Below the pieces are notes generated by a model. That model saw nothing but the letters and a program-made list of their open reading frames with translations. It searched no databases and was not told the origin of the DNA. Positions 1 through 64,000 of a stretch of 64,000 nucleotides of DNA are shown here, in pieces. The DNA comes from Pseudomonas phage EL. Made by a program: the position numbers and the translations under genes. Numbering within the stretch: the stretch's first letter is position 1; each line of letters starts with the position of its first letter. The DNA lies in sequence record AJ697969.1; one strand, given 5' to 3'.

Positions 1-294
1 ATGGGTGTCGCTCCAGGGTTCCCGGATTATGATGTCGAAGCACTGATCGGGGTTATTAACGGACTGCGTAAGGAAGAAGACGACGTCATCGATGACTATG
101 TCTTCCACCGGAATGAGTCGGCTAATTACCGGAATCTGGATGAAGAACTTCAACCGTTTATTAAGCCCGCTGTACGGTTCAATGAGAATAACAAAATCGA
201 AATCAAGTTACTGGGCGGTTGGAAACCTTTTAACCCCGCTGTGTCGGGTTCTGTACGGAGAAAAATGAATGAAGACAAACACTTCACCGCCTGA
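1..294 (+). CDS. hypothetical protein (5' partial, runs off window start)
   Basis: Open frame from window edge; stops at 292-294. No recognisable motif. Confidence 0.3.
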   Translation: MGVAPGFPDYDVEALIGVINGLRKEEDDVIDDYVFHRNESANYRNLDEELQPFIKPAVRFNENNKIEIKLLGGWKPFNPAVSGSVRRKMNEDKHFTA

Positions 295-817
295 GTACAT
301 CATCAGTGAGAACGGTGACTGGTTCCATTTCAGTGGGTATTGGGGGGTGTTCTCCCGGTGCTTGTGTCGGATGGGTGGGAAGTTCCATGAGGCTATCGAT
401 GTCTCGTTAACCCCGATTAATGTCTGGCAGTGGGAAAACCTGAAACAGGTTCGTATTCGTAAACACCGCACCGCTGAGACCAATCCCTTTGCCTTTGCCC
501 ATTCGTTCCCCAAAGTGCGTTATGACCACCTGGTAGAAAAAGTGGGGGAGACGGTTGCGCACCTGCTGGTTCACGAGGATCTCTTGGCTGAAATAGACAT
601 GTCGCTGTTTCGCCACATGGATCGTGTGTGGGGATGGGGTGGTGGTGTCCCCTTTATCCTGGTGTGTAAAGAGCGAGACCGTTACCCTGAGCTCCTGGAA
701 CATTGGTTCACTGTATTGGATAACGAATCCGCGTACTTGAAAAGCATGGATGAGGACATGATGCAACGTTATCTCATCCATACTGAAAGCTGTCGGGCTA
801 AAGCCCACTCTCACTAA
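269..817 (+). CDS. hypothetical protein
   Basis: 182-aa ORF; GGAG 8 nt upstream of ATG. Overlaps previous ORF by 26 nt in another frame. Confidence 0.35.
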   Translation: MKTNTSPPEYIISENGDWFHFSGYWGVFSRCLCRMGGKFHEAIDVSLTPINVWQWENLKQVRIRKHRTAETNPFAFAHSFPKVRYDHLVEKVGETVAHLLVHEDLLAEIDMSLFRHMDRVWGWGGGVPFILVCKERDRYPELLEHWFTVLDNESAYLKSMDEDMMQRYLIHTESCRAKAHSH

Positions 818-888
818 TTCCGAACACCCGCTCCTATTCTTTACCTCGGAATGACAACTCAATCGTTAATGACCTATAAGGAACCTGA

Positions 889-1149
889 ATGACTACCATC
901 AAAGTCCAACAAAAACTGGGTCTGGCTGCTTTTGCTATCCTGTCGGACCAACTGAAAGCAGAAGGTATTCACGTGATTAACCCGGTAGAGGGCGAGGTGG
1001 TTACCGCTGACGATGTGGTTGGTAAAGTCCTGGCTGCCTTCAACCTGGGCAACAAGATTGAAGTGAACGCGGACGTCCCCGCTAGCAATAAAGGGGTGAA
1101 TTACCGGTTCGAACGGATTGGGGGAGCGTACTACCTGGTCCGGAAGTAG
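889..1149 (+). CDS. hypothetical small protein
   Basis: 86-aa ORF with AAGGAA SD upstream of ATG. A hairpin (ccctcctgcc..ggcaggaggg, about 1161-1185) follows. Confidence 0.5.
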   Translation: MTTIKVQQKLGLAAFAILSDQLKAEGIHVINPVEGEVVTADDVVGKVLAAFNLGNKIEVNADVPASNKGVNYRFERIGGAYYLVRK

Positions 1150-1188
1150 CTAACGACTCGCCCTCCTGCCTTATTGGCAGGAGGGTGT

Positions 1189-1878
1189 ATGTCCTTTATT
1201 TGTTATGAGGTGGTTATGTCAAGACAATCGTTGTTGGAATATGGAAGAGGGTGGTTATGCGACCAGGGTGGTGAGGGTAAAGAGGAATGGACCGGGGGTG
1301 ACGCGGTGTTCTACTCCATGAGTGTCAGTCCTTTAGCTTATCCCACCACCACCTTTTGGACGGGTCGTTTCAATATCCACATGGAGAACATCACTGTTCG
1401 GTTACATTCGCACGATAATGATCCTGAATTGGTGTTGTTCTTCAATAAGCTCAATCTACTGGAGCAGGGCGTACGGGAGTATTGCAAGGCGTTCAGAAAG
1501 GTCCTCAATAACCCGAAGAAACCCCTAAAGGAACCCGTCTATAAGCGACAGTGGCTCAACCCTGAGAACATTGAAGCGCCCTTTACGGGGTATTATTTCT
1601 ATTGCATCGATCAGGATAAGGCAGGCCGGTTCTGCGTTGGGGATTGCCACCGGACCATTGTGATGTGGATGGACATTCACCACAATGACGGGAGGGTCTT
1701 TAACAAAGCGTTGTTAGAAGTTCAACTCAGCGCTCTCCAATGCCTGGTGACCTATTTGAAGGAGGCTCAGGTTAAGATCAAGAGTCTTCGTAAGCAATAC
1801 AAGGTCTTAGGTTGGGATAAACCTCAGGAGCTCCAGAGTGACACGTCCTCTGAGGACGTTCTTCCCGATCCCCAGTAG
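1189..1878 (+). CDS. hypothetical protein; contains IHHNDGRVFN (weak HNH-like signature)
   Basis: Frame is open from 1174 (TTG). ATG at 1189 sits just after the upstream hairpin. An alternative ATG at 1216 follows GAGG. The HHxDG..N motif resembles a degenerate HNH core. Confidence 0.4.
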   Translation: MSFICYEVVMSRQSLLEYGRGWLCDQGGEGKEEWTGGDAVFYSMSVSPLAYPTTTFWTGRFNIHMENITVRLHSHDNDPELVLFFNKLNLLEQGVREYCKAFRKVLNNPKKPLKEPVYKRQWLNPENIEAPFTGYYFYCIDQDKAGRFCVGDCHRTIVMWMDIHHNDGRVFNKALLEVQLSALQCLVTYLKEAQVKIKSLRKQYKVLGWDKPQELQSDTSSEDVLPDPQ

Positions 1879-1888
1879 AAATTAATAA

Positions 1889-1906
1889 ACCTATATTACT
1901 CAGGTG
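1889..1906 (+). promoter_or_regulatory. phiKZ-type early promoter-like motif (aCCTATATTACTcaGGTG)
   Basis: TATATTAC core at 1892-1899, 37 nt upstream of the chaperonin ATG. Same core and flanking GGTG as the copies at 17336, 18625 and 59316. Confidence 0.55.
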
Positions 1907-1942
1907 TAATGCAATTAGGTATGGTTTAACAGGAGTACGAAG

Positions 1943-3619
1943 ATGTCTCAAACGCTACTGGTACATGGTAAAGATGCCCAAGGAATCATTAAACAGGTCT
2001 TGAGTGAGGTGTATGACGCCGTCACTTCGACCATGGGTCCGAATGGTCAGTTGGTGATGATCAAGAATGGGGTCTCCACCAAGACCACCAAGGATGGGGT
2101 GACGGTAGCCCGTTCCATTCGCTTTGCAGATGAAGCCCATGAATTGGTGAACCGGGTAATTACCGAGCCGGCTACGAAGACCGATGAGGAATGCGGGGAT
2201 GGCACTACCACCACCATCATGCTGACCCATGCGCTCTATCACCTGTTCAAGGACTTCCCAGGTTTCCAACACCACCGGAACATTGAAGACTTGGTAGAGC
2301 GGGTTATCCAACGTTTGGAATCCATGGCGATTCGGGTGGAAGTGGATGACCCTCGGTTGTATCAAGTGGCCCTGACCTCGTCTAACCAGGATGAAAAGCT
2401 CGCCCGACTGGTTAGTGAGCTCTATGCGAATAACAAAGGGAGTTATCCGGATATTGAACTCAAGGAAGGGGTCAACTTCGAAGACCAGATCGAACAAACT
2501 ACAGGGCGCACTATCCGTATGTTCTACGCGAATCCCTGGTTTGCGAAAGGCCACCAAGGGGGTGTGACAGAATTGACGGGGTTTACGGCGTTCGTTATCG
2601 ATCGTCGGATTGACAAGGAAGACACCCAGAAGTTGATTGATGGGGTGAATCACCTTGTGAAAACTCACAAACAACACCTGGCCCTTCCCATCCTGCTGAT
2701 TGCACGAAGTTTCGAAGAAGCCGCTAACTCGACCCTGATGCAATTGAATGCGGCGCACCCAACCCTGGTAGAAGACGGACGTCCTTGGTTAATCCCGTTG
2801 AGTACGCCGGTAGGTGGTGCAATTGGGACCTCTGAACTGCAAGACATCGCGGTCATGCTGAACGCCCCTATGCTCAGTGACGTAGCGGACCTGACCAAGT
2901 TGGATACCCATTCGATCAATGGCCAACACGGCCAACTGGAACTGGGGGGCAATCGGTCTATCCTGAAGAGTACCACACCTAAGGATGAAGACCGGATCGA
3001 ACAACATGCTCGGGGTATTGAGGAACTGTTGGAGGGGTTTAGCCTCAGCGATAAGTTCTCTGTACGCGCCCGGTACAACGAACGGCGTATTCGGACCCTA
3101 CGGGGTAAGTTGATCACCATTTCCGTAGGCGGCGAAACCTATTCTGAAGTCAAGGAACGGGTAGACCGGTACGAGGATGTGGTGAAAGCCATTCGTTCCG
3201 CCTTGGAGAACGGCATCCTTCCTGGCGGTGGCGTATCCCTGGTTAAGGCGGTCTTCGGTACGATCAAGGAAGGCCTCGAAGATAAAGACCAGAGCGCTGA
3301 GTTTGCTAAGCGGTATATCAACTCAGGCATTGCCAATGAGTTGATGCGACTGTCCACTATTCAGCATAAGCTGTTGTTCAAGGACACGGCGCTGTATAAG
3401 GAAAATGGGAGTTTCCATTTTAATGATGATTGGCTCAATACACCGACCGTCATGAATCTGGCAACTGGTGAGATTGGTACCCCGGAGGGATTGGGTATTT
3501 ATGACACCGCGTATGCCTCTATCACTGCGCTGAAAGGCGGACTCCAAACCGCTAAGATCTTGGCCACTACGAAGACACTGATCCTAGGGGAGAAGTTGTC
3601 GGCGGTTAAGGTGCGGTAA
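1943..3619 (+). CDS. GroEL-like (Cpn60) chaperonin, phage-encoded
   Basis: 558 aa. N-terminal region aligns with GroEL (TMGPNGQLVMI.., ..TKDGVTVARSI..). Canonical ATP-site motif GDGTTT (GDGTTTTIMLTHAL). GGAG SD. No GroES-like ORF adjacent. Confidence 0.85.
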   Translation: MSQTLLVHGKDAQGIIKQVLSEVYDAVTSTMGPNGQLVMIKNGVSTKTTKDGVTVARSIRFADEAHELVNRVITEPATKTDEECGDGTTTTIMLTHALYHLFKDFPGFQHHRNIEDLVERVIQRLESMAIRVEVDDPRLYQVALTSSNQDEKLARLVSELYANNKGSYPDIELKEGVNFEDQIEQTTGRTIRMFYANPWFAKGHQGGVTELTGFTAFVIDRRIDKEDTQKLIDGVNHLVKTHKQHLALPILLIARSFEEAANSTLMQLNAAHPTLVEDGRPWLIPLSTPVGGAIGTSELQDIAVMLNAPMLSDVADLTKLDTHSINGQHGQLELGGNRSILKSTTPKDEDRIEQHARGIEELLEGFSLSDKFSVRARYNERRIRTLRGKLITISVGGETYSEVKERVDRYEDVVKAIRSALENGILPGGGVSLVKAVFGTIKEGLEDKDQSAEFAKRYINSGIANELMRLSTIQHKLLFKDTALYKENGSFHFNDDWLNTPTVMNLATGEIGTPEGLGIYDTAYASITALKGGLQTAKILATTKTLILGEKLSAVKVR

Positions 3620-3630
3620 GGGGTTTGTAA

Positions 3631-3670
3631 AGGAGTAGGGGGAAGACCCCTACTCCTTTATTTTTTTTTT
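3631..3670 (+). terminator. rho-independent terminator
   Basis: Stem aggagtaggggg/ccctactcct followed by T10 run. Confidence 0.7.
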
Positions 3671-3781
3671 AAGGAAATCGATGGATGACGAAGCATTTGA
3701 AGGAGGTAGACATCCTATGCAGTGAGTCTTGTAACTTCTTTTGACTTACTCCCATTGGACCACCTTTAAGAGGATAAAGCA

Positions 3782-4411
3782 ATGGCTTCAAACCTTCCAA
3801 TCCAAACGATCTTCCTCGACAAATTCGTCGAGTTCAACAAAGACCGCTACAAAGACCAGGCGGAAATGCTCGCCCTCTTTGACGGCCTGACCCTCGCGGA
3901 CATCACGATCTCCGACATCACCGCCGACGGCGCCAACCCCGAGCTGCAAAGCGCCACGGTCACCTCTGTGAGCCGCAACTTCAAAGGTGTCGAACAAAAA
4001 TGGCTCCCGGCGAACATCAACACTCCGTTCGCCTTCGTGGTGGTGAACAAAGGCGCTCCCCTGACCGGCGAAGACCAACTGGCCGAGCAGACCACCCCGG
4101 GTGCCTACGTTTACCTGGTCGGTGAAGGCGAAGAAGCGGTTCAACGCGTGGGCCTGGTGCTGGCTTCCACCACCACCACTGAAACCCAAGCCGCCGACGC
4201 CCTGGCGCTGTTCAAGGCCAACTTCGAATACGTCCTGGACGACGCCGATGTCGATACTGCCACCGCCAAGGTGCTCAAGGTAACCACCAACCCGTTCACC
4301 CGCGGCGAGCTCGTGTACGAAATTGGTAAGGCTCCGATCATCGAGATTCCGGAAACTGACTACGGTCGTCTGGAATTCAAAGAAATCGTTCAACCCGAAC
4401 CCCAACCGTAA
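3782..4411 (+). CDS. hypothetical protein, GC3-rich; paralogue of the 16098-16691 product
   Basis: 209 aa. N-terminus IFLDKFVEFNKDRYKD..LTLADITISD matches LFLERFIAFNKERYSD..LTLDNTTLSD of the minus-strand ORF 16098-16691. Codons are strongly G/C-ending, unlike its neighbours. AGAGGATAAAGCAATG SD-like. Confidence 0.7.
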   Translation: MASNLPIQTIFLDKFVEFNKDRYKDQAEMLALFDGLTLADITISDITADGANPELQSATVTSVSRNFKGVEQKWLPANINTPFAFVVVNKGAPLTGEDQLAEQTTPGAYVYLVGEGEEAVQRVGLVLASTTTTETQAADALALFKANFEYVLDDADVDTATAKVLKVTTNPFTRGELVYEIGKAPIIEIPETDYGRLEFKEIVQPEPQP

Positions 4412-4420
4412 GCTAGATAA

Positions 4421-4448
4421 CTACCAAGTGGGCTAGCCCACTTGGTAG
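4421..4448 (+). terminator. hairpin terminator (stem only)
   Basis: ctaccaagtgggc tagc cccacttggtag perfect inverted repeat directly after the stop. Confidence 0.5.
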
Positions 4449-4566
4449 TTTACCTCTCTTCGTACCTCATTTCAATTCCAGTGAATTTCAAATCTACATC
4501 ATCAGTGTGAGCCAGGGGCAATAAAAGTTCACGGATGAATGAATTCTCTTGCAACTGGTGCTTTAA

Positions 4567-5148
4567 ATGTCATTAGGAATATTCACCATGAGTATGAGTA
4601 CTGCTAAAAGGGGTAACTTTTCTACGTCCCCCGGCAAGGAAGACGATGATCTTCCTCTGCACGAGATCCGGGATGCCTTTAATCCCGCGTTTGTGAAAAC
4701 GTTTGACAAACTGGGCCTCGACCCACAATTGATCAAAGAGTTTATTTACGCGCTTGATCTGCTCGACAACATCGTTAAGACCCCCAACTTCGTATCGGGC
4801 AGAATTCTGAATAACCGAGATATCGAAGCGTACGGCGAAGAAGCGGTCTTCGCGTTCAACCGGAATAACAATATCCCGTACTACTACGTGCGGTTGGGTA
4901 TTACCGTGTCGGAAACGGTGTACAAATTGCAGGACGAGTTTCTGGAACGTGATTATCCCAAAACGATCCTGAGTATTCTCCGCCCCATGCGCACGCCCGG
5001 TATTGACGTGACCGTAGACGGCCATCCTTACAACGTAGGGATTACCTTCAAAACGCCTCATCCTTTGTTCGGTTTGGTGAATTACCAAGATCTCCGGACT
5101 GGGATGAACACTTCAGTCCCCTTCCTACTCACTCGGGTGGGACTTTGA
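4567..5148 (+). CDS. hypothetical protein
   Basis: 193-aa ORF. An internal ATG at 4588 with AGGAA SD may be the true start. Confidence 0.5.
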   Translation: MSLGIFTMSMSTAKRGNFSTSPGKEDDDLPLHEIRDAFNPAFVKTFDKLGLDPQLIKEFIYALDLLDNIVKTPNFVSGRILNNRDIEAYGEEAVFAFNRNNNIPYYYVRLGITVSETVYKLQDEFLERDYPKTILSILRPMRTPGIDVTVDGHPYNVGITFKTPHPLFGLVNYQDLRTGMNTSVPFLLTRVGL

Positions 5149-5248
5149 TCCTCTACCTGCTCCACTGGGCTTAACGCTCCGGTGGAGCGGGGTAGGGGTT
5201 ATTACCGCTTTAAATTTTTCAATACACCAACCCAAAAAGGTAATAACC

Positions 5249-6133
5249 ATGCCGAAGAATGAGAACAATCCTGATAAACAAGGTCTTACGTCTATCTCTG
5301 ATGAAGACTTGGATAAGGCACTCAACGAACTGGACAACGCAGGGGAAGACGTAACTCCGGTGTCCGAAGAGACCACTACGCGGCATCCGGGTACGTCGGA
5401 TATCCTCAACCGCTATTCACATCCCGCCCTTCAGCCGAAGAAGGGAACCCCTGAATACATCGAGTGGAAAGCCGCTCTCAAACAGAAGGAGGACCGATTA
5501 GTGGAATCCTTGAAGACTTCGGTGACCCAGGAACATGAAGAGAATGTCCTGAAAGGGAATACCCTGGGTACTAAACCGAAGACCAAGCAGGTAGAAGGCC
5601 TGTTGGAGATGGTGGTTCGTAAGAAGGCTGAACTCACCCAAGAAGACACCGTAGACGCCGCAGAACGCGCATTGGCAGCGCTGAAGCGGGTGCGGGAATA
5701 TAACCGTAAGAAACGTATTCGACTGTGGTGTATTGTTGTCGGGCTCTTGGTGGTTGTGGGAAGTGGTCTCTATGGGGGGTGGATGTTCGTCCAGAAACAA
5801 ATGCTCACCGGTCATTACACCGTGGTCGCGGAGTGCAAAGTCCCTTACGGGGATTTTGAAATTACCGGTAAGCGGTACTACCGCTACGCGTATCAATCGA
5901 TTCTGGGTTACCACCTCGTGGATGAGGGTACGGTCGAAGAAGTCACCGAAGTCAAACTCCCTGGGGATAAAATCATTATCCTGGGATTCGATGCGAGTAA
6001 AGGGAACTGGTGGCGGATGAACTATGACCGGGGAGAATTCGGTACCGTTAAACTCAAACCTACAGATAAGTACTGGTTCGTCGGCGAGAAAGACCGTACC
6101 ACCCTGGTACCTTATCACTCGTTCTGCCATTAA
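5249..6133 (+). CDS. hypothetical membrane-anchored protein
   Basis: 294 aa. Acidic N-terminal half, then one predicted TM helix (IRLWCIVVGLLVVVGSGLYGGWMFV). SD AAAAAGG. Confidence 0.6.
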   Translation: MPKNENNPDKQGLTSISDEDLDKALNELDNAGEDVTPVSEETTTRHPGTSDILNRYSHPALQPKKGTPEYIEWKAALKQKEDRLVESLKTSVTQEHEENVLKGNTLGTKPKTKQVEGLLEMVVRKKAELTQEDTVDAAERALAALKRVREYNRKKRIRLWCIVVGLLVVVGSGLYGGWMFVQKQMLTGHYTVVAECKVPYGDFEITGKRYYRYAYQSILGYHLVDEGTVEEVTEVKLPGDKIIILGFDASKGNWWRMNYDRGEFGTVKLKPTDKYWFVGEKDRTTLVPYHSFCH

Positions 6134-6162
6134 ACGGTAACCTTACCGAGGGAGTCAATCCC

Positions 6163-6741
6163 ATGCTGAATACTTCAGACCAACCTGTGGGTCTCTTGTC
6201 CAGTCGATTGTACATCGATCCCAACGATGGTTCTTTCTTTACCGGTCATTTGGAAAAGTCCCACAAGAAACGGTGTCACTTAGTACGCCACAAGCTCCAA
6301 TACGCGATCCGGTATTATTCATCCGTTAAACTGCCCGAGGGGTGGTTGGTGGGGATCAGTGACCGGGAGGCAAGCCGGTATTACTTCTTCCCTACCCAGG
6401 GAAAACGGAGGAGTATTCTGGTTCCTTTACCCAGTACAGCGTACCGAGAGATCTGGTTTAACCTGTTTAAAGGGATCTGGATGACTGGTACCCGGGAGGC
6501 TATCTACCTGCACAGTGTGGCGTATCCCCATCTCATGGAGCTCTTGAACGAATCCTTAGTCCCCAGAGTGATTTCTGTTGAAGGTGAATGGAAAGGGGAA
6601 GGGTATATTGCGTCTCTGGAATGGAAGCCTGAAAAACCCGGTCGGTTGATCGTAACAACGACCTTGGATAATGCTAAAGACCACAGTGTTCCGATCCAAT
6701 GGCATCCCATCGATGCGGTGGTTCGTCTCATCCGAAAGTAA
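6163..6741 (+). CDS. hypothetical protein
   Basis: 192-aa ORF, GAGGGAG SD. Tightly packed with its neighbours. Confidence 0.55.
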   Translation: MLNTSDQPVGLLSSRLYIDPNDGSFFTGHLEKSHKKRCHLVRHKLQYAIRYYSSVKLPEGWLVGISDREASRYYFFPTQGKRRSILVPLPSTAYREIWFNLFKGIWMTGTREAIYLHSVAYPHLMELLNESLVPRVISVEGEWKGEGYIASLEWKPEKPGRLIVTTTLDNAKDHSVPIQWHPIDAVVRLIRK

Positions 6742-6753
6742 GAGGATTACATC

Positions 6754-7617
6754 ATGAAAGAAGAAAACCAGAAGAAGACCAACAGTTTCCAAGGTGGCGA
6801 TGTTCGGGTAGTGTCTTCTAAGACGCATCCCGGTAAATCGAAATTCCTCCCGGTAAACCTCATGGGACCGGATACGATCGAGAACCCTGACCAACTGGTC
6901 CTCCAAGTTCATCACCGTCTGACCGAAGGCCAGAAAGCGTTCTACCACACCCTGGAAACCTACGGGCTGTGTAAGGCCTACAGTTCGTCACCCGATCCCC
7001 GTACGTTGGTGATCAACATCGCTACCGGTCTTCCCCACACCAAGGAAGAGAAAGACGCTCCTCGCCGCAGCATCGAGCTGGACGCCGGCATTATCCTCTA
7101 TGCGGTTATCAGCGAACGGGAGGGTGGGGCCTTCAAAATCGTCATCGTGGGAACCGCTACCCATACGTCTTATTTGGTGATCCGTGAGGACGTTGCCTTC
7201 TCGTTTATCATCGATAAGGTGTCTTTGTCGGTTCAGGATGCGGTAGTCGCCCTGTACGCCAGCAACCTCAGCAAAGGTCGAGGGCTCTTCGAGAACACCG
7301 CTAAACACCTTCCGGACTTCTTCTACAAGCTGTTTAAAGCGGTCTTCCCGGAAATGGTTCGTCTGGAATTCACGATCACTCACATTCATGAAGACAGTGT
7401 TCGCGTTGCGCTGTACTGGGATCCTAGGGGACCTAACAAGAATCTCATTGCCTGCAATGGGTTTGTCTTCCCGTTGGACATTTCCCAGTTCCCGGGTAAA
7501 CAAATCTCCCGGGGGTATAACCTCCAGAAGAAAGAAACCCGTCATGTCGCTCACAAACAAAAGACATCTGACCTGTCAGTCAATACCCAGCGTCTGTTGG
7601 AAAAGTTCTCGAAATAG
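6754..7617 (+). CDS. hypothetical protein
   Basis: 287-aa ORF, AAGAGGA SD. A hairpin (gaggtggggggtaacacccctacctc) follows. Confidence 0.6.
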   Translation: MKEENQKKTNSFQGGDVRVVSSKTHPGKSKFLPVNLMGPDTIENPDQLVLQVHHRLTEGQKAFYHTLETYGLCKAYSSSPDPRTLVINIATGLPHTKEEKDAPRRSIELDAGIILYAVISEREGGAFKIVIVGTATHTSYLVIREDVAFSFIIDKVSLSVQDAVVALYASNLSKGRGLFENTAKHLPDFFYKLFKAVFPEMVRLEFTITHIHEDSVRVALYWDPRGPNKNLIACNGFVFPLDISQFPGKQISRGYNLQKKETRHVAHKQKTSDLSVNTQRLLEKFSK

Positions 7618-7700
7618 TCTGTGAGTACGAGGTGGGGGGTAACACCCCTACCTCTACCTATGCTGTAACGCGCTGTAACACCCTTTAAAGAGTTTTTAAC

Positions 7701-8201
7701 ATGAAAGGTACCCTACCCCATTACCAGATCAGAATTATCGCTAGAAGTGCCTTTACAGACGATTTAAAGGAGAGACTCAAACCACTGTATGAAAACCTCT
7801 TTCACCACGAACTCCATCTCGTCATTGGTACTAAAACAACCCGTAAGCTGTTTAAACCCTCCGCCCGTAAAAATCCCCACCCCTCCGTTATTGAGAAACG
7901 GTACGAAGACTTCTTCAAAGTAACCGACAAGATAGTACTCGTTACTCACTTGGGAGAAGCCGTGGGATATCTGGCGGTGGTTAAGAACAAGATCACCTCA
8001 CTCTTTGTTGAAGAAGACTTCCGGAAGCTAGGCTTAGGGCGGATCATGGTGTCCAAGTTACAACGGGGTGGACATCCTGTGAACCGGTTCCTCTACGTTC
8101 AATGCTTTACCCAGAATACAGCTGGTATCAACTTCTACCGGAAAGTTGGGTTTAAGGAAATTGACAGAGGAGAGATCTACACGGTTTTGTTAATGGAATA
8201 A
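7701..8201 (+). CDS. GNAT-family N-acetyltransferase
   Basis: 166 aa. GNAT motif A (FRKLGLGRIMVSKL, i.e. R-x-x-G-x-G) and motif B-like FYRKVGFKEI. Confidence 0.65.
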   Translation: MKGTLPHYQIRIIARSAFTDDLKERLKPLYENLFHHELHLVIGTKTTRKLFKPSARKNPHPSVIEKRYEDFFKVTDKIVLVTHLGEAVGYLAVVKNKITSLFVEEDFRKLGLGRIMVSKLQRGGHPVNRFLYVQCFTQNTAGINFYRKVGFKEIDRGEIYTVLLME

Positions 8202-8209
8202 ACACCGTA

Positions 8210-8258
8210 CTAGGAGTAGCCCATAAGGGCTACTCCTAGGGGTGTATTTTATTTTTGT
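8210..8258. terminator. bidirectional rho-independent terminator between convergent genes
   Basis: ctaggagtagccc ataa gggctactcctag followed by a T-rich run. Lies between the GNAT gene (+) and the Kelch gene (-). Confidence 0.65.
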
Positions 8259-8259
8259 T

Positions 8260-9186
8260 TCAAAAGAAGCGGTAGATATCACGGTAGCGTCCTGCTTGGT
8301 AGTAATCTCCTGATCCAATGGTGGAGGAATTAACACCCCCTACCAGGTAAATCCCACTGTCATCCGTGAGCATCTCAAAGGCATACCGTTTAGTTACCGT
8401 GGTCATTTGCTTGTACCAACGGTCTTTCAGTATGTCGTAAATATGGAACACGATGTAACCGTTTTCAACACCACAGAGAATCAGGAACTGTTTCCACGAA
8501 GTCCCCCCAGTCCAACTACTGGCAATAGGTGCTTCTGTTACCGTTCTCCAGGTGTTGGTAACGGGATCGTATTCCCTGACCAATCTTGACGTACCCGCGG
8601 GGTCGTTCCATCCCCCGAATACATAGATCTTTCCATTGAACTGTCCGATGTAATGCCCATTGAGCGCCATCGGCATATCCGCTTTACGGGTCCAGACGTT
8701 GGTGGTGGTGTCATACTGGTGGTTGAGGGCTGTGGGTTTATTGGTACTCCCCATGTAACCCCCCATGCAGAAGATCGTCTTATCATCCAGGGTAATACAC
8801 CGACCTTGTCCTCGGGCTCCATCCGGGAGGTTATTCAAGTTCGTTGAAGACCCTGTTGAAGGATTCAATTTCCACACGTGACTCACATAGTTCCCATTAT
8901 TACCGGTAATACCCCAGAAGGAACTGTTGCAGTAACACCCGCCACTCCAGGCCCATACGGAGATATTCCCGGTAGTGGCCCACGTACGGGTGGTAAAGTC
9001 ATAACGGGTATACGTCTGTTGTTGACCCCCACCGGCAAACTGACCTCCGAAGATATGAATCTTCCCTCCACCGATACCCGCACTGAAGTTAGCAATACCG
9101 TTGAAAGGAACTTGAGTCACCCATTCCATTCGTCCCAGAATGTAGGGGTTATCATCAGAAAGGGTAAATAGTTGACTCTCTAACAT
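8260..9186 (-). CDS. Kelch-repeat beta-propeller protein (tail-fibre module)
   Basis: 308 aa. Repeated Kelch-like blades (IHIFGG, IYVFGGW, YDPVTNTW, IYLVGG) with Gly-Gly and Trp/Tyr spacing. Confidence 0.7.
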   Translation of the reverse strand: MLESQLFTLSDDNPYILGRMEWVTQVPFNGIANFSAGIGGGKIHIFGGQFAGGGQQQTYTRYDFTTRTWATTGNISVWAWSGGCYCNSSFWGITGNNGNYVSHVWKLNPSTGSSTNLNNLPDGARGQGRCITLDDKTIFCMGGYMGSTNKPTALNHQYDTTTNVWTRKADMPMALNGHYIGQFNGKIYVFGGWNDPAGTSRLVREYDPVTNTWRTVTEAPIASSWTGGTSWKQFLILCGVENGYIVFHIYDILKDRWYKQMTTVTKRYAFEMLTDDSGIYLVGGVNSSTIGSGDYYQAGRYRDIYRFF

Positions 9187-9200
9187 GAAGCCGCTCCTAA

Positions 9201-9223
9201 AGAGAGGGAGTTAATCCCTCTCT
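9201..9223 (-). terminator. intra-operon hairpin
   Basis: agagaggga gttaa tccctctct perfect inverted repeat between two minus-strand genes. Confidence 0.4.
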
Positions 9224-9231
9224 TACTGATT

Positions 9232-9915
9232 TCAGTTCAACACAAACAAAGGACCCGGAACGGAAGGGAGTTCCTCTGCGACGGTGGCTGCTTCGGCTCT
9301 ATCCATAAGGGACCATATCGTTTCCAGTCCTTCCTGGATACGAGAAGTCACTTCATTGGACAAGTCAATGGTTTCTTGAGCGGTCAGAGAAAGCGTTACA
9401 CCTTCCTTGGTACGAATAGAAGCGGAGAAGGGTTTCTCCTCACGCAATGCTTCTTTCGCCTGGATACTCAAGGCCGTCAAATGGATTCGGTGGGTGGATT
9501 CGATCAAGAGGGTGTGGGCCGTCTCCCCGAATCGCACTTCCATGCCTGTGTAGAACGCCGCTGCAATCACATTCTGGATTTCATTCTTACGAATGTCCTT
9601 AGCGGATCGGAGGCGTTCTGCGACTTCCTCAGGGGTAAAATCCCGAGTGGTCCACTGCTGGGTCCAATACCCATCAATCTGTTTAGGGGGAAGTTCAACC
9701 GGTACATCCCCGGCGGGTGGCTGGGTCAATTGAACGACAGCCATCAGGAAGGGTTCTCCTTCCAAGGCACTGGCTTGTAGCTTACTGGGAATGGGCCAGT
9801 CAGGGAACTTCTTCCGAACATCCTCAATGTAAAGAGGATATTCCCCCGTACGCGTGTCAATCAAGGCGGTGCTTTCATACACCACAGTTACCCTATCCAT
9901 ACTCATTCTCCTCAT
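9232..9915 (-). CDS. hypothetical protein in fibre operon (possible fibre assembly or adaptor protein)
   Basis: 227-aa ORF. Likely start at MSMDRV a few codons inside. Assignment is by operon position only. Confidence 0.5.
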   Translation of the reverse strand: MRRMSMDRVTVVYESTALIDTRTGEYPLYIEDVRKKFPDWPIPSKLQASALEGEPFLMAVVQLTQPPAGDVPVELPPKQIDGYWTQQWTTRDFTPEEVAERLRSAKDIRKNEIQNVIAAAFYTGMEVRFGETAHTLLIESTHRIHLTALSIQAKEALREEKPFSASIRTKEGVTLSLTAQETIDLSNEVTSRIQEGLETIWSLMDRAEAATVAEELPSVPGPLFVLN

Positions 9916-11417
9916 TACGTGATTTTAATCCGATACCCTTGGGAACCGCCAAAGAGGTAGAGGGCTTGGTTGTAGTTCACCCCCCACGCACTCGTAGCAA
10001 CACCCGAGCCCAAACTTCCCAATAGCACCCACTTGTTCAACCGAGGTTCAAAATACTGAATTGGTTGATCATTAACACTCCCCGCAATCGCGTAGAGTTC
10101 TCCATTGTTCCCCAGTACAAAGGCTGCACCAACTGGGATACCAGGAAGAGTCACCGTTGTCCAGGTGTTCGTAGCCGGGTTATACTGGTACATCCCAGGG
10201 TTGTTCGCCCCCGCCACTACCCCACCAATAACACTCACCTTCCCTTGGTAAACCATTACCGTAAAGTCAGAACAATCTCCACTCTCAGCGAAGGCCTTAA
10301 GGACAGTGTGGGTATTGGCAACAGGATCGTACGCGATCAAGAAGCCTTTATTCGTGGTGGGTGTTCCTGACTGTACCCCGCAGATGTACACCTTCCCATT
10401 GAGATAAACCGCTCCACCTGTCAGCGGAGTCAGGGGCATATTAGGTAAACGGGTAACGATGTTCGTAGTGGGATTATACCCGTACGCATCATTCGCAGCG
10501 CCTCCTAGGAAGTAAAGAACATCCTTACCATCAGAAACCAGGATGGAGTTCTTCCGGGGGGGATTGGTAGGCCCTGTTGGACTCAGGGTTTCAAGTACCC
10601 GGGTTTCAAAGTTAACCCGACGGAACTCTTTGGTAGCGGTCTCTACCCCACCGTAGTAGTAAATATGGTTTCCATGGACACATCCCCGTCCGGTATTGAA
10701 TAACAATGAACCCGGCCAGTTATCCATCGCCTCACTCTGACCTTCAATAAACGGGTACGTCCCCTTGGCATACAGAATAGGGCGCCATCCCTGGGTAGGG
10801 ACTTCAGAATCACTGGCAGAGTACGTGACATTCCTAATGGTGTACCACCCCCGATACGCTTGAGTGGTACCGGGTTCATTACCCGTAATGTCTTTACCCC
10901 AGTTGGTATTCCCGTCAGTATTCCCACCACTGGCCGCTTGATTCATCCCCAGTTCTGCATCCGTGAACCGAGTGGGCCAGTTGAATCCATTGGGATCCGA
11001 TACATGGACGTTATACAACAACCGGTCCCATTCAGACGTTGCTGTATTGCCATCACTCCCCATGGTCAAGAGACCTACGGTGTAAATAACCCCCCGGTAC
11101 CGTAGCTCATAGCTCCCTGTCCGTAGACCGGCTTGGGTCAACAGAATACGCCGAACATTATTCCGGATCGGCATTTGAGGAATGTAACAGGTTTCATTGT
11201 GGTTCGAAAACTTCAACCACGGTTTGCCTTCATTGATCACTTTACCAAAGGCAATCCCAGTGAGTTTCGCTAAATCCTCGTAACCAAACAATTCCGTTGC
11301 AGGAGTAATCCCGTACCATCCTTGGGCAGGACTACCTGCTTTCAGTTTAGAAGGCCCCGGATAAGGATCGTCCGGAAAGGCATTCGCGGTCGATGTAAAG
11401 AGTAACGCTTCTATCAT
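9915..11417 (-). CDS. fibre-associated protein with C-terminal Kelch-type beta-propeller
   Basis: 500 aa. C-terminal blades IYYYGG, LYFLGG, VYICG, YAIAGS, LYLFGG, YDPVANTHT. N-terminal ~250 aa unknown. Confidence 0.65.
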   Translation of the reverse strand: MIEALLFTSTANAFPDDPYPGPSKLKAGSPAQGWYGITPATELFGYEDLAKLTGIAFGKVINEGKPWLKFSNHNETCYIPQMPIRNNVRRILLTQAGLRTGSYELRYRGVIYTVGLLTMGSDGNTATSEWDRLLYNVHVSDPNGFNWPTRFTDAELGMNQAASGGNTDGNTNWGKDITGNEPGTTQAYRGWYTIRNVTYSASDSEVPTQGWRPILYAKGTYPFIEGQSEAMDNWPGSLLFNTGRGCVHGNHIYYYGGVETATKEFRRVNFETRVLETLSPTGPTNPPRKNSILVSDGKDVLYFLGGAANDAYGYNPTTNIVTRLPNMPLTPLTGGAVYLNGKVYICGVQSGTPTTNKGFLIAYDPVANTHTVLKAFAESGDCSDFTVMVYQGKVSVIGGVVAGANNPGMYQYNPATNTWTTVTLPGIPVGAAFVLGNNGELYAIAGSVNDQPIQYFEPRLNKWVLLGSLGSGVATSAWGVNYNQALYLFGGSQGYRIKIT

Positions 11418-11481
11418 GATGACTTATACCCCAAAAAGAATACCAGGGAGACCCCGTAGAGCCCCCCTGGTAGTCATACTG

Positions 11482-14400
11482 TTAAGGAACAACAGCCCCC
11501 AACGCACCAATCCATTTGGTTCCATTCCAGGTAAAGACGTAGACCAGTTCAGATCCACTGACGGATGGGGGAGTTCCGTTATGCCACACCAAGGGTGTTG
11601 CATCCTTACCAGCGAAGGTCACAACACCCGCTCCGCCGGTGACATTAACCGTCAGGACCATCCCACGTACCGGGGCTTTAGGTCCATCAGCAATCACCAT
11701 TTGCTTACCCCCCGCCGCGGTGTTATTGATCTGGATGTACTGATCCACCAACGGATTGATTTCCCCACTGGTCGTAAAGACCTTAATCGGCAAATCATAG
11801 CGGTCAAAGGTGAGATCCAACTCCTTCCATTCAGGAATATCCGTACCGGCACGGAAGACCCGAACGTACTGTTTACCATCCTTGGCTTGGAGGTCTTCAA
11901 TACCCTTCGGAAACTCAATAGCTTTCCATTCGGTACCGTCACCTTCTGCATTGACAGCCTGGGCGTAATACGACCCTGGAACCGCATTCGGTACGGGACC
12001 AATAGGGAGGGGGACCCAACGGTTACCCAACCGGACAACCCGGCCTTCAGACTCCATGGGGGAATTGACATCACCCGCCACCAAACGCCCCCACAGGACC
12101 CAACCCCGATCAACGGTCTTGTAGAACACATTGAAGGTCTCAGAGACTGCCCAGTCACCGACTCGACCACTGAAGGCATCCGAAGGTGCGTCTACACCCG
12201 GCGGCAACGTAAGCCACCGGCTGCCTTGCTCACCCTGAATACCGGGTTTCCCTTGAGGTCCGGGAGGACCGTCACCCCCGGTCTTACCGGTTTGACCGCG
12301 CCATTCACCGGTTTCACGCCAGGCGTTAGTCGACGTACTCCAGATGGCTAGGGTGTTGGACTCCGCCAGGTAATACGCATCCCCCGCAACCCCCGCAGGA
12401 ATAGCCGCTTGTAAAGCTGCCAGGTTCGCATAATCCCCTTTAATGGGTACCGTAGGACCTTCGGGGCCTTGTTCACCCCGTTCCCCGTTCTTACCCGGTT
12501 CACCCCGGAAATCAAACCCAGGACTCCACTCGCGCTCATCATTCACGAAATACGTTAAATGATTCTCCAGAACGAGGATAGCGTCACCTTGCTTATAACC
12601 ACCTGACGCAGGCAGTTCCGCCAAGGTGGGTACCACATCCACCATGTTCAACCCAGCACCGGGAGCGCCATCACTCCCTGGCATGGACACCGGACCCACG
12701 TTATCCCAACGAGTTCCGGTATTCACCCAGAGGTCTTTATTCAGGTCAACGTAGGCTTTACCTTGAGTTTCCTCGTTAATCGGAGGAGGATCGGCATCCG
12801 CAGGTGTCAGGACCTTAATGATGTCCAAGGACTTACCATTCAGGCCATCCTTACCGTCCTCACCATCCTTCCCTTTAAAGACACCCAGATTCGCCCATGC
12901 ATTCGAAATGAATCCATAGATCGCGTTTTCATCACGAACAGCATAGACCCATTGATCTTCAGGATTCGCAGGAAGATCCGCTACTGTGTCAACCACACCC
13001 CGAAGAACAATGTTGGTACCGTCACGACCATGGAGGCTGGCTAGGAACTCCTCTTCACTGCCGGTGTTCCCTTTGGAAATCCAGAGTTCGTACGTGGACT
13101 GGCCATTGATACCATCTTCCCCTTTAAAGGGACCCAGGTCCAACCAGGTCGAACTCGCTGCACTCCATACGTACAACCGAAGGGTGTCTCGTGTCACATA
13201 CCCATCTTGGTTAGCCGGAGGGTTGGGTAAGTTGTCCAGATCAACACGAGTCCCTACAGTCCCCAAGACATTCAGGTTCTCACCGGGTTCGCCTTTCATG
13301 GCCGCCCAGTAATCATCTTCCGTCTTACCTTGGTTCTCGGGTTTATTCAACCAGACCTGAACACTGTTCAGACCACCCGGTCCTGCATCACCCTTTTCCC
13401 CTTTAAACCCCCCCAGCTTCCGCCACGCGCTGTTCAGGTAGATGTACAGGGTATTCTCATCCTGAACCGAATAAACATCCTGTTCTACACCGGGGTTGGG
13501 GAGGTCATCTATGGTCGCTACGGTGTCTTTAACGATCAAATTACGACCGTCAACACCGTTTCTACCATCTTCTCCCTTGAATTGACCCAGAATTACCCAG
13601 TTATTCTCAATCCACATACGGACTGTATTGTCCGCACGAACCGACCAGGCATCCTGTTCAACCGCGTTACTCGGGAGTTCACTGGCCAGGTCTACCGCCC
13701 CTTTCACCACGATACTCTTACCGTCGGTACCGTCCTTACCGTCCTTGCCCTTATACTGACCGACATCAACCCAATCCGTACGGTCTGCAATGTAGATCCA
13801 CAGGTGGCCCGTATCCAACGTCACCCAGCCATGTTGATCAACCGGGTCTTTAGCATTCAGCGCATTACGGTCAGCCACCGTTCCCTGTACCTGAAGGTTA
13901 GCCCCGCGTTCACCCCGAATGGCTTCCTGCCACTCTGTAATGGTTTTGTTCTCGTTACCGGGAATCTTCTTCCAGGTTTCGAACGCATCATCTCCCTGAG
14001 CACCTTTATCTCCTCGTTGGGAAGCCAGGAATTCCTGAAGGGTCTTTTCTTCATTCCCAGGAATCTCTTTCCACAGCTCGAAGGTACTCTTGCCGTCAGG
14101 ACCTCGAATGTTCAAACTTTCCCAGACAAACTCACCCGCTGTTTTACCCGGAACCAGAACATGGATATCATTCCGCCACAGGTAGGCATCTCCGGGTTTA
14201 TTCCCTTCAGGCAGTGGGAGATCGAGGTTGTCAGGCCAAACGCCCAACAGGTTAATCCCCCGTTCCCCTTGCAAGGAACCCGAAGACGCCCATTCGTTAC
14301 CGTTCCATACCCGTAGGGCAAAGTTAACGAAGTACGCGGTACCGATCGGAAGCTCTTGGGTATCAATAGCTTCCAGTTCAGCTTCCGAATTGAGTTTACC

Positions 14401-14622
14401 TTTAAGAACAACCCCTTGAGTTGAGAGGGATTCTAGACTCTCCTTCAACCACCGGGTACGCGCATCCAACACCCGAGCTTGGAAGTTAGCCGCACCCTCG
14501 CCGTTGTCTCCCCCGCGAACTCGTACGTCAGTCACCAAAGCCGGGAGGTGTTCTTCCCATCGAGACTCCTCGACAATCGCTGGTAGTTCACCCGGTGTTA
14601 CTGTTTCATCGCCAATAGCCAT
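11482..14622 (-). CDS. tail fibre protein with collagen-like Gly-X-Y repeats
   Basis: 1046 aa. At least 8 repeats of ~55 aa: a Gly-X-Y run (e.g. KGKDGKDGTDGKS, KGEDGRNGVDGRN, GQTGKTGGDGPPGPQGKPGIQGEQG) followed by a ..V.T..DLP....EQD.Y.V.DENT.Y.Y...AW..LG.FKGE block. N-terminus has the QARVLDARTRWLKE motif shared with the next fibre. Confidence 0.75.
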   Translation of the reverse strand: MAIGDETVTPGELPAIVEESRWEEHLPALVTDVRVRGGDNGEGAANFQARVLDARTRWLKESLESLSTQGVVLKGKLNSEAELEAIDTQELPIGTAYFVNFALRVWNGNEWASSGSLQGERGINLLGVWPDNLDLPLPEGNKPGDAYLWRNDIHVLVPGKTAGEFVWESLNIRGPDGKSTFELWKEIPGNEEKTLQEFLASQRGDKGAQGDDAFETWKKIPGNENKTITEWQEAIRGERGANLQVQGTVADRNALNAKDPVDQHGWVTLDTGHLWIYIADRTDWVDVGQYKGKDGKDGTDGKSIVVKGAVDLASELPSNAVEQDAWSVRADNTVRMWIENNWVILGQFKGEDGRNGVDGRNLIVKDTVATIDDLPNPGVEQDVYSVQDENTLYIYLNSAWRKLGGFKGEKGDAGPGGLNSVQVWLNKPENQGKTEDDYWAAMKGEPGENLNVLGTVGTRVDLDNLPNPPANQDGYVTRDTLRLYVWSAASSTWLDLGPFKGEDGINGQSTYELWISKGNTGSEEEFLASLHGRDGTNIVLRGVVDTVADLPANPEDQWVYAVRDENAIYGFISNAWANLGVFKGKDGEDGKDGLNGKSLDIIKVLTPADADPPPINEETQGKAYVDLNKDLWVNTGTRWDNVGPVSMPGSDGAPGAGLNMVDVVPTLAELPASGGYKQGDAILVLENHLTYFVNDEREWSPGFDFRGEPGKNGERGEQGPEGPTVPIKGDYANLAALQAAIPAGVAGDAYYLAESNTLAIWSTSTNAWRETGEWRGQTGKTGGDGPPGPQGKPGIQGEQGSRWLTLPPGVDAPSDAFSGRVGDWAVSETFNVFYKTVDRGWVLWGRLVAGDVNSPMESEGRVVRLGNRWVPLPIGPVPNAVPGSYYAQAVNAEGDGTEWKAIEFPKGIEDLQAKDGKQYVRVFRAGTDIPEWKELDLTFDRYDLPIKVFTTSGEINPLVDQYIQINNTAAGGKQMVIADGPKAPVRGMVLTVNVTGGAGVVTFAGKDATPLVWHNGTPPSVSGSELVYVFTWNGTKWIGALGAVVP

Positions 14623-14639
14623 TTAAGAAATTCCTCTGA

Positions 14640-16082
14640 TTAAGGGGTAAAAACAAGATGGGTGTTCAATTGACCCACCCGCACGGTGGTCGTTTGAGCG
14701 ACCCCTTTCTTCAACACAATCACGACCCGGAGTTTCAAGGTCTTAGGTGCGCTGGCCAATTCAAGGATTTGGGTATCGAAGATTCCCGAGAGATCCCCTT
14801 GACGCAGAGGGTAATTCAGTTCAGTGTTCTGACCCGAGCGCACAGTTTGGACTTGATCGTTCTGGTAGGTTACTTCCAGTTCCAACCCTACTTGCAAGAC
14901 TGCTTCCGCATCGGTTTGAATCGCCCAACGACCCTGAGCTACCAATTTCATCCCTACGGTCAGGTTTGTAATAGGGAGATCCTGTTCCATTCCCAGGGTC
15001 GGTTGATCACCGGTAGGCGTGCCCGTAAAGGACATTACCTGGTATTCACCCCCCGAAGGGTTGGTTTCCTTGGTAATAGCGACGGTCAAACCGATCAGTC
15101 GATTACCCCCAATACCGGTATTCGAGGCGATCTCAACCGTGGTAATGGTAGCACCTCCCGAATCCCCAGCACTACCATCATTACCGATCAACAAAGGGTT
15201 GGGGTTAATGCTCCCGAAGAAGTGGGCGGTCTCCGGCGGTGTCGTGCTGAACGGGATGTAACTGGTTGGCAAGGTAATGGTATTCTTGAACAGCTTGCTC
15301 ACCGCAGTGGCGACATGGTTACCGATGATCTCGGCTCCTTTGGGGCTTGGGTGTACACCGTCCCCCAGCATGCCCGCCAGCGGCTTATTGACATTACCCG
15401 GCTCTACCATGTCATCCCAGGGGTTAACCACGATAACACCCCGTTTAGGCAGCTCAGAGAGCATCCACAGGTGCACTTGGTAATGAATAGCCAATTGTTC
15501 ATCACTGAGCCCAATAGCGGCTTGTTCTACCGGGGTTTCAGCGATCACAATGACGGTTTTGCCATTGGCCAGCAATGTGGCGTAAATCTCGGAGAGGTTA
15601 TTGATCGTTTCATTGAACGTCTGGTTACGCAGACGGTCATTCCCCGAACCCAAATGGATAATGACATCGAACTTATCCAAGGAAGCCAGGAGTTGGGGAA
15701 GACGTTGGGCTTGTTGGGAGGTAGTATTCCCATCGACACCGGCGTTCATGGCATCCGGGAAGGCTACGGCTCCCTCGGTCTTCGCACTGGTCCAGAAGGC
15801 CAGACCAACGTTACCTTTCACGCACTGGTAAGCCCGGCTATCACCGTATACCACGATATTGCGGTTAAACGGCAACCGGTCATTACTTACCGCATTGACT
15901 TTGGTGGTCAGGGTATTCACTTCTTCTTTCAAATAACGGGTACGAGCGTCCAGCACACGTGCTTGCTTGTTCGCATTGCCGGTGCCTTCTTCGGTGGCTT
16001 CAACCTTGTCATCCGGCATCAGAGCCAGCAAAGGTTCAACCCATCCCGGTTGTTCATTAATCACTACGGGATTGTCAGCCAT
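14640..16082 (-). CDS. tail fibre/spike protein with SGNH (GDSL) hydrolase domain
   Basis: 480 aa. N-terminal KQARVLDARTRYLKE anchor motif. SGNH blocks present: I (IVVYGDSRAY), III (HLGSGNDR) and V (DGVHPSPKG, DxxH). Confidence 0.7.
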   Translation of the reverse strand: MADNPVVINEQPGWVEPLLALMPDDKVEATEEGTGNANKQARVLDARTRYLKEEVNTLTTKVNAVSNDRLPFNRNIVVYGDSRAYQCVKGNVGLAFWTSAKTEGAVAFPDAMNAGVDGNTTSQQAQRLPQLLASLDKFDVIIHLGSGNDRLRNQTFNETINNLSEIYATLLANGKTVIVIAETPVEQAAIGLSDEQLAIHYQVHLWMLSELPKRGVIVVNPWDDMVEPGNVNKPLAGMLGDGVHPSPKGAEIIGNHVATAVSKLFKNTITLPTSYIPFSTTPPETAHFFGSINPNPLLIGNDGSAGDSGGATITTVEIASNTGIGGNRLIGLTVAITKETNPSGGEYQVMSFTGTPTGDQPTLGMEQDLPITNLTVGMKLVAQGRWAIQTDAEAVLQVGLELEVTYQNDQVQTVRSGQNTELNYPLRQGDLSGIFDTQILELASAPKTLKLRVVIVLKKGVAQTTTVRVGQLNTHLVFTP

Positions 16083-16097
16083 GAGAATAAGTCCTGT

Positions 16098-16691
16098 TTA
16101 ATACGTGAGGGTGCCGTCGTAACGGAATTGTCCGTTAAAACGAGGAATGGCGTCGTAATGGCTTTCTACGACAGCGAGAGTACCGGTAACGGTGTTGGAA
16201 TCAATGATAGCCTGAGTGAACTCCCCGTCGAGGGTAATTTCATCATCCGTCAAGTCGTAGTAGCATTTGGCTTTGATCAGGGCTTTAATGTGTTCAGGGT
16301 TACGACTCCCTTTGAACACCAATACCGCACCTTCAATGATATCTTCGTCTCGTTTGACTTGGTAAATACCTTCCACCCCCTGGGTTTGTAAAACGTCCCA
16401 ATCAACCGGATCAGGGGTTTCCAGCATGGAGACCTTATTCTTCACATAATCCGCTGGGAGGTACCGTTGGTTCTTACCGGTCAGTTTACCTTCGGAATCG
16501 ATGTTGACCACCCGAGCAAATTCACCACCTTCTACCTCAACTTTCCTGAGGTCAGAGAGGGTAGTATTGTCCAGGGTGAGTTGTTCTAATACACTAACAA
16601 TGTTCGGTTCATCGGAATAACGTTCTTTATTAAAAGCGATGAACCGTTCCAGAAACAGTAGATCGTTTGGAAAGGCCATGGGCGTGTCCAC
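16098..16691 (-). CDS. hypothetical protein, first gene of fibre operon; paralogue of 3782-4411 product
   Basis: 197 aa. Conserved N-terminal ~45 aa shared with ORF 3782. Codon usage is AT3-rich like the bulk genome, unlike its paralogue. Confidence 0.65.
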   Translation of the reverse strand: MDTPMAFPNDLLFLERFIAFNKERYSDEPNIVSVLEQLTLDNTTLSDLRKVEVEGGEFARVVNIDSEGKLTGKNQRYLPADYVKNKVSMLETPDPVDWDVLQTQGVEGIYQVKRDEDIIEGAVLVFKGSRNPEHIKALIKAKCYYDLTDDEITLDGEFTQAIIDSNTVTGTLAVVESHYDAIPRFNGQFRYDGTLTY

Positions 16692-16859
16692 AGAAGTAGA
16701 TAGAGGGTTCGGTCATTAGACCATAAAATTGGTAAATAAAATAGTACCCAAACCCATATTCTTCACTTACCTGGTTATTTAACTTGAGGTTCTTTTCAAA
16801 CCTACATAATCAGGGTGAAGCACAGACAGAGACCGTTTAACGGTCAAGGAGCCTTGTCA

Positions 16860-17036
16860 ATGAATACCCATCAGGCCAAACAGGGGTTAGCCCAGCGTGT
16901 TGAAACCCTGCGTCAAAAAGCTCGTCGTTATGCCCGTCAGGCGATGTGTTCCCTAGAACCGTCTTACCGGCAACATTACCGTCAACTGAGCTACGAAGCC
17001 AGCCGTATGGCAGATCGCCTTCAACGTCAACTGTGA
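16860..17036 (+). CDS. hypothetical small Arg/Gln-rich helical protein
   Basis: 58 aa from ATG 16860 with AAGGAG SD. Extends to 16815 in frame without SD. Confidence 0.35.
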   Translation: MNTHQAKQGLAQRVETLRQKARRYARQAMCSLEPSYRQHYRQLSYEASRMADRLQRQL

Positions 17037-17074
17037 TTGGTGTTTACCCCCCTTCCCCCACACACAGGTGTGAG

Positions 17075-17305
17075 ATGAGCAACGTTATCGATATGTTCAG
17101 CTGGCGGGACTCGAAGAATAAGCGTTCGAGTCAGTTCTCAGTGCTTCATCGTGAAATCGAAGCACTGTACGTCATTCAGAACCGCGCGCTTCAGGAGATC
17201 GCTTCAGCGGATACGGTCTTGGCGTATGAACAAGCTAAACTCTTCCTGATGGATGTCAGGATTGAAATCTACACCAAGACCATTGCGTTGAGTCAGTGTA
17301 TCTAA
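17075..17305 (+). CDS. hypothetical small protein
   Basis: 76 aa from ATG 17075 with GGTGTGAG SD. Confidence 0.35.
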   Translation: MSNVIDMFSWRDSKNKRSSQFSVLHREIEALYVIQNRALQEIASADTVLAYEQAKLFLMDVRIEIYTKTIALSQCI

Positions 17306-17328
17306 GGACATTTAACGTCCAGTGGTAA

Positions 17329-17350
17329 TCAAGTCTATATTACTTGGGTG
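17329..17350 (+). promoter_or_regulatory. phiKZ-type early promoter-like motif (TCAAGTCTATATTACTTGGGTG)
   Basis: 22 nt identical to 59307-59330. TATATTAC core at 17336-17343, 42 nt upstream of ATG 17392. Extended similarity (GTAATCArGTCTATATTAC) with 18617-18640. Confidence 0.6.
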
Positions 17351-17391
17351 ATTAGGTACACAACATTCATTCCTTTTTAGAGGTTTACACC

Positions 17392-17871
17392 ATGGCTAAA
17401 CAGTCGAACTTCACCATCGCTAACTACAACGCCGTCCTGGAAGCTGTTAAAGCCAACAACGGTTACGTGATCGACACCCACGGTGGTAGCCGTGGACCTT
17501 ATCGTGCTGCTGGTATCGCCGCACTGGTGAAGGACGAAAGGGTTACCCCGGTGCTGCTGTGCCATGGTTCCTACTTCTGCCTGAACTCGCTGCACAAGGA
17601 AGCCGATGGTTCGGTGACCCTCTCCAGCTGGTCGGTCGGTGTTACCATCTTCACCCACCAACACGGTGGGCTGGAAGAAGCGATCCAAGCCTACAACAAG
17701 GAGCAATCCGAGTGGGCGTTGTCGGGTGGTCAACTGATGCATGTACGCATCTTCGACTACACCGACGAAACCGCACCTGTGTTCGGCGAGCCAGTTGATC
17801 TGGCAGGCGAAGTCGTGGGTGCGCTGGCAGCACAAGAGCCGATCGCCAAGGTCGACATCCCTGCTCAATAA
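17392..17871 (+). CDS. hypothetical protein, GC3-rich (early gene)
   Basis: 159 aa. Strong G/C-ending codon bias. Directly downstream of the promoter motif, with SD AGAGG. Confidence 0.65.
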   Translation: MAKQSNFTIANYNAVLEAVKANNGYVIDTHGGSRGPYRAAGIAALVKDERVTPVLLCHGSYFCLNSLHKEADGSVTLSSWSVGVTIFTHQHGGLEEAIQAYNKEQSEWALSGGQLMHVRIFDYTDETAPVFGEPVDLAGEVVGALAAQEPIAKVDIPAQ

Positions 17872-17916
17872 CGAGCAGTTTTCTGTACGTAATCTGACTT
17901 CATTAGGAGCAATGCC

Positions 17917-18324
17917 ATGAGTAATGTAATGCACGTTAGCACCATCGCCGGTCGTACCGCCCTGACGGTGATCACACCCGACGACCTGCCGGTTACCAAC
18001 TGGATGGAAAATGTGCTTGCTGCACAGATCCAGAAAGTGGTTGACGAAGGTAAGGGTTGGCCCAACGACGCCGAGTTCAAGGTGGAGGTTACCTACCACA
18101 CTTGGCCACAGGGTTGGGACCGGGAAGTGTACACGCACTTCTTTACCAACCGCGCCGAGCTGGACTCCTACATCAAGGACCAGCACGAGTGGGCCCGTTG
18201 TGAGGACAACATGGTGAAGATCAAGATCTACAACTGGGACCTCGGTCCGAACTTCATGGAAACTCGTGAGTTCGGTGGTCCTGAGTTGTGGAACAGCCCT
18301 CTGAGCCGTCCTTACTTGACGTAA
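17917..18324 (+). CDS. hypothetical protein, GC3-rich (early gene)
   Basis: 135 aa. Same codon bias as the upstream gene, SD AGGAG. Followed by a terminator. Confidence 0.65.
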   Translation: MSNVMHVSTIAGRTALTVITPDDLPVTNWMENVLAAQIQKVVDEGKGWPNDAEFKVEVTYHTWPQGWDREVYTHFFTNRAELDSYIKDQHEWARCEDNMVKIKIYNWDLGPNFMETREFGGPELWNSPLSRPYLT

Positions 18325-18332
18325 GGCTAGCG

Positions 18333-18378
18333 CTACCTCCCTGCCAGTGGCAGGGAGGTAGTACTCCTTTTATTTTTT
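18333..18378 (+). terminator. rho-independent terminator
   Basis: ctacctccctgcc agtg gcagggaggtag followed by TTTTATTTTTT. Confidence 0.7.
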
Positions 18379-18616
18379 GCTTCATTTCCATTTTTATAGT
18401 TCACTCAACACAACGAGCAAAGTAATGCCTGACACTAACAACGGTCCTGTGGAAATAAAGATGGAACGTGTGCAGTTCAAAAGAATAAAAGTAAGGGGTC
18501 TTCGTAAATTCTGGTTACTCATCAAACGCTTACTGAGTAAGGACACCGATTATAAGAACACTTGACGAACGCATGGCTAAGTCAATGGAACTAAGGGTAA
18601 TTAACTTCTAGTTGTA

Positions 18617-18640
18617 ATCAGGTCTATATTACCTTTGTGT
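18617..18640 (+). promoter_or_regulatory. phiKZ-type early promoter-like motif (AATCAGGTCTATATTACCTTTGTG)
   Basis: TATATTAC core at 18625-18632, 52 nt upstream of ATG 18692. Confidence 0.55.
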
Positions 18641-18691
18641 ATATTAAGGCGTGGTTGCCTTCCTATTTTTAAGACCGAATAAACACAAAGG

Positions 18692-19048
18692 ATGTTATCT
18701 ATGAGTCAAGTCAAGAAAGCGATGAAAGGTGTTCTGAAAGGTAACAGTCGAACGGCCGATAAGTTTGTATTATGGATGCCAGTTGAGCTACGCGATAAGG
18801 TTAGCGAACGCGCAACGGCCAATGGGCGGAGTATGAATGCTGAATTTATCATGCTCATACAGGCTGCGATAGCCAGTGGGAACACAGGTGGAACCCAAAT
18901 AAGGACTATTCCATCGGTAGGTGACCCTGTTCGGGTTGAAGGGCTCCCAGGTGTGGTGACTGAATTGATACCGACACCGACTGGATTAAAGATCCGGGCA
19001 AAAACCTGTGAGGGAGAGGATATTTATTCGTTATGGGAGATTGTTTGA
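18692..19048 (+). CDS. Arc/MetJ-type ribbon-helix-helix DNA-binding protein with C-terminal extension
   Basis: 118 aa. FVLWMPVELRDKVSERATANGRSMNAEFIMLIQAAI aligns with the Arc repressor pattern (FNLRWPREVLDLVRKVAEENGRSVNSEIYQRVMESF). Confidence 0.6.
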   Translation: MLSMSQVKKAMKGVLKGNSRTADKFVLWMPVELRDKVSERATANGRSMNAEFIMLIQAAIASGNTGGTQIRTIPSVGDPVRVEGLPGVVTELIPTPTGLKIRAKTCEGEDIYSLWEIV

Positions 19049-19049
19049 T

Positions 19050-19250
19050 ATGACTCGTTTCGAGAACTCGGATAAGGAAAAGAAACCCAGTGTTCCTTTG
19101 CAGAACAAAATCGGGTTTGCGGGGATAGGGCCCGACGATGAGCCCATGTCGTGGACACTCACCCTCCCCGGTGAAAACTCGGTGGGTTACGCAGAACCCT
19201 TTCGACCTGAGAAAGAAGACCTGATCCCCCAACCGGTCTCTTTCGATTAA
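19050..19250 (+). CDS. hypothetical small acidic Pro-rich protein
   Basis: 66 aa from ATG 19050, 1 nt after the RHH gene stop (TGATATG). GGGAG SD. Same early transcription unit. Confidence 0.4.
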   Translation: MTRFENSDKEKKPSVPLQNKIGFAGIGPDDEPMSWTLTLPGENSVGYAEPFRPEKEDLIPQPVSFD

Positions 19251-19262
19251 AAGCGTTGTATA

Positions 19263-19311
19263 CCCCTACCCAGCCCTTTTCGGCTGGGTAGGGGTTAATC
19301 TCTTTATTTTT
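19263..19311. terminator. bidirectional rho-independent terminator
   Basis: cccctacccagcc cttttc ggctgggtagggg followed by a T-rich run. Lies between convergent genes. Confidence 0.7.
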
Positions 19312-19313
19312 GT

Positions 19314-20369
19314 TTACTTCACTTTGGTAACACACGACGATCTGACCAGTTCGGTGATGTCGATCATCGTAGCTGCCACCGTCACGGTGATCTTATCCAC
19401 CTCGACCACCCCACTCAGCAATCCTTTCAGCTCATCGAGTCGCTTATTGAGGGCTTCCTTATCGGTGTCGTTACTGTAGTGGTTAATTTGACCTTCCACC
19501 TTGGCAATCTTGCTCTCCAGTGCTTGGCGGGTCTCAAAGATGCTCACCCAACTGTTGGACATTGCTTCTTCACAACGACCGATTTTGCGGACAAATTCCT
19601 TAGCGGAATTGAGGTCTTTGATCGTTGTCACTTTAGGCAGGCCGATAAGTCCATTCACGTATTGCTGGATACCAATAACCATGCCGTCCGCTACGCCAGA
19701 ATCCTCACCTTCATCCGCCAGTTTCTGGTACTTCGCTTTACGCTCATTCAAACGACCCACCGCGGCTTCCAGTTTGGCGACCTGGCTGCGCATTAGACTG
19801 CTGTGAATGATTCTGGAATCAAAGACTTCCTTGATCACCTTTTTAACCTGTTCAGGTTGGTGTTCCACCGGGAGGGCTTTAATGTCGTCAAGTTTCTTAA
19901 CTACGGTCTCCTTAGCACTTTGGTCCTCGATCTTGTTGGCGATCTGAGTGGCTTCTTGGAGAACAGGACCCACGTTGGTCGTTGTCACCTTAGGACTCGC
20001 TACGGCGTCTATCGCCTTTTCAGCGGCCTTAGCGGATTCATCTACCTTATCCAGTTTGTCTTTAACGTTCTTCTTGAAGAGACCCCCGAAGATCGACTTG
20101 AACAGGTTCTTGATGTATTCCCAGGCTTTCTTAATCCCTTCGCCAATCGACGACAGGAACCCCTCATTCCCCGCCACTTCATTACGGGTCAGGTAACCCG
20201 CGGTATGGAGAACGGACTGAAGGTAACGCTGATTCGCAGTCAGGTCCATTCCTTCAGTTCCCATGACCGTATCCGAAAGACCATCGAGTACTTGCTCAAT
20301 ATGTTCCATTTCTGGAACACCGTCCATCAGTTCGTCTTCGTATTCAACCGTGTTGGCTTGCTGTTCCAT
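19314..20369 (-). CDS. hypothetical coiled-coil protein
   Basis: 351 aa, acidic N-terminus, long Lys/Glu/Ala-rich heptad-like segments. Confidence 0.6.
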   Translation of the reverse strand: MEQQANTVEYEDELMDGVPEMEHIEQVLDGLSDTVMGTEGMDLTANQRYLQSVLHTAGYLTRNEVAGNEGFLSSIGEGIKKAWEYIKNLFKSIFGGLFKKNVKDKLDKVDESAKAAEKAIDAVASPKVTTTNVGPVLQEATQIANKIEDQSAKETVVKKLDDIKALPVEHQPEQVKKVIKEVFDSRIIHSSLMRSQVAKLEAAVGRLNERKAKYQKLADEGEDSGVADGMVIGIQQYVNGLIGLPKVTTIKDLNSAKEFVRKIGRCEEAMSNSWVSIFETRQALESKIAKVEGQINHYSNDTDKEALNKRLDELKGLLSGVVEVDKITVTVAATMIDITELVRSSCVTKVK

Positions 20370-20386
20370 TATTTGCTCCTTAAGGG

Positions 20387-23209
20387 TTAAAAGAGTGAGA
20401 GAACACTCCGGGAGGTATACAAGGAATGGGTTTCAGGTTCATCCCCCATATCAAACATTTCTTGGCCGGTGATATTACCCAACAACTCATGGCCCTGTTC
20501 TTTACTCATAAGAATGTCCACTTGTTCCTTAGACCATTCCATGATGTTAATACTGCGGGTCATAATGTTGAGTTTATCCCCGGTGTCCATATCCAAGAGT
20601 TTAAAGTAACAGGGAGCATCCTGACCGGTACGCCAGGTACGGGCTTGGACCTGTTTCACTTCATACTCTCGGAAAGGGGCATTCAACAGAATGGTCAGGT
20701 TCGCCATAATCAAGGGATACCCTTCCTTCAGGGAATCAAAGATCGCAATCAACGCACGGAGAGTGGGGTCTTTCTCAAAGCGTTTGATATTGGTGTCTCG
20801 TTCGTTGCTGTTTTCACCGTATACTGTCACATTCGGATACCCGACCTTCGTGAGGTATTCCTCGCAGAGTTTAAGGGCATCCACGTAGGAGGTAAAGATC
20901 AGAGTCTTCTTCTCCACGTTATCGATGAGCTCAGGGAGTCCTGCGTGCGCAATGGTGTCTTTAATAGCGTTAATACGGGCTCGTCCTAAAACGTTCCCTA
21001 AGGCCTCTCCACGCAGTTTTAGACCCAAGTACTTAACCGCGGACTTAATGTTCCTGAAATCCTTCAGGGTGGTCCCTTTAAGGCCCTTCTCGATGTCTTC
21101 TTCCACCAGCTTACAGAACTGACTGTCTTGGTTATCCGTAAAACTGTTGTACCCCCGGGTTCTGAACCGGTGAACAATCTGTTTGTACTTCACCAGATTC
21201 TCAACCGCTTTAGCATTCCCCTGGATAGACAATTCATACGACGTCATAACATCGTTGTAGAATTCCAGGAAGCTCGGCATATGCTTCGTATAGAACGCAA
21301 TCCGTTCTCCAATGTAAATCTGCATTTGGAGGCGAATAGCATCCAAGGTGTATTGATCCGAATTCGGGATCTTCACCTTAACCAGTTCCATAGGAGGAGG
21401 ATCGCCCAATCCCACCAGTTCAGGAATGGTGAACTTCATACGTCCAATACGTCTACTCAGCAAATCCATTAACGAGGGACGGTTACGTCCATAGGACGCC
21501 ATAAAGAACTCCCGAGCCTTCTTATCGAAGTAGGGATCGATCATACAGGTCGTTGGGAAGATTTCACTCCCCTGAGCCTTTAGCGGCGTCCCTGACATCG
21601 GAAGGTGATGCCCGAACAGTTCCATGTCGCACCATTCGATCAACTTCCGTGTACGGGCTGCTTTAGGGTCATTGAAGTTCTGGGATTCATCCAGAATCAT
21701 CTTCAAAGCGCCTTTATGCTTCTTACTCAGCGCAATGAGGAAGTTCTCCAAGTATTTCCCCATACCACTGGTCATGTAATCGTAATGGACGATGTAGAAG
21801 TCATACCCTTCTTCTAAGACCTTACCGCTGATACTGGTCCAGATACGGGGTGGAACCTTAAAGTGCTGGAGGGGTTGTTCTACCCAGACTTTATCCACAA
21901 TGTTCATAGGGCAAAAGACAACCGTCGGAGCCGTATTGATCAATTGAGACCACGCCAAGGACGTAAAGGTATTGTGGGTCACGATGTAGTCATCCACCAC
22001 ATACAGCTTCTCGTCATTATCCAAGGCAATGCAGCAAGTCTCTTGATTCTCCACTTTCTCCCAGTACGCCAGCTTCAGTTGCAGGTCTTCATACTGGGAG
22101 AAGTTATACATTCCTTGAATACGGGGATTGTCTCCAATTAACCCAGTCATCATCTTGCCGACGTCTCGGTGCTTAAAGTCAACCTTATACAAACCGTTAA
22201 CCAACACTGGCTCCGTAGCTGTTCCTCCAATGGACCACATCAACCGACGGAAGTTCTCCATCCCAATCCGGTTCTCGTGATACGCGGATAAGACGGATTC
22301 ACTGATTAAACACCCCACGTGTTCAATCACCGATGTGACTATATTAAAGCGATCCCGATACGGGAGCTCCAATACGTTGTCCCCTATTACAACGTCGGTA
22401 TTGACCAGCTCCCTTGCAGCGACTTCAGAAGACGTATCGCAATGGGGGTTGCATCCATTGATCTCACCCACTAAGGGGAAGTACACATCCTCTTTACGGG
22501 CTTTATGGAGTACTTCCAACGTGGTTAAGATTTCATCGACCCCATTCACCGTGGTTTTCCACAAATGATACGGATGAGAGTCAGCCGTTCTACCGTCTTC
22601 GAAATAGAAGCGATAAACTTCCGTGATCCCCTGGGGGTAAATACTCTCCACACACGCGGTATCACCCCCGGGGGTCACTACGATATCCTTGACCTTTAGG
22701 TCACCCAAGGCTTTCCACCCATTTGGGACTTTAACCCGGGTTGAGAGAGGCATGGCTTTTCCTGAACCCGGTTTAGCATCCAACAACATCCCTTTCAAGT
22801 GATAACTGTTCACAATGATAGGGTATTGCTGAAGAAAGTCCAACTGCTGAGGAAAGGGAACTGTGTTGAACTGATTCAGTTTCTTAAGATCAAAAGGTTT
22901 ACCTCCCGGATTAACCGTATCTTTAATCCAGGTCTCGGTTTCAATGAGTTCCTTCAATTCACTCAACGCTCGTCTGCGGGTACGGAGGTTCCGTATTTTG
23001 AGGAGTTCCCCCACAATGTGGTGCAATTCTACCAGGAAGAAGTTATGCACCTTAATGGTGTCCCAGGATTCGCGTCGAATCTGATGTTTCGTTAAGAGAG
23101 AAGTGCTGTAGAACTTCTCAATGTCTTTGGCTAAATCGTAATAGGACACACCCGTAATGTGTACGTAGTCTCCCGTTTGTTTGATCTTAACTGAAAACAG
23201 TCCTAACAT
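20387..23209 (-). CDS. SNF2-family (SF2) helicase-like ATPase, intein-containing
   Basis: 940 aa. Motif I DAKPGSGK is split from its continuation TFTSLAWSQL by the intein. Motif II is MILDESQNF. Motif VI is QVQARTWRTGQDAPCYFKLL (SNF2 Q..R..R.GQ type). Confidence 0.75.
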   Translation of the reverse strand: MLGLFSVKIKQTGDYVHITGVSYYDLAKDIEKFYSTSLLTKHQIRRESWDTIKVHNFFLVELHHIVGELLKIRNLRTRRRALSELKELIETETWIKDTVNPGGKPFDLKKLNQFNTVPFPQQLDFLQQYPIIVNSYHLKGMLLDAKPGSGKAMPLSTRVKVPNGWKALGDLKVKDIVVTPGGDTACVESIYPQGITEVYRFYFEDGRTADSHPYHLWKTTVNGVDEILTTLEVLHKARKEDVYFPLVGEINGCNPHCDTSSEVAARELVNTDVVIGDNVLELPYRDRFNIVTSVIEHVGCLISESVLSAYHENRIGMENFRRLMWSIGGTATEPVLVNGLYKVDFKHRDVGKMMTGLIGDNPRIQGMYNFSQYEDLQLKLAYWEKVENQETCCIALDNDEKLYVVDDYIVTHNTFTSLAWSQLINTAPTVVFCPMNIVDKVWVEQPLQHFKVPPRIWTSISGKVLEEGYDFYIVHYDYMTSGMGKYLENFLIALSKKHKGALKMILDESQNFNDPKAARTRKLIEWCDMELFGHHLPMSGTPLKAQGSEIFPTTCMIDPYFDKKAREFFMASYGRNRPSLMDLLSRRIGRMKFTIPELVGLGDPPPMELVKVKIPNSDQYTLDAIRLQMQIYIGERIAFYTKHMPSFLEFYNDVMTSYELSIQGNAKAVENLVKYKQIVHRFRTRGYNSFTDNQDSQFCKLVEEDIEKGLKGTTLKDFRNIKSAVKYLGLKLRGEALGNVLGRARINAIKDTIAHAGLPELIDNVEKKTLIFTSYVDALKLCEEYLTKVGYPNVTVYGENSNERDTNIKRFEKDPTLRALIAIFDSLKEGYPLIMANLTILLNAPFREYEVKQVQARTWRTGQDAPCYFKLLDMDTGDKLNIMTRSINIMEWSKEQVDILMSKEQGHELLGNITGQEMFDMGDEPETHSLYTSRSVLSLF
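21971..22756 (-). mobile_element. intein (about 262 aa, Ala1, C-terminal HN, Thr+1) in helicase P-loop
   Basis: Hint block A AMPLSTRVKVPNGWKALGDLKVKDIVV aligns with the CLSGDTLVLTPDG pattern. Block B GRTADSHPYHLW is present. C-terminal block G is LYVVDDYIVTHN followed by Thr. Excising residues 152-413 restores GSGKTFTSL. Confidence 0.55.
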
Positions 23210-23238
23210 TGAAGTCGTCCTTAAAGAAGGGGTTTAAA

Positions 23239-24405
23239 ATGCGTCAAGTAGAAGTAGGATCCGCGGTCTATAACAACCTGGCTCGTCTATACGACCACCT
23301 GTGGGGTGGAGAATTGGTTGAGGTAGGCCAACGGGTAGAAGGGGAAACGGAATATCGAGATGTGCTGACCCTCGGAGATGTCGAGATCCATTACTTCTTT
23401 ACCCTCAATAAAGAAGGTAAAGAAGAAGCCTACGTGCGGTATACCCGTGACAACGGTACCCTCACGTTCCGACTGAACGAGAAGTGGACCCAATACCTCT
23501 TCAATGACGAAATCTTCACCATTCCAGAAGAGATCGTAGAGGGTATGGGGAGGGTCTCTATAGAGTTCCCCAGTAGTTGGTTACAGGTCGCGGCTAAACA
23601 CCCCGCTGATGATGTGCTTCAAGATGACCTGAAAACCACGGATAAACTGGTGATTAAGCTCTCCAATAAACTCCGTCATGCCGTGGATGTTATCACCAAG
23701 AAAAGCAACCATTTGGTTGAATGGGTGGGTAAACGTGACCACGACCTCTACCTCACGTTCAAAACCAAGAAAGACGACCTTTCTTACTTTACGGTTCGGT
23801 TTGATAAAGTCTACCCCGAAGTCCCTAAAGAAGGGATTACCCTCGGGGAAGGGGAAACGTTGGAGATTGATAACCCCGATAACCGTCAGGAAGTTAAGGA
23901 CCTTATTAAGACTATCGGTGAACTGGAACACCAAGTGAACCGACAGATTCAATATTACCGCAAGCATGCAGACCTGACTGACGCGGGTAAAGCACTCTTC
24001 GAGCAGGAAGTCCGTACCCTTCTATTTGCCGCCAGTCACTTCAGCAAACGCATTTATCCTTTCAACAGTGTGCATGGTAAGGAATGGTTGGATAAGGCGG
24101 CTAACGAGATCCTGGAGCGCCTGTACGCCTATAAAGCCACCACAGACGTTCCCTTCGGGTTGGATGTGAACAGTTGGTTCGTGTGGAGTTATCCACTGGA
24201 TGGAAGTGAGCCGGTTAAGGTCACGGATGAATCGGTTGACTTTATTGAGTGCGTACTTAATCGGTACACGGAGAGTTTTGTTGATATCCTGACGGGTTTC
24301 CTGATGGATTTGAACCACACGGAAGTCATCCGTCCGTATCACTACGTGGTGCCTGCTGACCTCAGTGACGGATACTCGATCGGCTCGATTCGTCGGGTAA
24401 AATAA
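23239..24405 (+). CDS. hypothetical protein
   Basis: ATG 23239 with AAGAAGGGG SD. Frame is open from TTG 23209. 389 aa. Divergent from the helicase gene with a ~29-nt gap. Confidence 0.55.
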   Translation: MRQVEVGSAVYNNLARLYDHLWGGELVEVGQRVEGETEYRDVLTLGDVEIHYFFTLNKEGKEEAYVRYTRDNGTLTFRLNEKWTQYLFNDEIFTIPEEIVEGMGRVSIEFPSSWLQVAAKHPADDVLQDDLKTTDKLVIKLSNKLRHAVDVITKKSNHLVEWVGKRDHDLYLTFKTKKDDLSYFTVRFDKVYPEVPKEGITLGEGETLEIDNPDNRQEVKDLIKTIGELEHQVNRQIQYYRKHADLTDAGKALFEQEVRTLLFAASHFSKRIYPFNSVHGKEWLDKAANEILERLYAYKATTDVPFGLDVNSWFVWSYPLDGSEPVKVTDESVDFIECVLNRYTESFVDILTGFLMDLNHTEVIRPYHYVVPADLSDGYSIGSIRRVK

Positions 24406-24419
24406 CGAAAACGACTATA

Positions 24420-24449
24420 CTCCAGGAGAGCCGTTGGGCTCTCCTGGAG
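24420..24449. terminator. bidirectional hairpin terminator
   Basis: ctccaggagagcc gttg ggctctcctggag between convergent genes. Confidence 0.5.
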
Positions 24450-24458
24450 TAGTCGGTA

Positions 24459-25091
24459 TTACGGTACACCCAATCGAGACTCTAGATCCTTAATGTATTC
24501 ATCCCTGGCCACTAAGGCCGCTTCCAGATCTCGAATACGAGACAAATCATTACTGTCATCCGTAATCGTGTTCTTGCGGGTGGTTTCAAACACATCATGC
24601 TCATTCTTCGAGACATACCCAATGACCGGTACAGTTCCCAAAGTGGATTTCCCTTCCACTCCGAAATGGGCTTTGATGTAGGTATCGAAATGTTGCATCG
24701 CCAAGACAAGGTTATCCTTCATCTCAGGGGGTAACGCACCACAGTCGGTGACAATACACATGCGTTCGTACGAATACCCATCTACCAACGGGAAACTCTT
24801 CAGGTAGGTAGTCAGCACATAGACCGGAGGACCACTCCGCGGTATTAACGACACCACCACGGCGTTTTCACTGATCGCCTTTTCCAGTACCGCAGGGTAA
24901 TCTGCTTCGCTGAGTCCAATGGGTTTAAAGACCCGCTCGTAGATCTTAATCTTCAATCCCTGCATTTCAGGGATCGTTCGAGTGGCCTCTACGGTGTAGA
25001 ACGTATTGGGATTCACCACGGTTGAGAAGGGTGCGATAGCTTCAAACCGTCCGGCTGCACCAATGGCTGGAATGATGTTTTGCTCAGCCAT
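24459..25091 (-). CDS. hypothetical protein
   Basis: 210-aa ORF. Stop is 3 nt from the start of the next minus-strand gene. Confidence 0.55.
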   Translation of the reverse strand: MAEQNIIPAIGAAGRFEAIAPFSTVVNPNTFYTVEATRTIPEMQGLKIKIYERVFKPIGLSEADYPAVLEKAISENAVVVSLIPRSGPPVYVLTTYLKSFPLVDGYSYERMCIVTDCGALPPEMKDNLVLAMQHFDTYIKAHFGVEGKSTLGTVPVIGYVSKNEHDVFETTRKNTITDDSNDLSRIRDLEAALVARDEYIKDLESRLGVP

Positions 25092-25094
25092 TCA

Positions 25095-26441
25095 TTAATC
25101 CTCCTCTACAATCCCGTCTTGAATCATTTGCCACCGGGTGAACATCACGTATTTCACTTTACCAATACGCTTGGCCACACAGACCTTATCCAAGCGAGTC
25201 AGACGGCTGACCCCGGGAGGCAGCAAAGAGAACGGCGTAACCACTTCAGCGGCTGCTACCAGGTCCTCCATTCCACGGATAAACGCCATAGTAGCCTCAC
25301 CCATGGATCCAAAATCAGGATCCAGGGAGGGGATCAATTGGTACTGGGGAACAATTGAACGAATCTTCTGCATCCCTTGACGGTTGTTCTTTTTAGCTAC
25401 AAACCCAATCTGAACCGATTTATACAGCATGGGTAGGGTTTGGAAGGATTTTATGATGAAGTCTTCTGGTATTGTTGGGACCAAGTACTGCTTGGCAATA
25501 TCGATTTCAGTCTCACGATCGACAATGGGGGAGAACGAGCTAGCACCGGTGGTGCGGTCTACAATCCCAATCATGTCGAAACGGGGGATGGCATAGAACT
25601 CCAGCGGGTTGAAGAGATCGGGGATCTTTTCTTCCCAATCTTCACGAGGATACTTCGAATCTTTCAAGATTTCATCTTGAATCTGTTCGTAGAGCTGATC
25701 TTCCGCCTCGGTACCATTACCCCAGGACAGGATAGACCAGTACCCCATGTTGAACTTGCCGGTGTTAATCAGGTCAAGTATCTGGAATTCTTCGACGTTG
25801 CGCTCTGTATAGGGCCAGCCTGCATTCCGAGTCGCTTCATGTTCACGTTGCGCGATGACCGTCGGGGTTTCCCGTGCGAACCGCTCAGCAATCTGCTGAT
25901 AGTTCATGGTCATCAGGTTGTCCATCTCGTTTAACGGGATGGGGTGGATAATCGTAAACTGAACACGGGGATATTGGATCAGGAAGTACGCGTCAGCCAT
26001 CCACAAGTAGAACGGCTGCTTATCACCACCCACGACATGATAGCCACGAACAAAGCTCGGTAGCCAGATCGTGTTATTGGTGACCATTTCACCAACGTCT
26101 TCAATCACAACATTGGTGGTGAATTGGGCTTTGAGTAGCGCAAGGGTGTTAGGACGACTGTCAGTGATTTTCCCGCTTAGAGCTTGTTCATACAACCAGT
26201 TGGACACACCGATTTGAGCTTCAGCAATCGCTTGCGGCATAACAATCTCTGTTCCATCGGTTTCGGAATAGAAATTGACCAATACGGTTGCACTGGGAAT
26301 GTTCGCAGCCAGGGTAAACTTACCCGGGTCTTTGGCGTAACTGTTGGACTTGTTCGACAGCTCGCCAATAGGGGAGGTTGTGAGTAGACTGTTGTCGTGA
26401 AGCTTTGCTATACTTGCGAAAGAAAGGAACGTGGTACTCAT
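25095..26441 (-). CDS. hypothetical protein (possibly virion structural)
   Basis: 448-aa ORF with no recognisable motif. Confidence 0.55.
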   Translation of the reverse strand: MSTTFLSFASIAKLHDNSLLTTSPIGELSNKSNSYAKDPGKFTLAANIPSATVLVNFYSETDGTEIVMPQAIAEAQIGVSNWLYEQALSGKITDSRPNTLALLKAQFTTNVVIEDVGEMVTNNTIWLPSFVRGYHVVGGDKQPFYLWMADAYFLIQYPRVQFTIIHPIPLNEMDNLMTMNYQQIAERFARETPTVIAQREHEATRNAGWPYTERNVEEFQILDLINTGKFNMGYWSILSWGNGTEAEDQLYEQIQDEILKDSKYPREDWEEKIPDLFNPLEFYAIPRFDMIGIVDRTTGASSFSPIVDRETEIDIAKQYLVPTIPEDFIIKSFQTLPMLYKSVQIGFVAKKNNRQGMQKIRSIVPQYQLIPSLDPDFGSMGEATMAFIRGMEDLVAAAEVVTPFSLLPPGVSRLTRLDKVCVAKRIGKVKYVMFTRWQMIQDGIVEED

Positions 26442-26474
26442 GATTGGCTCACCGTTGATGTAAGGAATACGCCC

Positions 26475-26930
26475 ATGGTTTTAGGTATTGCAAAGGAGAT
26501 GGCGGATAGATTCATAGAATTCGTTCTTAAATTCTTCAAAGGGGAGTCTGCTGAAGACCAACTGAGCAAAGCCCTTAAAGTTTCAGTACTTACTATTGCC
26601 CTGCTACTGTTTGGTTTGTTTGCATTGTTGAGTAACAACCTCAACCTGCGCATGGATCTGGCGGATGCTGAAATTGGTCTGGCTAAGATTAATATGCTCT
26701 TCGACCCTACTGTGGGGGAAGGGGGACCTTTAAAAGAGTTCGTTCGTATCAATGATGCGTTGAGTCGACAACTAGACAGTGTTAAGAATCAAAATATCAT
26801 CTTGTCGAAACGAACCATTACTGCAACGGCTGAAAACAAGGTACTTAAGGAACACCTACTTAAGGTCCTTGAAGAGAACAAGATTCTACAAAATAATAAC
26901 CAAATGCTGTTGAGAAAATGTACACAATAG
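26475..26930 (+). CDS. hypothetical single-pass membrane protein with C-terminal coiled coil
   Basis: ATG 26475 with AAGGAA SD. TM helix VSVLTIALLLFGLFALL, then heptad-rich Leu/Lys/Asn tail. Confidence 0.45.
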   Translation: MVLGIAKEMADRFIEFVLKFFKGESAEDQLSKALKVSVLTIALLLFGLFALLSNNLNLRMDLADAEIGLAKINMLFDPTVGEGGPLKEFVRINDALSRQLDSVKNQNIILSKRTITATAENKVLKEHLLKVLEENKILQNNNQMLLRKCTQ

Positions 26931-26996
26931 GGACCGGTTAAATTCCACAAGGATGTGTATCCCATGTACACGCACCTACTAGAATGAGTTAACGTA

Positions 26997-28508
26997 ATGG
27001 AAGCCATCACACCGTCTGTCAACTGGGTTATGTACCTCCTGGTAGGACATAACAGCAAGTTAAAGAAAAACGGCTACTTCCTGGGTGGTCATGGGTATTC
27101 TTACGATATCCAACAAGAAGGTAAGCGTAAGCTAACCAAGGATGTCCCGACGTCGGCGGGGTATTATACCGGTAATCCTCAGAAGACCAATACGGCTGTA
27201 ACGATTCGGGATATTGTGTCGTTGACCGTAGTGAATGCGGAGAGTGAGCTGGAAGCCCTCTTGAAGGGATATTGGGAAGTCCTGAATGCCCTTACCACCG
27301 ATCCCATCCTGAAGAACCTGTGTGTCATTACCGAACACAAAGTCTTGGAAGCCTTGAGTAAGGTGGACAAGAAGAAAGTCGAAGACGCTGAAGAGTTCAA
27401 ACTCGGAAGACTGGTTTTAAGCGCAACGGAGCGAGCGGTGTTGTTAGACATCCTCACCTGCTTGGAAATAGCCAGTCAAACAGACCGTCGGGTGGTCTTC
27501 GATTTCCCAGGTGTTGCAGAAGGGGGTCAAGGGAATAAGGAAGCTGCCAAACAAAGGGACCTTGCTGAAACGATCAGTCTGTTTGGGTTTAAGAAGGAAA
27601 CCAACCTGGAAGTGGTTTCCCGTAAGGAGTATGAAAACCCAGAGGTGGAATTCAACAAGATCGTCAGTGCCTCTCGGTGGTATTTCAATACCTTGGATCC
27701 TGAAGCGTTCTATAAAGAACAACACGGGTATCGAGTGTACGGGTTTGGTAAAGTCGAACGGGATAAAACGTACTACGGTAAGCTCACCCCGGATGTGACC
27801 TACTCCAAACTCTACACCAAACGACCCCTTCGTTTACTGGATAAGTTGTTTGACTTTACGGTACAACGGATTGCCAATCCCGAGGGGTATTTGTCAGCAG
27901 GGGATCTGAACCACATTGTTACCAAGGATGTGGCGCGGTTAGTGGATCATTTCCCAGGGGTTCCTAAGGAAAAGGAACTGATCTCCCCTTTCACCAAACA
28001 GAACACGAAACCGGTTCTGATTGAGCTTATATCCCCGGTCTTGATGTCGTATCGGATCAGGGATTTCTTAATTGGGATGGATATTCTGTTTGAAGGGTTT
28101 ATGAACAAGGATACCGAGAACAGGTATGGGTATCTGACGTTCTACATTATCACGGATTTGATTTACCAGAAGGAAGTCAATGGAAAAGGGGTGGAGAAGC
28201 TTAAGCTGGATCCAGCCTTTACCCAGACTCGGGAAACGATCAGTTTAAAGGTCACTCATCCCAGCGCAATTAAACCGGTAACCATCAAGCTGTCCATTGG
28301 GTACGACACTCCGGATCGGAACGCTTTTAATTCGATTACGGACCCTAAGGTTAAGGTCTGGTGTGTGACAGACACCCGGAACAAGGAAGGTTTGCGGTAC
28401 GCGACGATTGTGGAGACGGATGAGTTTATCTATATCCATACGTCGGCGATTGCTAACCTTCGGGTGTTAACCTTGGCGGAGTTAGGACGAAGTACTGATA
28501 AAGCGTGA
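26997..28508 (+). CDS. hypothetical protein
   Basis: 503-aa ORF. Confidence 0.6.
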   Translation: MEAITPSVNWVMYLLVGHNSKLKKNGYFLGGHGYSYDIQQEGKRKLTKDVPTSAGYYTGNPQKTNTAVTIRDIVSLTVVNAESELEALLKGYWEVLNALTTDPILKNLCVITEHKVLEALSKVDKKKVEDAEEFKLGRLVLSATERAVLLDILTCLEIASQTDRRVVFDFPGVAEGGQGNKEAAKQRDLAETISLFGFKKETNLEVVSRKEYENPEVEFNKIVSASRWYFNTLDPEAFYKEQHGYRVYGFGKVERDKTYYGKLTPDVTYSKLYTKRPLRLLDKLFDFTVQRIANPEGYLSAGDLNHIVTKDVARLVDHFPGVPKEKELISPFTKQNTKPVLIELISPVLMSYRIRDFLIGMDILFEGFMNKDTENRYGYLTFYIITDLIYQKEVNGKGVEKLKLDPAFTQTRETISLKVTHPSAIKPVTIKLSIGYDTPDRNAFNSITDPKVKVWCVTDTRNKEGLRYATIVETDEFIYIHTSAIANLRVLTLAELGRSTDKA

Positions 28509-28516
28509 ACATTATA

Positions 28517-28546
28517 CCTACTGGGAGGTGTGAACCTCCCAGTAGG
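28517..28546. terminator. bidirectional hairpin terminator
   Basis: cctactgggaggt gtgaa cctcccagtagg. Confidence 0.5.
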
Positions 28547-28559
28547 TATACGTATGTTA

Positions 28560-29402
28560 CTATTTTGCTTTGGTTACAATCGTCTCGGTCTGATCACGGA
28601 AGACGGCCGCCAGTTCGTTCAGGAGGGTCATCATCGCTCCGCAGATGTCCGTAAACTCCACAAAACGATTAACCACCAACTCCACTTCGGTCAGAATCTT
28701 CTCATCCACGACGAGATCATTGGTTTTGATCTTCTCAACCAGGAGTTGTCCCAGTTCATAGACCCGAGACAATTCCCGACTGGCCATTTCAACATCCCGA
28801 GCGCCCAGTAGCTTGGCCGACACGTTGTAGGTTTCCAGTACGTTGTACAGTTCTTCGAAATTGACGTAAACTTCACCCAGGGTACACGTCTTGCGGTGGG
28901 GGTTGGATGGGAGACCTTTAAGGAACTGTTCGGAACGGTCCAGTACCGTATCGAAGTTGGTAATGGTCCAACGGAAACGGGTTTCAGGACGACCGGTCTT
29001 AATCAGTTGTTTAAGCCAATCGTATAGTCGAATTGCTTCAGTTTTCATACTACTGACCAGATAGACCCCATCCGTGGCTACGAATTGGGTATAAGCCATC
29101 ATATTACCGAGGCCGGGTGTGTAGGTCTCCGGGACAATGACTGGCAACCCAGCGTTCTTAACAAAGAGAATCTCTTTCCGCTGGATCGTTTTACGGAACT
29201 TTTCAACGTCCAGAGTGATAACCGACTTTTCGAAGGCGGCCAGACGGCGGTCTATAGAGGCACCGAACTCAGAGAAGAAAAGACCCACACTTTCCCCTAC
29301 ACTGAGTTTTTCAGCCCCCAGGACTGAGAGAAGCTGGGGATTCTTGATCCGTTCGATGAAGTCTTTCGATGTAAAGGAATGTTCCATAACTGAAAATCTC
29401 AT
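28560..29402 (-). CDS. hypothetical protein
   Basis: 280-aa ORF. Confidence 0.55.
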   Translation of the reverse strand: MRFSVMEHSFTSKDFIERIKNPQLLSVLGAEKLSVGESVGLFFSEFGASIDRRLAAFEKSVITLDVEKFRKTIQRKEILFVKNAGLPVIVPETYTPGLGNMMAYTQFVATDGVYLVSSMKTEAIRLYDWLKQLIKTGRPETRFRWTITNFDTVLDRSEQFLKGLPSNPHRKTCTLGEVYVNFEELYNVLETYNVSAKLLGARDVEMASRELSRVYELGQLLVEKIKTNDLVVDEKILTEVELVVNRFVEFTDICGAMMTLLNELAAVFRDQTETIVTKAK

Positions 29403-29499
29403 GAGTATAGTTTGGGGAATGGGTTTTTACGCAGACCCATCTAAAGCAGGGCGTTGCCCTTTCAGCTAAAGTTCATAAAATACGAGGAATAAGAGGAAC

Positions 29500-30969
29500 A
29501 TGAGTACGCCTCTTCTGTTTACCCAAGAGTTGGAATCGTCGGATACGTTGATTGTAAATCTTCCGTTTTCCCCTATTTTCGATATGTTAAACACCGAGAT
29601 CTTGATGAGTGCATCAGGGGTGGCGTATAACAACGGGGGTCTTTGTCGTAACAATGCGATCGTCGGTGGGAACAACACCCAGAAGACCGGGATGACCGTA
29701 CTGGGTATGGCACGGGTCTTGATTCGGTTTAAAGGGTCTGTTGTCTTCTTCTTTGATATTGAGGCCACCTTCTCCGTAGACCGTCTGGCGGAAATGATAG
29801 ACCGAGAGATCGGTATTCACGGGTACTTCAACGAACAGATACTCGGCAAGCGCTTCTTCTACTTCTCTCGGAATGATTTGGTAAATCCCTGTGATGGCAC
29901 CTTTGTTCATGATAAGTTCAAATGGTTGAAGGGGAAGATCGCTGAACAGATTAAGGCCAAAGCCGATATCTTCATGAAGACCCCGTTTACGGACAGCAAA
30001 GGCAACCCCGTTAAAATCATTACCCCTATTCTGTGCGTGGTCGACTCTATCTCTGAAATGCCCTTCCATCGGGTATCGGAACATTTCCAAGAAGGGGATG
30101 TTGATCAAGGCGGAGAGAAGAAGACGCGCGATCTGGTGATTGGGAACCTCCGTCGTATCGTCTATGAAGACGCCGATATCTTGGGTGGGGTATCGGGTTG
30201 TTACCAGATTTGGGTTGCTCAGGTTGTTGATAAGATCAACATGACTGGGCGTCCTGAGGAGAAGGAATCTATTTTCATCCGTCCGGGTAAGAAGCTGAAA
30301 GGTCCTAAGGCCATGATGCGTATTCCGCAGATCGGTCACGAGATCCTTAAAGGTTCAGTGCTTAAAGGCGGAAGTAATGGTCAAGAGTGGTTGTACCCGA
30401 ATCCCTTTGGTAAAGATGTTATTGTGACTCCTGATGCCAAAGAAATGCCTGACTTGATGATTTATAATAATCAACCCTATCGGAATAAGGCGGGGATGTC
30501 AGGTATTAACGCGTTCTTCATTGGTTCCCAGTCCATGGGAATTCAAGAAGGTCTGACCATGTACCATGTACTGAAGACAGCTAAGTACTTCGGCCTGGAA
30601 GGGAGTGACCGCAGTCATCACTGCATTCTGTACCCTGATCTGAAGGTGGGACGTACCACTGTATGGGAAAATACCATTGAAGACCGTAAATTCCTGCGAG
30701 CACTGACCATCATTTACCACTTGTGGTTCATGCAAACCTTCTGGCTGACACTTCCCCACAAATACCGTCTGACTCCTCAGGCATTGTACGACGGTATTAT
30801 TGCTCAAGGACTGGACTGGAACGATATTCTGGAGAACACAGTAGACTACTGGTACACGAATCCAGATATTGACAAGTACACTGTTACAACGTATGAACTC
30901 ATTCGCATTGCACTGGGTGAACGTAAACCTTACTGGAAAGAGAAAGGTGCACCTAAGGCTATTATTTAA
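29500..30969 (+). CDS. RecA-fold ATPase-like protein with degenerate Walker A (UvsX/RecA-like?)
   Basis: IVGGNNTQKTGMTVLGMARV...VVFFFDIEATFSVDRL aligns with RecA IYGPESSGKTTLTLQ...CAFIDAEHALDP. Walker B-like ILCVVDSISEM aligns with IVVDSVAAL. The Gly before the Lys is replaced by Gln. Confidence 0.45.
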   Translation: MSTPLLFTQELESSDTLIVNLPFSPIFDMLNTEILMSASGVAYNNGGLCRNNAIVGGNNTQKTGMTVLGMARVLIRFKGSVVFFFDIEATFSVDRLAEMIDREIGIHGYFNEQILGKRFFYFSRNDLVNPCDGTFVHDKFKWLKGKIAEQIKAKADIFMKTPFTDSKGNPVKIITPILCVVDSISEMPFHRVSEHFQEGDVDQGGEKKTRDLVIGNLRRIVYEDADILGGVSGCYQIWVAQVVDKINMTGRPEEKESIFIRPGKKLKGPKAMMRIPQIGHEILKGSVLKGGSNGQEWLYPNPFGKDVIVTPDAKEMPDLMIYNNQPYRNKAGMSGINAFFIGSQSMGIQEGLTMYHVLKTAKYFGLEGSDRSHHCILYPDLKVGRTTVWENTIEDRKFLRALTIIYHLWFMQTFWLTLPHKYRLTPQALYDGIIAQGLDWNDILENTVDYWYTNPDIDKYTVTTYELIRIALGERKPYWKEKGAPKAII

Positions 30970-30974
30970 ATAAA

Positions 30975-31005
30975 GGGTGGGAGGGTAGCCTGAGTCCTCC
31001 CACCC
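30975..31005 (+). terminator. hairpin terminator
   Basis: gggtgggagg gtagcctgagt cctcccaccc. Confidence 0.45.
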
Positions 31006-31027
31006 CGACTTTGTAAAGGACCCCCTC

Positions 31028-31402
31028 ATGGAAACAGCACCGTGCCCTACCACCATTCTCATTATGGCGGACAGTAACTTTATTAATCTTTGCCTGGATC
31101 CGTTCGACTACATCAGGCGGTTGAAAGAACGGGTGTCTGCCGTGCGGGAGGATAACCCGTTGTTGTATACCGTCAGTGGTCGCTATGGTGTGAGCGCGAT
31201 TGACAGTGAAATCCCGGTGATTGAAGTGAATGACCGGAATAAGACCCTCTTCAGTCAAACCTTGGAGAACTGCTCCATGTTGTTTGACGAACTCCTGGCG
31301 ATCAGTACGGTCGAAAGTGATCCCTTTATTAACTCCGCCAAAGAAGTGATTACATTGGCCAACAAGACGTTTACACATTACAAATACCCGAGGAAAGTGT
31401 AA
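31028..31402 (+). CDS. hypothetical protein
   Basis: 124-aa ORF. Stop overlaps next start (ATG at 31402). Confidence 0.5.
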   Translation: METAPCPTTILIMADSNFINLCLDPFDYIRRLKERVSAVREDNPLLYTVSGRYGVSAIDSEIPVIEVNDRNKTLFSQTLENCSMLFDELLAISTVESDPFINSAKEVITLANKTFTHYKYPRKV

Positions 31403-32079
31403 TGGCTGGCAACCGGAAGGCATTTGAAGAACATGTGTATAAAGCCTTTGGTCCTCTGACCAAAGGGGGTGGCAATAAGAAGATTTATGAGAAACTCTTT
31501 GCCACCATGGACGATGACGCTTTTGAAGACTTCGTCCAGTGGTTGGAAAAAGGGAATCCGTTAGCGATTTGGGCCAGTAACTTTGTTCCTGAAGAGAAAC
31601 TGAATTTCGATAACCTGATGAGACTCTGTAAACAGTTCGGTATTGAAGTTGAACACCAACTGGTTATTTACGACGAAGACACCGGGATCAAGTCACTGAC
31701 CGCTTATAAGGCGATTGTAGGACGTGCTGAAGTCCGTAAACAACGTCAGATGTTGTCCAAGAAGTTCAGTGCGGCTAAGAACGACTACGAAATCGATGAC
31801 CTCACCGGTCAACCCATGGGGGACAGCCGGAGTGCGGGGATCAGCGGTCCTGAGGTTACCGTACTGCGTAACCTGGGTTTGAACATCATGGCGAATGAAC
31901 TGTACAACGTTAAAGGCGGCGACCAAGAGGCCTTTAAGGCGTACAAGAACGATTTGTTGACCACCGGTAAGACCACCACCAATGGGAGCCTGCGTAAAGG
32001 CTCAGGTACCAAGGTGTTGAGCACGGTCCACCACCTCATGCGTGGTCGTCATATCGACACTAACTTTAACCAGAAGTGA
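31402..32079 (+). CDS. hypothetical protein
   Basis: 225-aa ORF. Confidence 0.55.
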   Translation: MAGNRKAFEEHVYKAFGPLTKGGGNKKIYEKLFATMDDDAFEDFVQWLEKGNPLAIWASNFVPEEKLNFDNLMRLCKQFGIEVEHQLVIYDEDTGIKSLTAYKAIVGRAEVRKQRQMLSKKFSAAKNDYEIDDLTGQPMGDSRSAGISGPEVTVLRNLGLNIMANELYNVKGGDQEAFKAYKNDLLTTGKTTTNGSLRKGSGTKVLSTVHHLMRGRHIDTNFNQK

Positions 32080-32088
32080 TCTCTCCCC

Positions 32089-32502
32089 ATGGATAAACTC
32101 ATTCATTTGTCGAATACCATTCAAGAAGTATGGTTGGACCTGTCAACCGGAGAAGCTCCTCCTCCCATTCTTCAGAACTTCTCGTCGCTTATCAACCGTC
32201 CTTTGATCTGTTTTAATGAAGCCTATTCAGTCTTCATGAACCAAGTGGGAAGTAGTAGTGATCTCTTCGACAGTTGGGTCAGTATTCAAATGATGGTTAT
32301 CACCCGCTTGGGCGAGCATCAGGTGGCGTTCAGTCAGTTCAGTCAAATGTTCAAGGAAGTCTTTAAGACCATTGAAGGGGGTAATGGACTGGATATTTCC
32401 GACGAGAATGAATATAAACGCTGGAGTTTCTTGATTGCTTTAGCGTTTAGGGTGTATACCACTCATTTCATTGTACCCCCACCTAAAGGACGTAAGGCAT
32501 GA
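32089..32502 (+). CDS. hypothetical protein
   Basis: 137-aa ORF, overlaps the next by 4 nt. Confidence 0.5.
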   Translation: MDKLIHLSNTIQEVWLDLSTGEAPPPILQNFSSLINRPLICFNEAYSVFMNQVGSSSDLFDSWVSIQMMVITRLGEHQVAFSQFSQMFKEVFKTIEGGNGLDISDENEYKRWSFLIALAFRVYTTHFIVPPPKGRKA

Positions 32503-33281
32503 ATCGGGTATTAACCGCCTACGCGGATGTGGACAGTCTCTTCGATTATCGGAGGGGATTGATTCAGAAGTGGTTAACACGAGACATGGCTGTTAGTGAT
32601 GAAAACAGCTTGAGTGATGAAGCCTTTGCAGCGTATCAAGAGAAACGCCGGCTTCAAGGGGACACCCTGTGGGAACTTCATATTGAGAAGAACTACAGGG
32701 AGAGAAGGATGGATACGTTTAACTATCCGTTCTTTGGGTTCACCCGACAGATATTCAGGGAACTCTATCAGAAACGGAGTTTACGGGATTGGGGGTACGG
32801 GTATTACCCCACAGGGTTCCTGTCTAATTTCGTCAAGGTGATTATCGAGCATGAACAACTGACCGATAAACCTATCGAGATCAAAGGGGTGACCCTCACG
32901 ATCAACTGTTTCCCTTATGTCATGGATACAGCCCTTAAGGAGGAGTTGATCGAGCACGTTAAGACTCGGTTAGGCTACCGGGTAGAGGTGAAGACCGTTG
33001 ATGACGACATTATCAATGCGACACCCTCCTACTATCGACAGTTCGATTATGTCTTCAAATACGACTTCCTGTTGAATGAAGACTATAAGTCCTTCTTTGA
33101 GAACGTCGGTAAACCGCCTATTCCTGATACGGCGTTTTTGGTTCCAGATCTCCTGGTTCAAGAAACCGAGTATTTGGAAGGGAGTATTTACGACCGTATC
33201 TTCGCCCAATCCATTGCGCTGGCTCCTGTATTGAAATTGATTCCGATCAACAAAGGTTTCTATGATTACTTGACGGAATAA
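32499..33281 (+). CDS. hypothetical protein
   Basis: 260-aa ORF. Confidence 0.55.
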   Translation: MNRVLTAYADVDSLFDYRRGLIQKWLTRDMAVSDENSLSDEAFAAYQEKRRLQGDTLWELHIEKNYRERRMDTFNYPFFGFTRQIFRELYQKRSLRDWGYGYYPTGFLSNFVKVIIEHEQLTDKPIEIKGVTLTINCFPYVMDTALKEELIEHVKTRLGYRVEVKTVDDDIINATPSYYRQFDYVFKYDFLLNEDYKSFFENVGKPPIPDTAFLVPDLLVQETEYLEGSIYDRIFAQSIALAPVLKLIPINKGFYDYLTE

Positions 33282-33291
33282 CCCCTTTATT

Positions 33292-33319
33292 AACTGGGTG
33301 GGGATCTCCCCACCCAGTT
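33292..33319. terminator. bidirectional hairpin terminator
   Basis: aactgggtgggga tct ccccacccagtt. Confidence 0.5.
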
Positions 33320-33331
33320 ATGTTCGCTTGG

Positions 33332-33844
33332 TTAAATTTCCTCACCATCGATATCCACCAGCTGATTCCCCTGCACCAGCTCTTCTTCCGTAATGGGACT
33401 CAAGGTAGGATCCAGAGGCAGGGGTTTAGAGGGATCCAGTACGAACTGCGAGAACTCAAAGGTGGGGAGTTTAATCCCTCCACTTTGAATACGCTCCATA
33501 GCCTCCAGCATTTGGTTAAAGGCCAGTCGGTTGCCTTCATTCTCTTTCTTCTTAGCCCGCTCTTTACGGTCATCCCGTACGGTCTTCTCAATCTGCGCAA
33601 TAATCTGGGTGACCCCTTCCAGCAGATGCGCGTTCTTCGGATTATCCAAATACGCAGACATAGCGTATTCCAGAATGAAAGCCCGGTTACGTTGTACTAC
33701 CTTAACCAGTTCTTCCTGTTCGATATCCTCCAGATTACCAGTCATTGCCTTACGGAGTTCTTCCAGAACCGTTTGCATTTTATCCGTATCCAAAGGACTG
33801 GCTTTCTTCTTTTCCTTTTCGGGTGTGTCGTCAGGCGTTTCCAT
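33332..33844 (-). CDS. hypothetical acidic/basic helical protein
   Basis: 170-aa ORF, Lys/Glu-rich. Confidence 0.55.
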   Translation of the reverse strand: METPDDTPEKEKKKASPLDTDKMQTVLEELRKAMTGNLEDIEQEELVKVVQRNRAFILEYAMSAYLDNPKNAHLLEGVTQIIAQIEKTVRDDRKERAKKKENEGNRLAFNQMLEAMERIQSGGIKLPTFEFSQFVLDPSKPLPLDPTLSPITEEELVQGNQLVDIDGEEI

Positions 33845-33893
33845 GATTTTTCAGACCTACATTATTCGTTTGAGTGGTTAGGAGTATGTGTAA

Positions 33894-34472
33894 ATGGCAC
33901 TAACTAAACGGGCTCTATTCAGGTGGTTAAGCTGGATACCTGGTATAGGTAACCTGTTTAACCGAAAACTGGATTCCCTCACGATCGAGCGGCTGACTGA
34001 GATTAATCAACGGTTCTCTAAGGCTTCAGTACGGTTCGCAGCTCAGATCCAGGATCTATACGATTGCTTAAAGCCCCTAAATACGTCCTTTGACATCGAT
34101 CCGAGGGTCTACCTACCCTTACCTATTGAACTGTCAACAAAGTCCTCTAAGGACGCTCACAGGCTGGTAGAGAGGGTACTGTCAGGTTACTCGTGGAACC
34201 CTGACGAACACTTCGTGAGTAACATGATCGAACACTACCCCAGTTTCCTAGACTGGTACAGTAACGGTTACAGTCTCGACGGGTATTACCAGGGAATGGT
34301 GAAACTCATGGAACTGTATTGTGCCTTATTCCCCGTTATACCGAATGAGGACGATCCTGTTGAATGTCATCCTGTCGTAGAGAACTTCTTAACCAGCCGG
34401 TGGTTTAGGCTGATGGTTATTGACCTGATCAAAATACTGACTCTGGTACTTATCCAACGTCGGGGAGGTTAA
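33894..34472 (+). CDS. hypothetical protein
   Basis: 192-aa ORF. Stop abuts the next start. Confidence 0.5.
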   Translation: MALTKRALFRWLSWIPGIGNLFNRKLDSLTIERLTEINQRFSKASVRFAAQIQDLYDCLKPLNTSFDIDPRVYLPLPIELSTKSSKDAHRLVERVLSGYSWNPDEHFVSNMIEHYPSFLDWYSNGYSLDGYYQGMVKLMELYCALFPVIPNEDDPVECHPVVENFLTSRWFRLMVIDLIKILTLVLIQRRGG

Positions 34473-34907
34473 ATGGAAGAAAACAGAAAGAGACCCAAAG
34501 CCAGCCGGTTGGAGAGTATCTCCCACAAGTTTGTACGGGATGAAGAACTCAGAGATCCCCCCGCCCGGTTATTCCGGGCAATTCTGAACAAAGTGGTTCC
34601 TACCCCTCACAAGTGGAAGAACTACTTACGGGATTATCTGGAGTATGTGGTGACCACCCGAGATCCCCAACGGGCTAAGACCGAACGCATTACCCGGCAA
34701 GGTAACATTAAGGCAACCTATTTCCAAAGCTATACGTTAACCTTCCAGAAACTCTTGGAAGGGTTGTCTATCCTACGGATGAAATCTTGCAGAATCATCA
34801 TCGAGGTTGTTGATGAACACGGTGAAATACTCACAGTGGAAGAAACTATTCGCATCGTAGAGAAGAAGCGTTTGGAGAAACCCATTGTGGATGAACCGGA
34901 AGAGTGA
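34473..34907 (+). CDS. hypothetical protein
   Basis: 144-aa ORF. Confidence 0.5.
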   Translation: MEENRKRPKASRLESISHKFVRDEELRDPPARLFRAILNKVVPTPHKWKNYLRDYLEYVVTTRDPQRAKTERITRQGNIKATYFQSYTLTFQKLLEGLSILRMKSCRIIIEVVDEHGEILTVEETIRIVEKKRLEKPIVDEPEE

Positions 34908-34912
34908 ATGCA

Positions 34913-34970
34913 GGAGTAGGTGCGCTAACGCACCTACTCCCCTTCCCCCTTTATTCTTTATTTTTTGGAG
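34913..34970 (+). terminator. rho-independent terminator
   Basis: ggagtaggtgcgc taa cgcacctactcc followed by T-rich CTTTATTCTTTATTTTTT. Confidence 0.65.
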
Positions 34971-34977
34971 TGCCGCT

Positions 34978-36087
34978 ATGGGTATCCTTGACGGGTTCAA
35001 TCTGTCTTCGGGTATTAATGCCTTTAAGAAAGAAACCGAAACCGCAATGCGGGGGGTTAAAAGTGAAACCCTAACCCCTATTGATGTCACCGCCAGTCGC
35101 CTTAAAGAAGGGGTGGCTCTTACTAACCCGAATGACACCACACTCAAGTCAACCATCACCGCGTACCGGAGTTCGGTTGTAGAAGCCCTAGACGGTGTTA
35201 TTGGAGCCCTGTCAGGCGGTTTACTCAATACGAAGGACATTACCCGAGCCATTCGTATTGATAGCAATGGGGTCAGTTTCAGTGATGATGACTTGATTAC
35301 CGCGGCAGGGAGTCAAATGGGCGTTAACGTCTGGGGTAAGAACGGCGTTAAGCAACTCATCGCAGACACTCTCACCGCAGAATTCAATCGGCTCACTGGA
35401 TTGAATGTGGGTCAAATTATCCAGGTCGGTTATGGTGACAAAGGTTCACCCTTCCGTATCAATGACAGTTGGAGAACTCAGCTCGGTAGTGCCACCCTCG
35501 ATATGCTCAGGGATTATACCGGTATTGATGAGTTTGTAGACGTCAGTGTTCAATCGGCGTTTTACAACGCCATCCTGTACAACTCAGCGATGTACGGGAT
35601 GAGTGACAGTTATAAAACCCAATGGGATAACTACCCGTATCTCTCTCTGAGACAAGATGCCTTTATTGAAGCCATTCAGTACATGATTACGAATGGGGAT
35701 GTTGAGAGTATCAGTAAGGTCTTTGAACTCATTAATACCGAAGGGAAGAATACCTTACTGAGTAAATACCCGGATTTCATTGAAACCCTCTTTACGAAGT
35801 TCTCTTTCGACAGTCAAGTCCACAGTGAAGAGCACCCCGCCATTCGTACGAAACTCTTAAACGTTTTAGAAACGGTAGCGGGTAAAGAGTGGTATTACCG
35901 GGAGACCCAATTCGGTAAAGCGTACAACCTGGGGTTGGTATCGAACATCAGTGACGACATGGTAACCCTGTTAACGCCTGTTGAAGAGTTGATTCCCCTC
36001 TTAACCACTCGGGGGATCTTTCAGACTGAACGGGCAACGGATGTATTGAATCAATCCTTCCCGAATGCCCCTATTCGCATTAAATAA
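34978..36087 (+). CDS. hypothetical protein
   Basis: ATG 34978 (MGILDGF) after the terminator. The 34885 upstream extension overlaps the terminator and is unlikely to be coding. Confidence 0.55.
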   Translation: MGILDGFNLSSGINAFKKETETAMRGVKSETLTPIDVTASRLKEGVALTNPNDTTLKSTITAYRSSVVEALDGVIGALSGGLLNTKDITRAIRIDSNGVSFSDDDLITAAGSQMGVNVWGKNGVKQLIADTLTAEFNRLTGLNVGQIIQVGYGDKGSPFRINDSWRTQLGSATLDMLRDYTGIDEFVDVSVQSAFYNAILYNSAMYGMSDSYKTQWDNYPYLSLRQDAFIEAIQYMITNGDVESISKVFELINTEGKNTLLSKYPDFIETLFTKFSFDSQVHSEEHPAIRTKLLNVLETVAGKEWYYRETQFGKAYNLGLVSNISDDMVTLLTPVEELIPLLTTRGIFQTERATDVLNQSFPNAPIRIK

Positions 36088-36099
36088 CCCTAACGAAGA

Positions 36100-36129
36100 C
36101 TCCCCTACCCCAATTAAGGGGTAGGGGAG
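36100..36129 (+). terminator. hairpin terminator
   Basis: ctcccctacccc aattaa ggggtaggggag. Confidence 0.5.
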
Positions 36130-36225
36130 TTATTACTGAATAAGTTCTTTTTGTATTGATTAATAGAGGGTGTGATTTCCGCTTAGTAGACTCGGGGGCG
36201 TGAAACCCCCGAGTTTACTGGCTTT

Positions 36226-38418
36226 CTATCTTGCAAGAGGGCGTGTTGCCAAGCGAAGCAGATCTGCCGCTATCGAGTCATTTATCTTAGCCGCGATGTT
36301 GTCAGAACGAATACTGGTCTTAATATCCGTGACCACACCCGTCAGTTGACGGTTCAAACGCGACCACCGCAGAATGGTATCCAGGTAGTCCATCCCTGTG
36401 ATACGACTGGCAAAGTTGTTGAACGCACTGTCATCCGACAGAATACGACTGACCACCGCATTCGGATTAGTAAGATCCAGGATACTAATGGACCGATCAA
36501 TGGGAAGGGTGACCAGGGGTTCCAGATCGGTAATCTGTAAACTGGCCGTCATATTCAACGGTTTACGATCACGAGTCCACCCCGCATCTCCTTCCCCCAG
36601 GGTCAGATCCAATTGAGTCACCAGACCGGTACGGATGATTCCACGAGACTTACAGAAAGCTTTCACGTAGAAGGGGGAGGTATGGGTTCCACCGCCTGAG
36701 GTATTACCGGCCACTAAGGGCAGTAGGAGGGAAATCAATACCCAGATCTTAACAATCTGCTCATACGGGTGTGCGTAGTTACACACTGACTTAATGGTGT
36801 AGGTCTCCGTATGGAGATTGCAGGTGGATTCAGTCCAGTGGTCAGGGATCTTGACGTAACTGTTATTGGCAACAGCCAGGGGGATATTTCCAATAACAGA
36901 CCCTGAAAGGGCTCCCATAGCCGCGTCTTTAACAATGTTAATCAGTCCATCGACAATGGCTAAGCCAGTTTGACCTTTAGCCACATCGAAGGTGAAGTCA
37001 TTGGTAGTGCGAACAATGGAATTGAACTTTTCCGCCATAGGCGATTGCCCAGTGCTATTAGAGAAGGAATCCCGAGTAGCTCCCCCGTTCCCCTCTACGC
37101 GGAAGGTGATCCCATCCATACCACCGGCTACAGCGGTTTTAACGAGGTCGTAAATATCTCCCATCCAGGTACGATCGTTAGGGTTGTCTTCGTAGTAGAA
37201 CTGATCCCCATTGTTAATAGCGGGATTAGCGGTTACTGAGGGGGTAGCGGGAGAGGGGCGTTGAGGCCGTTCGTTGGGGTTTACAGGAGGAGCTGAAGTA
37301 CCATAAGACTCACCCGTTCCCATAGGCTGCATGGTGGAGGTGGGTTGTCCGTCAGGTCCGGTTGGGGGTTGTTCCAGTTCAAGGTTGGCAATTCCATATT
37401 GCTTATTACGTGCAGGGTCGATGTCTTGATAAGCGCCTCGGTTGAGGTAGGCACTGTCTTCTTCAACGTAGTTGGGTTCGTTATCACCCCGGTATTTACC
37501 GACTGTGCTCATTTCCTTTTCAATATACTCTTGAGAAGGTCTGCCAGCGGTTACTGAACGATCGAAGGTGACTTCTTGAAGGATTTGTTTGGCTCGTTCC
37601 AATTTCTGTTGGGGGGAGTTAATTGAAGTGTCGTTGTCCATAGAGGCCAGACGCTCCAACATTACCCGGTGTTTACGCACCCCTTTATTGACCAACCGCA
37701 TGAGGTCAATAGTCCCATCCTGGTTGACGCAATCAGGAAAGAGGGTAGACAAACTGGAAACGACTTTACTGTTGTCGTAATCGGGTTTAAGACCGTACAG
37801 GGGATCGGTCTGTTGCTGGTTCATCTTAGGTAGGATGGGATCGATGTACCCCAGTTTCACCATGAAGTCATTCAGTACACCGGTAGCCACCATGGTGTAC
37901 GCCCCAACCGCAGGCTTAACAGTCCAGAACTGATGCTTGGGGGAATCTGCTAAGAATGCCAGGAATTGGGTGCTGATACTCAACAGCTGCATAGGCCAAA
38001 AGGCAATAGAACCGATGGCTTGTCCCATGTAGAACGACAGACTGGGCGCCCGCCCTTTGTTCGCAATGATAGCCGCTGCGGGAGAGAACATGTTTGTAAT
38101 GAATGACAACAGACCAGCGAACTGAGCCACGCCTGGGGTAATGGTTAAGAGGGTGGCGTTGTTGTCGTAGATCTCTTTATACATGGAGCCGAATCCCCCT
38201 TCTGGGGTGACCATTAACCGTCCGTAACGAGGATCGGTCGCAGGGCTCCATTGAGGCACAGGGTTCACAAAGCGGTTATCCCCTGTTGCACTACTGAAAA
38301 CGTTGAAATATTTGTCCCAATCGAGGATGTCTAATACTTCACTCGGTGGGATACCGCGGGTTAACAGACGGAACGATTTCGTGATAATGTCCCGGTCGCG
38401 TGTCGTCACCTGAGCCAT
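36226..38418 (-). CDS. hypothetical virion-associated protein
   Basis: Likely start MAQVTT (ATG at 38416-38418). The longer frame to 38490 would overlap the upstream gene. About 730 aa, Pro/Gly-rich central linker. Confidence 0.55.
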   Translation of the reverse strand: MAQVTTRDRDIITKSFRLLTRGIPPSEVLDILDWDKYFNVFSSATGDNRFVNPVPQWSPATDPRYGRLMVTPEGGFGSMYKEIYDNNATLLTITPGVAQFAGLLSFITNMFSPAAAIIANKGRAPSLSFYMGQAIGSIAFWPMQLLSISTQFLAFLADSPKHQFWTVKPAVGAYTMVATGVLNDFMVKLGYIDPILPKMNQQQTDPLYGLKPDYDNSKVVSSLSTLFPDCVNQDGTIDLMRLVNKGVRKHRVMLERLASMDNDTSINSPQQKLERAKQILQEVTFDRSVTAGRPSQEYIEKEMSTVGKYRGDNEPNYVEEDSAYLNRGAYQDIDPARNKQYGIANLELEQPPTGPDGQPTSTMQPMGTGESYGTSAPPVNPNERPQRPSPATPSVTANPAINNGDQFYYEDNPNDRTWMGDIYDLVKTAVAGGMDGITFRVEGNGGATRDSFSNSTGQSPMAEKFNSIVRTTNDFTFDVAKGQTGLAIVDGLINIVKDAAMGALSGSVIGNIPLAVANNSYVKIPDHWTESTCNLHTETYTIKSVCNYAHPYEQIVKIWVLISLLLPLVAGNTSGGGTHTSPFYVKAFCKSRGIIRTGLVTQLDLTLGEGDAGWTRDRKPLNMTASLQITDLEPLVTLPIDRSISILDLTNPNAVVSRILSDDSAFNNFASRITGMDYLDTILRWSRLNRQLTGVVTDIKTSIRSDNIAAKINDSIAADLLRLATRPLAR

Positions 38419-38486
38419 CGTGAATAAATTCCTAAGGTTAACTAAAAGAGGCGGGGAGTACATCAGTACTCCCCTATTAAGATGGA

Positions 38487-41400
38487 TCAATTCAAACGGA
38501 CGGTTTTATCGGTTCCCTGATTCACCTGTTTGTCTTGCATCTCCGCCATCCGACCCAGTACCTTGTAGATCTCAGCCAGAATACTGTTCGTATCCGAACT
38601 GTTATCACCCAGTTTACCCAACGAGGCCTTAAGCTCAGCCACCAACGCAGAGTCATCACTACGGGTGGTCGTAAGTGCCTCGGTACCCCGAGGGGACTGA
38701 GGAACAGGTTCAGACGGCGCAGGCGGAACCGGTTGAGGTGCAGAGGGAGGTGGAGAACCCTCATTAGACCTCGGAGTCGAGATCGGAACATCCGTAGCCG
38801 GGTTACCAAAGGTGGGAGTAGGCGTAGGTGGAACGTTCCGTTGCATCGGTCCTACCACACCACCGCCCAGTCCGGTGGTATCCTGTCCATTCACGGACTG
38901 CCCGCCTTGCACAGCGTTAAGGAACTTGTTCGCTGCTTCAGGGGACTTAAAGGCCGCGTGGATATGCCCGCCCGTACCGAGTGCCGTTCGACTGCGGTAT
39001 TCATTGATGACTTGGAATTCCTGAGGGCTTAACCCTGCCCGACGAAGAATATCCGTTACAATGGCAACCGCTTGGTCACTTCCTTGTGCACCATTCACCA
39101 GGGTGAAGTCTAACGCCAGGCCTTTAGGATGAGCGCCTTTAGACCCCTTATTGACGTGGTAGGCGTCATTCAGTGCAGAGAAGTACCGGAAACCCGGAAC
39201 TGTCTGTTGAATGATTTTACCCAGTTCTTCCACAGCAGGGTGGTGTTCACCCCCCGCAATGGCTTCAGGGGATTTCAGGCGCAATCCACTGCTACCCGGT
39301 GTATTGGTGTTAACGATCATCCCACCGTTATCACCTGACCCGTATTGTCCCCCTCCGCCTCCCATGGTTCCATTCAGGGACGGCAGACTACCACCCACAA
39401 CGCCCGGAGCCGGTCTACTGACTTGAGGACGCTGGGGTTCGCTGGGGGCTTCTTGACCGTACAGGTCGGACCCGGTTTGGCTCCCTAACCCACTCCCAGC
39501 CGTTTTATCAGCTGTGGTCAGTTCACCACTTTGTAGTTTCTTCAGGTAATTCAGATAGAGCGCATAGCGCTGAGGCATTTCAGGTAACGGATTACCTCCA
39601 TTCAACCCTGTTGCCGCTCTACCGAAGTCACCGGTTTGGCTAATACTTCTCAAGAGCTTAGAGTTCCTGAAGAAGTTCACCGCAATGGCTGCCATGACGT
39701 TCGGATCGTTACTGGCCAGCTCTGGTCTGTTCTCCAGATCAATACCCAGCTCTTGGCCAACCCTCCGGTAATTAGCGCGACCCGTCAGCTGAATAAACCC
39801 ACGCCCTCGGTAACGGTACCCATCACCGGCTTCCCTGTTCCCTAAGGAAGCACCTTTACCCCCACCGTACACGGTATTGGCGATGGCCACTTCACCGGCT
39901 TGTACGAGCGCTCTCGCTTGTTCCATGCTCTTCACTTCCCTGAAGAGTTGAACCAAGCGTTCCGGACTGCTGTACTTCATGTTCTCAGTGGTCCGGGAAT
40001 AGCCTGAAGACTCGTAGTTGGTAAGGGCGAGCATTTCAGCGATTTCACGAGGGTCCGTAAAGCCTTGTTTCAGCATCTCACGGATGATCAACTGCTCCGC
40101 CAACGGCTTAGGAACACTCACCCCTCGATCCGTTCCTTGGTTCGTACGTACACCGGTCATATCCAAATGACTGGTGTCCGAATCACCCGTAATAGGCGTG
40201 AAACCAAAGGCATTCTCAGGGGTTCTGAACCGACCGTCGCTGCTGTACGTATTCCCAGCGTCTCCGCCAAAGGTACCGTACATCCCTCCTAGAGCAGAAT
40301 CTCTCCGAGACCGGAATTGTTCCGGGGTAGAAACATTCGCTTGTTGGTCGGTGAACCCACCCCCTACCCGGTGAGGACTGATCTTCTCAGCCCAGGTTTG
40401 GGCGTTGGTCTTACCCGCTTCCAATTCAGGGTCTTTGAGTTTAGCTTCTACCGACGCTTCCCCCAAGAGGTTCAACATCCTGTCAACTTTATCCGACCGT
40501 CCGGGAGAGGTTTCCCAGGCGAAGGGTGCTGCTCTCACATTCCACACCGAGATGGTAAAGCCAAAGACGCCATTGACTTGGGTTTGAGTCAGTTCCTTGG
40601 CGATCTCATACCGTGCGGTAGCGGAAAGGGTTCTCCAAACCACACCCGGTAGCCCCCGACGGTATTTCCTCATCAGGGTCATGTAGTTGGTCAGCACCGG
40701 CAGGAACCGATCCCTGAACCACTTGCACCAGGCATCCGCGTACCGATCATCCACCCGGAAGGCGTCCTTGAACCGAGCGAAGAGTTCACCTATGTTGCCC
40801 TTGAACACCATGTCATCCCCTTTCGCCATAAACAGGGATTCACAATGACGTTCCAACTTGAGGACGGCTTCGACTCGCCAGGGGACATCCTTATCGTTCC
40901 CGTAGGTAGCCACCCGGATAGCGGTAAGCATATCCAAGGCTTTACCATCTGGCATCAGGTCTTGGATATAGATCTGGCCGACAACCGCATTGGCGGTATA
41001 CGCTTTCCCTAACCGATCGATTTCACCTTTAACCTCCTTCAGGCGATCGGTGGCCTCCATCTTCTCCCCGAAGTCTTTCCACTGGGTACTCCGGTCTTCC
41101 AGCTTCCGTTCCAGTTGAACCCGTTCCTTCTGAAGGGACTCCAGACTTTGGCCTTTAACCGTAGAGACGGCAAAGGGATCAATGGTGGGATCTTTAGCCC
41201 CGACATACTTCTTAAGGGCATCCAAGAGGTTACCCACCCGGATGATCGTCATTTGTTGATCAAGGAGAGGAGTCTCTTTGTCAATCTTAGCTACGATCTG
41301 GTACGGGGAAGGCACCAACCCACTGAGGGCACTGTGGGCTTGTTTGGCCACTTTGTACACGATTAAGTCAGACGAATCGTCATAGTCCTTCAACGATCGC

Positions 41401-44400
41401 AGTTTAACCGCATCCAAACAGGCCAGGTAGGTCAAGTAAACGGGTTTGAACCGTCCATTGAACCAGGTAAAGACTTCACCAATTTCATTACGGTCTTGAG
41501 GATTGCCTACGAAGAGACGAAGGACTTCCTCAATAGGCGCTTGCTTAGACAGCGACGCGCGCCCATTCCCAATCACCACATGGTCTTTTAGCAGGTTCTC
41601 AACGTTGAGGATTTTAGCCGCCAGGGGACCGTGAGGATCTGAGAGACCGTACTGAACCATCCGTAGTTCAATTTGCTTCCCTTTACCTGAACCAAACAGG
41701 GAATCCCATCCCCATTTAGAAGTCCCCAACATCACCCCAAAGGGACTGTACATCGAAGACCCCAGGGCATCCGTAGTAGGACTCTTTCCTTTGACCTTTT
41801 CCAAAATCCATTTCGCAATGGTCTGTCCACCCAGTAAGCCCGCGGTGGCACCCACTTGTTGGTAAAGACTATTACCGGCTTTACCCACTTTAAGGATTTG
41901 GTCGGTGGTACCGAGTTTCTTCGTTTCTTCGTCAGTAGCGACCTGGTACATTTCGTACGCAGACAATGCACCTGCGCCAATCAAACCGGCGCGTCCTGCA
42001 CCCAGTTTACCCAAGTGTCCGAGTCCACCCAGACCATTCAATAACCCACCGAGTCCACCAGCGACGCCCTTAGCGATAATCGTCAACAGTTTAAGTCCCA
42101 TACGACCGAACTTAAACAATGCACTGAACCCGCTCCAGAGGACCTCAGAACCCAGGAAGCTGGTCAGCCACTCGAAGCCTTTCTTAACACCCCCTACCAA
42201 ACTGCTCAGGAGACCGAAGATACCGAACTTCTTCTTCTTACCGAGTTCTTTCTCATCCTTCATACCGAAACCGAAGTTTTCAGCAATCGAGATGATGGCG
42301 TTCTTAACGGTGTTGTCTTTCTCTTCCTGGAGTTTTTGCGCACGGTCGGCCAGGGAGTTAGCTCGGGTGGCATCATTGGACGACGCTGACCGACGGAACC
42401 GATCGGTGTTGTCCCCTTCCCCCGCTTTTCCTTTAGCGGCTCTAAAGCTCTCCAGGGCGTCTTTAAGCGCTGGATTCTTTTCCATAAGGGCTTCGGTAAG
42501 GGTAAGATCGTTTCGATCTCCTAGGGACCCTGGAGGGCCTTCTGGGCCATCTTGGGAACCTGGTGCCGGGGGAGTGAAGGGATTGGGGCTACCATCCGGT
42601 GAGTTATACCCCCAATGTTTCAAGAGGAGGTAATAGATCCGATCCACGGAATTGACCACTGGAGAGTGATCCGTACTGAACGGATTCTTAACCCGACCCC
42701 CCATGCCTTTCGCATACCCACCTGCGCGGTCTTTCAATTTACCGAAGAGGTCCAACCCGAACTGTCCGGCTTGTCTAAGGCCCGCGCCCAGCTTGTTGAT
42801 ACTGGTCCCCATGGAGGTTTTAAGTCCACGGTCGTATTCTTCAGCCGTGATCAGGGTATTCCCTTCCTTGTCATACACCGGGCCATCGATCTCATCCCAT
42901 CCCTGGAGTTCAACGAACCCGTCTCCACTCCGTTTGAAGTATTGACCTTTACCAAAGCGACTCCCCAGCAAAACCGGTTCGTCTTCACCTTCAATGTAAA
43001 TATCCATCCGGTACAGACGGGTACGAGCTTTATCCCAAAACCCTTTAATGCGGTTAACAGGATCCAGCCAGTTAAAGGCTTTCATAAAGAGATCCCGAAC
43101 CTTATTCAGGCCTTTAAGGAATACTTCCTTGTTGTCTTCGGTAAAGAGTTTACCCGCTAAGCGGCTAGCGCCAATAACGGCTCCATTGGCCAGGTCTTTA
43201 ATACTCCCAGTAATCTGATCCCACCCCTGAATGATCTTCCCGGTGAGCATATCCAGATACTCACCCTTAAAGAGTTTAAAGGATTCAAGGATCGGGGTAT
43301 CAGACCCTTCTTCGTACAGGTCTTCCGTGTTCTCGGCTCGATGAGCAGCCGCTCGGGCACGCAACTTGTTATATGCCATCCCTAGCGCCAAGCCACCTCC
43401 TACCAATGCAGCACCTTTCGGGTTGTAGATCGCCATACCCGCCAATCCACCCAGTAAGCCACCCAGTACCAACGGTTGGTTATCCAGGAGTTTGTCTATT
43501 CCCTTATTAAACAGATCCCCAAACGACGTACTCTTAATCCGTTCCAGAATACTCCGTTTTTGTTGCTGGAGGGTTTCTTCAGCTTCAGGAGTGGGTTTCT
43601 CGTAGGGTTGACGTTCCAAGATCTTGGTGAGGATATCGTTCCGGTTCCCTCCCAGTTCTACCAGTTTACCCAGCAGGCTGTTCCCTTGAGTCACCTGGTC
43701 GTTCAGAGCGGTGAACATCGAAGACGGATCCGTAAGACCCGAACGACTTACACCTCCCTGTTCAATATGTGCCCCGAGTTTATCCAAAGTTTCCCGTACA
43801 CCCTGAAGGGTTTCATTCAACTGAGCGTTCTCAGCTGCAATCATACCTCCGGAGTCTCGACGCCCTCTTCCCCGTCTGCCAAAGGAACGGGTCTTACGCA
43901 CCGCTTCTTCCAGAGGGTTGTCATACACCATAGCACGGTCAGGGTTATCAATGAAGGACTGGAGGACGTTCCGGAAGGTGTCCATATTGACTTCATCGTG
44001 GCCATTTTCAGACTTGATGATGCCAGCTTCTTTCATGACGTTGTAATACCCAGACGAACGCAGCATATCGACGCGCTCGGCAATGTCCGGCATAAACCGA
44101 CCCAGGAGGTTGGATTGTTCCGTTAACTTGGCGGCGCGTTCTCGGGCTTGTTCTGTAGGAAGACGAGCAATAGCGCTCGCCCGGTCCAGGGTACTGCCCT
44201 CCTTAAAGGCCGTAAAGGCTTCCGGGGTAATATCAAAATTCCGTTGGAACAATTCCCGGATTTCATCCGCTACCTGACGGTTTACCCCTTTGGTCTCCAA
44301 GTTCATGTACAGGTACGGACTGAACCCTTTCCGTTTATCCGCATTCTGAACCAGTTGCATCGCCAATACACGGCGGGCTTCGTTGGACAATTCCTTATTG

Positions 44401-46118
44401 GGGTCAATGGAATCCACCAATCGAAGGGACGTATCCGCTTGGGACTTGAATTGGTCTTTATCCATTACCCGGTTAAAGGTATCCGCTACCTTTTGGTTAT
44501 GGCTGACCAACTTACCCCGTACGTAGTCATAACTCGACGCTTTAAGGGTATCATCCCCCGTACGGATCTTTTCAATCGACAAGTGAATGTGGCTGAGCAG
44601 TTCGGGGATCACTTCATTCAGGGTACGGGAGGACTGTTTGTTCCAGATCTCCGGTTCGTGGGCATCCATTAACCCCCGACGTTTTAGGCTGTAACGACTC
44701 CCGGTGGGTTGGTACAACTCATCCAACAACCCCGCCATGCCTTTATTCGCCCCTTTCTTCAGGGTATTAATAACCGTCCATTCCACTTTACCCAAGGGCT
44801 TTTGACCTGAACGGAGCGTACTGAGGTATTGTTCGTAGTCCCCGTCCTCGTCAAACGAGGATCCCCAGTTGTGGTATTCCGAAAGGGTATTGACCATTCC
44901 TTCCGCATTACTGAGGTTATACGACGCTATGTTACCCAAATCCGTGAGTTGCGCGTACGCGTTATCCGCCCATTTCCCCAGTTCCGGGAATTGTTTCTTG
45001 AACTTAGCAACGTATTCCTTTCCCTTACGGGAATTGATCATCCGGGGGAGGTTGCTAATGAACATTTGGGCCGCAACGTTACCCACCATGGTCCCTACGT
45101 TGAGCGGCATGCCTTCCGACATCTCCGCCGCCATGCGCATGGCGCCAATCAGGTCACCTGCACCTCGGATTCCGTCCCCTCGCGCATCCTTACCGAACCG
45201 CTCGTTAATAAACTCACGTATTCCTCCAAAGGAGCCTTTAACCGTATTGAAGACCGATTCCCGAATGCTATTACGCATCGCTTGACTGTGGGTGGTCTTT
45301 TCGTAATCACTCTTAGCGGAGTTCAGGGCAATGGTCTTCAGTTCAGCAATCATCCGGTGATTACTGGCTTCCATGAACTTGTAGAACTTCGCGCTGGTCA
45401 AATAGGAACGGGCCAACAGGTTCACCTTGAGGGTATCATTCCTCAATTGAACTTTACGTTGGTAATTCACCATTTGTTCCAGCAGTTGGTTACTCCGCCC
45501 AATACTCAGGTTCAGGGTATTCAACCCCCCAATGGTGCGGCCACCTACTTCGGTCATCATGGCGGTAATACTTTCACCCACCCCAATGACCGTTTCCCGC
45601 TCTAACAGGGAGTTAGCGTCTTCACTCCCCAGTAGGTCTTTCACATCATTTTCGCCCACATTTTCCATGGACGGGGTGTCACTCGCCGACGACGTATATG
45701 GCTTCCAACTGCTGAAGTCATTTTGACTGAACCGAGTCAGCCCACTGGCTACACCCCCGGTGATCTTATTAGGAGCTATTTTACCTAACTTATCACCACC
45801 CCGTTTAGCCAAGTATTGGAGGTCCACGACTGCATCGTAGCTTTCACGTTTAAGTTCGTCTACGATCTCCCTCCGACGACGGTTAATGTCCGACGCCGTA
45901 GTAAAGGCAGTCCCCCAGGTCTTAGGGAGGACCATCTTCAGGGTGTTCAACCGAGCATCGGTGTCCCCTACTGTCTGATTCACTACACCTGACAAAAACC
46001 CGGTTGCTACCGAACGAATGAACCCCGGTTTCTTCCCATCGAAATCGGTATCGAAATCAATATCCCCAGTAAAGGGATCCTCTCCCCAATCGAAATCATC
46101 GAATGTATTATCCGCCAT
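38487..46118 (-). CDS. giant virion protein (tape-measure-like) with GH19-like glycosidase and M15 peptidase domains
   Basis: 2543 aa. Gly-rich TM-like segments (GLLGGLAGMAIY.., FGIFGLLSSLVGG.., GGLGGLLNGLGGLGHLGKLGAGRAGLIGAGALSAY). GH19 signature YRGRGFIQLTGRANY (nt ~39660-40082). M15 zinc motifs SKGAHPKGLALDF...GGHIHAAF (nt ~38940-39185). Pro-rich tail. Confidence 0.8.
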   Translation of the reverse strand: MADNTFDDFDWGEDPFTGDIDFDTDFDGKKPGFIRSVATGFLSGVVNQTVGDTDARLNTLKMVLPKTWGTAFTTASDINRRRREIVDELKRESYDAVVDLQYLAKRGGDKLGKIAPNKITGGVASGLTRFSQNDFSSWKPYTSSASDTPSMENVGENDVKDLLGSEDANSLLERETVIGVGESITAMMTEVGGRTIGGLNTLNLSIGRSNQLLEQMVNYQRKVQLRNDTLKVNLLARSYLTSAKFYKFMEASNHRMIAELKTIALNSAKSDYEKTTHSQAMRNSIRESVFNTVKGSFGGIREFINERFGKDARGDGIRGAGDLIGAMRMAAEMSEGMPLNVGTMVGNVAAQMFISNLPRMINSRKGKEYVAKFKKQFPELGKWADNAYAQLTDLGNIASYNLSNAEGMVNTLSEYHNWGSSFDEDGDYEQYLSTLRSGQKPLGKVEWTVINTLKKGANKGMAGLLDELYQPTGSRYSLKRRGLMDAHEPEIWNKQSSRTLNEVIPELLSHIHLSIEKIRTGDDTLKASSYDYVRGKLVSHNQKVADTFNRVMDKDQFKSQADTSLRLVDSIDPNKELSNEARRVLAMQLVQNADKRKGFSPYLYMNLETKGVNRQVADEIRELFQRNFDITPEAFTAFKEGSTLDRASAIARLPTEQARERAAKLTEQSNLLGRFMPDIAERVDMLRSSGYYNVMKEAGIIKSENGHDEVNMDTFRNVLQSFIDNPDRAMVYDNPLEEAVRKTRSFGRRGRGRRDSGGMIAAENAQLNETLQGVRETLDKLGAHIEQGGVSRSGLTDPSSMFTALNDQVTQGNSLLGKLVELGGNRNDILTKILERQPYEKPTPEAEETLQQQKRSILERIKSTSFGDLFNKGIDKLLDNQPLVLGGLLGGLAGMAIYNPKGAALVGGGLALGMAYNKLRARAAAHRAENTEDLYEEGSDTPILESFKLFKGEYLDMLTGKIIQGWDQITGSIKDLANGAVIGASRLAGKLFTEDNKEVFLKGLNKVRDLFMKAFNWLDPVNRIKGFWDKARTRLYRMDIYIEGEDEPVLLGSRFGKGQYFKRSGDGFVELQGWDEIDGPVYDKEGNTLITAEEYDRGLKTSMGTSINKLGAGLRQAGQFGLDLFGKLKDRAGGYAKGMGGRVKNPFSTDHSPVVNSVDRIYYLLLKHWGYNSPDGSPNPFTPPAPGSQDGPEGPPGSLGDRNDLTLTEALMEKNPALKDALESFRAAKGKAGEGDNTDRFRRSASSNDATRANSLADRAQKLQEEKDNTVKNAIISIAENFGFGMKDEKELGKKKKFGIFGLLSSLVGGVKKGFEWLTSFLGSEVLWSGFSALFKFGRMGLKLLTIIAKGVAGGLGGLLNGLGGLGHLGKLGAGRAGLIGAGALSAYEMYQVATDEETKKLGTTDQILKVGKAGNSLYQQVGATAGLLGGQTIAKWILEKVKGKSPTTDALGSSMYSPFGVMLGTSKWGWDSLFGSGKGKQIELRMVQYGLSDPHGPLAAKILNVENLLKDHVVIGNGRASLSKQAPIEEVLRLFVGNPQDRNEIGEVFTWFNGRFKPVYLTYLACLDAVKLRSLKDYDDSSDLIVYKVAKQAHSALSGLVPSPYQIVAKIDKETPLLDQQMTIIRVGNLLDALKKYVGAKDPTIDPFAVSTVKGQSLESLQKERVQLERKLEDRSTQWKDFGEKMEATDRLKEVKGEIDRLGKAYTANAVVGQIYIQDLMPDGKALDMLTAIRVATYGNDKDVPWRVEAVLKLERHCESLFMAKGDDMVFKGNIGELFARFKDAFRVDDRYADAWCKWFRDRFLPVLTNYMTLMRKYRRGLPGVVWRTLSATARYEIAKELTQTQVNGVFGFTISVWNVRAAPFAWETSPGRSDKVDRMLNLLGEASVEAKLKDPELEAGKTNAQTWAEKISPHRVGGGFTDQQANVSTPEQFRSRRDSALGGMYGTFGGDAGNTYSSDGRFRTPENAFGFTPITGDSDTSHLDMTGVRTNQGTDRGVSVPKPLAEQLIIREMLKQGFTDPREIAEMLALTNYESSGYSRTTENMKYSSPERLVQLFREVKSMEQARALVQAGEVAIANTVYGGGKGASLGNREAGDGYRYRGRGFIQLTGRANYRRVGQELGIDLENRPELASNDPNVMAAIAVNFFRNSKLLRSISQTGDFGRAATGLNGGNPLPEMPQRYALYLNYLKKLQSGELTTADKTAGSGLGSQTGSDLYGQEAPSEPQRPQVSRPAPGVVGGSLPSLNGTMGGGGGQYGSGDNGGMIVNTNTPGSSGLRLKSPEAIAGGEHHPAVEELGKIIQQTVPGFRYFSALNDAYHVNKGSKGAHPKGLALDFTLVNGAQGSDQAVAIVTDILRRAGLSPQEFQVINEYRSRTALGTGGHIHAAFKSPEAANKFLNAVQGGQSVNGQDTTGLGGGVVGPMQRNVPPTPTPTFGNPATDVPISTPRSNEGSPPPSAPQPVPPAPSEPVPQSPRGTEALTTTRSDDSALVAELKASLGKLGDNSSDTNSILAEIYKVLGRMAEMQDKQVNQGTDKTVRLN

Positions 46119-46148
46119 TGTTAATGCACTCCCGCATAAGGAAACCGT

Positions 46149-47594
46149 ATGAAACCGACTAACATTACCCTCTTAGACCCCCGGACGATTGTTCCGGGTG
46201 TCTTTAAACCTATTACGTCTACAGACTCATTTGAAGGGATGACCCAGAACCTCAATGATGACGGTCTCTTCTCCCTTGACATCTTCGGTAAACTGGGTAG
46301 TAAACAACGTGATAACACGGAAGCGTATATCGACGTTAAACTTCCCATCTTCAATCCCACTTACCTAAAAGCCCTTATACAGATCAAAAGTCTGTATCAT
46401 TCAATTTTGAAAGGGTCGGAATACGCGGTATGGGATCCCGAACTGAAGGATTTCATAAAATCGAACATCCTGGAAGGGGAAAAGGGTTTCGCCTTCTTCC
46501 TGAAACACTTCGATGAAACCGTCTTCTCCCTGACCCCCTCTCATAAACGCAAACAACGGGTAGAACTGGCGAACCAATTCCGTAACACGGCGTTAACGGA
46601 TAAGGTCCTGGTCATCCCCGCGGGTCTCAGGGATATCCAATTCAATCCAGATGGTTCCCACACCGAACCTGAAATCACTGAATTCTACCGCGCCTTAATG
46701 TTCCGGGTGAGAGTGATCCTCGGGAATAAGGAAGATGCCCTGAACCCCCTTTACGATACCGTTCGGTGGGGGGTACAGAATGCTTTCTTGGAATTGGATA
46801 ATTACCTCTTTGGTTTACTCCAGGGGAAAGGGGGTGTTCTCCAGCGTCGTATGTCCACCCGAGGGGTTCACAACAGCACCCGGAACGTCATTACCGCCCG
46901 TAAAGTCTCCAGGACACGTTTAGACTTCGACGACGGTGTAGGTCCTAACTCTGCGGACATGGGACTCTACCAAGCCCTGCTGAACTTCCCTTATGTCTGC
47001 ATCAATGCGTTAACCAACGGCTACCTTTCCAACATCTTCACCCCCAGCTCTCAAACCGCTAAGCTGGTGAATACCAAGACCCTGGAATACGAATACGCTG
47101 AAGTCTCCCCTGAGGTGGTAGAGAAATGGACCACCGCCACCGGGTTAATGAAACTCTTCAACGGGTTTGCCGATCCCTCCTTACGGAGTAAACCCATTGT
47201 CATTGAGTGGAAATACTTAGCCCTCATTTATGATGATGGGACTGATGTGTGTGTTCTCCATGACATCAACGATCTCCCTCAAGGGAAAGACCGTAAATGG
47301 GTGAAACCTATCACCTACATGGAACTCTTCTACTTGAGTTGCCACAGTGTCATCGAAGAACAGATTACAGGACAAACCCGGTATCCCATTACGGGGATTG
47401 GCTCTATCTTCCCGGCTAAGGTTAACCTACGTACCACCACCAATGCGAGCCAGCGGGTCATTCGTAATCCGATTGATTGGAGTGTGCGGGAAACCTGTAA
47501 ACGGTTCCCTAAACGTGAAGCCCACCCCGATTACTTCGATGCCATGTCCGTAGACCCCTCTAGAGAAGCTTTGCTCGACAGTGACCATGATTAG
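46149..47594 (+). CDS. multisubunit RNA polymerase beta-prime-like subunit, N-terminal fragment (exon 1)
   Basis: [25 protein letters not shown] aligns with E. coli beta-prime [39 protein letters not shown] occupies the place of the NADFDGDQMAVH catalytic loop. The stop TAG 47592-47594 coincides with the start of the group I intron. Confidence 0.7.
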   Translation: [481 protein letters not shown]

Positions 47595-49354
47595 ATAGTG
47601 ATGCATGATATAAACTCACTATACAACTCCTATTGTATGCGGAAGTGTTCGCATTCGACCATAAGGAGTTGTAAAGATGCTAACGTGTTTTGGAAAGAAA
47701 TACGTGTTGTCTACAACCAACACGGTTTACAATGTCACCGATAAGACAGATGTTCCAGTCCATCGGATGACAGACGGGAATACGTTCTTCATCGCACGGG
47801 GCGATGAAAACGAACTGGTTAAGATCAAACTGGGGTTAATGATCCTCCATGGAGAAGGAAAGTTCCATCTTCCTCTCTCTGAATGGGAACAGGTGAAAGT
47901 AGGTTTTCTGGATGACGATACAGGAAACTTTGCAGCGGATAACCTTTACTTGGTCTATCCTGAAGAGGGCATCCCTTACCCTGAACTCTCTGGGTACTAC
48001 TACATCCCTGGGTTTGAACTCAACGCAATCAACCGAGACGGTGTGGTATACCGAACAGTTAGAAAGAATCTTTACCCACCGTATCTGGGTGGTAACACCG
48101 TTCCTAACAGTTTCTACCCCTTTGTTCGACTGGATGTGGTCAGTGGGGATGAACGCAAGTATGTCCACCGGCTACTGGCGGAGACCTTCGGTAAGCCGCC
48201 TAAGGGCTACCCCAAGCTACTGGTCGACCATAATGACGGTAACAAGATGAACTTCAAGCTCTTTAACTTGATTTGGGTTACCGCTAAGGACAACTCCTTC
48301 AAAGCGTACAACAATCAAGAAGCGAGAGCGGACAATAATCCCTTGGAGGTTTTTGACAGGGAATTAGGTCAAGTCTTTAAGTACGTCAGTCAAAATGAGT
48401 TTGCGAGAACCATGGAGGTGGATTCTTGGTGCATTAGTCTGGTACTCAAACGTCCTCGTTCAGTGTACAAGAACAGGTACGTTCTTCGTCGGAAGGGAGA
48501 TACACGTGACTTCCAAGAGATCTGGGACTATAAGCCCCCTGTGGGTAAGAAGATCCTTGCCCGGAATGTCTTCACCGGTGAAATCACGGTGTATAATTCA
48601 TTGGCGGAGGCCTCTAGAGCAACACAGGTAGGGACAACAGGCATCCTGACGTCCCTGAGTAACACCAACCCGAGATCCGCCTTTAAAGACCTTCAATTCA
48701 AGCGGGAGTCTGACGAGACCCCTTGGCCTGATTTGAATGAATACGAACTGGAATGCATCCGGCGCAAGATGCACCCTGCTACAGCTGTGTATGAAATGTT
48801 TGATTCGGTAACCCAGGAGACGTCGATTGTGTATGGCGTTGATGCAGTTACCCGAATCACCGGAGCCAATCCCCGTACCGTTATCGTTTGCGCACGAGAA
48901 GGTAAGTTGCTCCATTCCCGTTATCGTTTCAAGAAACTTACACGTTAACGAGTTTATATCCATCACTTAGTCCGGCTAGGCACGAAAGTCCTAGACCGTA
49001 TTCCTCTGAATTGCTGGGAGTTCACAAAAGTCTGTTGGCTACAACGTAACTGGAAACAGTAAGCGTGAATGCGACCGAAAGGTAGAAAGAACAACAGACC
49101 TGACCTACGCTAACCAATAACGCTAAGGGTCGTAAACAAGGGACAATCAGCCGCTAAGACGCTACCGGGTATTAAACCCTATGCGTAAAGTTCAACGACT
49201 AAGGGAGTTATGACCCTGTACACCTACCAAGGAAGGGGGTGGAAGTGGAGGAGACCTAAGGGGGAATAGACCTATTCCCTACGGTCAAGATATAGTCTGG
49301 CCCTGTTTAATAAACAGGCAGGCACCTGAGTGTGCCGGGTCCTAGTACGGACTG
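47592..49354 (+). mobile_element. group I intron (about 1.76 kb) carrying an HNH homing endonuclease ORF
   Basis: Core elements downstream of the ORF: P-like CTGAATTGCTGGGAG (~49016), Q-like AATCAGCCGC (~49158), R GTTCAACGACTAAGG (49188-49202), S CAAGATATAGTCTGG (~49289-49303). These match the Tetrahymena intron R GUUCACAGACUAAA and S AAGAUAUAGUCGG. Then P9-type hairpins cctgtttaataaacagg, ggcacctgagtgtgcc, gtcctagtacggac. Boundaries are approximate and chosen to keep the frame. Confidence 0.6.
47677..48948 (+). CDS. HNH homing endonuclease (intron-encoded)
   Basis: 423 aa, AAGGAG SD. HNH core LLVDHNDGNKMNFKLFNLIWVT (H-x-DGNK-N....NL.WVT). Confidence 0.8.
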   Translation: MLTCFGKKYVLSTTNTVYNVTDKTDVPVHRMTDGNTFFIARGDENELVKIKLGLMILHGEGKFHLPLSEWEQVKVGFLDDDTGNFAADNLYLVYPEEGIPYPELSGYYYIPGFELNAINRDGVVYRTVRKNLYPPYLGGNTVPNSFYPFVRLDVVSGDERKYVHRLLAETFGKPPKGYPKLLVDHNDGNKMNFKLFNLIWVTAKDNSFKAYNNQEARADNNPLEVFDRELGQVFKYVSQNEFARTMEVDSWCISLVLKRPRSVYKNRYVLRRKGDTRDFQEIWDYKPPVGKKILARNVFTGEITVYNSLAEASRATQVGTTGILTSLSNTNPRSAFKDLQFKRESDETPWPDLNEYELECIRRKMHPATAVYEMFDSVTQETSIVYGVDAVTRITGANPRTVIVCAREGKLLHSRYRFKKLTR

Positions 49355-49546
49355 ACCACCGCGGGCGATCAATTGTCGAGCCATTCTGTTGTAGCGGAAG
49401 ACAGCAAACAACAGGCCTACGAACTCTTTGGGAAACGGGAGTATTACATCAGTGGTACGGGTCGGTTTTTGTACGATCCGATCAATGAACCGATTCTCTT
49501 TATGTTTAAAGCAGCGACGAGCGGCTTAGAGGATATTGAGGTATGA
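49355..49546 (+). CDS. putative exon 2 of the beta-prime-like gene (C-terminal ~63 codons)
   Basis: Frame-2 open stretch from 49346 (..TTAGDQLSSHSVVAEDSKQQAYELFGKREYYISGTGRFLYDPINEPILFMFKAATSGLEDIEV) ends in TGA overlapping ATG 49543 (ATGA). It has no start codon or SD of its own, consistent with an exon. Confidence 0.35.
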   Translation, partial: TTAGDQLSSHSVVAEDSKQQAYELFGKREYYISGTGRFLYDPINEPILFMFKAATSGLEDIEV

Positions 49547-52500
49547 GCAATCCAATTACGTATTCCGAGTTCTTTAAGCACTTTGTGCTGCGTAAGAAAC
49601 AAGACGTTGTAAACCCTAAAGTCCTGGGTATTGGTGAAGTGATCCTTCCTAAGGGGAGTTTACTGCACTTCGTACCGAAGACGATTAACGAAAAGGGACC
49701 GGGTAGTAGTGAAGCGTTTATCAGTAACTTCCCTAAAGAGGTCTTTATTGAGTTTGTAAGGGACGGGTATAAGCCGGTGATGGGGCATGGGCGGACAGTC
49801 GCCTATGACTACCCTAAGGCGGTTAAGGCGTACCGGGCGAGTCACTACATGTACAGCTGGGTGCGAGAGATCAGCACGGTGTACAACAAAGAGAACGTGT
49901 TGGTCGTTAAGAACTACGGGATGATTCCTCAGGGGTTCGTTTACCGTCCGAGTATTTTCGTGAATTATGAAAAATACTACAACATGATGCACCTGCTCAT
50001 TGAGAACATCAATGCAGAAGCCGAGAAAGGGGTGCGTCGGCAGTATATGCGGATTGACCTGCCGTTGAACCTGCCGTCCCTGGTTGAGCTTGAGAAAGAC
50101 TACGGACGGTTTATTGATGGGTTTAATGATGGGCATCCTGTCCTGATGCGCAATATGTTGGAGAGTACGAAGGCTGAGAACTGCTATTGGCTGTTGGACC
50201 TACTGGGGTTCCTGTTTGGCCAGTATTCGTTCAGTTTGTTCGGTAAACTCACCGACCAGGCGTATAAGGATTTGCATATCCTCTTTACGTCACAAAGTAA
50301 AGTCATTGTAGTACAACTGGGGCTGTTGAAGGGTTGGTTAGATGAAACAAATCCTAAAGACGAGAAAACCTACCCCTCTGCTCGGAAAGAGTTTGAAAGT
50401 CTGAAGACATTGACCCGCCATAATGCGGTTAAACGTTTCTATTTGGCTTTGATGAATCTTTCTCGTGGAGGCGTTCCTGAGAATGTACTCATTAAAGAGG
50501 AAACGAAAAATGTCATCCCAATTGCCGGAGAGAAAGGTACCGTTGACCAAGTGGCTGCGGGAACGTCACGAGAAGAAGAAGAAGAAACATCCAATCTTCC
50601 AGAAACCCGAGACCATACTGGCTCGGGCACGGTTCCCCGTGCTGATCGTCCTGCTGGTTCTATCCTTGATGTTTTCAGCCGAAGTGAAGGACCTGGCGAG
50701 GCACATGACGAAGAGCAAGACACAGCGGGAGAACGAGGTGCTGATTCAAATCTTGAAGAGTGGACATCGCCGGTAGATGATGAACTGCTGGAGGTGGAGA
50801 AAGTCCAAACCGAGATCAATACCAACAAGAATGTGTTTAAGACGCCTGAGAGTGGTGTAAAGCGGGCGTTGGAGGAGCGGGCTAAGGAAGGTACGCTGAC
50901 GGTGGCTGAACATGATTTCTTCATGCGTAAAGCGACCCGTTATCAGCACATTGAGATGGAGAACGGTCAAACGTTCGAAGAGTTCATTCAGATCAAACCC
51001 GAAGAGGTTAAAGACCTGGGTGGAGAGATTGAAGGTGAGTTTCTCCCCGTACTGGATGAGAGCATGTTGCGGAGTCGTGCCAAATCCCTCAAGATCGAAT
51101 ATCCTCAGAAGTTTTTACACCGGGATATTGGTCGAATGGTGTTGGGTCTTCAGAACGCTGGCTTTGCGATGAACGACTACCGGCGTGAGAAGGTCGTCAG
51201 CGTAGAAGGCAGTTACGAGGTCCACAGCATTCAGTTACACGAAGTCAATGGTGATCAGGTCACTGTACATACTCGGTTGCCTACGGTGCTGAAAGACGGC
51301 ACCTACGTCATTGATGGTGTTAAGCAACACATGCAACTGCAACGTCGGGAGAAACCTTTCCGGAAGATCAGTCCTCGGGAAGTGGTGCTGTCGAGCTATT
51401 ACGACCGTAAGCTCATGGTGAGTCGTAGTCCGAAGATGGTGGATAACCTCTCTACGTTCATGGTGAAGCAAATCTCCCTCCAGAGTAAGCGGAAAGGGTA
51501 TACGGTCACTAAAGGCAGTACGTGGGATCGCTCCCTTAAAGCCCCCCGGATTTACAGCATTCTGGCTCGTCAGTACAAGTACATTACTGTCGACGGGTTG
51601 GTATTGGACTTCCGGTTGAAGGATCTCCTGGAACTCCACCCTGAGTTCAAAGCCTATACCCGCCCTGATCGGTTCTTGATTGGGGTAAAAGACGGATTAC
51701 CTTTGATCATTGATGATTACGGTAACCTGTACAAAGGGGAAGAGGAACTCGGTACTGTTGAAGACTTGCTCGGTATTGATGTTCGTAAAGCGCCTTTGGA
51801 ACACGTGGTGATTAACATCAGCGGGTATTCGTTTCCGTTGGGAGTGGTCCTGTGCTTCTACTTCGGTATTGATGAACTGTTGCGGGTGATTAAAGCCACG
51901 ACGCGTTCGGTACCCGTAGGGACTCGCCCTAAATTGACGGAGGATGAATACGCGATTCAGTTCAATGACGAATACTTGATCTTTAACCGTCGGGAGAAGC
52001 TCACCACGTTGATCTTCGGTGGAATGCCGAAGTTGAACAACATCAGTAACTTCAGTCGGAGTGATTTGAATAATAACAGTATTTGGAGTGCGTTAATGGG
52101 AGACCCTCGGGTTCGCCCATCTCAGTTCCAGGAAATGAAGAACCTCTTCGATCTCTTTATCGATCCCATTACGAAAGACCTCTTGAAAGAGATGAAGCTG
52201 TCTGAAGACTTCCATTACTTGCTGATTGATGCGGCTAAGGCATTGGAAACGGATTACAGTCGACACGAGGTGGAGATTGAAGAGCAACGCATTGTAGGGT
52301 ATGAACGCTTCGCGGGTCATCTCTACACGGAATTTGTAAAGTCCATTCGTCAATACCGGAATAAGGGGAAAGGACGTAAACACAAACTGGACTTTAATCC
52401 GGACGCGGTTATTATTGCCATTGGTACTGACCGGTCTACGAACTTGGTGGAGGAAGTGAATCCAGTTCACCAAGTGAAGGACCAAGAGGAAGTGACGTTT

Positions 52501-52746
52501 GGGGGTACGGGTGGTCGTAGTGAAATCACCATGGTCAAACGCGCACGGACTCAGCTGGAGAGTTACAAAGGGGTCATCAGTGAAGCCAACAAGGACAGTG
52601 GTAAAGTGGGGTATGTGACCTACACCACCTCTGATCCGGGTATCGCTGATTTCCGAGGCAATGTTGATCCCAAGAACAAACGTACTCCTACCGGTGACGG
52701 TTCGGTAACTATGAACCTGATGTACGGTGGAACGCATGACGATTGA
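49543..52746 (+). CDS. multisubunit RNA polymerase beta-like subunit, N-terminal fragment (exon 1) with long phage-specific N-terminal extension
   Basis: 1067 aa. GTYVIDGVKQHMQLQ aligns with beta GTFIINGAERVVVSQL. NPVHQVKDQEEVTFGGTGGR aligns with beta Rif-region [20 protein letters not shown]. Acidic low-complexity segment (SREEEEETS..). GAGGA SD. Stop TGA 52744-46 at intron start. Confidence 0.7.
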   Translation: MSNPITYSEFFKHFVLRKKQDVVNPKVLGIGEVILPKGSLLHFVPKTINEKGPGSSEAFISNFPKEVFIEFVRDGYKPVMGHGRTVAYDYPKAVKAYRASHYMYSWVREISTVYNKENVLVVKNYGMIPQGFVYRPSIFVNYEKYYNMMHLLIENINAEAEKGVRRQYMRIDLPLNLPSLVELEKDYGRFIDGFNDGHPVLMRNMLESTKAENCYWLLDLLGFLFGQYSFSLFGKLTDQAYKDLHILFTSQSKVIVVQLGLLKGWLDETNPKDEKTYPSARKEFESLKTLTRHNAVKRFYLALMNLSRGGVPENVLIKEETKNVIPIAGEKGTVDQVAAGTSREEEEETSNLPETRDHTGSGTVPRADRPAGSILDVFSRSEGPGEAHDEEQDTAGERGADSNLEEWTSPVDDELLEVEKVQTEINTNKNVFKTPESGVKRALEERAKEGTLTVAEHDFFMRKATRYQHIEMENGQTFEEFIQIKPEEVKDLGGEIEGEFLPVLDESMLRSRAKSLKIEYPQKFLHRDIGRMVLGLQNAGFAMNDYRREKVVSVEGSYEVHSIQLHEVNGDQVTVHTRLPTVLKDGTYVIDGVKQHMQLQRREKPFRKISPREVVLSSYYDRKLMVSRSPKMVDNLSTFMVKQISLQSKRKGYTVTKGSTWDRSLKAPRIYSILARQYKYITVDGLVLDFRLKDLLELHPEFKAYTRPDRFLIGVKDGLPLIIDDYGNLYKGEEELGTVEDLLGIDVRKAPLEHVVINISGYSFPLGVVLCFYFGIDELLRVIKATTRSVPVGTRPKLTEDEYAIQFNDEYLIFNRREKLTTLIFGGMPKLNNISNFSRSDLNNNSIWSALMGDPRVRPSQFQEMKNLFDLFIDPITKDLLKEMKLSEDFHYLLIDAAKALETDYSRHEVEIEEQRIVGYERFAGHLYTEFVKSIRQYRNKGKGRKHKLDFNPDAVIIAIGTDRSTNLVEEVNPVHQVKDQEEVTFGGTGGRSEITMVKRARTQLESYKGVISEANKDSGKVGYVTYTTSDPGIADFRGNVDPKNKRTPTGDGSVTMNLMYGGTHDD

Positions 52747-53158
52747 GCTGTTGTGAAAACAATAGATCACTCAGTCCAACCAGGGAGTAATCCCTTGTTG
52801 CCATTACCTTTAATTGCGGGAACCTACTGAGAGCCTTATCTACCAAACCCGAGCAGGAAACCAACGGGTGGCCAACCATAACGGGTTGGGGACGGTAATA
52901 ACGATAAGGATTGGGGAACCCTACGCAGCGAAGCACCTACGTATTGTCGAGAGGACAAGATAGGGTGAACGTTCAACGACTACGGATGAAATTTCCGGTA
53001 GAGGTGTCAGGATGATACTTCCAAAAGTAAGGTTGCCCTGTATGCTTGAGGTGTGAATAACACTGAGTACAGGGATGAAATATAGTCTCGTCATCTAAGG
53101 GAAAACCTTAGAGCGTGGTGCTACGCGCACCGGCGGATAGGATATCCGTGAAGAAACG
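52744..53158 (+). ncRNA. group I intron (ORF-less, about 415 nt)
   Basis: P TTAATTGCGGGAACC (~52817; matches Tetrahymena AAAUUGCGGGAAA). Q-like CGCAGCG (~52945). R GTTCAACGACTACGG (52968-52982). S GATGAAATATAGTCTCG (~53073). Hairpins ctaaggGAAAAccttag, ggtgcTACGcgcacc, cggataGgatatccg. Boundaries are approximate. Confidence 0.55.
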
Positions 53159-53200
53159 GTCAAACGAGCAGTATTCACATCGACTCAGGCCTCTCAAGCA

Positions 53201-54277
53201 GTGATGGCTAAGAACTACGAGATCGTTACCCTGAGAACGGGTTACGAGAATGTACTGGCTCACCGGACCTCTGACCTCTACAGCAAAGTAGCCGCTGAAG
53301 ATGGTAAGGTCACTAAAGTGGAGAACGATCGCTTACTCGTCGAATACAAGGACGGAACAACGGACTCGTATCCCTTGGGGTTGGTGATTGGGGAAGCCAG
53401 TGGGGAATATCATCCCCACAGCCGTACCACAGATCTGAAGGTCGGAGATACCTTCCGTAAGGGAGATGTCATCGGTTGGGATGAAAACTGGTTCGGTCGA
53501 GATCCCTTCTGCCCAGGGCAAGTCGGGGTTAAGATGGGTAAAATGTGCCAGATCGTTATGGTGGAAGATCAGGATGTGTACGAGGACTCTATTGCAATTT
53601 CGAAAGAATTGGCGATGGAAGCACGTACCCCATTCATTAAACCCAGTCGGTTTGCCGAGGACGTGTCAAACAACCTGGTAATGCGGGTTAAGGTAGGAGA
53701 TTACGTCGAACAGGACACGATTTTATGTGATATCGAAGAGCCTCACTTGGTGGAGGGCGAGGAGCTTCCTGAGCTCGAAGCAGACATCAACAAACTCGGT
53801 ATCAAACAGATCCGTTCGAAGCATCATGGAAAGATCGTACACATCGATGTTCGGTACAACTCTCCCTTAGACAAGATGTCTGACTCGTTCCGTTCGTTCA
53901 TTGTTCAGAAGGATAAGGAAACGAAACGGAAAGGGTTGGTGGAAGGAACCGGTGTCGAGAACAATGCCATTTCCACGATGTTCAATCTTAATCGTCCCAT
54001 GTTAGGTCCAGGTAAGGCGTTCATTACGTTCTACATCGAGTCGTTAGACCCGAGTACCAATGCGGATAAGTATGTCATTGGGAACCAGATGAAAGCCACT
54101 GTGGGTCGTATCATGGAAAGACCGCTTAAGACCGCCAGTGGGATTGTCATTGATGTGAAGTCGAGCTTTAAAGGGATGTTTAACCGAATGGTGCTCAGTT
54201 TGAGGAACAAGCTGGTTGCTAACGAGTATGGTTACCAAATCACTCGCCAGGCCATTAAACTCTACAGAGGTAAATAA
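53201..54277 (+). CDS. RNA polymerase beta-like subunit, middle fragment (probable exon 2; open frame extends upstream to 53141)
   Basis: [23 protein letters not shown] aligns with beta [37 protein letters not shown] aligns with beta VSGTVIDVQVF. The annotated start is GTG/ATG 53201-53206 without a clear SD. Confidence 0.55.
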   Translation: [358 protein letters not shown]

Positions 54278-54279
54278 CG

Positions 54280-55158
54280 ATGAACTTCCGGACGAAGAAC
54301 GGTTACCGAGACCTGCAAGCGTTGGTTAAGGAACTGGGTCTTTATACCGGGCAGATTGACGGTGTGTGGGGGAAGGGAACTTCCTCCTCCACTGAAACCC
54401 TGCTCCGGGGGTATGCCGAGGTGGTGGGTAAGAATACCGGAGGTATCGGTCTCCCCACCACCTCGGATGCCAGTGGTTATAACGTCATTACAGCGCTCCA
54501 GCGTAATCTGGCCTTCTTGGGTCTCTATTCCCTGACTGTGGATGGTATTTGGGGGAATGGGACCTTGAGTGGCTTGGATAAGGCATTCGAGGTGTACAAG
54601 GAGCGTTACCGCACGCCGACCTACGACATTGCGTGGAGCGGTAAAGTCAGTCCTGCCTTTACGGCGAAAGTGAAGGATTGGTGCGGCGTTCATGTGCCGA
54701 ATCACCGAGCTCCTCATTGGCTGATGGCCTGTATGGCTTTTGAGACCGGCCAGACATTCAGCCCGTCTATTAAGAATGCGGCGGGTTCTGAAGCGTATGG
54801 GTTGATTCAATTCATGAGCCCAGCCGCCAATGATTTGAATGTTCCGTTGAGTGTGATTCGATCTATGGATCAGCTGACTCAATTGGACCTGGTCTTTAAG
54901 TACTTCGAAATGTGGATGAAACGGGGTAAGCGTTATACCCAGCTGGAAGATTTCTATTTGACGATCTTCCATCCGGCCTCAGTAGGTAAGAAGGCTGATG
55001 AAGTCCTCTTCCTTCAGGGGAGTAAAGCGTATCTCCAGAACAAGGGGTTCGATGTAGATAAGGATGGTAAGATCACCCTGGGTGAAATTTCTTCTACATT
55101 GTACACCACGTATTACAAAGGTCTGTTGCCTGAAAATCGTCACGTTATTTCGTATTGA
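54280..55158 (+). CDS. endolysin: two N-terminal peptidoglycan-binding repeats plus C-terminal SLT-type lytic transglycosylase
   Basis: PG_binding-like repeats DLQALVKELGLYTGQIDGVWGKGT and ALQRNLAFLGLYSLTVDGIWGNGT. SLT motif MAFETGQTFSP...AYGLIQFMSPAA (E-S/T...GLxQ). Confidence 0.75.
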   Translation: MNFRTKNGYRDLQALVKELGLYTGQIDGVWGKGTSSSTETLLRGYAEVVGKNTGGIGLPTTSDASGYNVITALQRNLAFLGLYSLTVDGIWGNGTLSGLDKAFEVYKERYRTPTYDIAWSGKVSPAFTAKVKDWCGVHVPNHRAPHWLMACMAFETGQTFSPSIKNAAGSEAYGLIQFMSPAANDLNVPLSVIRSMDQLTQLDLVFKYFEMWMKRGKRYTQLEDFYLTIFHPASVGKKADEVLFLQGSKAYLQNKGFDVDKDGKITLGEISSTLYTTYYKGLLPENRHVISY

Positions 55159-55189
55159 TTCACCTTCTTTTCCGTAGGAGAGTTTCCCT

Positions 55190-55366
55190 GTGAAAGCAGA
55201 ACTAATCAACAATGTCATTGCACTGGCGAATACCGCGGAGTTCGTTAAACAGACGATCCGTAAGGTAGGGCTGGAGTACATTGCGCCGCTGGATCCCAGT
55301 ATTCAGGCTGAGAAGATCAGCAAGGCCCTCACGAAGCGTGTTGTTAAACAAGGAGCGAACCAATGA
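55190..55366 (+). CDS. small hypothetical protein (not in the ORF track)
   Basis: GTG start with AGGAGA SD 9 nt upstream. 58 codons. Stop TGA overlaps ATG of next gene (ATGA). Confidence 0.35.
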   Translation: MKAELINNVIALANTAEFVKQTIRKVGLEYIAPLDPSIQAEKISKALTKRVVKQGANQ

Positions 55367-56913
55367 TCAGTAAGGACAGCCTGGCGTTGGCAGAGAACAT
55401 CGCCGTCGCGCTCCCTGAAGGCACTGTAGTCCCATCCACCCCGATCCTTCAGGGGTTGAATACCCTGAGTTATGGGGCGTTCCCGTACGAGGAGGACTTC
55501 CGGGATAAGGTGGTTGAAGTGACTTCCGAGATCACGGAGCATTCGGCAGCGATTGAGGCGGGGAGTGACAAAGCCGCTGAGACCATCCGCGGTGCGTTCG
55601 AGATGGTGAAGTCCTACGGCGTCCCGATGGCGGACGCCATCCAGGAGAAAGTGGGTCTGCTGTACAGCCGAGGTGATCTGAACTGGGCGTCGTTGCGTCA
55701 TTTCAATATCACGTACATCAATGTCTCGGATCCGTTCTTTGACTCGGCTATTTATCCTACTGAAGTCAAGAACAAGGCGTTGTCGTTTGACAGTGTGGGT
55801 CTGGATGTCCTGAAACGGTTGGAGTTTGAATTCGCAACGGAACAGGAGATCCGGGATTACGTGGCAACGTCTCACCCAGAGATTAATGCCATCCTGGATT
55901 CCAAACTCGAAGACATCGTGTACGCGTTCTACGCGATTACGATGCTGGCCGATCTCAAATCCCTTTTCCACTACAAGGGTGAGGCGACCTTTGACTTCAC
56001 GCGTGTGAAATCGGTACGCCTTAACCTGCTGCTGAAGACCTACGTGATCTTGACGAAGATGTACAGTCAGGAAGACCCGGCGTTCCTGGTTAAGGGGTCG
56101 TTGGAGGATTACCGGGAGTATATCAACCTGCTGTGGAATGGGATGACCCATTACCTCATTGCGTTGAAGAACACGGTTCAACTTTACCGTAACCGTAAAG
56201 CGGCTATCTACGAGGCTGAAGCCTCTAAGTTGGTGGACTTTAAACCAGTTGATGCCCTGGACGTTACCGTTAAGGGATTGAGTGGTAATGTCGTCGTGTA
56301 TTACAGTGATGAGGTCCTCAAGACAGTAACCGGTAATGGGGGGAGTTTGAACGACTGTGTGATCGCCTCGATCTATGGGCGTCTCACCGGTCGTCCGAAT
56401 GGCTTCCTGGACCTCATCAATAACCCTGACCTGGTTAAAGACTTGACGGCTAACTACTTCGAGGGTATTCACCGTCCACTGAACCAAGATGCCCGTAAAC
56501 ATTTCATTAACAACAGTGTTGGGGCTATTGTTCAGTTCCTGAATGAACGGGAAGAAGCTCGGGCGGCGTTGTATGAGCATTTGGATGCAGAAGGGTCTTC
56601 GGTCCGTACCCTCATTGAAGAGAACCTGAGCGGTGACCTGGACGTTCTCTACACCCTCTACGAGAACGACGTCCGCAAGAGCAGTGGCGTTGAACCTGTG
56701 AGCATGGAGATTGAGGCTCAACGGGCGAAAGAGGTCATCTTCCAAACCAAACTCGTCCCTAACTTCTTGAAGTTGTTGGGGTGTGAACTGGCTGCGGAGA
56801 TCATTGAGCTGACCTTTGTTAAGCTCGGTGAGGAAGACAACCTCAACAGCAAGCGTGAACGCCTCCATGGGGCGTTGATTGAACTGCTGGTGGGTGAACT
56901 GCTGGGAGTTTAA
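55363..56913 (+). CDS. hypothetical protein
   Basis: 516-aa ORF, AAGGAG SD. Confidence 0.6.
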   Translation: MISKDSLALAENIAVALPEGTVVPSTPILQGLNTLSYGAFPYEEDFRDKVVEVTSEITEHSAAIEAGSDKAAETIRGAFEMVKSYGVPMADAIQEKVGLLYSRGDLNWASLRHFNITYINVSDPFFDSAIYPTEVKNKALSFDSVGLDVLKRLEFEFATEQEIRDYVATSHPEINAILDSKLEDIVYAFYAITMLADLKSLFHYKGEATFDFTRVKSVRLNLLLKTYVILTKMYSQEDPAFLVKGSLEDYREYINLLWNGMTHYLIALKNTVQLYRNRKAAIYEAEASKLVDFKPVDALDVTVKGLSGNVVVYYSDEVLKTVTGNGGSLNDCVIASIYGRLTGRPNGFLDLINNPDLVKDLTANYFEGIHRPLNQDARKHFINNSVGAIVQFLNEREEARAALYEHLDAEGSSVRTLIEENLSGDLDVLYTLYENDVRKSSGVEPVSMEIEAQRAKEVIFQTKLVPNFLKLLGCELAAEIIELTFVKLGEEDNLNSKRERLHGALIELLVGELLGV

Positions 56914-56916
56914 TGA

Positions 56917-57645
56917 ATGGACGTTACTTCTCTCGTACGAGACCGAAGTAAGATCCGTAAGGCGTACACCCTCCACGACGATCACAGTGTCACTGCAAAT
57001 CGTCCTCTGGAAGTTCATATTCCCAAACGTTTTACTGAACATGGGTTAGCGTTTATTGGGGATAAGGTGACCACTACGTTAGTGGCGGGTGTTGTCATCC
57101 CGGGGGAGTGTTACTCCCCTTGGGTGGCGTTGACGGATGTCACGATGGTCCCTATGAACGTTCGGGAGACGGGTATTGACGGCGTTCAGTACCTTATCCT
57201 GGAGTTTGAAGAAGGGGATACCCTTATTGAGAACCTTCGGTATATCCAAGACCCCAATAAGCCCTACTTCTATTTCACTGAGTTTGACCTCTACGCGAAG
57301 ATTCCTTGGTACTTATCAGACAATGATGTCACCTCCTTGTTTGATAACGCTAAGATACAATCAGGCAGTGAAGTTGGTGATACGCCGCAACACATGCGGA
57401 TCTTTAATTCCGTTATGATGCGGGATCCGGATAACTTGGACAATCCGTATCGCAACAGTCAAGCCATGCTAGACGGTCGCCCTCCGGTATGGGTAGGGTT
57501 GAATAACAGCTCAATGCTGATTGACGGCACCTACTTGAAACTCACCGGAGGTTTCCTCCAAGACAACACGGTGGCTGCTATTATCAAGCAAGACACCAAA
57601 GTAACCGATCTGGAAATGATCGTTAAAGGGGTCCCAGATGAGTAA
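56917..57645 (+). CDS. hypothetical protein
   Basis: 242-aa ORF, 3-nt gap to previous gene. Confidence 0.55.
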   Translation: MDVTSLVRDRSKIRKAYTLHDDHSVTANRPLEVHIPKRFTEHGLAFIGDKVTTTLVAGVVIPGECYSPWVALTDVTMVPMNVRETGIDGVQYLILEFEEGDTLIENLRYIQDPNKPYFYFTEFDLYAKIPWYLSDNDVTSLFDNAKIQSGSEVGDTPQHMRIFNSVMMRDPDNLDNPYRNSQAMLDGRPPVWVGLNNSSMLIDGTYLKLTGGFLQDNTVAAIIKQDTKVTDLEMIVKGVPDE

Positions 57646-58501
57646 TACTTTAACCTTTGAGAATACCCTGCTGGCAAACAGTGGTAAACGGGGTATTCTC
57701 AAACCCATGGACAGTTCGGGGTACTACCGGATCAATGCGGGAGGGTTCAATATCCCTAACCGTTCCGGTATTACCTACCGGGTGAATGACTACATTCGTG
57801 AGTGTGCTCGTCCAGGCAGTGATTTTGACCGTCGGGTGAACGAAGGCCAGATGTATTGTGAAATCGGCCACCCACCTCAGTATTACAAGATCTTGGTCAA
57901 TGGCGAAGTGGTTCGCAAGCAGATCACGGATCTCTTCGAATGGATTAACCGCCTTCGGACCATTGACTTTGATAATGTCTGTGGTCATATTCGTAAAGTC
58001 CATTGGATCTTTACGGGTGGACCGAACGATCCGGTTTACAATGACATTGAAGTGATTCCGTGGGCGAAGAACCCACATCATAAGCAACTGCTGCAAGAAA
58101 GTCTGGATAATCCGGATATCAATACGGCGTTTAGTATCCGTACGGTAACCAAGCCTCAGAACTTTGGCGATAAAACGCGCGAGGTGGACTACTGGAGCAC
58201 GTATGACGCTGTCATAGAGCAGGGTATACTCCGTGCGTGTAAACACCTCACAGCGGGCTTGGAGAGCCTTCTGGACGACTATTCCGCTGAGGGTGGTGAA
58301 ATGGAGTTCACCACGACCATGGAAGAGCTCTTCTTTATCTGCGATCAGAAGATGCGTTCACCTGAAGTGGCGGAACGTTATGCGGGTACGGAAAGCTTTG
58401 TTCGAGTACAGGAAATGCTGGATGATCTCCGTAGACGAACACCTGCTCAATCCAAACCTGCGCGGTTGATTGTGTCCAGTTCGTTGGATGTGTTCCGGTA
58501 A
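57638..58501 (+). CDS. hypothetical protein
   Basis: 287-aa ORF overlapping the previous by 8 nt. Confidence 0.55.
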   Translation: MSNTLTFENTLLANSGKRGILKPMDSSGYYRINAGGFNIPNRSGITYRVNDYIRECARPGSDFDRRVNEGQMYCEIGHPPQYYKILVNGEVVRKQITDLFEWINRLRTIDFDNVCGHIRKVHWIFTGGPNDPVYNDIEVIPWAKNPHHKQLLQESLDNPDINTAFSIRTVTKPQNFGDKTREVDYWSTYDAVIEQGILRACKHLTAGLESLLDDYSAEGGEMEFTTTMEELFFICDQKMRSPEVAERYAGTESFVRVQEMLDDLRRRTPAQSKPARLIVSSSLDVFR

Positions 58502-58516
58502 GCCTGAGCCAGCATG

Positions 58517-58546
58517 CCTAGCCTTGGGGTAGACCCCAAGGCTAGG
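58517..58546 (+). terminator. hairpin terminator
   Basis: cctagccttgggg taga ccccaaggctagg followed by TTATTAATTTT. Confidence 0.55.
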
Positions 58547-58619
58547 TTATTAATTTTAGCTGTTTGTTTATTCTTATAGTCCGTTGCGGCTAACCATTTA
58601 AACCAGAAGGAATTTCCTT

Positions 58620-59288
58620 ATGTTGATTGAAAAGCTTAATTTCCAAACCCTGGTGCTTCATCTGCGTGAGGTGAAGGGAGGGTTTAATGTTCTCCAGGTA
58701 TTGTGGGAAACCGCCCAGAAGGAATGGGAACGTTCCAAGAATGCTGATACAGACATCCATTTCATCAAAGGCGTGTTTACTTCCACTCAGAAAACCGATG
58801 CGGTCCGGATCTATGTGGCGAAGCTGGCTAAGCTGTACATGAACACCGTGGGGGTACTGCCGGGGATGTGGTCCAAACATACTCTGACCCATGAGCATAT
58901 CCTGACCAAAGCCACTGTGGACAAGATTTGCACCATGGAAGTGAACAGTTCCGAACAGTTGTTCGAATTGGTTGCCACCCGTGTATTGGGAGTTGATAAA
59001 ACCCTGGTGGAGTATATCCTGACCGATGAAGACAAACCCCGGGATCGCGCCCGTATCCTGATTAACTACCTGGGGTACCGTGTGGATGAACCGGGTGTCC
59101 CGGAAGAGGACTACCCTGACCTCATCAGTAGCCTGAGTGAGTTGATCGGTAACAATGGGTTTACAGATGAGTTCTTTGAGAACCTGTTGAAGGAAGCAGA
59201 AACCTACTTCGATAGCGGATCGGTTGACTTCCAACAAACCCCGTTGGATGTGTTGGAGAACTTCCTGCACCAACCCTGCAAGCAATAA
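58620..59288 (+). CDS. hypothetical protein
   Basis: 222-aa ORF, AAGGAA SD. Confidence 0.55.
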   Translation: MLIEKLNFQTLVLHLREVKGGFNVLQVLWETAQKEWERSKNADTDIHFIKGVFTSTQKTDAVRIYVAKLAKLYMNTVGVLPGMWSKHTLTHEHILTKATVDKICTMEVNSSEQLFELVATRVLGVDKTLVEYILTDEDKPRDRARILINYLGYRVDEPGVPEEDYPDLISSLSELIGNNGFTDEFFENLLKEAETYFDSGSVDFQQTPLDVLENFLHQPCKQ

Positions 59289-59306
59289 GGGGTTTTGCCC
59301 AAAAGA

Positions 59307-59330
59307 TTTCAAGTCTATATTACTTGGGTG
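59307..59330 (+). promoter_or_regulatory. phiKZ-type early promoter-like motif (TTTCAAGTCTATATTACTTGGGTG)
   Basis: Identical over 22 nt to 17329-17350. TATATTAC core at 59316-59323. Next ATG at 59428. Confidence 0.6.
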
Positions 59331-59427
59331 AGCGACATCAGGACCTACCTGACGAGGGCAGTACACCACTTCCCTTGCTTTGTCTTGGTGTCGTCACACC
59401 ACCACTTTTGGACAGTAAGAGGTTGTT

Positions 59428-59868
59428 ATGTCGATCAATAAAGAATACGGCGAATGGATGGAAAAGGGTGTTAAGGGTCTGGTAGACTCGCACGACTACA
59501 ACAAGGCCACCAACCACATCACGTTCGATTCGGAGAAGGTGGAACTGCCTAAGGGTGTTACCCAAGACAGTATTCTCCAGCACGTCAATTTCTTCAACGA
59601 TATCAGCGCGCAGGTTGAAACAGCCACCTCCCAGATCGCCCGGAGTCAATTCGAAGACAACAAGGAACTGACCACCGTCGACGGCACCCTGAACCTCGGG
59701 GGGTTGAACATCAATTCCCAGCATCACCTGAAACAGAAGGTGGGTGAAGATTATTTGTGGGGGCAAAGCACCACCGCAGTCGATTACACGCATACCGAAG
59801 AACAAGCCGTTTGGTTGGATACCCAACGTACGGCCAGCCAGGAACAGGCCGCCAAGCTGTTCGAGTAA
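59428..59868 (+). CDS. hypothetical protein
   Basis: 146-aa ORF, SD AAGAGG. Confidence 0.55.
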   Translation: MSINKEYGEWMEKGVKGLVDSHDYNKATNHITFDSEKVELPKGVTQDSILQHVNFFNDISAQVETATSQIARSQFEDNKELTTVDGTLNLGGLNINSQHHLKQKVGEDYLWGQSTTAVDYTHTEEQAVWLDTQRTASQEQAAKLFE

Positions 59869-59881
59869 GCATTCCTTCAAT

Positions 59882-59930
59882 AAAGCTAGTGACCGTTAGT
59901 GTCACTAGCTTTATAGGGACTATTTTTTGA
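59882..59930 (+). terminator. rho-independent terminator
   Basis: aaagctagtgac cgttag tgtcactagcttt then TATTTTTTGATTT. Confidence 0.6.
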
Positions 59931-60228
59931 TTTAGGGAACGGACCCCTGTTGACCGTTACCTTCCTAAGACCTCAATGGAGACAGAGAATGAAGTGGTTA
60001 AAAGCGTTGCTTGACCTTCTCTTTGGGAGTGGGGAAGGTCAGCGTGAGACGAGGGACGTGACGTTGGAGAACCTCCACGAAACCTTGTTACCTCGGGTTA
60101 GATTCCCTTTGGAAAGTCACCACGAAGACAATTATAAACCCCTCTTACTCCCAGAGTCTTCTAAAGTGATTGGAGAGAAGGAGCAGAAACGGAATGAAGG
60201 ATAACTTCACGTCGGTAGGTAAACGAAT

Positions 60229-60618
60229 ATGAGTCATGAACGGTGGAACACGGCTCGTTTTGAAGCCATCAATTGGGAGGACAATCAACGCGGTATCCCT
60301 ATTGGTATTAAGAACAACCTGTATTTCCGGTTTGATTATACCCGTAAGGGTGAAGGCTGGGAGGTTACCCTCTGGAATACAGAAGGGACGATTGCCCGGA
60401 TTGAAGATAGCCCGACCGGGTTCTCATTCTCCAGTTACCGAGTGGATCTCGTAGATGCCGAGTTGTTGGCTGAGATCCATACCCAATTGAAAGATCAGAT
60501 CAATAAGGTTAAACCCACTGAACTGATCGAGGTAGGGGGGTTAAAGCATCTGAATCACATCGTCTTTACGGAACCAGATGCGGAAGAAGGGTCTCTCGCG
60601 CCTTATGATCCAGCCTAA
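60229..60618 (+). CDS. hypothetical protein
   Basis: 129-aa ORF. Confidence 0.5.
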   Translation: MSHERWNTARFEAINWEDNQRGIPIGIKNNLYFRFDYTRKGEGWEVTLWNTEGTIARIEDSPTGFSFSSYRVDLVDAELLAEIHTQLKDQINKVKPTELIEVGGLKHLNHIVFTEPDAEEGSLAPYDPA

Positions 60619-60645
60619 CCGATTTCAAGACCACGAGGGGTACCT

Positions 60646-60951
60646 ATGCTAAGTAATCACATCATTACGTTCGAGATGGCACTGGAAGCTGAACCTTCGG
60701 TGATTCGGACATTTGAATATAAACCCTTGAGGGTTATGATGGGACAGCTTGAAACCTTCATTGTCATTGAACAGGGGAAGGAGGATGTGGTGTATGCCAC
60801 GATCGAAATCCCCAGTGACGGTGATATTAGTGTGAATATTGAAGGGAGTCCGTTTAGCCGTAAAGACACTGAAAAAGCCCTCTCGCTGATCTTTGAACAG
60901 ATCTCAGAGAAACTCAAAGCTACAACACCCCCATCTTCCACTCTCAACTAA
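60646..60951 (+). CDS. hypothetical protein
   Basis: 101-aa ORF. Confidence 0.5.
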   Translation: MLSNHIITFEMALEAEPSVIRTFEYKPLRVMMGQLETFIVIEQGKEDVVYATIEIPSDGDISVNIEGSPFSRKDTEKALSLIFEQISEKLKATTPPSSTLN

Positions 60952-60963
60952 GAGGTTTATTCC

Positions 60964-61782
60964 ATGATCATCCCTAAACAAGTGGCTAAAGAACCGCACG
61001 AATTCAAGAAGTACGGCGAATTCACCTACGGGGTTCATTCTCCCAGTGTTGAAGCCTTGATGCCTGTTAACGAGGCCACGATCTTGGGCCAAGAAGCCAC
61101 CCTCAAGATCCTGAACGAACTGGATAGTGCAGTCATGGGTTCTGTTCGTTCCCTGAACAACCAGTATGAACTCTTCCGTCAAGGGATTGCCTACGGTCTC
61201 CCGTACCGTATCAGTACCGACGGGAATATCGAGTTCGCAGTGTACCAACGTACCAAGAAAGCTGGGGATCAACGCCTGAGTAGCTGCTTGTCCCTGGCCC
61301 CCGGGGGTCATATCGAGAAGGAAGACATTTCCTACTACCCGGAAGCTGATAAGTTCTACGGGGAAACTTCGGTGATCGATTGGGCTTATACCGTGGAGGC
61401 TAACCTCCGGCGTGAATTCCTGGAGGAGATCGCCTTCTACTCATTTAACTGGGGTGATATCACCGAAGAAGTTACTCAGAAGGCGTTTCCTATTGGGTTC
61501 GTGATGGATAAGGGTGAACCCGGGTACGTTGGGAATATTCACGTCGGTGTCATCTGTCTAGTTCCAGTGGTGGAACACAACGCCACGTTCGATATGTCCA
61601 ACGAAGTGAACAACAAAGAAATTGGGTGGTTTACGGTCAAAGAGTTGGTCGCCCAACATACCGGCGAAGACGCCCACATCAAGTCGGATGACGGTGAACT
61701 CGTTCGCTTCGAACCCTGGTCAGGTTTGATCATCAACCGGATTGACCAGATTGTGGATATCATCAAGGGGCAGGGTCAGTGA
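60964..61782 (+). CDS. Nudix-like hydrolase (expanded Nudix box)
   Basis: PGGHIEKED ... LRREFLEEIAF. G-x5-E and RE-x2-EE parts of the Nudix box are present, but separated by about 30 aa rather than 7. Confidence 0.4.
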   Translation: MIIPKQVAKEPHEFKKYGEFTYGVHSPSVEALMPVNEATILGQEATLKILNELDSAVMGSVRSLNNQYELFRQGIAYGLPYRISTDGNIEFAVYQRTKKAGDQRLSSCLSLAPGGHIEKEDISYYPEADKFYGETSVIDWAYTVEANLRREFLEEIAFYSFNWGDITEEVTQKAFPIGFVMDKGEPGYVGNIHVGVICLVPVVEHNATFDMSNEVNNKEIGWFTVKELVAQHTGEDAHIKSDDGELVRFEPWSGLIINRIDQIVDIIKGQGQ

Positions 61783-62114
61783 GAGGGGATTCCTTCTGTA
61801 CCAAAGCAACCAGTAAGACACTTTTGGACACGTTCTTCCAACTGTTGGAGGTTCTTAAAGAACAGGGGAAGGATCAAGCGACCACAGTATACCAGACCGA
61901 AAGTCGTAACGGGTTGACCGCTGTTATCAGTCCGAATGGGGTTTGGTTCTACCATTTCCCATCCCGGGAAACACCGGTGGCTAAACTGACCTCTACGGGT
62001 GAGTATGTCTCTTTGGGGATTATCAGTCTGTCCACGCGAGAACGGATCGCTTTCCACGAGGAAGATCTCACCGTGGTACTTAAAGAGATCATTGCTCACT
62101 ATCAACCGCAATAA
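61779..62114 (+). CDS. hypothetical protein
   Basis: 111-aa ORF overlapping the previous by 4 nt. Confidence 0.5.
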   Translation: MRGDSFCTKATSKTLLDTFFQLLEVLKEQGKDQATTVYQTESRNGLTAVISPNGVWFYHFPSRETPVAKLTSTGEYVSLGIISLSTRERIAFHEEDLTVVLKEIIAHYQPQ

Positions 62115-62123
62115 CCAGACGCT

Positions 62124-62168
62124 CAGTAGGTAGGGGTATCCCCTACCTACTGGTTTCTTTATTTATTT
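62124..62168 (+). terminator. rho-independent terminator
   Basis: cagtaggtagggg tat cccctacctactg then GTTTCTTTATTTATTT. Confidence 0.65.
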
Positions 62169-62180
62169 GGAGGAAAGAGA

Positions 62181-63098
62181 ATGGCTGTTATTAATTTGGC
62201 TTGGAGTGGTGGGGTGGAATCTGTGGCGATGTATCATAAAGCCATGAAAGCCGGCCATACGGTGAATCCTTGCTTGGTGAATGCCACGGGCAGTGCATGC
62301 GTGACCTTGGTGGAATTAATGGCACTCGCTAAAGTGGAAGATTATTTCAGAGATCACACGAATGACTATCCAGGGTCCATTGGAAAGACCTTCGTGATGA
62401 TGGACACGAGTATGGCCGTTCCTTCCATTTACACCATTGATAGCAACAGACAGAGTCCATTCGTTCATATTGCTAATCAATCCCTGAATGTGGTATTGGG
62501 GATGATGCAAGCGTCTCGGAGTAACATTCACCTATTCCCCAGTACGTGGGTAGGGTTCATACAAGAAGATAGCTCAGAACACACATTAAATATCAATGAA
62601 TGGAGCGAAGCAGATTACCAGGTGCTGCTGAATCTTCCCGCCACACTCGGTAAATTGGCGGGCACGGACATAGGTTGTCGGCCATTCATAGCCCCATTGT
62701 GGGATGTTCCTAAGCGAATCCTTTATAACGATCTTCCCGGGGAATTGAAAGAGCTAGTACTCCCCAATCTCATTTCACATTGGTATACTCTAAAAGAGAA
62801 TGATGAAGTGGTCCTTACGGTCTCTAAGGAGAAGGAAGTAGAGTGGGAAAGGGCGGGTATCCCTCTACCGACTCAACGCTTTGTCTTTCGTTTGAAAGAC
62901 TCCACCCCTGCGATGAGGTTATTGGTAGGGTTGCCCACCCCTAAAGACCTAGAGATAGAAGATGATCTTGGTGGAACACTGCATGAGATCACCCAGGGTA
63001 TCATCAGGAGGAAATCCGGTTACTGGATGAACGATTATGAAGAAGTTAAGGGGGTTTATCTGGATGTGATTAATGATATCTTACGGAGTAGAGAATAG
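62181..63098 (+). CDS. PP-loop (N-type ATP pyrophosphatase)-like protein
   Basis: N-terminal INLAWSGGVES resembles the SGGxDS PP-loop (Glu for Asp). Rest unassigned; no QueC-type CxxC cluster. Confidence 0.45.
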   Translation: MAVINLAWSGGVESVAMYHKAMKAGHTVNPCLVNATGSACVTLVELMALAKVEDYFRDHTNDYPGSIGKTFVMMDTSMAVPSIYTIDSNRQSPFVHIANQSLNVVLGMMQASRSNIHLFPSTWVGFIQEDSSEHTLNINEWSEADYQVLLNLPATLGKLAGTDIGCRPFIAPLWDVPKRILYNDLPGELKELVLPNLISHWYTLKENDEVVLTVSKEKEVEWERAGIPLPTQRFVFRLKDSTPAMRLLVGLPTPKDLEIEDDLGGTLHEITQGIIRRKSGYWMNDYEEVKGVYLDVINDILRSRE

Positions 63099-63121
63099 CC
63101 TTTAACACTGGAGTATTCGTT

Positions 63122-63301
63122 ATGGCTAACAACGATGTTAAAATCGACCGTAAACTACTGGAATCCCTCGGTAAGGTTTACGATCATATTCCTGAAGAAC
63201 GCCGTCCGTACGACCCCAGCAGACCTGAAGGGGATGCGGGTATCCTCAAGACGTATGAGAAACCCAAGCGATTCAACTTTGAAATAAAAATCGGGAAATG
63301 A
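63122..63301 (+). CDS. small hypothetical protein (not in the ORF track)
   Basis: ATG 63122 with GGAG SD. 59 codons (MANNDVKIDRKLLESLGKVYDHIPEERRPYDPSRPEGDAGILKTYEKPKRFNFEIKIGK). Stop TGA overlaps tmk ATG (ATGA). Confidence 0.4.
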   Translation: MANNDVKIDRKLLESLGKVYDHIPEERRPYDPSRPEGDAGILKTYEKPKRFNFEIKIGK

Positions 63302-63951
63302 CTATGAATTTCGCTAGTCTCTACTCCGGAATGTTTTGTGTGGTGGAGGGGTTGGATGGAACGGGTAAGACCACTGTTGTTAATCGCATAACGGACTGGT
63401 TAGTAGAACGTGGTGTGGATGTGGTTAAGACCCGAGAACCGGGTGGGACCCCGTACTGTAACCGTATCAGGGATTTGCTCCTGTCGCTGGATGAGGGTGG
63501 AGAAGGTCCTTGCCAAATGACGGAACTCCTGTTGTTCAATGCCGCTCGGGTACAACACCTTGAAACCTTGGTTAAACCCAGCTTGCAAGCCGGGAAGTTT
63601 GTACTCTGTGATCGGTATGTGCATACGACCATAGCGTACCAAGGGGAAGCCCGGGGATTGGGGGTAGGGAAGATCCTGGAGTTACACCGCTTGCTGACCC
63701 AAGACTTTTGGCCTCACTTTACGTTCATTCTGGATGCACCGGTTGAGGTGGTGTTGGACCGAGTCCATCAACGGGGTGGTATGAACCGTCTGGATTCTCA
63801 AACGGTTGAATTCTATGAAAAGGCCCGTACAGCGTATCGTCGTATGGGGCAGACAGGCCGTGATTGCGCACTCATTGACGCCACTGTGAGTGAAGACGAG
63901 GTGTTCAATCAAATGACCACCTATCTGGAACGCCTGTGTAATAAATATTAG
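63298..63951 (+). CDS. tmk: thymidylate kinase
   Basis: P-loop VVEGLDGTGKTT, TREPGGT motif, overall dTMP kinase length (217 aa). Confidence 0.85.
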   Translation: MTMNFASLYSGMFCVVEGLDGTGKTTVVNRITDWLVERGVDVVKTREPGGTPYCNRIRDLLLSLDEGGEGPCQMTELLLFNAARVQHLETLVKPSLQAGKFVLCDRYVHTTIAYQGEARGLGVGKILELHRLLTQDFWPHFTFILDAPVEVVLDRVHQRGGMNRLDSQTVEFYEKARTAYRRMGQTGRDCALIDATVSEDEVFNQMTTYLERLCNKY

Positions 63952-63960
63952 AACACATCG

Positions 63961-63992
63961 CTACTGCCTAGCCGTAATGGGCTAGGCAGTAG
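63961..63992 (+). terminator. hairpin terminator
   Basis: ctactgcctagcc gtaatg ggctaggcagtag directly after tmk. Confidence 0.5.
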
Positions 63993-64000
63993 GTTGTCGT

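What the first reader, a model, noticed from the sequence alone, without database searches (positions are those of the whole stretch)
21971..22756. Ala1 / Thr+1 intein inserted in the P-loop of an SNF2-family helicase
The Walker A motif reads DAKPGSGK, followed by a ~262-aa insert. That insert has a Hint N-terminal block (AMPLSTRVKVPNGWKALGDLKVKDIVV), block B (GRTADSHPYHLW) and the C-terminal signature LYVVDDYIVTHN. Removing it restores GSGKTFTSLAWSQL, a canonical SNF2 motif I/Ia. The first residue is Ala rather than Cys or Ser. With Thr at +1, this would be a class-2-type intein that skips the N-S acyl shift. The insert is too short for a full LAGLIDADG endonuclease but long enough for a small extra domain.
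Basis: partly seen in the sequence, partly recalled or inferred. Interest (0 to 1): 0.75.

Follow-up and report, generated by a model that had tools for sequence, protein, structure and literature searches.

The report
Class 3 intein in phage helicase

Summary
Window 21971-22756 (minus strand) encodes 262 aa between Lys151 and Thr414 of a 940-aa SNF2-like helicase (20387-23209, minus). Removing it restores GSGK|TFTSL. Intein-free orthologues read exactly that, so the insert is not an integral domain.

The class assignment is wrong. The insert carries the full class 3 signature: Ala1, His64 (B10), Trp66 (B12), Cys242 (F4), Thr260 (G5), His-Asn, Thr+1. Cys242 aligns with catalytic Cys118 of the M. 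smegmatis DnaB class 3 intein. The K|T P-loop site is the classic class 3 site in phage and bacterial ATPases.

The middle 155 aa is a truncated, catalytically dead LAGLIDADG homing-endonuclease remnant. The first motif is deleted. The Asp of the second motif is replaced by Val147.

Splicing residues and exteins are under strong purifying selection, so the intein most probably splices: 107.8 kDa gives 78.2 + 29.7 kDa.

Side finding: in several related metagenomic jumbo phages the helicase exteins are deleted, yet this intein type persists alone at the same locus under purifying selection.

The parts
20387..23209 (-). Helicase precursor gene, 940 codons plus stop. SNF2-like SF2 helicase; orthologues in phiKZ-like jumbo phages are annotated as virion-associated SNF2-domain helicase.
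   Evidence: ORF listed. phrog_62 'DNA helicase' E 2.5e-122. Pfam Helicase_C E 1.8e-8. Best PDB sequence matches of the exteins are Snf2/Rad54-family helicases 1z63, 5gn1 and 1z3i. 97.5-98.7% nt identity to seven Elvirus-type Pseudomonas phages, where it is annotated 'DNA helicase'.
22757..23209 (-). N-extein, residues 1-151, ending in Walker A ...DAKPGSGK (Lys151 = -1, nt 22757-22759).
   Evidence: G148, S149, G150 and K151 are invariant in the orthologue alignment.
21971..22756 (-). Intein, 262 aa (29.7 kDa), AMPLST...YIVTHN.
   Evidence: Absent from RisingSun, OBP and 57 other orthologues, which read GxGKT without interruption.
22718..22756 (-). Block A: Ala1 (GCC, 22754-22756) and AMPLSTRVKVPNG. 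There is no nucleophile at position 1.
   Evidence: Ala1 is invariant in close relatives. 197 of 258 related inteins start with Ala, 19 with Pro.
22553..22594 (-). Block B: GRTADSHPYHLWKT with His64 (B10, 22565-22567) and Trp66 (B12, 22559-22561; the W of the WCT triplet).
   Evidence: Aligns to His65/Trp67 of Msm DnaBi1 6BS8. His is found in 258/258 and Trp in 255/258 relatives.
22082..22546 (-). Middle domain, intein residues 71-225: a truncated, degenerate LAGLIDADG homing-endonuclease remnant (one alpha-beta-beta-alpha-beta-beta-alpha half-domain plus linker helices).
22304..22360 (-). Remnant of the second LAGLIDADG helix, residues 133-151 (YRDRFNIVTSVIEHVGCLI). The catalytic Asp position is Val147 (22316-22318).
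   Evidence: In one search it aligns to the consensus S.eQR.eLLqGLmDTDG. The first LAGLIDADG motif has no counterpart in the window.
21995..22042 (-). Block F: ETCCIALDNDEKLYVV with Cys242 (F4, 22031-22033), the predicted initiating nucleophile. It is preceded by an unusual second Cys241.
   Evidence: Cys242 aligns with Cys118 of 6BS8. Cys is found at this column in 226/226 alignable relatives.
21968..21991 (-). Block G: DYIVTHN|T with Thr260 (G5), His261, Asn262 (21971-21973) and Thr+1 (21968-21970), which is also the Walker A Thr.
   Evidence: VTHN is found in 227/258 relatives; +1 is Thr in 217 and Ser in 36.
20390..21970 (-). C-extein, residues 414-940 (TFTSLAWS...), carrying motif II DESQ at precursor residue 507 and the Helicase_C lobe.
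   Evidence: 54% identity over the full length to the intein-free RisingSun gp211.

Best explanation
This is a class 3 intein inserted at the classic Lys|Thr position of the Walker A P-loop of a jumbo-phage SNF2-like helicase. The phage is an Elvirus-type, phiKZ-like Pseudomonas phage.

The precursor cannot bind or hydrolyse ATP until the intein is removed. This is inferred from the split P-loop.

Predicted splicing path, from the class 3 literature and not shown here:
1. The thiol of Cys242 (block F position 4), positioned by His64 and Trp66, attacks the Lys151-Ala1 peptide bond. This forms a block-F branched thioester.
2. The N-extein is passed to the hydroxyl of Thr+1 (the Walker A Thr), giving the block-G branched ester.
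3. Asn262 cyclises, assisted by His261, and releases the intein.
4. An O-N shift makes the native GSGK-T bond.

The products are a 78.2-kDa helicase and a free 29.7-kDa intein.

The intein once carried a two-motif LAGLIDADG homing endonuclease. In this lineage the first half-domain is deleted and the catalytic Asp of the second motif is lost (Val147). The element is therefore no longer mobile and is inherited vertically. It is kept because only a precise deletion could remove it without killing the helicase.
For: Intein-free orthologues read GSGK|T(F/Y)xSL continuously. Other orthologues carry inteins at the identical site (19 of 80 IMG/VR orthologues have an intein there, and 57 read an uninterrupted GxGK[T/S]).

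The class 3 definition is a non-nucleophilic residue 1, Trp B12, Cys F4, Thr G5 and Thr/Ser +1, mostly in helicase/terminase P-loops (PMC2807308; PMC5050341). All of these residues are present. They align with Trp67/Cys118/Thr137 of the solved class 3 intein 6BS8.

Family statistics: WCT in 223/226 relatives, Ala1 in 197/258, Thr/Ser+1 in 253/258, GxGK as the last N-extein residues in most.

Selection against five sibling phages: exteins dN/dS 0.04-0.07. The intein N-terminal splicing region has 0 nonsynonymous against 3-7 synonymous changes. All catalytic residues are unchanged.

All 12 closest metagenomic orthologues (58-72% extein identity) keep a 260-271-aa intein of this type. This indicates long vertical retention.

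HEN decay.
Against: No experiment: splicing, the block-F branched intermediate and the product sizes are all inferred.

Pfam Hint models do not detect the insert.

Block F position 12 is Lys250 where most relatives have His (149 His against 27 Lys). Block B position 7 is His61. Whether these slow splicing is unknown.

Engineering WCT alone into a class 1 intein did not give splicing (PMC7664689). The signature is therefore necessary but not sufficient.

The middle domain shows purifying selection at deeper divergence (dN/dS 0.07-0.25). This is more than a purely dead remnant needs.
Confidence: 0.88

Rival explanations
1. Class 2 (KlbA-type) intein. With no residue-1 nucleophile, Thr+1 attacks the N-terminal junction directly and there is no block-F intermediate.
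For: Ala1 and a +1 hydroxyl nucleophile are present. Class 2 also lacks the N-S acyl shift (PMC7664689).
Against: [quoted passage not shown] Those have Asp at F4. Here F4 is Cys, with Trp B12 and Thr G5. In the prototype class 3 intein the F4 Cys is absolutely required. A class 3 intein with Cys+1 could not use the class 2 route (PMC5222942).
Confidence: 0.04
2. A non-splicing intein fossil. The insert is intein-derived but inactive, so the helicase stays interrupted and non-functional, or works with the insert in place.
For: Inactive class 3-like pseudogenes exist (Arth_1007, PMC3196547). Lys250 replaces the usual block F His. The endonuclease is already dead.
Against: Arth_1007 lacks the F4 Cys and the B10 His; here every catalytic residue is intact. 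The exteins are under strong purifying selection (dN/dS about 0.05) and are full length (54% identity to the intein-free RisingSun gp211). A helicase with a 30-kDa domain splitting GK|T could hardly bind ATP. The N-terminal splicing region shows zero amino-acid changes among six phages.
Confidence: 0.05
3. The intein, or its HINT plus half-LAGLIDADG module, has a function of its own beyond being a passenger. Candidate functions are DNA binding, regulation or inter-phage competition after release. That function would be why it is retained.
Against: In the window phage itself the middle domain is the least constrained part (dN/dS 0.28-0.56, small counts). Foldability alone must be selected for splicing to work. 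No function is demonstrated. Whether the orphan-carrying phages have a helicase elsewhere is not settled.
Confidence: 0.25
4. An integral, lineage-specific helicase domain rather than an insertion.
For: It is conserved in all seven sibling phages and all 12 closest metagenomic orthologues.
Against: 57 of 80 IMG/VR orthologues lack it, as do RisingSun, OBP and Miami, and all have a contiguous Walker A. Homologous inserts occur in unrelated ATPases such as PhoH, DnaB, AAA+ and terminases. The fold is HINT plus LAGLIDADG.
Confidence: 0.01

Closest known systems
Mycobacteriophage Bethlehem DnaB intein (MP-Be DnaB), the prototype class 3 intein (Tori et al. 2010, PMC2807308)
   Same: No nucleophile at residue 1. 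WCT triplet at B12/F4/G5, B10 His, THN end, Thr+1. Phage helicase host. [quoted passage not shown]
   Different: MP-Be starts with Pro1 and is 341 aa with a full endonuclease domain. The host is a DnaB-type (RecA-fold hexameric) helicase, not an SF2/SNF2-like one. The window intein starts with Ala1 and has only half an endonuclease.
Deinococcus radiodurans Snf2 intein (class 3; Brace et al. 2010, cited in PMC6195587 and PMC5222942; the paper itself is not held)
   Same: A class 3 intein in a Snf2-family helicase. The block F branched intermediate was shown experimentally there (by title and citation).
   Different: Bacterial host. I could not retrieve its sequence or insertion site, so identity of the site was not tested.
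M. smegmatis DnaBi1 (PDB 6BS8) and M. chimaera DnaB1 (6RIX/6RIY) class 3 mini-inteins
   Different: These are mini-inteins (139-145 aa) with the endonuclease fully lost, Ser+1 and a DnaB host. The Msm redox partner Cys48 has no counterpart here (Val47). The window intein instead has a vicinal Cys241-Cys242.
gp41-1 intein (PDB 6QAZ; the engineered WCT version is 6RIZ)
   Same: Best PDB sequence match (E 3.5e-6 for the single sequence, 7.5e-13 for the profile). Phage-type helicase host, THN C-terminus.
   Different: gp41-1 is a naturally split class 1 intein with Cys1. The Ala1/Trp/Cys seen in 6RIZ are engineered mutations (C1A, F65W, D107C), and that construct did not splice (PMC7664689).
Methanococcus jannaschii KlbA intein (class 2)
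   Different: F4 is Asp and there is no WCT triplet. The +1 residue attacks directly. The host is an archaeal KlbA.
PI-SceI / TliVMA / PI-PfuI intein-homing endonucleases
   Different: Those are class 1 inteins with two LAGLIDADG motifs and active nucleases. Here only one degenerate motif is left and it has no catalytic Asp.
Arthrobacter Arth_1007 intein pseudogene (PMC3196547) and yeast HO endonuclease (a domesticated VMA-type intein; own knowledge)
   Same: Both are precedents for intein-derived genes without a real host protein. They are relevant to the orphan copies found in relatives of this phage.
   Different: Arth_1007 has lost the F4 Cys and B10 His and is inactive. Most orphan copies here keep all catalytic residues and evolve under purifying selection. 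HO keeps an active nuclease, which these lack.

Membership tests
Intein (HINT-fold protein-splicing element) | In-frame insertion that is absent from orthologues and whose removal restores a conserved host motif | tested here: met
   GSGK|TFTSL is restored. 57 of 80 orthologues read an uninterrupted GxGK[T/S].
Intein (HINT-fold protein-splicing element) | HINT fold with blocks A, B, F and G | tested here: met
Intein (HINT-fold protein-splicing element) | Protein splicing demonstrated (ligated exteins plus free intein) | not testable with these tools
   Needs expression with SDS-PAGE or mass spectrometry. Expected sizes: 107.8 gives 78.2 + 29.7 kDa.
Class 3 intein | Non-nucleophilic residue at position 1 | tested here: met
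   Ala1, codon GCC at 22754-22756.
Class 3 intein | Trp at block B position 12, two residues after the B10 His | tested here: met
   His64-Leu65-Trp66. Aligned to His65/Trp67 of 6BS8. Definition.
Class 3 intein | Cys at block F position 4 (the obligate nucleophile) | tested here: met
   Cys242 aligns with Cys118 of 6BS8 and is invariant in 226 aligned relatives.
Class 3 intein | Thr at block G position 5, followed by His-Asn | tested here: met
   Thr260-His261-Asn262.
Class 3 intein | [quoted passage not shown] | tested here: met
   Thr414 (+1), which is also the Walker A Thr.
Class 3 intein | Block F branched thioester intermediate; splicing abolished by mutating the F4 Cys | not testable with these tools
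   Biochemical test: C242A, N262A trapping, and thiol sensitivity as in PMC2807308.
Class 2 intein (KlbA type) | Ala1 without the WCT triplet; Asp at F4; the +1 nucleophile attacks the N-junction directly | tested here: not met
   F4 is Cys, and Trp B12 and Thr G5 are present. Per, KlbA inteins are exactly the non-WCT group.
LAGLIDADG homing endonuclease (active, two-motif) | Two LAGLIDADG helices, each ending in a catalytic Asp/Glu-Gly | tested here: not met
   The first motif has no counterpart. The second reads SVIEHVG, with Val147 at the Asp position. Pfam LAGLIDADG_3 does not hit the window intein but hits the FishSpeaker homologue at E 2.7e-9. The fold of one half-domain is retained.
SNF2-family helicase (host protein) | SF2 motifs I (GxGKT) and II (DExx) and the Helicase_C lobe | tested here: met
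   GSGKT after excision, DESQ at precursor residue 507, Helicase_C E 1e-8.
SNF2-family helicase (host protein) | Match to the SNF2 N-terminal domain profile with SNF2-specific insertions | tested here: inconclusive
   No Pfam SNF2-rel_dom hit; only a weak ResIII hit, E 0.005, after excision. The best PDB matches are Snf2/Rad54 proteins but cover only the C-lobe, E 7.5e-5. The SNF2 label comes from annotations of OBP and N1M2 orthologues.

The most novel reading that the evidence does not exclude
The window intein belongs to a clade (HINT plus one degenerate LAGLIDADG half-domain, 250-271 aa) that may have acquired a job of its own. In at least six metagenomic jumbo-phage contigs collinear with this locus, both helicase exteins have been deleted, to within ~20 nt of the intein ends. 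The intein remains as a 270-310-aa free-standing ORF with the helicase's own start codon. This happened at least twice independently. Orphan copies that can no longer splice (Gly or Leu at +1) still evolve under purifying selection and keep Ala1/His/Trp/Cys/Thr-His-Asn. If so, the 29.7-kDa intein released in this phage would be a functional protein rather than waste. It could be a WhiA-like DNA-binding factor or a self-cleaving factor.
Probability: 0.25. Interest if true: 0.7.

Novelty: new member of a known kind. Interest (0 to 1): 0.35.

Why it matters
For annotation: the seven sibling genomes in GenBank label this gene only 'DNA helicase'. Intein segments in related phages drag in wrong labels such as 'terminase large subunit' and 'DarB-like antirestriction', because PHROG families contain intein-bearing members. 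Recognising the intein gives the correct mature protein (678 aa, 78 kDa).

For biology: it is one more case of a class 3 intein locked into the Lys|Thr site of a P-loop. Here it sits in a helicase that orthologue annotations describe as virion-associated. Helicase activity would therefore depend on a cysteine-initiated, potentially redox-sensitive splicing step, as shown for M. smegmatis DnaB (PMC6195587).

The more interesting lead is the set of orphan inteins in relatives. An intein that outlives its host gene under purifying selection would be a bacterial-virus parallel to yeast HO. It would also be a testable case of intein domestication.

Tried and rejected
- Pfam and NCBIfam scans of the insert found nothing. 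I rejected this as evidence against an intein, because PDB sequence, profile and fold searches are all positive.
- Single-sequence AlphaFold gave pLDDT 37 and was useless. I repeated it with a 62-sequence alignment.
- I looked for further inteins inside the window by tblastn and by a family HMM on all six-frame ORFs. There are none.
- I looked for phage EL itself and for literature on inteins in Elvirus. EL was not among the database hits and no paper was found.
- I tried to read the Dra Snf2 intein paper and the 'phage origin of class 3 inteins' paper. Neither is held.
- I considered that the orphan intein ORFs were assembly artefacts. I rejected this because one lies on two independently assembled 236-kb contigs. 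Others lie on 164-219-kb IMG/VR genomes. All are collinear with the helicase locus.
- I considered that they were decaying pseudogenes. I rejected this for at least one lineage because of the pN/pS pattern.
- I tried to find a relocated helicase on the orphan-bearing contigs through two collection scans. Those contigs do not appear. The scans depend on short motif patterns and are capped at 80 loci, so absence is only suggestive.
Full report

Yes. The window carries a 940-codon ORF on the minus strand, 20387..23209. They are preceded by ...LLDAKPGSGK and followed by TFTSLAWSQL.... Cutting them out leaves a 678-aa protein with a contiguous Walker A, GSGKT. Calculated masses are 107.8 kDa (precursor), 78.2 kDa (spliced) and 29.7 kDa (insert).

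**2. Where the window comes from and what the host gene is**

The gene is 97.5-98.7% identical in DNA to seven ~210-kb Pseudomonas aeruginosa jumbo phages, most of them filed under Elvirus/Chimalliviridae. There it is annotated only as 'DNA helicase'.

- It matches phrog_62 (DNA helicase, E 2.5e-122) and Pfam Helicase_C.
- The exteins' best solved relatives are Snf2/Rad54-family proteins, but only over the C-terminal lobe.
- After in-silico excision, a weak ResIII match spanning the junction appears.
- Orthologues in OBP and N1M2 are annotated 'virion-associated SNF2-domain helicase'.

'SNF2-like SF2 helicase' is therefore reasonable. Strict SNF2 membership is not proven.

**3. It is an insertion, not a domain**

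Erwinia phage RisingSun gp211 (54% identical over the full extein length) and Pseudomonas phage OBP gp263 read GSGK-TF/Y-xSL with no insert. Shewanella phage FishSpeaker, Photobacterium phage PDCC-1 and Vibrio phage phiKT1019 carry inserts of 355, 228 and 227 aa at exactly the same Lys|Thr bond.

In a scan of IMG/VR, 19 of 80 orthologues have an insert at that bond and 57 read an uninterrupted GxGK[T/S].

**4. It is an intein**

Other methods are unambiguous.

- phmmer against PDB sequences finds the gp41-1 intein (E 3.5e-6) and the M. smegmatis DnaB intein (E 1.5e-3).
- A six-sequence profile raises these to 7.5e-13 and 1.6e-11.
- An exhaustive HMMER search of 1.84 billion cluster representatives finds 6,159 proteins at E <= 1e-3.
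- The word-indexed search shows the relatives sitting inside PhoH, DnaB, AAA+, SF1/SF2 helicases and terminases. Their precomputed Pfam hits include LAGLIDADG_3, Hom_end and Intein_splicing.
- A single-sequence AlphaFold run failed (pLDDT 37). With a 62-sequence alignment the model reached pLDDT 94.1 and pTM 0.90.

**5. Which class?**

The class 3 definition is a non-nucleophilic first residue co-varying with Trp at block B position 12, Cys at block F position 4 and Thr at block G position 5, plus Thr or Ser at +1. These inteins are found in helicases (DnaB, RecG, SNF2) and terminases, mostly in the ATPase P-loop (PMC2807308; PMC7664689; PMC5050341).

The window intein has all of these:

- Ala1
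- His64-Leu65-Trp66
- Cys242
- Thr260-His261-Asn262
- Thr+1

In the HMMER alignments these fall on His65/Trp67, Cys118 and Thr137-His138-Asn139 of the solved class 3 intein 6BS8. That numbering matches the paper.

I extracted 258 related inteins from the database hits.

| Feature | Count |
|---|---|
| Start with Ala | 197 |
| Start with Pro | 19 |
| Thr at +1 | 217 |
| Ser at +1 | 36 |
| End in VTHN | 227 |
| Full WCT triplet | 223 of the 226 that align through blocks F/G |
| Preceded by GxGK | most |

Class 2 inteins are exactly the Ala1 inteins without WCT, and they have Asp at F4. That signature is tested here and not met.

The Lys|Thr site is described as the 'classic' P-loop intein site. 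In M. smegmatis DnaB the +1 hydroxyl residue doubles as the Mg-coordinating Walker A residue. The same holds here.

**6. Mechanism**

This is inferred from the class 3 literature, not shown here.

1. Cys242 attacks the Lys151-Ala1 bond and forms a block-F branched thioester.
2. The N-extein moves to the Thr+1 hydroxyl.
3. Asn262 cyclises.
4. An O-N shift gives GSGK-T.

Until then the helicase should be unable to bind ATP.

Two local peculiarities:

- Lys250 stands where most relatives have a block F His (27 Lys against 149 His).
- A second cysteine, Cys241, lies directly before the catalytic one. Close relatives have Leu, Ala, Val or Gln there.

**7. The middle domain**

The FishSpeaker intein has two recognisable LAGLIDADG motifs (LMGVLLGDGSL and LLQGLLDTDGT) and a Pfam LAGLIDADG_3 hit.

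A profile-profile alignment of the window-type inteins against 80 full-length relatives is collinear end to end (probability 100%, E 8e-61). It shows that the window type lacks the first motif and most of the first half-domain. It keeps the second helix (YRDRFNIVTSVIEHVGC against S.eQR.eLLqGLmDTDG) and the following sheet and helix (LMWSIGG against LVrSLGG).

- The catalytic Asp position is Val147.
- The model shows an alpha-beta-beta-alpha-beta-beta-alpha unit at residues 133-195.

The 'small extra domain' is thus half of a dead homing endonuclease, and the intein should be immobile.

**8. Is it active and retained?**

Selection against five sibling phages:

| Region | Result |
|---|---|
| Exteins | dN/dS 0.04-0.07 |
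| First 70 intein residues | 0 nonsynonymous, 3-7 synonymous changes |
| Catalytic residues | none vary |
| Middle domain | dN/dS 0.28-0.56 (few changes) |

All 12 closest metagenomic orthologues (58-72% extein identity, 215-238-kb contigs) carry a 260-271-aa intein of the same architecture. Among those, the middle domain has dN/dS 0.07-0.25 at dS about 1.

This fits a fixed, vertically inherited, splicing-competent intein. It argues against a fossil that has inactivated the helicase.

**9. Side finding: orphan inteins**

The nearest database relatives of the window intein include 270-310-aa ORFs that are essentially the intein alone.

*Recent event.* Contig L012 aligns at 79-90% nt identity with the helicase-bearing contig L020 except for two clean gaps. 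One removes N-extein codons ~18-145 in frame. The other removes everything from the codon after Thr+1 to the helicase stop.

*Other orphans.*

- Six IMG/VR loci (L182/L183, L190, L191/L192, L195) have window-type inteins as orphans.
- One orphan lies on two independently assembled 236-kb contigs (L016/L017; L190 is the IMG/VR copy of L017). Others lie on 219-kb and 164-kb IMG/VR genomes.
- Further orphans are on Logan contigs L011, L018 and L019.
- Every orphan with enough flanking DNA (L182, L195, L016, L018, L012) is collinear with the helicase locus, L011 on its downstream side only. The intein-side deletion ends lie within ~20 nt of the intein boundaries.
- L012 keeps the downstream 332-aa gene. 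The others lack about 3.5 kb more, so there were at least two independent events.
- In an NJ tree, orphan and helicase-borne inteins interleave (no bootstrap).

*Selection.* Two orphans of one lineage (L018, L191; Gly at +1, so they cannot ligate) are 78% identical in protein but 68% in DNA. Their pS is 0.86 and pN 0.15. That is purifying selection on an intein without a host protein. Most orphans keep Ala1, His, Trp, the F4 Cys and THN. A few have lost them (P0111, P0180, L195).

*Is the helicase elsewhere?* The orphan-bearing contigs do not appear among helicase hits in two collection scans. Those scans are pattern-dependent and capped, so loss of the helicase is likely but not proven.

*Precedents.* I found no paper describing such elements apart from the inactive Arth_1007 pseudogene. 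Yeast HO is the known domesticated intein (own knowledge).

**10. Other inteins**

The window holds only this one. The nearly identical phage IR-QUMS-PaBa1 has three more class 3-type inteins outside the window's range. They lie in two genes annotated 'terminase large subunit' and one hypothetical gene. Two sibling phages have only one intein-like place.

**11. Verdict**

The element is a new, unannotated member of a large and well-described kind: a class 3 intein at the Walker A Lys|Thr site of a phage ATPase, with a decayed LAGLIDADG domain. Interest in the finding itself is modest. The orphan copies in relatives are the part worth following up.

Noticed in passing
L012:954-1883 compared with L020:4001-6844; L016:5001-5840 (= L017, L190); L018:3919-4743; L011:162-1025; L019:592-1428; L182/L183, L191/L192 and L195 at about 4001-4800: Free-standing 'orphan' inteins of the window type sit at the helicase's syntenic locus in metagenomic jumbo phages. 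Both exteins are deleted to within ~20 nt of the intein ends, and the helicase start codon is kept. This happened at least twice independently. One orphan lineage with Gly at +1 is under clear purifying selection (pS 0.86, pN 0.15). The orphan-bearing 236-kb and 219-kb contigs were not among the helicase hits.
   Followed up: partly
L014 (OP599913.1 125000-174999): 45637-46719, 48502-49239 and 11870-12736: The sibling phage IR-QUMS-PaBa1 has three further class 3-type inteins outside the window's range: AAGK|AGVLSS...TQCI...VTHN|S, GFGK|MQPLYA...AQCI...VTHN|T (Met at position 1), and one ending ...TCI...VTHN|T. They lie in two CDS annotated 'terminase large subunit' and one hypothetical CDS. 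Phages GXNNE2 and GXNNA8 show only one intein-like place, so intein content varies among near-identical phages.
   Followed up: partly
window 22031-22036 (minus strand), intein Cys241-Cys242: A vicinal cysteine pair: the predicted catalytic F4 Cys is directly preceded by another Cys. Relatives have Gln, Leu, Ala or Val there. The pair is conserved in all six Elvirus-type sequences compared. It could matter for redox or metal control of splicing, but this was not tested.
   Followed up: no
window 21971-22756; The intein's N-terminal region hits PHROG families named 'terminase large subunit', 'DnaC-like helicase loader' and 'DNA primase'. Intein-containing genes in other jumbo phages are labelled 'DarB-like antirestriction' or 'terminase large subunit' in RefSeq/GenBank. 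These labels look like annotation artefacts caused by intein-bearing family members.
   Followed up: partly
P0118 residues 156-844; P0124 residues 132-423: Some relatives have two inteins back to back. In P0118 a first intein ends ...VTHN and is followed at once by a second starting CTTEDT. In P0124 two mini-inteins are separated by only 'TGK'. These look like tandem or re-invaded P-loop sites.
   Followed up: no
L007 (PV472050.1, phage MIZ-Pa99): This record's taxonomy line places the phage in Pantevenvirales/Straboviridae. Its helicase gene is 98.4% identical in DNA to that of the Elvirus/Chimalliviridae siblings, so this is probably a taxonomy error in the record.
   Followed up: no
L018:882-2045 and L191:865-1008 compared with L020:6865-7863: In the L018/L191 orphan lineage, the homologue of the gene that normally follows the helicase (332 aa in L020) lies upstream, between the DUF7194 gene and the divergent 546-aa gene. 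The locus was therefore rearranged as well as deleted.
   Followed up: no

Follow-up and report, generated by a model that had tools for sequence, protein, structure and literature searches.

A putative mobile group I intron carrying an HNH endonuclease gene in a virion RNA polymerase gene of Pseudomonas phage EL

As part of the transcription machinery of a jumbo phage, the beta-prime-like gene of Pseudomonas phage EL raises a question: why does its reading frame close inside a five-residue metal-binding motif, with an endonuclease gene standing between the break and the next polymerase gene? The window analysed here is a 64,000-nt stretch of sequence record AJ697969.1, and within it positions 47592-49363 most probably constitute a mobile group I intron in the gene for a beta-prime N-terminal-like subunit of the virion RNA polymerase (a probability of roughly 90%). 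The ribozyme core, its covariation, the exon junction and an intact HNH motif are computational results, and from these we infer splicing. The intron is unannotated and akin to introns described before in phiKZ-like phages, and nothing here overturns current understanding. The features of the locus are as follows.

46149-47591, + strand: exon 1 of the putative beta-prime N-terminal-like subunit gene, 481 codons, ending ..LLDSDHD (the ORF, 46149-47594, closes with TAG)
47592-49363, + strand: predicted group I intron, 1772 nt (RF00028, collinearity with nine intron-less genes, PHROG 2986 profile)
47663-47668, + strand: ribosome-binding site AAGGAG, 8 nt upstream of the HNH start codon (read from the sequence)
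47677-48948, + strand: HNH homing endonuclease gene, 423 aa (Pfam HNH_3, PHROG 59)
49364-49546, + strand: exon 2, 60 codons plus stop, starting GGC GAT CAA (GDQ) (PHROG 2986, collinearity)

The interrupted gene and the ends of the intron

The two exons together make up one continuous protein family match: exon 1 aligns with positions 5-486 of PHROG 2986 ('RNA polymerase beta subunit'; E 9e-193), exon 2 supplies positions 487-538 from its first Gly, and the profile passes from 486 to 487 exactly over the 47591/49364 junction. Joining these positions yields a 541-aa product in which the DxDGD metal-binding motif is rebuilt. This product is gap-free against nine uninterrupted homologues (from Erwinia phage Joad and eight IMG/VR contigs; 59-76% identity), which continue ..DHD^GDQL (^ marks the splice site or insertion point throughout). 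This agrees with the proposal of an earlier note on this DNA that the subunit would be complete only after splicing. The short exon 2 described there was also found, with its TGA (49544-49546) overlapping the ATG (49543) of the next RNA polymerase gene; the same ATGA overlap occurs in Joad.

Within D-S-D-H-D^G-D-Q, the intron is inserted after the codon of the second Asp and before that of Gly. This segment probably corresponds to the bacterial NADFDGDQ, and the beta-prime assignment is a matter of motif-level similarity only. A profile of seven homologues compared with solved structures aligned in three collinear segments with chloroplast beta-prime and gamma (RpoC1-type) subunits, including NADFDGDQM, at an E value of only about 1; the spliced protein alone matched no solved structure, and neither polymerase gene had a match in Pfam.

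The intron begins with UAG, an in-frame stop codon, directly after U47591, the final base of exon 1, and its terminal base is the guanosine G49363. Exon 2 is taken to begin at GGC 49364, and the intron to end at 49363, because the nine intron-less relatives read straight through to ..AEDSK. The predicted cDNA junction is ..GACCAUGAU^GGCGAUCAA, or in a longer form ...GACAGUGACCAUGAU^GGCGAUCAAUUG..., in an RNA shorter by 1772 nt; an example of the intron-less allele of relatives, from the IMG/VR contigs, reads TCTGACCACGAC^GGCGACCAATTGAAC. The intron is present, with 97.5-99% identity, in each of the seven near-identical isolates of Pseudomonas phages.

The earlier note had placed the intron at 47592-49354, with exon 2 starting from ACC ACC GCG at 49355. 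Its 5' site, after U47591, stands, but the collinearity of the homologues moves the 3' end to G49363, and we regard an end at 49354 as very improbable. That end would place the terminal guanosine directly 3' of the P9.2 hairpin, with an in-frame junction and U as the last exon base; however, it adds Thr-Thr-Ala between DSDHD and GDQ, inside the DxDGD motif, at a point where none of the nine intron-less homologues has any residue and where the PHROG profile leaves out exactly these three. Moreover, in all seven related introns a tail of 10-11 nt parts P9.2 from the terminal G; it consists of a G[G/A]ACA-like stretch, 4-5 further nt and the G itself, and in the window it starts with G49354.

The ribozyme core and its guide sequence

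The segment 48945-49317 matches the Rfam group I intron model RF00028 over its full length (model positions 1-253), with 51.1 bits and E 4.6e-10 in a search of both strands of the 64-kb window, which is well outside what chance would produce; this score is just 1 bit over the gathering cut-off of 50, and the match is one of only two Rfam matches in the window. The Rfam alignment, an RNAalifold consensus and pair counts define the core and its helices.

48976-49353, + strand: ribozyme core
49006-49020, + strand: core element P, CTGAATTGCTGGGAG
49145-49154, + strand: core element Q, AATCAGCCGC
49190-49204, + strand: core element R, GTTCAACGACTAAGG
49286-49300, + strand: core element S, CAAGATATAGTCTGG
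48976-48994, + strand: P2
49001-49005 / 49248-49252, + strand: P3
49012-49017 / 49147-49152, + strand: P4
49021-49144, + strand: P5, with a long extension
49158-49187, + strand: P6
49197-49201 (GACTA) / 49293-49297 (TAGTC), + strand: P7
49202-49217, + strand: P7.1
49221-49241, + strand: P7.2
49253-49286, + strand: P8
49302-49318, + strand: P9 hairpin
49321-49336, + strand: P9.1 hairpin
49338-49353, + strand: P9.2 hairpin

The elements P, Q, R and S, the GACTA/TAGTC pairing of P7 and the three P9-type hairpins that the earlier note had listed are all present, and the two computational checks named in advance, a scan with RF00028 and covariation over P3-P9, both favour a group I intron. Covariation was counted in a seven-sequence alignment of homologous introns over 16 helices (P2 to P9.2 plus the P7 pseudoknot), with P9 left out of the pair counts because MAFFT had not aligned it in register; Rfam does align it. 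Across this alignment 94.9% of cells are paired and 46 of the 78 pairs show both-sided, compensatory changes, a count matched by none of 500 shuffles; slid controls pair in just 36-45%. P7 is invariant and hence uninformative for covariation, while P7.1 and P7.2, which sit between the P7 5' strand and the P3 3' strand, have compensatory changes in three of four and five of seven pairs, respectively. A core with P7.1 and P7.2 has what we take to be the subgroup IA layout.

The 5' splice site requires a partner, and this appears to lie on the far side of the endonuclease gene. Co-folding the 5' segment with the segment that follows the ORF (-23.4 kcal/mol) gives the following P1.

47589-47617, + strand: 5' strand of P1 with its extension: GAU^UA at 47589-47593, AGUGAUG at 47597-47603, and an 11-nt extension to 47617 (co-fold)
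48950-48967, + strand: 3' strand of the P1 extension (co-fold)
48968-48972, + strand: internal guide sequence UAGUC, with G48970 in a wobble pair with U47591 (co-fold)

The U47591-G48970 wobble falls within GAUUA/UAGUC, to which the exon contributes three paired bases only (GAU). Each of the seven related introns, like the second intron of the window, has the motif xAGUC (AUGUC in FishSpeaker) 3 nt ahead of P2, and the GAU^U:AGUC core of P1 recurs in the related introns; next to this core, phiKp_32 and the second intron have G-C in place of A-U. An extended P1 of this kind is also seen in related introns; in phiKp_32 the place of the ORF is taken by a 7-bp hairpin whose loop is CAC. Two other pairings were considered and rejected. 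A guide sequence upstream of the ORF would have to lie in a stretch of 85 nt, from the splice site to the ORF, in which neither GUC nor AUC occurs. The only candidate, GUUGU, overlapping the ORF start region, would make five pairs of which three are wobbles, and is unconserved, so that the conserved UAGUC was preferred. A P10-like or alternative helix between GGACU (49349-49353) and AGUCC (48969-48973) was set aside, as GGACU is better read as the covarying 3' strand of P9.2 and the long-range pairing is unconserved. By inspection, the bases 5' of G48970 had no convincing complementarity to GGCGAU of exon 2 that would form P10, a helix that is weak in many phage group I introns.

The HNH ORF is positioned between both strands of P1, and in the co-fold model the gene appears to sit in the loop of an extended P1, with the guide sequence beyond it. 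The earlier note was right to see an HNH gene between the two polymerase ORFs, but its description as a free-standing gene plus 590 nt of non-coding DNA gives way to one in which the gene is apparently part of an extended P1 stem-loop. With 1.36 kb between the guide sequence and the splice site, the formation of P1 relies on a long-range stem, which ribosomes translating the HNH ORF could disturb.

The endonuclease itself, as also recognized beforehand, is clear at the level of the protein family: residues 161-207 match Pfam HNH_3 (E 4.7e-11; 42.6 bits, cut-off 24.8), and the ORF matches PHROG 59 (E 6.7e-50). Five further jumbo phage records have homologues with 33.5-35.7% identity at the same position, and H164, H185, N197 and N206 are invariant among six HNH homologues. 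The intact motif is I-HmuI-like; the endonuclease activity and its target are predictions.

The predicted splicing reaction and its alternatives

Under the intron reading, the gene would be transcribed jointly with the downstream beta-like gene, and UAGUC at 48968-48972 would pair with the 5' splice-site sequence GAU^UA to set up the U47591-G48970 wobble, while 7 + 11 bp of further stem would join both ends over the 1.36-kb ORF loop. Guanosine would attack after U47591 and the exons would be joined after G49363, giving a 541-aa protein with an intact DxDGD; an unspliced message would stop at TAG 47592 and encode a protein without the third catalytic Asp. The HNH enzyme, made from its own ribosome-binding site, presumably nicks or cuts intron-less alleles in co-infecting relatives and so spreads by homing.

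A gene permanently split by a free-standing HNH gene, with pieces of 481 and about 57 aa made separately or the short piece absent, seems to us just as improbable as the 3' end at 49354. Jumbo-phage polymerase subunits are naturally divided over several genes (PMC7598289), the GenBank records of near-identical phages list the polymerase genes as separate CDSs, and for the homologous gp179 element of phiKZ, where a long-read transcriptome saw no evidence of splicing under its conditions, spliced reads are not reported (PMC10914365). However, inert spacer DNA would not be expected to keep a complete core by compensatory changes over five host genera; exon 2 lacks an ATG or GTG start as well as a Shine-Dalgarno sequence, its sole in-frame start candidate being TTG 49373, past the GDQ codons; and the frame is interrupted within the five residues that form the metal-binding motif of what is, in intron-less relatives, one continuous protein.

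Even less probable is a decayed intron that splices inefficiently, so that the gene would be a pseudogene or would need a helper factor. In favour of this reading are the borderline Rfam score, the short P1 and a P5 whose pairing is poorer than in relatives. Against it, P3, P4, P6, P7 and P8 are intact, as is the endonuclease ORF with its conserved catalytic residues, and the gene, which codes for an essential subunit of the virion polymerase, is that of seven phages that were isolated independently and propagate. An intein or a frameshift is excluded by the TAG directly after the last exon codon and by the ORF and ribozyme that the intervening DNA has of its own.

Related introns and the neighbouring polymerase gene

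Homologous introns in the same gene were found in six other jumbo phages, with RF00028 scores of 34.5-53.9 bits, and in phiKZ, with 92.2 bits. The phiKZ gp180/gp179 locus has the layout of the window: a large opposite-strand gene, exon 1 (490 aa), an HNH ORF, the core, an exon 2 of about 60 codons and the gp178 homologue. The two loci share the catalytic motif (GAD^FDGD in phiKZ), the GAU^U:AGUC core of P1 and the ORF in the extended P1 loop, and gp179 is homologous to the HNH protein of the window (26% identity). The intron of phiKZ, a phage of a different genus, has its insertion site 6 nt further upstream, following the first Asp and not, as in the window, the second, and its core is shorter and higher-scoring; its predicted spliced junction is ..GGGGCGGAU^UUCGACGGGGAC. 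A passage in PMC11512511 mentions introns in phiKZ gp180, citing Ceyssens 2014 and Mesyanzhinov 2002.

The six other phages (VP4B, 2 TSL-2019, PDCC-1, FishSpeaker, VB_ZK_P1 and phiKp_32) infect Vibrio, Photobacterium, Shewanella, Raoultella and Klebsiella. Their cores have 67-71% nucleotide identity to that of the window and their endonucleases, where present, 33.5-35.7% identity at the same intron place; the introns of VP4B and phiKp_32 have no ORF, and none of the six records annotates an intron. Insertion sites differ in 6-nt steps: after Asp1 in phiKZ and 2 TSL-2019, after Asp2 in the window and phiKp_32, and after Asp3 in VP4B, VB_ZK_P1 and FishSpeaker. One proposal, to which we give slightly less than even odds, is that one family of ribozyme and endonuclease occupies all three Asp codons of DxDGD, 6 nt apart, and can move between neighbouring GAU codons by virtue of a guide that reads little beyond GAU^U; taken with the second intron at the PhiPA3 site, the operon would then be an arena in which homing elements of co-infecting phages compete, and the staggered introns may recombine, as the PDCC-1 locus may illustrate. 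The apparent position of the guide sequence beyond the ORF and the spread over three Asp codons bear on the way such introns change position and on the coordination between splicing and translation.

More distant likenesses are found in the SPO1/SP82 DNA polymerase intron (I-HmuI) and in introns of Twort-like Staphylococcus phages, which share with the window intron a P7.1/P7.2 core, the HNH nicking-type family and a position at conserved codons of an essential gene; local similarity to the Staphylococcus phage introns reaches 81% of nucleotides in the P3-P5 region. They differ in host gene, and the ORF of the window intron lies instead apparently in the P1 loop, with the guide downstream. In T4 and SPO1-type introns, ORFs lie in more peripheral loops, for example of P6, P8 or P9.

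The adjacent beta-like gene, a homologue of phiKZ gp178, appears to be interrupted as well.

49543-52743, + strand: exon 1 of the beta-like gene, ending ..GGTHDD (PHROG 3148)
52744-53158, + strand: second predicted group I intron, 415 nt, without an ORF (RF00028, 40.5 bits, E 6.3e-8)
53159-54277, + strand: exon 2 of the beta-like gene (frame and homology)

Exon 1 covers only positions 2-1050 of the 1424 in PHROG 3148. One intron-less locus reads THDD^PKRASFTSTQ against THDD^VKRAVFTSTQ in the window, and phiKZ gp178 reads ATEHDD^PKRINF at residues 1071-1072; the P1 of the second intron is GAUUGAG/CUCAGUC, and the spliced product has 1439 aa, against 1451 for phiKZ gp178. This second intron stands at the exact site reported for the intron of PhiPA3 gp210. 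There, a group I intron that encodes an HNH homing endonuclease interrupts a virion RNA polymerase gene at Asp codons of the active site that are conserved, and its enzyme was shown to nick the intron-less allele and to confer a competitive advantage (Birkholz et al. 2024, Science; PMC11620839). Like the intron at 47592-49363, that of PhiPA3 belongs to a Pseudomonas jumbo phage, a virion RNA polymerase gene and Asp codons, but it follows ..DD in the beta-like gene (the phiKZ gp178 homologue) rather than interrupting the beta-prime-like gene. The window intron adds a well-defined case to the few homing introns reported from polymerase genes of jumbo phages, of which the PhiPA3 member acts as a weapon between co-infecting phages. 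For annotation, phiRU, MIZ-Pa99 and five others carry their polymerase genes as fragments and 'hypothetical proteins', whereas the true products are predicted to be beta-prime-like and beta-like subunits of 541 and 1439 aa, each made only after splicing.

Aeromonas phage PS1 has an intervening sequence of about 270 nt at the junction DFDG^DQL, which had no RF00028 match at E < 0.01. In Photobacterium phage PDCC-1 the locus resembles an Asp1-type 5' half together with an Asp3-type 3' half, and the YDGD codons appear to be missing.

The locus and its ribozyme core

The region is part of a cluster of polymerase genes in a ~210-kb Pseudomonas aeruginosa jumbo phage, and 46149-49560 is 97.5-99.0% identical to seven GenBank phages (vB_PaeM_phiRU, MIZ-Pa99, IR-QUMS-PaBa1, HHBS47_1, HHBS8_1, GXNNE2 and GXNNA8). 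In their records it is divided among genes labelled 'RNA polymerase beta subunit', 'HNH endonuclease' and, for small ones, 'hypothetical protein', and none of the seven marks an intron in this interval. The earlier note had read it as a beta-prime-like polymerase gene interrupted by a group I intron with an HNH gene; judged from sequence, that finding is real and was rightly interpreted, save for a 9-nt error at the acceptor, and both splicing and homing are predicted.

Features of the interrupted gene and its intron (core elements as read in the sequence)
46149-47594, + strand: upstream ORF, 481 aa, C-terminus ..LLDSDHD, then TAG
47677-48948, + strand: HNH ORF, 423 aa
49006-49020, + strand: P element
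49145-49154, + strand: Q element
49190-49204, + strand: R element
49286-49300, + strand: S element
49197-49201 and 49293-49297, + strand: P7 pairing GACTA/TAGTC

The HNH ORF is followed by ~415 nt without a long ORF and then by a polymerase frame whose terminal TGA shares bases with the start codon of the next gene (ATG, 49543). The P, Q, R and S elements quoted in the earlier note were all found, at or within 1-2 bases of the positions it gave, as were its three terminal hairpins. The Rfam group I intron model (RF00028) matches over its full length at 48945-49317 (51.1 bits against a gathering cut-off of 50, E 4.6e-10), and a permissive scan of both strands of the whole window gave two Rfam matches in all, both group I.

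A search with the ribozyme core recovered homologues of 67-71% identity in six jumbo phages (Vibrio VP4B and 2 TSL-2019, Photobacterium PDCC-1, Shewanella FishSpeaker, Raoultella VB_ZK_P1 and Klebsiella phiKp_32). On the alignment of the seven cores, RNAalifold recovers P2, P3, P4, P5 with a long extension, P6, P7.1, P7.2, P8, P9.1 and P9.2; the presence of P7.1 and P7.2 between P7 and P3 points to a core of the subgroup IA type. For counting, the P7 pseudoknot was added and three elements were dropped (two local hairpins judged spurious and a long-range helix of two pairs), which left 78 pairs. Compensatory changes are present: 94.9% of cells are paired, 46 of the 78 pairs change on both sides, and none of 500 shuffles reaches any of five measures, while sliding the partners by 1-3 columns leaves 36-45% of cells paired. 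P7 is invariant and hence uninformative for covariation, and P9 was omitted from the counts, its alignment being out of register.

The interrupted catalytic motif and the predicted splice sites

Joining the exons would restore D-S-D-H-D-G-D-Q-L, the likely counterpart of NADFDGDQM, the loop with which beta-prime binds metal, and the break falls between the second Asp and the Gly. In a profile of seven homologues, three collinear segments, this loop included, align to a chloroplast beta-prime and a gamma (RpoC1-type) subunit at only E about 1, so that the beta-prime assignment rests on motif, context and literature; split beta-prime-like subunits have been described in jumbo phages of this type (PMC7598289).

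That the gene is instead permanently split by a free-standing HNH gene is unlikely: compensatory evolution has preserved the ribozyme, the five residues that the break interrupts form a catalytic motif, and exon 2 lacks a credible start codon and a credible ribosome-binding site. An intron that has decayed and no longer splices is likewise unlikely, as the host gene is essential and is present in seven propagating isolates.

The ends of the predicted intron can be placed by homology. On PHROG 2986, a 539-position profile of the polymerase subunit, exon 1 covers positions 5-486 and the downstream frame 487-538, beginning with the Gly codon at 49364 and leaving out ACC ACC GCG, the three codons before it. 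Nine uninterrupted homologues (Erwinia phage Joad gp231, 59% identity, and eight IMG/VR contigs, 69-76%) all read ..(L/Y/G)(D/G)SDHD|GD(Q/A/M)L..(E/S)EDSK, and joining 47591 to 49364 gives a gap-free product against them; exon 1 therefore ends at U47591 and the intron, 1772 nt long (47592-49363), at G49363. The 5' site of the earlier note thus stands, and its acceptor at G49354, 9 nt short, is contradicted by the intron-less homologues and is most improbable. When the junctions of the seven related introns were each set separately by protein collinearity, the terminal G lay 10-11 nt beyond the P9.2 hairpin in all seven, in agreement with G49363; G49354 is the first base of this conserved tail.

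An ATGA stop/start overlap joins exon 2 to the beta-like gene at 49543-49546 and recurs in the intron-less Joad locus (L002, 2890-2893), which is consistent with a conserved, co-translated operon.

P1 and the place of the HNH gene

The identification of ORF 47677-48948 as an HNH endonuclease holds (Pfam HNH_3, E 4.7e-11; PHROG 59, E 6.7e-50). Aligned with five homologues, phiKZ gp179 among them, it carries the motif HRLL...VDH.N..K......NL.W, with H164, H185, N197 and N206 invariant, and it has its full length, with 95.7-99.8% conservation across the seven Pseudomonas isolates; we infer its activity and target from the behaviour of the family.

The 85 nt that separate the splice site from this ORF contain no plausible guide sequence. 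All seven introns have xAGUC (AUGUC in FishSpeaker) right after the ORF stop, 3 nt before P2, and in the window GAUUA (47589-47593) pairs with UAGUC (48968-48972), thereby placing U47591 opposite G48970 as the canonical wobble; a 3-nt bulge, AGUGAUG:CAUCACU and 11 bp (47607-47617 with 48950-48960) follow, the strands co-folding at -23.4 kcal/mol. The P1 of phiKp_32 is GAUUG/CAGUC, a compensatory A-U to G-C change relative to the window, next to which a 7-bp stem closes a CAC loop exactly where the window has its ORF. Equivalent long stems lie on either side of the ORFs of VB_ZK_P1, PDCC-1 and 2 TSL-2019; in FishSpeaker and VP4B, P1 is absent from the minimum-energy fold and the equivalent pairing was seen by eye only. 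Because of these stems pairing across the ORF in the window and its relatives, the HNH gene, with an AAGGAG site 8 nt 5' of its ATG, appears to occupy the loop that an extended P1 closes. Exon pairing in P1 is limited to three bases (GAU), and no convincing P10 was found in the window intron.

Related introns, staggered sites and a second intron

RF00028 matches all six related introns (34.5-53.9 bits), which share both host gene and neighbouring genes with the window intron. Endonuclease homologues (33.5-35.7% identity) stand immediately 5' of the core in four of the six phages, and VP4B and phiKp_32 have ORF-less versions of 497 and 380 nt. Comparison of loci L003, L004, L014, L015, L017 and L018 (phiKZ) with window 47580-47595 / 49355-49372 places the introns at three sites spaced by 6 nt, and each site follows a GAU codon for an Asp of DxDGD; sites can differ between close relatives (phiKp_32 versus VB_ZK_P1).

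Insertion sites within the DxDGD motif
After the first Asp: phiKZ, 2 TSL-2019
After the second Asp: window, phiKp_32
After the third Asp: VP4B, VB_ZK_P1, FishSpeaker

PDCC-1 (MN562221; 2318-4060 of locus L016) combines a first-Asp-type 5' end with a third-Asp-type 3' end: its exon 1 (ending GGD), endonuclease and 5' end resemble those of 2 TSL-2019, with C rather than U before the 5' splice site, and it is like VP4B in its core and 3' end, where exon 2 begins QLNSNG. No DGD-coding sequence occurs anywhere in the 6.1-kb locus, so a spliced product would be without YDGD; staggered introns may have recombined, the gene may be dead, or the assembly may be wrong. In Aeromonas phage PS1 (MN032614; about 2717-2984 of locus L005) an unrelated insert of ~270 nt splits the motif at DFDG|DQL; the preceding exon ends in U and the insert in G, and RF00028 gives no match in it at E < 0.01. 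Across 65 nt, the P3-P5 segment of the core (window ~49005-49072) has matches of about 81% identity in more than 100 records of Staphylococcus phages, which mostly lack annotation at that point and in one case place the match under a 'viral RNA polymerase beta subunit' gene; related group I introns are the probable explanation.

The phiKZ locus (NC_004629, 181500-190500) has the same arrangement as the window, on the minus strand at about 4660-7759 of that stretch. There gp180 (490 aa, C-terminus ..LAPLGAD) is followed by the HNH gene gp179, an RF00028 match (92.2 bits, E 3.2e-23) and, from there up to the start of gp178, in-frame FDGDTVSF...KQRD; a 502-nt 'gap' precedes gp178. We read gp180, gp179 and this gap as the same kind of intron, 1443 nt long and inserted after the first Asp; spliced gp180 would have 551 aa with GAD|FDGD, splicing supplying two of the three catalytic Asp. 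Introns in phiKZ gp179/gp180, and another in a 201phi2-1 virion polymerase subunit, are already on record (PMC11512511); in one published long-read transcriptome no splicing was reported at phiKZ gp179 (PMC10914365). Experiments have characterised PhiPA3 gp210, an HNH enzyme encoded in an intron whose insertion follows two conserved Asp that align with phiKZ gp178 D1072 (PMC11620839); that intron lies in the neighbouring beta-like gene, whereas the 1772-nt intron lies in the beta-prime-like gene. Given these precedents, the window intron is unannotated but of an already known kind, and specialist attention is best directed to the site staggering, the ORF-in-P1 architecture and the presence of two introns in adjacent polymerase genes.

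The second intron and its exons
49543-52743, + strand: beta-like gene exon 1, ending ..GGTHDD
52744-53158, + strand: second group I intron, ORF-less, 415 nt (RF00028 40.5 bits, E 6.3e-8, below the gathering cut-off)
53159-54277, + strand: beta-like gene exon 2, starting VKRAVFTSTQ

Its junction, THDD|VKRAVF, is collinear with THDD|PKRASFTSTQ of an intron-less relative; phiKZ gp178 reads EHDD|PKRINF there (D1071-D1072), and the site is exactly that of the PhiPA3 gp210 intron. Its P1 is GAU|UGAG : CUCAGUC, the core again being GAU|U : AGUC.

Follow-up and report, generated by a model that had tools for sequence, protein, structure and literature searches.

A probable ORF-less group I intron in the vRNAP beta-like gene of Pseudomonas phage EL

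An interruption of 415 nt that sister phages lack

Pseudomonas phage EL carries two neighbouring plus-strand reading frames that both resemble the RNA polymerase (RNAP) beta subunit, which raises the question of whether this subunit is made as two polypeptides or from a single gene whose halves are rejoined in the RNA. An earlier note on the locus had attributed the split to an ORF-less group I intron, and we followed up this proposal in a 64,000-nt stretch of EL DNA (AJ697969.1), here called the window. Positions 52744-53158 very probably represent a functional ORF-less group I intron of the IA type in the vRNAP beta gene of this EL-like chimallivirus; the proposal was upheld by an intron-minus allele, a covariance model (CM) match, covariation, the nucleotides at the splice sites and the conserved motif restored at the junction (Table 1).

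The limits of the two frames were as the earlier note had read them, with an upstream stop at TGA 52744-52746 and a downstream frame open from 53141. Exon 1 ends in ...GGTHDD, with GAU as the final Asp codon, and reading of the unspliced RNA is stopped by the first three bases of the intron, UGA. The exon 2 frame lies behind an in-frame TAG (53138-53140) that falls inside helix P9.2, and is extended upstream by only six codons. Neither a start codon nor an SD serving the beginning of exon 2 was found by sequence and ORF inspection, and use of the earliest in-frame start (53201) would remove 14-15 conserved residues (KR..F...Q..Q). Joining 52743 to 53159 produces GGTHDD/VKRAVF (slashes mark junctions or insertion sites) and restores a universal RNAP beta motif, which reads EHDDANRALMGSNMQTQAV in Thermus; residues 540-695 of Thermus beta were aligned across the junction in a single HMMER stretch. 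The insertion is located directly behind two conserved Asp codons equivalent to D674/D675 of E. coli RpoB. The predicted spliced RNA reads CATGACGAT/GTCAAACGA, with a junction peptide of TPTGDGSVTMNLMYGGTHDDVK, also given as ...NLMYGGTHDDVK.

The earlier note had called for a comparison with related jumbo phages, and this revealed an intron-minus allele at the same site in the sister phages GXNNE2 and GXNNA8, where the same gene is one ORF of 1439 aa. Base by base, GXNNE2 reads CATGACGAT/GTGAAGCGA without exactly the 415 nt from 52744 to 53158, and the proposed splice model of 52743/53159 was thus correct to the base; GXNNA8 gave the same two-piece match (82%), although the two phages come from one laboratory, have identical genome lengths and may count as one lineage. 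Removal of the insert restores an intact conserved frame, as judged by identity of the intron-minus allele at the junction and the continuous alignment to bacterial beta. The ORF list contained no plus-strand ORF of at least 50 aa within the intron, and its three minus-strand ORFs (51-75 aa) had no Pfam matches.

Table 1. Predicted features of the RNAP gene region in the window; the EL gene number for exon 1 was taken from PhiPA3 annotation notes.
Feature	Coordinates	Strand	Basis
Intron 1 in the beta'-like gene at SDHD/GDQL; HNH ORF 47677-48948; ribozyme core 48945-49317	47592-49363	+	Rfam, ORF list
Exon 1, vRNAP beta-like gene (phiKZ gp178 / EL gp186 homologue), codons 1-1067	49543-52743	+	ORF translation; colinear with GXNNE2 1439-aa CDS
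Group I intron (intron 2), 415 nt, no endonuclease ORF	52744-53158	+	Segment absent from GXNNE2 allele; RF00028; covariation
P1	52741-52776	+	MFE fold; helix check 7/7 and 7/7
P2 hairpin, CAACCAGGGA-GUAA-UCCCUUGUUG, one C.U mismatch	52777-52800	+	Helix check; variants
P3 5' strand 52806-52810; P4 52815-52820 with 52919-52927 (P and Q elements); P5 and long P5a-c 52824-52916	52806-52927	+	CM, covariation, helix check
P6, P6a, P6b	52928-52972	+	Covariation, helix check
R element; P7 5' GACUA 52978-52982; P7.1 52983-52997; P7.2 53001-53021; P3 3' AAGGU 53029-53033	52971-53033	+	CM, covariation, helix check
P8 53036-53042 with 53068-53074; S element with P7 3' UAGUC 53083-53087	53036-53087	+	CM, covariation, helix check
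P9 53094-53112; P9.1 53117-53131; P9.2 53134-53148; tail UGAAGAAACG ending in omega-G	53094-53158	+	Helix check
Exon 2, codons 1068-1439 and stop, starting VKRAVFTSTQASQAV	53159-54277	+	GXNNE2 comparison; Thermus beta alignment

A complete group I core in the insert

The insert matched the full length of the group I model RF00028 (positions 1-253) with 40.5 bits and an E-value of 7.5e-9 in a 701-nt search run in E-value mode, or approximately 7e-7 when scaled to the whole window. The RF00028 scan had been named by the earlier note as a check; the score is under the curated gathering score of 50 bits, and a default Rfam scan at that threshold missed the insert and returned intron 1 as the only match. 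This shortfall is explained by large insertions in the ribozyme (the P5 extension and P7.1/P7.2) together with mis-assigned P1 and P2. The boundaries drawn by the CM itself (52709-53113) and its P1/P2 assignment were rejected as wrong, the true boundaries being given by the intron-minus allele.

The fold z-score of the insert was -4.5. Covariation was assessed in an alignment of the window intron and five related introns, from which the structure under test was also derived; 29 of the 55 base pairs had changed on both sides with pairing kept, 90.9% of paired cells could pair compared with 34-45% when the partners were slid, and the observed covariation score was reached by none of 500 shuffles. 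RNAalifold had paired the R-element CUA, which is invariant, with a UAG further downstream, and this pairing was replaced by the canonical P7 pseudoknot before pairs were counted. Taken together, the RF00028 match, fold z-score and covariation are far beyond chance.

All four conserved elements picked out in the earlier note are present, namely P (TTAATTGCGGGAACC, 52810-52824), the Q-like CGCAGCG (52924-52930), R (GTTCAACGACTACGG, 52971-52985) and S (GATGAAATATAGTCTCG, 53074-53090), and its three terminal hairpins after the core correspond to P9, P9.1 and P9.2. Helix complementarity and covariation support a complete conserved core of P3-P8 with the P3/P7 pseudoknot, in which P/Q and R/S pair as P4 and P7. 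P7 (GACUA/UAGUC) is invariant in six of the six aligned introns, and the P6 region shows compensatory change relative to Klebsiella phage phiKp_32 (UUGUC/GACAA versus UCUUC/GAAGA). Extra hairpins between P7 and the 3' strand of P3 are the layout of subgroup IA, to which the window intron probably belongs.

At the 5' end, exon GAU and intron UGAG (52741-52747) can pair with an internal guide CUCAGUC (52770-52776) to form a 7-bp P1 that includes a U52743.G52774 wobble at the splice site, and the P1 loop contains a GAAA-capped hairpin of 7 bp (52748-52765). Visual inspection allows a matching GAU with GUC(G) arrangement in Serratia phage Totoro, PhiPA3 and the related introns L181, L191 and L093. 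An alternative P1, in which exon ACGAU would pair with GUUGU (52750-52754) alongside a 3-bp P10, was rejected: in the MFE fold its bases belong to the hairpin with the GAAA loop, and it is further disfavoured by sister introns, which by eye permit a GAU with GUC guide behind a P1-loop hairpin. In P2, the substitution T52796G found in HHBS8_1, HHBS47_1 and MIZ-Pa99 turns the C.U mismatch into C-G, and Totoro P2 covaries with an identical GUAA loop. At the 3' end, omega-G (G53158) is the same in every EL-like allele and in every related intron examined; the tail is variable in EL-like alleles, and a UGAAGA...CG tail is common to PhiPA3, Totoro, L093 and L111. Inspection by eye of the guide region against the 3' exon (GUCAAA) gave no convincing complementarity for P10, and only a 4-bp exon-exon UGAC/GUCA pairing was seen. 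P10 is dispensable in many introns.

From this architecture we infer catalysis and splicing in infected cells. In the pre-mRNA the exon-terminal GAU would pair with the guide GUC to form P1 with its U.G wobble, an external guanosine bound in P7 would attack after U52743, and the freed exon would then attack after G53158. The joining of ...GGTHDD to VKRAVF... would yield an mRNA for a single 1439-aa subunit, whereas translation of RNA left unspliced would halt at the intron-initial UGA.

Presence and variation among EL-like phages

The intron is present in five EL-like records besides the window and absent from GXNNE2 and GXNNA8, with an exon divergence of approximately 2%. Since presence varies among otherwise ~98% identical genomes, the intron has been gained or lost recently in Elvirus. 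Segregating sites were fewer in the intron than in the exons (6/415 versus 144/4320, p ~0.02), and the intron variants were confined to loops or repaired the P2 mismatch. Phages whose exons are 1-2% apart have 0-1 differences in the intron. Intron-plus and intron-minus alleles are separated by two fixed synonymous differences, at +3 and +6, and the exons show an excess of differences close to the insertion site.

More widely, homologues of the gene are mostly uninterrupted. Of 293 phage records, 281 had a single place that covered 80% or more of the junction query; the five intron-plus EL-like records count among these 281. The best 80 IMG/VR loci were all uninterrupted in a protein-based survey whose ranking favours full-length matches; interrupted IMG/VR loci were recovered with a DNA pattern from P6-P7, and those described below are among the matches listed.

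The annotated EL-like records examined either list a pair of CDSs named 'RNA polymerase beta subunit' or carry no annotation of the second half, some include spurious small ORFs within the intron, and none marks an intron feature. The open literature, to which our search was confined, contained no explicit description of a beta-gene intron for EL or Elvirus. The window thus holds a genuine, previously unannotated intron of a kind that is already known.

Related introns in jumbo phages and beyond

The classical phage IA2 introns are those of T4 td, nrdB and sunY, Twort, and the SPO1/SP82 DNA polymerase genes with I-HmuI. The window intron resembles them in having P7.1/P7.2 and P9.1/P9.2 and in interrupting an essential enzyme gene where it is most conserved, but differs in its host gene, a multisubunit RNAP of a nucleus-forming phage. 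Both ORF-less and HNH-bearing versions occur among the classical introns (see also the review PMC12908238).

The nearest precedent by position is the gp210 intron of PhiPA3, which lies in the vRNAP beta gene (gp211/gp209; Birkholz et al., 2024, Science, PMC11620839). It occupies the same gene (the phiKZ gp178 homologue) at an identical codon boundary after two conserved Asp, its 5' exon likewise ends in GAU, and its core matches RF00028 with 67.8 bits; the guide GUC (by eye), the UGAAGA...CG tail and omega-G are also common to both. In contrast to the 415-nt ORF-less intron of the window, it is ~1.35 kb in length and encodes the HNH nickase gp210, whose ORF we read by eye as following P2, the SD being contained in the 3' strand of that helix; it also lacks the long P5 extension and GUAA-loop P2 of the window intron.

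Introns at the same insertion site were also found in Totoro (YDD/PKR) and at L181 (DRDD/PKR), L191 (MHDD/GKR), L093/L134 (INED/AKR) and L111 (STDD/PKR). Of these, the IMG/VR introns L181, L191 and L093/L134 are ORF-less like that of the window (~400-470 nt), and P1-loop hairpins recur in some sister introns, for example L181 and L093. Unlike the window intron, Totoro and L111 contain ORF-sized inserts, and Totoro and the IMG/VR sister introns differ from it in peripheral helices and tails, with exon identities to the window of 28-45%. The window intron joins other introns, some with HNH and some without, that repeatedly occupy the same jumbo-phage site. In phiKp_32 an intron lies ~10 nt downstream of the Asp-Asp site.

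By sequence, the closest ribozyme in the phage collection was an unannotated intron of Bacillus phage AgentSmith (74.6% identity over 176 nt; 81.8 bits), which is likewise in a vRNAP beta gene and has a homologous P5a-c extension that covaries with that of the window. It differs in its location at the GNQMK motif near the C-terminus, its 411-aa NUMOD endonuclease ORF and its 3' tail (GGACAUAAAG).

Within the window, the earlier note had correctly placed intron 1, with a homing endonuclease, in the neighbouring RNAP subunit gene; this gene is beta'-like, and the HNH ORF of intron 1 is the only related endonuclease in the window. Both introns are group I, interrupt an RNAP gene at a catalytic motif and follow a 5' exon ending in GAU; intron 1 differs in its HNH ORF and in passing the gathering threshold (51.1 bits). 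The two R elements are identical over 12 contiguous nt (GTTCAACGACTA) rather than the 13 first counted, and this identity is family-wide in RF00028 (consensus GUUCAaAGACUA) and is no sign of special kinship. The sole stretch shared by the two introns is 18 nt around this universal element, and on sequence grounds their ribozymes have no specific kinship.

Origin of the ORF-less state

The earlier note had suggested intron homing followed by loss of the endonuclease. This history, in which a clean loss of the HNH ORF left the 18-nt P1-loop hairpin late in the homing cycle, has in our estimate nearly an even chance of being correct. Same-site introns in PhiPA3, Totoro, L111 and L106 bear ORF-sized inserts, those tested being I-HmuI-like HNH/NUMOD enzymes (HNH_3/NUMOD1 by Pfam), the Totoro ORF by our by-eye reading lies within the P1 loop, the place of the short hairpin in the window intron, and the fixed +3/+6 differences and enrichment of exon differences near the site also favour it. 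However, no ORF remnant was found in the window intron, ORF-less forms are common at the site, the sister endonucleases are only 22-33% identical to each other, and their ORFs are read at differing places in the ribozyme (after P2 in PhiPA3, within the P1 loop in Totoro). The differing positions and low identity suggest independent ORF insertions into ORF-less introns. Repeated ORF gain fits the sister-intron pattern as well as loss does, and present data do not root the direction of change; endonuclease loss is plausible.

A second history, which we hold to be credible at somewhat below even, is that the ribozyme never had an ORF of its own and was spread by recombination or co-conversion, or was mobilised in trans, for example by the HNH enzyme of intron 1 ~3.8 kb upstream. 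It is favoured by the absence of any other related endonuclease from the window, by the near-identity of the intron despite exon divergence, which fits recent lateral spread, and by the mirror arrangement in phiKp_32, where an ORF-less intron occupies the beta' site and an ORF-bearing intron lies in beta. Against it, GXNNE2 retains intron 1 with its HNH yet is without intron 2, so that the two introns are not obligatorily linked.

Alternatives to a spliced intron

It is also conceivable, though very unlikely, that the ribozyme is a decayed relic or the gene is naturally split, with the two halves of the beta-like subunit translated separately and then assembled. In jumbo phages, beta and beta' naturally consist of several polypeptides (PMC7598289), and full-length transcriptomics of phiKZ showed no splicing at predicted intron-associated endonuclease loci (PMC10914365), which indicates that not every intron predicted in jumbo phages is active; the RF00028 score below gathering and the two separate CDSs in public records point the same way. 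Against this, the interruption lies within the beta motif that is most highly conserved, exon 2 lacks an SD and its first start would cost conserved residues, all core helices are intact, polymorphisms avoid or mend paired positions, the intron is more conserved than exon sites, and close relatives encode the protein in one piece. A split intein joining the halves by protein trans-splicing has a precedent in jumbo-phage genes fractured with HNH endonucleases and split inteins (MIJ3 DNA polymerase, PMC6892783), but its chance here is negligible, and it was rejected on the absence of intein halves at both exon ends: DD is the precise end of exon 1, the frame of exon 2 has only six extra codons and no start, neither side has additional sequence of intein size, and what lies between the exons is a group I ribozyme.

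Consequences of an intron at the Asp-Asp site

If the 415-nt segment is read as an intron, an essential gene is split in public EL-like records by an element that default Rfam misses. The 'weaponised intron' story of PhiPA3 is extended, with the Asp-Asp site as a recurrent hot spot in Pseudomonas, Serratia and uncultivated jumbo phages that holds both ORF-less and endonuclease-bearing introns. The natural intron-plus and intron-minus Elvirus pairs share a host with PhiPA3 and phiKZ and could be used for competition or homing work. Splicing in nucleus-forming phages would be spatially separated from the ribosomes, making these introns a convenient test of group I splicing uncoupled from translation.

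A more speculative suggestion, and on balance an unlikely one, is that the ORF-less intron is kept as protection, the occupied and rewritten site conferring resistance to gp210-type HNH nickases of co-infecting Pseudomonas chimalliviruses such as PhiPA3. Intron-minus relatives such as GXNNE2 would then remain vulnerable, and beta DD/xKR and beta' DxD/GD would be arms-race hot spots at which ribozymes and endonucleases are exchanged independently of each other. The mirrored states of the EL-like phages and phiKp_32 fit such a picture of hot spots.

The beta-like RNA polymerase gene is interrupted by a group I intron

Sequence comparison identifies positions 52744-53158 as a genuine group I intron (intron 2), structurally intact, unannotated and without an ORF, at the homing site of the PhiPA3 gp210 intron. 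Two intron-minus records, GXNNE2 and GXNNA8, each align with the region as two segments that together span 82% of the query. In GXNNE2 the beta-like gene is a single CDS of 4320 nt (1439 aa) that reads ...CATGACGAT/GTGAAGCGAGCAGTATTC... at the junction, versus ...CATGACGAT-(415 nt)-GTCAAACGAGCAGTATTC... in the window. No alternative gap placement fits, so the insertion occupies 52744-53158, exactly as in the splice model of the earlier note (52743/53159), which was also correct on the stop of the upstream ORF, the open downstream frame and the position of each motif that it quoted. U is the last base of the 5′ exon and G that of the insert.

A default Rfam scan reported only the ribozyme core of intron 1 (51.1 bits) and gave no match to intron 2. 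The RF00028 scan suggested earlier, run sensitively over 52600-53300, produced a full-model match (40.5 bits, E 7.5e-9), but one below the family cut-off of 50 bits. The covariance-model ends (52709-53113) were rejected as intron ends in favour of those set by GXNNE2. No description of this intron in EL or Elvirus was found in the searchable literature.

Sequence identity of the region to phiRU is 99.6%, and six further jumbo phages of the EL type (Elvirus, Chimalliviridae) reach 97-99%; its gene order agrees with phage EL gp183-gp188. According to the PhiPA3 annotation notes, PhiPA3 gp211 and gp209 correspond to EL gp186 and gp187 and all to phiKZ gp178, which is the virion RNA polymerase's beta-like subunit. 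The ORF directly after the polymerase gene is the counterpart of the gp188-type endolysin of EL; relatives carry it with the annotation 'lysin'.

Features of the interrupted RNA polymerase region and helices of intron 2 (slashes mark insertion points or splice sites)
Feature	Coordinates	Remarks
2543-aa ORF		minus strand; precedes beta'-like fragment
beta'-like fragment	46149-47594	
Intron 1	47592-49363	within beta'-like catalytic motif SDHD/GDQL (NADFDGD equivalent); ribozyme core 48945-49317
HNH ORF	47677-48948	inside intron 1, upstream of its ribozyme core
1067-aa ORF	49543-52746	stop TGA 52744-52746
358-aa ORF	53201-54277	reading frame open from 53141
292-aa lysin ORF	54280-55158	N-terminal PG_binding_1 domain (peptidoglycan-binding)
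P1	52741-52747 x 52770-52776	GAU/UGAG x CUCAGUC; U52743.G52774 at splice site
P1-loop hairpin	52748-52765	7 bp, GAAA loop
P2	52777-52800	GUAA loop, one C.U mismatch
P3	52806-52810 x 53029-53033	
P4, P5		P5 with long P5a-c extension, one A.G mismatch
P6, P6a, P6b		present
P7	52978-52982 x 53083-53087	GACUA x UAGUC
P7.1, P7.2, P8, P9, P9.1, P9.2		present
Tail		UGAAGAAACG; last base G53158

Ribozyme structure

The minimum free energy fold of 52730-53170 exceeds shuffled sequences in stability by 4.5 sd, and all helices of the curated map are fully complementary apart from the P2 and P5 mismatches. Intron 2 has extra hairpins between P7 and P3′ as well as P9.1 and P9.2, the arrangement of phage introns of subgroup IA, in which it is provisionally placed. 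No convincing P10 pairing was found in intron 2. Intron 2 was aligned with the introns of AgentSmith (Bacillus; 81.8 bits against RF00028), Totoro (Serratia; 49.0), PhiPA3 (67.8), phiKp_32 (Klebsiella; 51.9) and VB_ZK_P1 (Raoultella; 49.9), and RNAalifold recovered P3, P4, P5, P6, P8, P9 and P9.1; one spurious pairing was discarded and the P7 pseudoknot put in place before pairs were counted. Across the six introns standard pairs filled 90.9% of cells, against 34-45% with partners slid by 1-3 columns, both sides had changed in 29 of 55 pairs and the observed score was reached by none of 500 shuffles, the tested structure being derived from the very alignment used for testing.

The R element noted earlier as shared by introns 1 and 2 is indeed common to both, but it is universal and nothing else is shared. 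The 5′ exon of intron 1 also ends in GAU, and that intron ends in G49363. The closest relative of the intron 2 ribozyme is that of AgentSmith; it too sits in the beta gene, yet is inserted at the GNQMK motif near the C-terminus, and cores and sites have thus been reshuffled. In the AgentSmith locus (L006 1-2833) the beta homologue, AGENTSMITH_111, is annotated as 'putative HNH endonuclease'; the intron near its C-terminus is unannotated and carries an ORF (AGENTSMITH_112) with NUMOD1/NUMOD4 domains. The phiKp_32 locus mirrors the window, with an ORF-less beta' intron (GDFD/GDQL, about L004 266-640; RF00028 37.5 bits at 270-600) and an HNH-carrying beta intron (about L004 3980-5394).

A recurrent insertion site

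The beta Asp-Asp site is a recurrent hot spot of intron insertion. Birkholz et al. place the PhiPA3 gp210 intron directly behind a pair of conserved Asp residues, of which the second is equivalent to E. coli RpoB D675 (PMC11620839). The PhiPA3 DNA reads GATGAT/...CTCG/ATGAAACGC (NDD/MKR). This codon boundary is that of intron 2 and of the Totoro intron (YDD/PKR), whereas the beta introns of phiKp_32 and VB_ZK_P1 lie ~10 nt downstream. Of 293 phage records, 281 had one place that covered at least 80% of the junction query (among them the five EL-like records with the intron, in which the two matching pieces were joined in counting), and the gene was uninterrupted in all of the best 80 IMG/VR relatives. 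At least 120 viral contigs matched a P6-P7 DNA pattern, so the ribozyme type is common; among the matches listed, the beta region is broken at this site or close to it in eight contigs. The IMG/VR loci L181, L191 and L093/L134 carry ORF-less inserts of ~400-470 nt at DD/xKR or ED/xKR. A larger insert occupies the same boundary as intron 2 in L111; L106 and L117 also have larger inserts, with the 5′ side after DD and the boundary placed approximately. In L151 (IMGVR_UViG_3300027365_000009) a ~2.1-kb insert lies about three codons upstream (PCAD/LHDDAKR), a third insertion point within the one beta motif. A GAU x GUC(G) guide pairing could be drawn by eye in each inspected intron, and every one ends in G.

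Two types of 3′ tail precede omega-G among related introns, independently of insertion site and ORF content: UGAAGAnnnCG (window, PhiPA3, Totoro, L093, L111) and GAACAUAAnG-like (L181, L191, L117, L106, phiKp_32, AgentSmith). The last 10 nt of the Totoro 5′ exon (GTATGACGAT, L007 3950) recur 32 nt downstream in the intron (3982); the repeat may be the remnant of a target site, or it may serve as a decoy or as an alternative 5′ splice site.

ORF content and history

Intron 2 contains no plus-strand ORF of at least 50 aa, and none of the three ORFs on its minus strand matches a Pfam family, in keeping with its earlier description as ORF-less. Public annotations of HHBS8_1, MIZ-Pa99 and HHBS47_1 place small 'hypothetical protein' CDSs inside it. 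The ORFs carried by sister introns encode I-HmuI-type HNH_3/NUMOD1 proteins. The homing followed by endonuclease loss proposed earlier is possible. However, the endonucleases at this site share only 22-33% identity and, by our own reading, the Totoro ORF interrupts the P1 loop and the PhiPA3 ORF follows P2, which fits repeated gain of ORFs by introns at this site equally well.

Predicted splicing and the beta-like protein

Splicing of intron 2 is strongly implied; the computed product is 1439 aa with a single stop. HMMER aligned this protein with Thermus RNAP beta 540-695 in one stretch straight across the junction, with GGTHDD/VKRAVFTSTQASQAV opposite LEHDDANRALMGSNMQTQAV and, further on, YEDSIAISKEL opposite FEDAIVISEEL. 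The break had thus been rightly placed between the Rif and NGYNFEDSI regions, and joining the exons would restore a universal RNAP beta motif. Translation of the halves as two separate polypeptides is a weak alternative, as exon 2 lacks an SD and translation from its first start codon (53201) would drop the conserved KR..F...Q..Q residues. Long-read transcriptomics of phiKZ saw no splicing at its predicted intron-associated endonuclease loci (PMC10914365).

Variation among EL-like phages

The main value of intron 2 lies in natural intron-plus/intron-minus pairs within a recurrent hot spot. Two synonymous changes are fixed between the alleles, at +3 and +6 (GTC AAA versus GTG AAG), and may reflect a splicing aid, an endonuclease-site change or hitch-hiking; exon differences between the alleles are denser around the insertion site. 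UGAC in the 5′ exon (52737-52740) is complementary to the GUCA opening the 3′ exon (53159-53162), an exon-exon pairing broken by GUGA in the intron-minus allele.

Among intron-plus phages, phiRU has an identical intron 2 (43 exon differences in 4320 sites), whereas a single intron site differs in HHBS8_1 and HHBS47_1 (81 exon sites) and five differ in IR-QUMS. With these phages pooled, segregating sites number 6/415 in the intron versus 144/4320 in the exons (p about 0.02). The only variant outside the loops and the tail is T52796G, by which the C.U mismatch of P2 becomes C-G. MIZ-Pa99 diverges further; its many single-T deletions and the altered 5′ end of its intron probably reflect sequence quality, and its record carries the label Straboviridae.
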